From Oligoflexia bacterium (GTDB taxonomy: Bacteria; Bdellovibrionota; Bdellovibrionia; JABDDW01): a DNA stretch of 16,418 nucleotides. The position numbers were made by a program, and so were the translations under genes. Location of the stretch: the NCBI GenBank assembly GCA_043732305.1, contig JAYTHU010000046.1, positions 1 to 16,418 on the forward strand, given 5' to 3'. The notes beneath the pieces are model-generated. The model had not been told where the DNA came from. It did not search any database and worked only from the letters and a program-made list of their open reading frames with translations. Shown piece after piece: positions 1 to 16,418 of this stretch. Position 1 is the stretch's first letter, and the number at the start of each line of letters is the position of its first letter.

Positions 1-2
1 GC

Positions 3-578
3 ACACTATTTGAACACGGATTGTTTCGGGCCCATGACACCGAGATGACTGCGGCCATCATCCAAATTTACGGCATTCAAATGATTTTTGCAGCGGGCGT
101 ACGTGTGCTTGCTCCAACTTTTTACGCAATGAAAAACACTTGGCTTCCAGCTCTCTCTGCAGCGATTTCTTTAACCTTCCATGTGATCTTAGCAAATATT
201 TTAATTCATCCCTTGGGCGTGTTAGGTCTCTCAACAAGTTCTGTTTGTTCGAGTGCTCTCAACTTCGCCATTCTCGTTTACTCTTACAAATTCACCGGAG
301 AGAGATTGCGCTTTGTCGAGATCCTTCCGAACATCGGCAAACTTGTTTTGGGTTGTGTTGGACTTTATGCCGCAAGTTTAAGTTATAAATTTTTCCATAA
401 TCTTGCTGGCGATTCCCATATTGGCCGAATCATTTCTCTCACAGCAGTGATATCTCTTTGCGTGGTGGTCTATGGCGTGATTTGTTGGTTCTTAAAGGTG
501 CAAGAACTTCATGAATCATTGGGTGGACTAAAGCGAAAACTTAGTAAAGTTTTTGCTAAGAAAATTATCACGGCTTAG
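3..578 (+). CDS. murJ: Lipid II flippase MurJ (MviN), C-terminal part; 5' end truncated by the window edge
   Basis: The frame is open from position 3 (TLFEHGLFRAHDTEMTA...). It contains the MurJ-like segment 'VLAPTFYAMKNTWLPA' (FYA-x-x-[DN]T motif) followed by several transmembrane helices. Confidence 0.85.
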   Translation, partial: TLFEHGLFRAHDTEMTAAIIQIYGIQMIFAAGVRVLAPTFYAMKNTWLPALSAAISLTFHVILANILIHPLGVLGLSTSSVCSSALNFAILVYSYKFTGERLRFVEILPNIGKLVLGCVGLYAASLSYKFFHNLAGDSHIGRIISLTAVISLCVVVYGVICWFLKVQELHESLGGLKRKLSKVFAKKIITA

Positions 579-720
579 ATTCTTACCGAGTTCTTGCTTC
601 CGCTGCGGAACTTGTCCCATCACATCGTTTTCATCATCGGCTTGAGTTGCTACGTCTACGGGCCGGAAGCGATCTTGCGAAGGAGGGGGCAAGTTTTTGG
701 TGTCGTTAAGACCCTCTTTA

Positions 721-1197
721 TTAAGAGGGTTTTGCAGCTCGAGCAGCAGCAGCTGCCAAAGTTTGAGCTTTTTTCTTTTCAGCTTTTTGTTCTTCAGAAA
801 GTCCCCATGGAGATTCTTTGGCTCCGCGATTTTGATTGCCGCCGCCTTTACCGCCGCCACCTTTTCCACGAGCTTTAGGATCAAGCTTCACAGGAACTTG
901 TTTGGTGAGGACTTGGAATTCTGGGATGTAGGTGTGTTCTTCGACCTTCACTGCTTTTGCAGGAGAGGCTTCGCCTTCATTGAGGGTAACAACGTGAACC
1001 CGTTTAAGGTTCTCTTGATTAGCTGCGGCGACTTCAAGAGAGGCCATGAAGTGCTTGATTTTTTCTTCTTTGAGTTTCATTTTTTCGCCAATGGCGACGG
1101 CAACTTCTTCGATGGTTTTACCAGCGGCAAGAAATTCTTCTTTAAGTTTTTGACCTTGGATTAACGTGAAACTAAAAAATTCAGTAACTGATTTCAT
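721..1197 (-). CDS. Hypothetical protein with a Gly/Lys-rich low-complexity C-terminal tail
   Basis: 158-aa ORF with protein-like composition and a GAGG ribosome-binding site just upstream of the ATG. No family recognised. Confidence 0.75.
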   Translation of the reverse strand: MKSVTEFFSFTLIQGQKLKEEFLAAGKTIEEVAVAIGEKMKLKEEKIKHFMASLEVAAANQENLKRVHVVTLNEGEASPAKAVKVEEHTYIPEFQVLTKQVPVKLDPKARGKGGGGKGGGNQNRGAKESPWGLSEEQKAEKKKAQTLAAAAARAAKPS

Positions 1198-1257
1198 AAA
1201 TATTTCCTCTCAAAAATTGAATGCCATAATCTTTCTAAAGCGCCGATGCGTCAAGGT

Positions 1258-2346
1258 TTATCTTGCAAGTTCCAATGCTTCTTTGAAAAATCCCACGATC
1301 TCTGAAGTTTTCATGTCCACCGTTGCGTGTCCAACAGTCAACTCTGCCTTGCAAGTGTGTGGCTTATCCGTCGGGTTGAGTTTTCTAAACATAGCGATTT
1401 TCTTGTCGACCGCCATTTTTAGAAAAGCTTCTTCCATTCGGATCTGACTTTTCTCGAAAGTTAGCTCCATCATATTGGTGTGAGGGATCGCAGGCCGTAT
1501 TTTTATTTCTGGAAAACTAGAAAGTGCCACTGCAATTTCCAAAGCTTTTGCGTGATACATCGCCATTTTGGGAAGTTGACGTTTCAGTCCGTCTCGAGCT
1601 GAAATCACATACGGATAAAGGTGAACCAGGTTCCCGCCATGGCGCCTTTGCCAGATTTTAGCTTCTGTGATCAATTCTCTGCTACCAGCAAGTGCCGCTC
1701 CAGCAATGCCGCCGAGCCCTTTATAAAACGAGACGTAAACAGAATCAAAAAGACTGCTTATCTCTTCATAAGTTTTTTTATAATAGGGTGCACTTTCCCA
1801 AAGTCTTGCGCCATCCATGTGAAGTGAGATTCCATTCTTCTTGCATAAAAGGCTTATCGCCTGAAGTTCTGTCCACTCGGGCAGCGTCCCGCCGAGTTCA
1901 CGATGGGGAATTTCGATGATGGCTGCTGCAAAATCCAGTTTTGATTTGTTGAAATCCTCTGCGTTCAGAACTCGTTGAGATTCTCCAAGAAATTCCGCAG
2001 TCAAACCATGAAGTTCACGGTAAGAATGTTTTTCGTGAATCTCCAAGTGTGAAGTGGCGTGAAAAGCTATTTTCTTGTTTTGCTTTTTATCACAGTAAAT
2101 CCTAATGGCTATGACTTGCGCCATGGTTCCACTTGGCATAAATACCGCAGCGTCTTTGCCTAGAAGTGCAGCTACTTCTTTCTCAAAACTTTCTATCAAT
2201 AGACCTTCACCATAATTATCTGGCACTTCCGCTTTCTTGGCAGTCTGAGCAAGGCGAGCCAATTCTTCCGCAGGTCGAGCAGGGTAATCGCCGTTTAAAA
2301 ATCGATGGCATTTGTGAAAAATGGCGCGAGATTCTTCGTTTGTCAT
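1258..2346 (-). CDS. ltaE: Low-specificity L-threonine aldolase (PLP-dependent, beta-eliminating lyase family)
   Basis: Motifs FMPSGTMAQ, LHMDGARLWE and SFYKGLGG (PLP lysine); 362 aa is typical for the family. Confidence 0.85.
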   Translation of the reverse strand: MTNEESRAIFHKCHRFLNGDYPARPAEELARLAQTAKKAEVPDNYGEGLLIESFEKEVAALLGKDAAVFMPSGTMAQVIAIRIYCDKKQNKKIAFHATSHLEIHEKHSYRELHGLTAEFLGESQRVLNAEDFNKSKLDFAAAIIEIPHRELGGTLPEWTELQAISLLCKKNGISLHMDGARLWESAPYYKKTYEEISSLFDSVYVSFYKGLGGIAGAALAGSRELITEAKIWQRRHGGNLVHLYPYVISARDGLKRQLPKMAMYHAKALEIAVALSSFPEIKIRPAIPHTNMMELTFEKSQIRMEEAFLKMAVDKKIAMFRKLNPTDKPHTCKAELTVGHATVDMKTSEIVGFFKEALELAR

Positions 2347-2405
2347 ATCGAAAAACTATCTGCTTATAGCAGAAATTAAAATATTAAAATGGATCGGTTT
2401 TAGGC

Positions 2406-2581
2406 AAAAAAAAACTCCGAAGAACAAATGTGATTTACATCGGCTAACAATAACAAGCTAGGGCGGGGATGGGGGGAGGGGGTTGCCTTCGCTTGCTATT
2501 ATTCGCCGGTGTAATTCGACAATTCGTTCCCGGAGCCTTTAGGGGGGATCAGGGGGAACTGATCGAATCTTGCGATTCTGA
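2406..2581 (-). ncRNA. Candidate sigma54-dependent small RNA with three stem-loops, C-rich loops and a U9 tail
   Basis: Read on the minus strand. SL1: GAAUC-GCAA-GAUUC (2578-2565). SL2: GAUCAG-UUCCCC-CUGAUC (2564-2547). SL3: long interrupted hairpin 2535-2415 with loop AACCCCCUCCCCCCAUCCCC. A U9 run follows (2414-2406). A -24/-12 promoter places +1 at about 2581. Confidence 0.7.
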
Positions 2582-2591
2582 TTGTCTCTAT

Positions 2592-2608
2592 AGCAAGTGG
2601 TGTGCCAG
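2592..2608 (-). promoter_or_regulatory. Sigma54 (-24/-12) promoter
   Basis: Minus strand reads CTGGCAC-ACCAC-TTGCT, matching TGGCAC-N5-TTGCW with exact GG/GC spacing. Confidence 0.8.
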
Positions 2609-2680
2609 ACCTTTGGCCCGCCAGGAATTAACTGTATTTGAACTGAAGCTTAATAAACGATTAAAAAGTCGGAAATTCAT

Positions 2681-2714
2681 GGTTCCAATCTGGTGCTGGT
2701 TCCAAGTCAGAACA
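2681..2714. promoter_or_regulatory. Tandem putative enhancer-binding-protein sites (UAS)
   Basis: Two adjacent 17-bp imperfect palindromes, GGTTCCAATCTGGTGCT and GGTTCCAAGTCAGAACA, about 100-133 bp upstream of the predicted sigma54 start site. Confidence 0.45.
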
Positions 2715-2730
2715 CCTAATTGGAGACCTA

Positions 2731-3081
2731 TTAGTAAATCCAGGCTGGTAGCTGCTCACATTTGAACCCGAGTGCTTTTTCAGACTCATCTCCGGGCCCT
2801 TTCAAAACGATGCAAGATACATCAAGGTCAGTTGTGTCATGACTAAAATATTCCAAACTCAAAAACCAACTGTGGTCAGCGTAAATATAAAGTCTGCGGC
2901 CATTTTCTGGTGAGTCTTTAATTTCCATAGAGACCTGGGTTTGAGATTTCTCACCGATTCGATTATGAATGGTCGAATAGACATTTTCAGAATATCCACA
3001 GCCTATCTCAATCTTGTCTACGGATAGAGCAAAAGCAGAACCGCTCATTATTGAAATAAGCAGAAACAAAAAAGTCCTCAC
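2731..3081 (-). CDS. Small secreted hypothetical protein
   Basis: GTG start preceded by a GGGGGG RBS-like run; Sec signal peptide (MRTFLFLLISIMSGSAFA); 116 aa. Confidence 0.65.
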   Translation of the reverse strand: MRTFLFLLISIMSGSAFALSVDKIEIGCGYSENVYSTIHNRIGEKSQTQVSMEIKDSPENGRRLYIYADHSWFLSLEYFSHDTTDLDVSCIVLKGPGDESEKALGFKCEQLPAWIY

Positions 3082-3143
3082 GATTAAACCCCCCGGTTTG
3101 ATTTGACTGTGCGTCTCAGACAGTGCGCATTAGGCTGCGCGCT

Positions 3144-3893
3144 TTAATCTTTACGTTTTAACAAAAGGTAGGCGGCGACGGCAAATAGAATTACGCCGAG
3201 ACCGATAAAGATCGTGTTTGAGGACGATCCTTCATTCTCAGACGGGAGTGCATTTTCCGTGTCTGTTGGGGGAGGGAGTGTGGGGTTCACGTTCTTGCCA
3301 ATAGATTCGCCGGAAGCGCGAAGGGGCGCGAGATCTCTGGGCGACAGGAGATCTTTGCTCGCAACTACGCGCAGACTCTCGACAGCTTTAAAATAATCAT
3401 TGCTGTATTTTGTGAAATATTTCTGATGCGCGCTGAGAGTCACTAAAATGGCTAGCTTGTCTTTGATCGTCGCTAAATAGCGAGTGTAGTAACCTGGGAT
3501 TTCGCTGCTCAGGTGAAGAGCATCAACCCAATTGACGTCGTTGATTTTTCTTTGTCGTACACTCTTGATAATGCTCTTGGAAGCTTTCCCAGCTTGTCCC
3601 AAAATTTGTTTTGGAGCTTTCAAATAAGTCTCGTAAGCCTGAAAGCTGTCTTGTGGCCCAGCTTCTTTTGCGGTGAGAATGATAATGCTTTCTTTGGAAT
3701 CAATATTGTTCTTGCTCGAACAAACCCATTCCGTTCCTTCCATTTGACAATCCCAATTGGCAGGAAGTTCAAATTGAACATAAGCATTTCTAAAAAGTTT
3801 AGCCAAAGCTTGTTGTGGAGTGGCAAAAAGAAATGCACCCCATAAAGTTATTAAGACGAGATAAAGTTGTGGAAACTTCGATGTAATTCTCAC
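3144..3893 (-). CDS. Exported protein with a C-terminal membrane anchor (hypothetical)
   Basis: Signal peptide ending ALA, a Cys pair (NWDC...WVC), a Pro/Ser-rich linker, then a hydrophobic helix followed by KRKD at the C-terminus. Confidence 0.8.
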   Translation of the reverse strand: MRITSKFPQLYLVLITLWGAFLFATPQQALAKLFRNAYVQFELPANWDCQMEGTEWVCSSKNNIDSKESIIILTAKEAGPQDSFQAYETYLKAPKQILGQAGKASKSIIKSVRQRKINDVNWVDALHLSSEIPGYYTRYLATIKDKLAILVTLSAHQKYFTKYSNDYFKAVESLRVVASKDLLSPRDLAPLRASGESIGKNVNPTLPPPTDTENALPSENEGSSSNTIFIGLGVILFAVAAYLLLKRKD

Positions 3894-3935
3894 TTATTGA
3901 AATTGTACCAGGCATGGCGCTCAGGCACAAGAATA

Positions 3936-4775
3936 TCAGAAATTGTCGTCAGTGTTGATGCCCATGCGACTAGCTATAAGTTTGGTTATTTCAGAAGCCG
4001 TCTCCTCGAGCGCTTTTTCCGTGACGTCAAACACAGGCCAACGCTTGTTTTTAGAGAAAATCTCATTTGAATATTCGATCTCTCGGGCGATGTATTCAAA
4101 ACTTGCGTAATCACTACTTAGGTCTTGCCCAAGTTTTTCCAGACGATTTTTTCGGATGCGTCTCAGTTTTTCAAGGTCGATAGTGAGCGCCACAATTTTC
4201 TTCTGATCGATCTTAAAAAGCTCGGGGGGAAGTGGGATACCAAGCACGATGGGAATGTTCGAAACTTTCCAGCCCTTGTGACTGAGAAAAACAGAGAGTG
4301 GTGTTTTGCTAGTCCGAGAAATTCCCGTGAGTACGATGTCTGATTCTCCCAATGAATCGACTACTTTCCCGTCGTCGTGCTTAACAGTGAATTCAATGGC
4401 CGCAATGCGTTTGAAATATTTTTCATTCGTTTGACGAAGAATACCGGGAGTAAAATCAGTTTCTTTTACAAAGTAGGCGCTCATCATTTCGAGTAACGGT
4501 CCAAAAAGATCTTTGTAGGGAACGCTAAGTGCTTGGCACATGGCTTCGATTTTTAATCGTAAATTGGGGCTCACGATAGTGAAGACTACGGCCCCTTTGC
4601 GAGCTTGCACCTCTTCAATAATACTTTCGATTTGCTCTTCGCTCTTGATGTTTTTGCATCTGACGATACTCACGTCGCGATCTTGATAGTGCACTAATGC
4701 CGCTTTAACAATAGTCGATGCGGTCTCTCCAGTACTGTCGCTTAGAATGAATATTGTGCCCCCGAGTTTTGACAT
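3936..4775 (-). CDS. ppsR: PEP synthetase / pyruvate,phosphate dikinase regulatory protein (kinase-pyrophosphorylase, DUF299)
   Basis: Motifs ILSDSTGETA, YFKRIAAIEFTVKHDDG, GISRTSKTPLS and DVTEKALEETA. Confidence 0.93.
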   Translation of the reverse strand: MSKLGGTIFILSDSTGETASTIVKAALVHYQDRDVSIVRCKNIKSEEQIESIIEEVQARKGAVVFTIVSPNLRLKIEAMCQALSVPYKDLFGPLLEMMSAYFVKETDFTPGILRQTNEKYFKRIAAIEFTVKHDDGKVVDSLGESDIVLTGISRTSKTPLSVFLSHKGWKVSNIPIVLGIPLPPELFKIDQKKIVALTIDLEKLRRIRKNRLEKLGQDLSSDYASFEYIAREIEYSNEIFSKNKRWPVFDVTEKALEETASEITKLIASRMGINTDDNF

Positions 4776-5221
4776 CAGCCTACCGTCACGTTTTTGAATC
4801 TACTTTTTAGTTTTGGCTTGAGATCTTCGAGTAAACTCTTTGGACAGTCTTCGGATAAAGCAATCCATATGGATTCGCTGTTGCTCGCTTCTTCGCTCAA
4901 GTCTTTGATCGTGTCGCGGATGAGGTCACAAATTTCTCCGGCGTCCATTTTAATGGAAGTGCTTCGGGATTTTCCGAGCCCTACAGAAATGATTCGTGAT
5001 GCAGGAAGAAGTGGTGAAACACAAAATAATGTCTTTTCACCCATGGCGAGCGTTAATTTTTCTTTTTTAAAAGATTTCGTCAACAATTGGCCGTTGAACC
5101 AGTCGATTGTTTCTATCAAGGGAGAAAATTTTAAGTCTTTGGGTTCGGGCGTAACCAAAATCCATGTTTGGTTTTTGTGCGAAAGCATTTCGGTTTTAAA
5201 ATCTATTGCGATTTGATCCAT
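4775..5221 (-). CDS. Stand-alone protein resembling the N-terminal domain of M17 leucyl aminopeptidases
   Basis: Segments IDW..GQLL, GEKTLF and LPASRIISVGLG resemble the M17 N-domain; no catalytic domain is present. Its stop codon overlaps the ppsR start (TGATG). Confidence 0.55.
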   Translation of the reverse strand: MDQIAIDFKTEMLSHKNQTWILVTPEPKDLKFSPLIETIDWFNGQLLTKSFKKEKLTLAMGEKTLFCVSPLLPASRIISVGLGKSRSTSIKMDAGEICDLIRDTIKDLSEEASNSESIWIALSEDCPKSLLEDLKPKLKSRFKNVTVG

Positions 5222-5227
5222 CAGCCT

Positions 5228-5656
5228 TTAACGCTGCCGGCTTTTGAGAATGTTGTCAAGAACTCCATTCACGAAGCTAGAGGTGTCTGCGCTGCCGAAG
5301 CGTTTAGCAATTTCAATGGCCTCATTGATGCTGACTTCCGCAGGGATTTCGTTTGGAGCATGAATAAGTTCGAAGGCGGAAATGCGTAGAATGTTTTTAT
5401 CTACCAATGCCATGCGACTTAATTTCCAATTTTGACAATAGGTCTGGATAACTTGATCTAAATCGGTCTTATTAAGTGTGACTCCGTTAACCAAAAATTC
5501 GGCAAATTCTTTAACGCGATCTTCCACGTCGAAATTTTCCACGAAAAGATGGAAGGCTGATTCAATCGGAGCTTGGGGATTAAACTCACGTTGAAACAAA
5601 ACTTGAAGTGCAATTTCTCTGGATCTGCGGCGAAAACTCATTACCTTATTTAACAT
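5228..5656 (-). CDS. nusB: Transcription antitermination factor NusB
   Basis: RRRSREIALQVLF; NWKLSRMALVDKNILR; VSINEAIEIAKRFG; FVNGVLD. Confidence 0.96.
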   Translation of the reverse strand: MLNKVMSFRRRSREIALQVLFQREFNPQAPIESAFHLFVENFDVEDRVKEFAEFLVNGVTLNKTDLDQVIQTYCQNWKLSRMALVDKNILRISAFELIHAPNEIPAEVSINEAIEIAKRFGSADTSSFVNGVLDNILKSRQR

Positions 5657-5755
5657 CTCGTTTGGTGGTTGTCATTTTTAAAACCACATGAGAAGTTTAG
5701 ATTCGTTAATCGTGAGAGAAACGTTGGCTATCACTCGGGGAAGCGGATTAGATAC

Positions 5756-6484
5756 ATGAAAAAAATAACTACAATTTACATGACTGCATTGATCTTGGTC
5801 TCGATTTGTGGCGGGATTTTTTCTTCCCCGGCGATTGCGCGCACTCAAGTGAGCGACGAAAATCAACCAGAAAATCAACCAGAAGATCAACCAGAAGTTC
5901 AAACCCTAAGATCACCATCGTCCGAGAACGAAGCGAGAAAATTTTTTCGAAAACCTGCCTCTGATTCCGCATCTACTCACAACTCCTCCTCAAGCAACTC
6001 TGGCTCGGGAGAACACTACCTTGCGATCCATGTTGGATCATTCATAGGATCTGACACTTATCAGTGGGGACAGACCCCTCATTTGAGCAATGCCGGTAGA
6101 CTTAATTTGGGTCTCACTTACCGCCTCAGCAGCATGGGTAGTTTTGCAGACACGGCCATTCGAGTAGACTTTATGGGCTTTGGACTACCAGAGGGCAATC
6201 CTGTTCAAGTCGCCATCCTGCCAATGATATTGTTTCCCGAAGCCGGAAGTAAATTTCCGCTGTACTTTGGAGTAGGTGCGGGTCCCGGGTTTTTCTTAAA
6301 TCAGATCTCTCAAGAAAGCTTTTTATCGATCAATTACGAATTAGTTGCCGGTGCAAGGTTTTTTAATGTTATTGATACAACTGGATTTTTTATTGAAGGC
6401 GGCCTGAAAGACGGCTTCCTTTTACTTACTGACGGTCAGTATATTGGATATTTTTTATCTGTAGGAGTAGTTTTTGCCTTCTGA
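5756..6484 (+). CDS. Outer-membrane beta-barrel protein with an N-terminal low-complexity linker
   Basis: Probable start is ATG 5756 (MKKITT... signal peptide) rather than 5669. Alternating amphipathic strands (LYFGVGAGPG, FFIEGG) and a C-terminal aromatic beta-signal (VGVVFAF). Confidence 0.7.
   Translation: MKKITTIYMTALILVSICGGIFSSPAIARTQVSDENQPENQPEDQPEVQTLRSPSSENEARKFFRKPASDSASTHNSSSSNSGSGEHYLAIHVGSFIGSDTYQWGQTPHLSNAGRLNLGLTYRLSSMGSFADTAIRVDFMGFGLPEGNPVQVAILPMILFPEAGSKFPLYFGVGAGPGFFLNQISQESFLSINYELVAGARFFNVIDTTGFFIEGGLKDGFLLLTDGQYIGYFLSVGVVFAF
5858..5896 (+). repeat. In-frame 12-bp tandem repeat x3 (ENQP-ENQP-EDQP)
   Basis: GAAAATCAACCA GAAAATCAACCA GAAGATCAACCA GAA. Confidence 0.85.
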
Positions 6485-7697
6485 TTCGCCTCGTTTTTAT
6501 CCCGTCCTCGTCAACGCCCTTGTGAATTGCCTCAAAGATATTTTTCAAGAAGGTTTTTACGCTGACAAAGTCATTTCCTATAGCTTTAAAAATAACAAAA
6601 AGTGGGGAAAGCGCGATAGACAGTTTCTAGCCGAAACAATTTACGACATGACTCGCTCATGGCGCTGGCTCAGTGTTTTAGATAAACAAGAGTGGATTCC
6701 TGCAAATTATTTTCTCCGATGGGCTACCTATGAAAAATGGAGAAATGGCGTTGATGTTTTGCCGTTTCTTCAAGAAGCATTTTCTGACAAAGCTCCGTAC
6801 AGTTTACCCACTCAAGATGAACTTCAAAAACATCCAGGAACTCTTGCAGAAAAGCAGTCTCACACCGATTGGTTTGCAGACAAAGTGACCGCTCAATATG
6901 GTGAAAAGGTAGCCGGTGATATTCTTGCAGCTTTGAACAATACCGCTTCCGTTTATTTACGCGCCAACACTCTTAAGACATCTGTCGGTGATTTGCAAAA
7001 TCGACTCACTAAAGAAGAACTGAATACTGAACTCATGCAGCCTTATGCATTTAAACTCACGGTGCGAAAAAACGTTTTTGCGACTCAAAGTTTCAAAGAA
7101 GGTTTTTATGAAGTTCAAGATTTTGCTTCTCAAAAAGTAGCTCCTCTCCTTGATCCTAAAGCTGGAGAGCGCGTGGCGGACGTTTGCGCGGGTGCCGGTG
7201 GAAAAACTTTGCATTTGGCAATGCTCATGCAAAATAAAGGAACACTCCTTGCTGGGGATATTATTGAGAAAAAGATTGAAGAATTGAAAGTTCGCGCTCG
7301 AAGAGCGGGAGTTTCTAATCTTCAGTCAGTTGTTTTCGAAGGAACAAAAGATCTTAAAAAGCATCACGGAAAATTTGATGCCGTCTTGATAGACGCTCCT
7401 TGTACCGGGTCTGGTGTTATTCGTAGAAAGCCAGACACAAAATGGAAACTCAAAGAGACTGATCTTGTGGAACTCATGGGCCTTCAAGAAAATATCTTGC
7501 AGACATACAGCAAATTTGTGAAGCCCGGTGGACGAATGGTTTATGCCACTTGCTCCATTTTCAATGATGAAAACCAGGGCCAAATAGATAAGTTCTTGAG
7601 CACCCATCCTGACTTCAAGCAAGTTTCCCAATTCACCACACGTCCTGATCTTGGTGATGAAGATGGATTTTTTGCGACATTACTCCAGAAAACTTAA
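6474..7697 (+). CDS. RsmB/NOP-family RNA cytosine-C5 methyltransferase
   Basis: TTG start after an AGGAG RBS; motifs YEVQD, DVCAGAGGKT, DAPCTGSG and YATCSI, with both catalytic cysteines present. Confidence 0.92.
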   Translation: MPSDSPRFYPVLVNALVNCLKDIFQEGFYADKVISYSFKNNKKWGKRDRQFLAETIYDMTRSWRWLSVLDKQEWIPANYFLRWATYEKWRNGVDVLPFLQEAFSDKAPYSLPTQDELQKHPGTLAEKQSHTDWFADKVTAQYGEKVAGDILAALNNTASVYLRANTLKTSVGDLQNRLTKEELNTELMQPYAFKLTVRKNVFATQSFKEGFYEVQDFASQKVAPLLDPKAGERVADVCAGAGGKTLHLAMLMQNKGTLLAGDIIEKKIEELKVRARRAGVSNLQSVVFEGTKDLKKHHGKFDAVLIDAPCTGSGVIRRKPDTKWKLKETDLVELMGLQENILQTYSKFVKPGGRMVYATCSIFNDENQGQIDKFLSTHPDFKQVSQFTTRPDLGDEDGFFATLLQKT

Positions 7698-8461
7698 TGA
7701 AAACGGTCAGTCTCATTCTACTTTACATTTTTTTAGCAGCTAGCTTTCGAGCATCAGCTAATGGCTTGCCGGCTCCGCATTGTATTGATTTGCTTGAGAT
7801 CACAATTCATGGGCAAATCACTGACCGTCCTACTTGGAAATATATGAGTTCTCTAAAAAGAAATGTGTATCAGGAAGGGATTGCCGGGCCACTCGAATCG
7901 TTTCCATTAGATGATGTTTTGGCTGGGCGAAAAAGCGTATTGAATTTGGGCGAGGGAAACAGTGATTTCACCGCAACAATCCTGGCTCATCGAGCGAAGC
8001 TAGTGGCCCAACCTGACATGGGTGTGCACGCGGTTGATCAAGCTTACATCCATGCTTTCGATCCCAAAGAGAGTTCCTTGAGCGATTTTCAAATCTTAAA
8101 TCTAATGCGCTTTCCGAATAATTATCACGGCCAAGTTTTCCAGAATCTGCAGATCAGAGACGATCATGGGCGGGTTCTGTTCTTCGATGAGGCTGTGTCA
8201 GCTTTTTCTCTCAATTTCGTATTGGCGAAAGCTAAATCTAACGAAGAGCGTGTGAAGATACTCAGATCTATTTTAAAAACCTTAAAGCCCGCAGGGTACC
8301 TACGATTTTGGCCTTATTTTAACGAGGATGACAAGGTTCTTAGGCCACTTCTAGCAGAACTGTTTGATAGTAAAGAAATTGCAAATTTTTCCATCGGCCC
8401 GCGTTCTAACTCGTTTGATCCCAGCTACCCTGCCATGAACATTCAAAAGTCTGCAAAATAG
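7697..8461 (+). CDS. Signal-peptide-bearing class I SAM-dependent methyltransferase-like protein
   Basis: N-terminal signal peptide (…FRASA); motif-I-like VLNLGEGNS; VHAVD; FDEAVSAFSLNFV; LKPAGYL. Confidence 0.55.
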   Translation: MKTVSLILLYIFLAASFRASANGLPAPHCIDLLEITIHGQITDRPTWKYMSSLKRNVYQEGIAGPLESFPLDDVLAGRKSVLNLGEGNSDFTATILAHRAKLVAQPDMGVHAVDQAYIHAFDPKESSLSDFQILNLMRFPNNYHGQVFQNLQIRDDHGRVLFFDEAVSAFSLNFVLAKAKSNEERVKILRSILKTLKPAGYLRFWPYFNEDDKVLRPLLAELFDSKEIANFSIGPRSNSFDPSYPAMNIQKSAK

Positions 8462-8474
8462 TCGATTTTCATTG

Positions 8475-8498
8475 AATTAGGACTAAAAAGGTTCTATT
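8475..8498. promoter_or_regulatory. Putative Rrf2 (SufR/IscR-type) operator upstream of the suf operon
   Basis: Imperfect inverted repeat TAGGAC-TAAAAAG-GTTCTA, overlapping a possible TTGAAT-N17-TATTTA promoter. Confidence 0.55.
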
Positions 8499-8539
8499 TA
8501 AAGGCCTCAGTCAAGTTCTGGGCTTTACGAGAGGTTTTT

Positions 8540-8971
8540 ATGATTAAAATCAGTAAAATTACTGACTACGGATTCGTGCTTTTAACTAACATGGTTCAAA
8601 GTCAGCGCAAAGATGTTTGGACAGCCAAAGATTTATCAGCGCAGACTCACATTCCTTTGCCAACTGTCGGAAAAATTCTCAAAATTTTATCTCGTGGAGA
8701 AATTCTTGATTCCACTCGTGGAAGTCAGGGTGGATACAAACTCTCCAAAGATCCTGGTTCATTGAGTTTGGCCCACGTCATTGATGTGCTTGAAGGTAAA
8801 ATGTCTGTCACAAATTGTGGGACCAATGGACATATTAAATGTGACATTTTACATTCTTGCCCTAACAAAGCCAACTGGCAAAAAATCAACCACCTGATTT
8901 ACGGTGCTTTAGGAAGTCTCAGTCTAAAAGACATGGCACAGCCCATCCGCGGCAGCTTAAGGAAGTTATGA
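8540..8971 (+). CDS. Rrf2-family SUF-system Fe-S cluster assembly regulator
   Basis: ISKITDYG, winged [14 protein letters not shown], three Cys (C-x7-C-x5-C); first gene of the suf operon with a GAGG RBS. Confidence 0.9.
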
Positions 8972-10416
8972 ATAAAGAAAAAAACAGTTCAATCAAACAG
9001 TTCACTGATCAAGAGTACAAATATGGATTTGTGACTGACGTTGAAAATGATTCTGCACCACGTGGATTGAACGAAGACATTGTTCGTTTTATATCGGCAA
9101 AAAAGAATGAACCAAAATTCTTGCTCGATTGGCGATTAAAAGCTTATGCCCATTGGCTTAAAATGAAAGAGCCCACTTGGGCTCACGTGAATTACCCCAA
9201 AATTGATTTTCAGGACATGATTTATTATTCTGCTCCTAAACCAAAAAAACAATTGAAGAGTTTGGACGAAGTTGATCCTGAACTCAGACAGATGTTTGAT
9301 AAATTAGGAATCAATCTCGCCGAGCAAAAACGTATTAGCGGAGTTGCGGTTGATGCAGTAGTGGATAGTGTTTCGGTTGCCACAACTTACAAACATAAGT
9401 TGCGCGAAGTCGGCGTGATTTTCTGTTCATTTAGTGAAGCCGTGAAAGAACACCCGGAGCTGATCGAAAAATATCTCGGCACAGTTGTTCCTTATCAAGA
9501 TAATTTTTATTCGGCTCTCAACTCGGCCGTTTTCAGCGATGGCTCTTTTTGTTTTATTCCTAAAGGTGTTCGTTGTCCCATGGAGCTTTCCACATATTTC
9601 AGAATCAATGCTGCAGATACTGGTCAGTTCGAGCGCACACTTATTATTGCGGAAGAAAAAAGCAATGTGAGTTACTTGGAAGGTTGCACTGCTCCTCAGC
9701 GAGATAAAAATCAATTGCATGCGGCAGTTGTAGAGATAGTCGCGCTTGAAGGCGCATCAGTTAAATATTCAACTGTTCAAAATTGGTATCCCGGAGACAA
9801 AGAAGGCAAAGGTGGCATATTTAATTTTGTCACCAAACGTGGCGCATGTCGCGGAGCCAACTCTAAGATCTCTTGGACCCAAGTAGAAACAGGTTCTGCT
9901 ATCACTTGGAAATATCCGTCTGTTTTGCTTCAGGGTGACAATTCAACTGGTGAGTTTTATTCGGTTGCCCTCACCAATAATTTGCAGCAAGCCGATACCG
10001 GCACAAAGATGATTCACATCGGAAAAAACACGAAGAGCACAATCATCTCTAAGGGAATTTCAGCAGGCCGCGGTCAAAATACTTATCGTGGATTGGTCAA
10101 GATCCTAAAGAGTGCTGATGGCGCTAGAAATTATTCTCAGTGTGACTCTTTGCTCATTGGATCAAAATGCGGGGCCCATACGGTTCCGTACTTGGAAGTA
10201 AAAAACAAAACAGCGCAGATTGAACATGAAGCCTCAACATCAAAGATCAGCGAAGATCAGATATTTTATTGTCGTCAAAGAGGATTGTCTCAGGAAGATG
10301 CCGTTTCACTGATAGTGAATGGTTTTTGTAAGGAAGTTTTTCAAAACCTTCCCATGGAGTTTGCTGTCGAAGCGCAGAAACTTTTGGGAGTGAGTCTGGA
10401 AGGAAGTGTTGGCTGA
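8968..10416 (+). CDS. sufB: Fe-S cluster assembly protein SufB
   Basis: [52 protein letters not shown]. Confidence 0.98.
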
Positions 10417-11150
10417 TGCTCTCAATTAGAAATCTACACGCTAAAGTAGACGGTAAAGAAATTCTTAAGGGTTTGAGTTTGGAAGTAGGGTATGGAGAAG
10501 TTCATGCCATCATGGGGCCTAATGGCTCGGGAAAAAGCACCCTCGCGTCAATCTTAGCGGGCCGAGACAATTATGAAATACTAGAGGGTGAGATTTTCTT
10601 CGAAGGAAAAAATCTTCTCGAGATGACTCCTGAAGTGCGCGCTTGTGAAGGTTTGTTCCTTGCGTTTCAGTACCCTGTCGAAATTCCCGGCGTTTCAAAT
10701 ATTTATTTTTTGAAAGCGGCACTCAATGCAGCAAGAAAATATCGCGGCGAACCTGAGTTGGACGCTATCGATTTTCTCTCTCTAGCAAAAGAAAAAATGC
10801 GGCTCCTCGATATGGACAAAAAATTGATCGACCGAGCCGTCAATCAGGGTTTTTCTGGCGGCGAGAAAAAGCGCAATGAAATATTTCAAATGTCAGTGCT
10901 CGAGCCAAAGCTTTCCGTACTCGATGAAATTGACTCTGGCTTAGATATTGATGCTCTGAGAATTGTTTCCCAGGGCGTGAATTCTGTGAGATCGGCTAAA
11001 CGTTCTATGGTCGTCATTACTCATTATCAAAGACTTCTTAATTATATTGTTCCCGATAAAATTCACGTGCTCTCGAGTGGTAAAATAGTTCGATCTGGTG
11101 GCAAAGAACTTGCGCTTGAACTTGAACAGAAGGGTTACTCACGTGTTTGA
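10416..11150 (+). CDS. sufC: Fe-S cluster assembly ATPase SufC
   Basis: Walker A GPNGSGKST, FQYPVEIPGV, FSGGEKKRNEI, LDEIDSGLDIDAL. Confidence 0.98.
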   Translation: MLSIRNLHAKVDGKEILKGLSLEVGYGEVHAIMGPNGSGKSTLASILAGRDNYEILEGEIFFEGKNLLEMTPEVRACEGLFLAFQYPVEIPGVSNIYFLKAALNAARKYRGEPELDAIDFLSLAKEKMRLLDMDKKLIDRAVNQGFSGGEKKRNEIFQMSVLEPKLSVLDEIDSGLDIDALRIVSQGVNSVRSAKRSMVVITHYQRLLNYIVPDKIHVLSSGKIVRSGGKELALELEQKGYSRV

Positions 11151-12408
11151 CCACGCAGTCGCAGAATTACAAAAATTAGCCTGGGATAAATTTAAAGCCC
11201 AAGGTCTCCCCACAACAGACGACGAAAACTGGAAATACACTCAGCTCTCAAAGTATAAAAGTCTTGATCTATTGAATCTCGGCGATGAAACTCATGGCGG
11301 GTCAGAATATGCTATCGAATCAGTGGATAGTCCGATCCTTTCGAGTTCGGTTCTTAAACCTTATGAAGGTTTTCCAACTCTCTTGGTTTTCATCAATGGC
11401 TTTTTCAGTGAGACCAATTCCAGAATAACTAAAGAGGCTGGTCTGCACATTGATTTCATGTCGAAATCCAATGGCAACACGCGCGTTCAAAGGCTGATGG
11501 AAAAGTTTTTATCGAGACAACTTAAAGAGACTGCATTTGGAAATTTGAATGCGGCTCATGCGACTGACGGATTGGTTGTTGAGATCGAACCGTTTGCTGA
11601 AATCAAACAACCTATTTTGATCCTAAATTTTTCTCATCATCGTGATAGCACCATGAATTACCGAAACATCATCTCTGTAGGTGAGGGCGCTAAATGTAGT
11701 TTTATTGAAGTCACCAAAGGGCCTGAGACTGTTTACGCAAATAATATTGTGACTCAAGTGGATTTGGACGCCCATTCGACTGTCCAATTTTATCGAGTTC
11801 AAGAAGAGGGAACGAAATCTCTTCATATTCATAATCTTTGTGTAGAGCAAAAGCGCTCCAGCACTTTTGAGGCTCATCTGTTTGCTGTTGGAGGAGCTTT
11901 ATCTCGCCATAATGTGGATGTGAATTTTCTGGAAGAAGGCGGCAGCGCTAAACTCTTTGGTTTATTTTCGGCTAATGGCAGTCAACATACGGATCATCGA
12001 TTGTTCGTTGATCACGCTGTGCCCAATTGTCAGAGTGAGCAAGTTTATAAAGGTATTTTGGACACAGATTCTCGTGGCGTATTTAACGGTGCGATTATGG
12101 TGCGTGAAGGTGCTGATCAAACCAATGCTCGGCAATCAAATAAAAACCTCCTGCTCTCATCAAATGCTGAGATCGATACTAAACCTCAATTGGAAATTTA
12201 TGCCGATGACGTGAAATGCAGTCATGGCGCAACGGTTGGGCAGTTGGACAATGAAGCTATTTTCTATCTGCGCGCTCGCGGGATTGACGAGCGATTAGCT
12301 CGACAAATTTTGACCCGAGCCTTTGCTATCGAAATGATTGAAAAAATTGGAAGCGACAAAGTCAAGGAAGTTTTTGATCGCGTTTTGCAAAACTGGTTTA
12401 ATTATTAA
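11143..12408 (+). CDS. sufD: Fe-S cluster assembly protein SufD
   Basis: ENWKYT, GVFNG, KPQLEIYADDVKCSHGATVGQLD, FYLRARGI. Likely start is GTG 11143 after GAAGGG, overlapping the sufC stop; the ORF track starts at 11098. Confidence 0.95.
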   Translation: MFDHAVAELQKLAWDKFKAQGLPTTDDENWKYTQLSKYKSLDLLNLGDETHGGSEYAIESVDSPILSSSVLKPYEGFPTLLVFINGFFSETNSRITKEAGLHIDFMSKSNGNTRVQRLMEKFLSRQLKETAFGNLNAAHATDGLVVEIEPFAEIKQPILILNFSHHRDSTMNYRNIISVGEGAKCSFIEVTKGPETVYANNIVTQVDLDAHSTVQFYRVQEEGTKSLHIHNLCVEQKRSSTFEAHLFAVGGALSRHNVDVNFLEEGGSAKLFGLFSANGSQHTDHRLFVDHAVPNCQSEQVYKGILDTDSRGVFNGAIMVREGADQTNARQSNKNLLLSSNAEIDTKPQLEIYADDVKCSHGATVGQLDNEAIFYLRARGIDERLARQILTRAFAIEMIEKIGSDKVKEVFDRVLQNWFNY

Positions 12409-12428
12409 ATTTTTTATTAGGTTGAATT

Positions 12429-13658
12429 ATGAATGATTTAGAAAACAAATTAGAAAAAATACGTGCAGATTTTCCTATCCTGCACACTAAGGTGCGTGGA
12501 AAAAACCTGGTATACTTAGACAACGCCGCAACCACACATAAACCATTGTCCGTGATCAAGTCACTTGAAACCTATTACGAGCAAACCAACGCTAACGTTC
12601 ATCGTGGCGTTCATTACCTGAGTGAGAAAGCCACAAAGGAATACGAAGCTTCTCGAGATATAATTCAGAAATTTGTCGGAGCTAAATCCCGCAAGGAAAT
12701 TATTTTTACTCGCGGAACTACCGACGCGATCAATCTCGTCGCGCAAGCCTATGGCCGTAATCAGCTTAAACCCGGGGATGAAGTTCTCATCACGGAGATG
12801 GAGCATCACTCAAACATTGTTCCATGGCAGATGGTTTGCGAGCAAACCGGAGCGAAGCTTCAGGTCACAAACGTTTTGGAAAATGGCGATCTCGATATGG
12901 AGTCGTTTGAAAAACTTCTCAACGATAAAACTAAAGTCGTGAGCGTCGTTCATATTTCAAACACATTAGGATCTATCAATCCTATTAAGGAAATTATTAA
13001 AAAAGCTCATGCCGTGGGAGCTATTGCTGTTATTGATGGAGCTCAATCTATTCAACATTTGCCCGTGAATGTGGCAGATCTTGATTGCGATTTTTATGCG
13101 TTTTCCGGTCATAAGTTATACGGTCCCACTGGAATTGGGGTTCTCTACGGGAAAGAAAAATTACTTGAAGTCATGCCTCCATACCAAGGTGGTGGTGATA
13201 TGATTCGCACTGTGAGTTTTGAAAAAACGACTTATAACGATCTCCCTTATAAATTTGAAGCGGGGACACCTCACATTGCTGGTGCTATTGGATTGGGCGT
13301 AGCCGCAAATTATATAACCACTTTGGGTTTCAATTTTATTCAGGAGCAGGAAACATTTCTGCTAAAGATAGCTACAGCTAAACTGAATGAAATGCCCGAA
13401 GTTCGAATTATCGGAACGACTGAGAATAAATCTTCAGTGATTTCGTTTTTACTCAAAGATATTCATGCCCATGACGTGGGAACAATTTTAGATCAAGAGG
13501 GGGTCGCTGTGAGAGCTGGACATCATTGCACTCAGCCGCTTATGGATAAGTTTAAAGTTCCGGCGACGGCTCGGGCTTCATTTTCATTTTACAATAAAGA
13601 ATCTGAGATCGACGAGTTGATCAAGGCGATTAAAAAAACTTTGGAGATTTTTAAATGA
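12429..13658 (+). CDS. sufS: Cysteine desulfurase SufS
   Basis: YLDNAATT, EHHSN, FSGHKLYGPTG, FEAGTP, and the group II catalytic motif RAGHHC. Confidence 0.97.
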   Translation: MNDLENKLEKIRADFPILHTKVRGKNLVYLDNAATTHKPLSVIKSLETYYEQTNANVHRGVHYLSEKATKEYEASRDIIQKFVGAKSRKEIIFTRGTTDAINLVAQAYGRNQLKPGDEVLITEMEHHSNIVPWQMVCEQTGAKLQVTNVLENGDLDMESFEKLLNDKTKVVSVVHISNTLGSINPIKEIIKKAHAVGAIAVIDGAQSIQHLPVNVADLDCDFYAFSGHKLYGPTGIGVLYGKEKLLEVMPPYQGGGDMIRTVSFEKTTYNDLPYKFEAGTPHIAGAIGLGVAANYITTLGFNFIQEQETFLLKIATAKLNEMPEVRIIGTTENKSSVISFLLKDIHAHDVGTILDQEGVAVRAGHHCTQPLMDKFKVPATARASFSFYNKESEIDELIKAIKKTLEIFK

Positions 13659-14110
13659 GTTCTGAGTTACGTGATCTGTATCAAGAAGTTATTGTGGATC
13701 ACTCGAAACGTCCGCGAAATTTTAAGAAAATCACGGATGCTACTAAAGATGCCGAGGGTTTTAATCCACTCTGTGGAGATCGACTTCATCTATATTTGAA
13801 AATAGAAGACGGAAGAATTGTCGATGCTACATTTGAAGGTCAAGGCTGCGCGATTTCAACAGCGTCAGCTTCCATGATGACGGAGATTCTCAAGGGAAAA
13901 ACGGTTGATGATTCCAAAACTATTTTTGAACAATTTCACAAACTGGTTTTAGACGGATCGGAACCTGCAGAGAACGATTCCAAGCTTGGAAAGCTTGCCG
14001 TGTTTGCCGGCGTTTATGAATATCCCGCTCGCGTGAAATGCGCAAGCCTGCCCTGGCACACGCTGAAATCAGCGTTAGATAATTCTCCTGAGCCAGCTAA
14101 AACAGAATAA
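13655..14110 (+). CDS. sufU: SUF-system NifU-family protein SufU
   Basis: LYQEVIVDH, NPLCGD, GCAISTASAS, RVKCA. Confidence 0.95.
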   Translation: MSSELRDLYQEVIVDHSKRPRNFKKITDATKDAEGFNPLCGDRLHLYLKIEDGRIVDATFEGQGCAISTASASMMTEILKGKTVDDSKTIFEQFHKLVLDGSEPAENDSKLGKLAVFAGVYEYPARVKCASLPWHTLKSALDNSPEPAKTE

Positions 14111-14138
14111 AAGAATTATTAAATGATTGGAATTTTCT

Positions 14139-14696
14139 ATGATTGGATTTGAACGAAAACAAGCAGTGCTTTCCAGAGACACAAACGTGGTGCAGATCCC
14201 AAGCGGTGACGCGATGACTTTGCTTTCTGGAACTGCTGTGACAATCACTCAAACACTCGGCGGAAATTATACTGTCATTACCGATCAAGGGTTTATGGTT
14301 CGCATCGGCGGAAAAGATGCCGATAGCATTGGCGAGAAATTGCCTGACGTTATTCAGATCGATACCGATCAAATCACCAAGGACAACGTAGAGAAAAATG
14401 TTTGGCAGCAATTGCAAAGCGTTTACGATCCCGAAATTCCCGTGAGTATTGTCGAATTGGGACTTGTTTATAGAATGGATCTTTCTGAACTTGCGCCTCA
14501 TGAATTCAAAGCTGATGTAGAGATGACTCTCACTGCTCCAGGATGCGGTATGGGACAGGTCTTGAGAGATGACGTGGAGCAAAGAGTTAAAGACGTTCCA
14601 GGCGTGAAGCAGGTGACTGTAGCGGTTGTTTTAGATCCACCGTGGGATCGAACAATGATGACCGAAGCGGCTAAACTTCAATTGGGAATGTTCTGA
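14139..14696 (+). CDS. sufT: Fe-S assembly protein SufT (DUF59 with N-terminal extension)
   Basis: YDPEIP, TLTAPGCGMG, PPWDRTMMTEAAKLQLG; N-terminal ITQTLGGNYTV. Likely start is ATG 14139; the ORF track gives TTG 14127. Confidence 0.9.
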   Translation: MIGFERKQAVLSRDTNVVQIPSGDAMTLLSGTAVTITQTLGGNYTVITDQGFMVRIGGKDADSIGEKLPDVIQIDTDQITKDNVEKNVWQQLQSVYDPEIPVSIVELGLVYRMDLSELAPHEFKADVEMTLTAPGCGMGQVLRDDVEQRVKDVPGVKQVTVAVVLDPPWDRTMMTEAAKLQLGMF

Positions 14697-14713
14697 CAAT
14701 CTCTTCATTTAAT

Positions 14714-15271
14714 TCAGAACAATAAATCTCTTATTTTTGAAACCAATGATGGGCTTGGCTTTGCGGTTTTAGATTTTAGTTTTCCGCCACACGCGAGACA
14801 TTTGTAACGATACCCTTTACTGAGTTTATTATGCAAACGCGTTGAAACCATATGTGTTTGGCAGCCGCACAGATATTCCCATTTTTTGTGAGAGTGAGTT
14901 TGCGGTACTGCCAAGCGGTGACATCTCTCGGGTTTGAATCCACAAATCTCCATCAGACTTTTCCACTTTGCACCGTGAGCATCAGAGGTAGGCCATCTTC
15001 GAGACACTGCCAAATGACAAAGCTCATGCACGAGAGTGGATTCAAAATCTTTTTCAGCAATTAAAATATGCGGATTAAGTTCGATCTGAGAATCGCCAGG
15101 ACTGCAAAGCCCTGCTCTTGATCGCATTCGTGGATTCCAGCGGACGGCATAAGTTCCCAAACTGAGAGAGCTGTATGGTTTAGGCAATTGTGCAAAAAAT
15201 ACCTGCCATTTCGCTATGATAATCTTAGCGATTTGATTTGATAGCCTTGGTTTTTGAGGAGGCGTTTCCAT
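14714..15271 (-). CDS. SprT-like zinc metalloprotease with a C-terminal zinc ribbon
   Basis: WNPRMRSRAG, IELNP, HELCH (HEXXH), HGAKWK, YLCGC...YKCLACG; AAGGA RBS. Confidence 0.88.
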   Translation of the reverse strand: METPPQKPRLSNQIAKIIIAKWQVFFAQLPKPYSSLSLGTYAVRWNPRMRSRAGLCSPGDSQIELNPHILIAEKDFESTLVHELCHLAVSRRWPTSDAHGAKWKSLMEICGFKPERCHRLAVPQTHSHKKWEYLCGCQTHMVSTRLHNKLSKGYRYKCLACGGKLKSKTAKPSPSLVSKIRDLLF

Positions 15272-15411
15272 AATTCCTTATGCCTCTGTTTAAGTGGGTC
15301 CTTGGGCAGTGTTTCTGCGAAAGTGACGCCGCATTTCGGCTTATCCCTGAAAATTTCACTTTTCATTTTGCTCAAAATTGACTCAAAAGCCAACAAATAA
15401 GTTCTGGGAAC

Positions 15412-15426
15412 TGGCACTGGGCTTGC
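15412..15426 (+). promoter_or_regulatory. Sigma54 (-24/-12) promoter for the 15478 gene
   Basis: TGGCAC-TGGGC-TTGC; predicted +1 at about 15438, with an AAGGA RBS at 15465-15469. Confidence 0.7.
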
Positions 15427-15477
15427 GTATGTAGGGTTTGTTAATTTGTAAAAAAATGTTTAAGAAGGACGTACGTT

Positions 15478-16083
15478 ATGAAGAAGCTCGTTTTTGTCAC
15501 TCTCGCTATTTTTCTCGGGTTGTCACTCAAAGCTCATGCGGGTGAAGGTGCAGATCCTGAAATGACCTCCGATGTTCAGCTCGATTCTATGTTCGAATCT
15601 GAACAGAAAGAACAACTCAGCACTGACTCTCAGTATGTGGCTGCTGAGAATGTTAAGACTGAGAAAGATCTCTCGCATCAGAAAAGCCAAGTTAAAGCAC
15701 TCGCTGCACGTAACGAGCAACTGAATGATAAAATCAGAGGCGAATCCAAAATGGTTCGCACTAAACAATCCATTGCGCAGAGAGAGAATTCAAAAGCGAC
15801 TCAGCTTGAGCGTCAAGTCGCTCAAAAAGAAAAGCAGTTGGAGCAAATCAAAATTCGCAATGTCGAATTGAGAAAAAGCATTGAGCTTGCACAATCACGT
15901 GCTCGTGCAGCGACTATTGCTAGCAATAAGGCCGAGCGAGCTCGTTCAGCCATGAAAGCTCAGACTCAACGTTTGATGGCTCAGAGAAAGTCTGTGAGCT
16001 CCAAGCGAGTGGCTAAGCACTTGGCTATCAAACGCGGAATGATGGCTAAAGCACCAGCAAATGGTGGAACTCAGAATTTCTAA
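15478..16083 (+). CDS. Secreted/periplasmic coiled-coil protein (hypothetical)
   Basis: Signal peptide ending AHA; acidic N-terminal part, long heptad-like helical region and strongly basic C-terminal part. Confidence 0.85.
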   Translation: MKKLVFVTLAIFLGLSLKAHAGEGADPEMTSDVQLDSMFESEQKEQLSTDSQYVAAENVKTEKDLSHQKSQVKALAARNEQLNDKIRGESKMVRTKQSIAQRENSKATQLERQVAQKEKQLEQIKIRNVELRKSIELAQSRARAATIASNKAERARSAMKAQTQRLMAQRKSVSSKRVAKHLAIKRGMMAKAPANGGTQNF

Positions 16084-16093
16084 TGGATTCGCG

Positions 16094-16122
16094 TTGACAT
16101 GGCTCGAGGCTTTAGGTAATTC
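16094..16122 (+). promoter_or_regulatory. Possible sigma70 promoter for tRNA-Gly
   Basis: TTGACA-N17-TAATTC, about 20 bp upstream of the tRNA; the -10 element is weak. Confidence 0.4.
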
Positions 16123-16142
16123 TTGACCTCTTGACACATGTT

Positions 16143-16219
16143 GCGGGTTTAGCTCAGTTGGCTAGAGCGATACCTTGCCAAGGTATAGGTCGAGGGTTCG
16201 AGTCCCTCAACCCGCTCCA
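16143..16219 (+). tRNA. tRNA-Gly (GCC)
   Basis: Acceptor stem GCGGGTT/AACCCGC; D arm GCTC..GAGC; anticodon arm ATACC-TTGCCAA-GGTAT; T arm GAGGG-TTCGAGT-CCCTC; U73 discriminator and encoded CCA. Confidence 0.97.
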
Positions 16220-16233
16220 ATCTTGACAATAGG

Positions 16234-16350
16234 CGAACCCAAATCCGAAGATCGAATAAGTCGAAACCCAAATCCGAAGATCGAATAAGTCGAACCCAAA
16301 TCCGAAGATCGAATAAGTCGAACCCAAATCCGAAGATCGAATAAGTCGAA
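16234..16350 (+). repeat. Four tandem copies of a 28-bp unit (CGAACCCAAATCCGAAGATCGAATAAGT)
   Basis: Units at 16234-16261, 16262-16290 (one extra A), 16291-16318 and 16319-16346, plus a partial CGAA. No spacers. Confidence 0.95.
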
Positions 16351-16358
16351 AAATTACG

Positions 16359-16381
16359 AACCACCTAAAGGTGGTTTTTTT
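16359..16381 (+). terminator. Intrinsic terminator of the tRNA-Gly transcript
   Basis: AACCACC-TAAA-GGTGGTT hairpin followed by a T run. Confidence 0.85.
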
Positions 16382-16418
16382 GTGTCTGGATGTTGCCGTT
16401 TATGATTTTCGCGGGCAA

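Follow-up and report, generated by a model that had tools for sequence, protein, structure and literature searches.

A conserved RNA family with C-rich loops behind a sigma-54 promoter consensus in one order of the Bdellovibrionota

We analysed a window of 16,418 nucleotides from an Oligoflexia bacterium and found that the minus-strand element at 2581..2406 is a real, uncatalogued and conserved RNA family with covariation support. It is very probably a standalone RNA gene read from a sigma-54 promoter, and we put at about 0.6 the probability that it is such a gene and that its RNA acts in trans by pairing C-rich loops with G-rich ribosome-binding sites, without Hfq or ProQ. This class of mechanism, C-loop pairing at G-rich sites, is already known. 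The transcript of about 175 nt and its +1 near 2581 are predicted. Inspection of the minus strand placed the two hairpins, the C linker, the rod, the 20-nt loop and the U9 tract named in the initial annotation exactly where they had been described:

2697-2681, minus strand: repeat CCA-N3-TGGAAC, about 90 nt from the promoter on its upstream side; putative site of an enhancer-binding protein
2607-2592, minus strand: promoter consensus of the sigma-54 type (-24/-12), with +1 predicted at about 2581
2578-2565, minus strand: hairpin 1, GCAA (GNRA) loop; the stem is conserved, the loop and the length vary among homologues
2564-2547, minus strand: hairpin 2, UUCCCC loop, conserved as C-rich; candidate seed
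2546-2542, minus strand: single-stranded linker of five C, in this genome only
about 2536-2414, minus strand: long rod; basal and apical stems are conserved, the middle varies in sequence and stays paired
2484-2465, minus strand: apical loop of 20 nt that holds three C runs; the chief candidate seed
2414-2406, minus strand: U9 tract, predicted 3' end, forming a non-canonical terminator with the long rod
1258..2346, minus strand: threonine-aldolase-like gene (PF01212), start at 2346; downstream neighbour, outside the element

The predicted fold of the minus strand reached -68 kcal/mol (z -9.65) and was equalled by none of 200 shuffled sequences, whereas the plus strand folded at -61.9 kcal/mol (z -2.83) and 3 of 200 shuffles were as good. 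Together with covariation that tolerates G-U pairs, this difference upholds the strand choice and the RNA-level structure originally proposed. The apical loop was unpaired with a predicted probability of 1.0, and in folds of the long forms runs of 4-7 C were left unpaired. No reading frame of at least 10 codons was present in this copy of the RNA and none was common to six full-length forms. A DNA search detected a single copy of the 175-nt locus in this genome. The consensus terminator scan did not list the U9 tract at 2406-2414; among the homologues, G001, L041 and L046 have a U tract after the rod, while the tract of G002 and G004 is weak.

Six further long homologues were found, all in one order of the Bdellovibrionota. 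In the DNA search, which covered 61 genomes, four of the five family members matched significantly, and a model of the apical stem found five of the six genomes of the order, these five being its own training set. In the sixth genome, G003 (73% complete), the contig takes in the upstream repeat and the promoter and ends after about 16 transcribed bases, so at a minimum the promoter and the start of the RNA are present in 6/6 genomes of the order. Metagenome contigs added two long homologues, L041 and L046, out of 30 scanned loci, the other 28 being dropped as poly-C chance matches with neither promoter nor hairpin; a pattern scan of genome contigs returned four loci, namely three homologues already known and one chance match. 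Conservation among the long homologues extends to the promoter, to hairpin 2 and its C loop, to the basal and apical stems and to the C-rich loop. Both hairpin 2 with a C-rich loop and the C runs of the apical loop are conserved in 7/7 long forms. The GNRA cap and the C linker, to which the initial annotation had drawn attention, are both real in this copy, but they occur in only one of the seven long homologues and carry no weight; in place of the linker, the rod of four homologues shows a C-rich bulge on its 3' arm.

All six full-length long forms (172-244 nt) folded with z-scores of -7.0 to -10.4, each better than its own reverse complement, and they keep 3-6 C runs open, the runs shifting in position while their number stays. 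The loops are conserved in C content and much of the stem sequence drifts; the apical stem is nearly invariant in sequence, and the rod carries conserved bulges and G-U pairs. In the apical 23-pair helix 93.5% of cells were paired, with 6 of the 23 pairs changed on both sides; none of 500 shuffles reached this level and slid controls gave 26-52%, in a test that is favourable and not independent, since the structure was drawn by us from the same seven related sequences. Compensatory changes, whose absence among homologues had been named as a case against the RNA, do occur in the apical stem. Additionally, three 151-nt contigs from three other studies had matches confined to the RNA or its promoter, and their changes in the apical stem kept or improved the pairing; at a depth below 5 these contigs are weak evidence. 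Among the sequencing runs listed as containing this DNA there was no RNA run, a result that carries no information on expression. The element could in principle be an unexpressed palindrome or repeat of the DNA and not an RNA. Strand asymmetry, G-U-tolerant covariation, a promoter conserved at constant distance and the single genomic copy make this extremely unlikely.

The sigma-54 promoter claimed in the initial annotation was confirmed as a consensus at 2607-2592, conserved at a constant distance from the RNA, in a genome that encodes RpoN and has 15 strong activator matches. Its TGGCA and TTGCT blocks are invariant in 5/5 aligned genomes and are also present in L041 and L046. Sigma-54 consensus sites number 32 in this genome, against about 5 expected. 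Of 13 syntenic loci scored, 11 have the repeat CCA-N3-TGGAAC at 77-122 nt upstream of the promoter and the other two have a one-letter variant; the repeat accompanies only this one of the 32 consensus promoters of the genome, and a looser form was seen at 2 of 19 promoters of the short look-alike RNA described below. The repeat may be the site of one dedicated activator. The features that characterise sigma-54-dependent sRNAs, that is, a -24/-12 consensus, an upstream repeat, RpoN and activators, were all found. We also noticed that many of the 32 sites sit 30-70 nt ahead of genes whose products begin like secreted proteins.

The neighbourhood of the element bears on two cis-acting explanations, which taken together we consider very improbable. 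One of them, an attenuating leader of the threonine-aldolase-like gene, had been offered in the initial annotation because the aldolase gene starts only 60 nt beyond the U tract. A sigma-70 promoter was not detected in 2300-2800, and as a terminator the long rod is non-canonical, so some read-through into the aldolase gene is possible and may feed it. The aldolase gene is downstream in none of the five homologues that have downstream DNA, which makes a leader unlikely and largely excludes it; four of these five face a convergent gene, murJ in two of them. In this genome murJ is also convergent, 1.8 kb further on, so the aldolase gene looks inserted at this locus. In addition, the rod persisted in the extended fold, and 361 of 6395 near-optimal folds opened its base. 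The other explanation is that the element acts in cis on the divergent M16 peptidase gene, from which all six other long forms (6/6) diverge; beside the present copy, however, the M16 neighbour has been lost. Just upstream of the RNA gene, at 2731-3081 on the minus strand, lies a gene whose 116-aa product is signal-peptide-like and has no Pfam match; a run of six G at 3094-3089 precedes the start of this gene, a possible local target.

A shorter RNA of 75-85 nt occupies the same place beside the M16 gene at seven loci in three other families. In these forms a C run at the 5' end is followed by two hairpins, one with a CCCC loop on a stem that resembles hairpin 2 of the long forms, the other a terminator hairpin with a C loop; most carry the upstream repeat, and their stems show two-sided changes. 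The shared locus, repeat and hairpin order suggest that the long and the 75-85-nt forms are orthologous, with the short terminator hairpin having probably expanded into the long rod in this order. A promoter followed by a C-rich RNA was missing from 26 of 30 and from 16 of 20 M16-upstream loci, which include G003, where the contig ends; the syntenic family is thus patchy.

Comparison with known RNAs supported the view that the family is uncatalogued. Rfam gave no match in the region of the element at E up to 5 and, with the limit raised to E 10, none for 20 related loci, the 6C and Pxr models being included, in agreement with the initial annotation, which had recognised no known family. It had named an Rfam match such as 6S as the outcome that would count against it: RF00013 did not match here, and the 6S RNA of this genome is on contig C236 (95.7 bits). 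SRP RNA was likewise rejected, as RF00169 did not match here and the SRP RNA of the genome is on contig C162. Literature searches, whose coverage lay mostly outside subscription papers, returned no description of this RNA family. Among the kinds of RNA compared, the defining features were present only for a working kind, C-rich-loop pairing sRNAs, characterised as a standalone gene with exposed, conserved C-rich loops.

Four published systems, described here from the available parts of the papers cited, come close in some respects. The 6C RNA (B11) of Actinobacteria has stem-loops with C-rich loops and binds many mRNAs without a chaperone (PMC6486639). Our element also has C-rich loops on stem-loops, with 4-7 unpaired C compared with about six, which is a resemblance only: it differs in having no Rfam match, in belonging to another phylum, and in its sigma-54 promoter, long rod and 20-nt loop. 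The cuckoo RNAs of Alphaproteobacteria (CcsR, NfeR1) carry CCUCCUCCC in each of 2-4 adjacent hairpins of 24-50 nt; they share with our family several anti-Shine-Dalgarno-like loops per RNA, variable stems and several related copies (PMC4615179), whereas our family has neither CCUCCUCCC nor such an array of hairpins, and no Rfam match was found. CJnc190 of Campylobacter and RepG of Helicobacter use a C/U-rich loop to pair with a G-rich 5' region in an Hfq-less host, and the long duplex of CJnc190 is cut by RNase III (PMC8687705). The C-rich loops, the Hfq-less host and the candidate pairing with G-rich sites are similar here; we found no sequence link to these RNAs, and the present element has instead several C seeds and a sigma-54 promoter. 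Pxr of Myxococcus has three stem-loops, a predicted sigma-54 promoter with an upstream enhancer region and an Hfq-less host (PMC5684412, in whose main text the word "cytosine" is missing). It resembles our element in the predicted sigma-54 promoter with an upstream site, the stem-loops and the lack of Hfq, and differs in that our element has no Rfam match to it and no NtrC-type activator gene beside it. Within the same bacterial class, APsRNA1-7, merRNA and the hit-locus sRNA of B. bacteriovorus are set apart by their published coordinates, by which none lies at amidase-rph (about 2.62 Mb) or in the interval from fliL to the M16 gene (about 1.02 Mb).

The conserved open C runs on drifting stems, as in 6C and in CJnc190/RepG, which have been shown to pair with G-rich sites, led us to favour pairing as the mechanism. 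One dedicated enhancer-binding protein would bind the upstream repeat and fire the promoter on a signal; the stems would hold 3-6 C runs open, and G-C-rich contacts with G-run or GGAGG sites would block 30S loading on many mRNAs, so that translation would be repressed without Hfq or ProQ, neither of which had a match in this 98.4% complete genome. RNase III, which like CsrA is present in the genome, may trim the long rod. The G runs of this genome peak 13 to 9 nt before starts, the starts having been chosen with a Shine-Dalgarno score. Predicted pairing of the apical loop below -15 kcal/mol was found for 289 of 2543 start regions and for 166 of as many mid-gene windows; since Shine-Dalgarno sequences will pair with any C-rich loop, these scores are weak evidence. 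The trans-acting, multi-seed translational regulator of the initial annotation is kept as the best inference from conserved, exposed C runs, with no specific target established. The nearly invariant sequence of the apical stem suggests a site for a protein or a nuclease, beyond what pairing explains.

The long RNA probably works beside a look-alike RNA of about 55 nt, whose upstream region differs. A second sigma-54 unit, at G000:C157:9376-9464 on the minus strand (locus L135), lies beside an amidase gene, and its predicted RNA of about 55-60 nt combines a C run at the 5' end with a single C-loop terminator hairpin. The pattern of promoter plus C run was found in 109 of 251 class genomes, compared with 1 of 251 for the reversed control. 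In 28 sequences of the look-alike, 94.5% of the cells of an 11-pair stem were paired and five pairs had changed on both sides, which none of 500 shuffles reached. A model of the look-alike, which includes its promoter, matched 131 of 150 class genomes; outside the class it produced nothing beyond weak matches, in 7 of 126 genomes. The gene mostly adjoins an amidase gene, in either orientation. The short-RNA model had no match anywhere in the window; cross-matches between the look-alike and the long RNA were weak, the apical-stem model hitting the short look-alike at E 0.45. A viral scan for the look-alike gave nine loci, none of them convincing.

In the supplement of PMC3627812 the promoter row of Bd2697 contains the 3' arm and the U tract of the look-alike, followed by the mapped start of the gene, so B. 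bacteriovorus carries the look-alike; we infer from this published table that the class includes Bdellovibrio. In the available parts of the papers the look-alike is not among the eight sRNAs of PMC3627812, nor is it the hit-locus RNA of PMC3818213; as far as these parts go, both papers describe phase-specific RNAs and no validated target. The main value of our finding is the route that it opens to this look-alike in a genetically tractable bacterium, where it can be asked whether sigma-54 C-loop RNAs gate translation in the predatory cycle. Six class genomes of 1.2-1.5 Mb were searched, of which five (G103, G126, G130, G136 and G145) gave no look-alike match and the sixth, G148, gave a marginal one; in some genomes of this size G-run start sites are near background level.

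Candidate targets were sought among genes with G-rich sites, using gene and signal-peptide calls from crude in-house scripts. In this genome signal peptides were called for 62 of 150 genes with a run of at least four G before the start, compared with 176 of 715 genes with ordinary sites, and the share rose to 11/15 for six-G sites (p 3e-4, adjusted for site strength); no such trend was seen in a control window further upstream. The link held in a 400-kb sample of G023 (14/22 G-run vs 45/119, p 0.03) and failed in a 400-kb sample of G051 (11/37 vs 29/87). An 800-kb control sample of G258, which has no short-RNA model match, pointed in the same direction (11/25 vs 73/240, p 0.18). With two of three carrier genomes in favour and the same trend in the control, we regard the link between G runs and secreted proteins as a lead only. 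Two G-rich candidates, which from their sequences we take to be ftsZ and divIVA, were not supported as conserved targets: ftsZ had runs of at least four G in 8 of 15 class genomes and 11 of 34 outside (p 0.21), and divIVA gave a mixed result, with 14 of 30 loci left unparsed. Class-wide counts of GGGGG and AGGAG before ATGAA, compared by eye in a few genera, showed no clean link to the RNAs, a contrast with little power because the short RNA is nearly universal in the class. This genome showed no enrichment of a tail that had seemed to recur behind terminators.

The absence of a clean target signal in the G-run/signal-peptide, ftsZ and divIVA tests could also be explained if the open C runs titrated a C-binding protein instead of pairing with mRNA, as CsrB and CrcZ titrate their proteins. 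Such a decoy would fit repeated motifs whose number counts more than their place, the several look-alike RNAs per genome and the nearly invariant apical stem. CsrA itself was rejected as the partner: decoys of the CsrB/RsmZ type have many GGA motifs in their loops, yet the long forms contain 2-4 GGA each and the short forms none, although CsrA is present. As our analysis identified no C-binding partner and published C-loop sRNAs, in the parts available, act by pairing (PMC6486639, PMC8687705), we consider a decoy unlikely.

It is also conceivable that the 175-nt form is mainly a precursor, in which RNase III cuts the rod and frees a short hairpin with a C loop, similar to the 55-nt look-alike. 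Such a role would be compatible with pairing and fits the conserved 23-pair helix, the presence of RNase III, the E 0.45 match mentioned above and the maturation of CJnc190 by RNase III cleavage of its own duplex (available text of PMC8687705). The conserved bulges and G-U pairs in the rod and the further seeds outside the apical hairpin speak against it, and we think it improbable. To return to pairing, a broader scheme is that in bacteria of the Bdellovibrio class a set of sigma-54 RNAs, each with its own activator, forms a chaperone-free translational switch: the G-run site would label secreted, predation-related mRNAs for silencing at one step of the life cycle, and the long RNA would be the multi-seed member in its order. 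We put this forward tentatively, as a rather doubtful extension.

Other loci had a similar appearance. A third type (L146, G004:C92; L148, G005:C6; L186, G026:C17) has a sigma-54 promoter, a rod of about 90-100 nt, a C-rich loop and a U tract; this rod was not found in the genome studied here. At L178, L179 (family f22), L181 and L188, other sigma-54 promoters are followed by structured, C-rich non-coding stretches, and L178 and L179 have a long-range stem in common. Elsewhere in the window, translations indicate an Rrf2-like regulator followed by an apparent suf iron-sulfur cluster operon at 8540-14696 on the plus strand. A tRNA gene lies at 16143-16216, also on the plus strand, and behind it, at about 16230-16340, the reverse-frame translation contains a duplicated segment.
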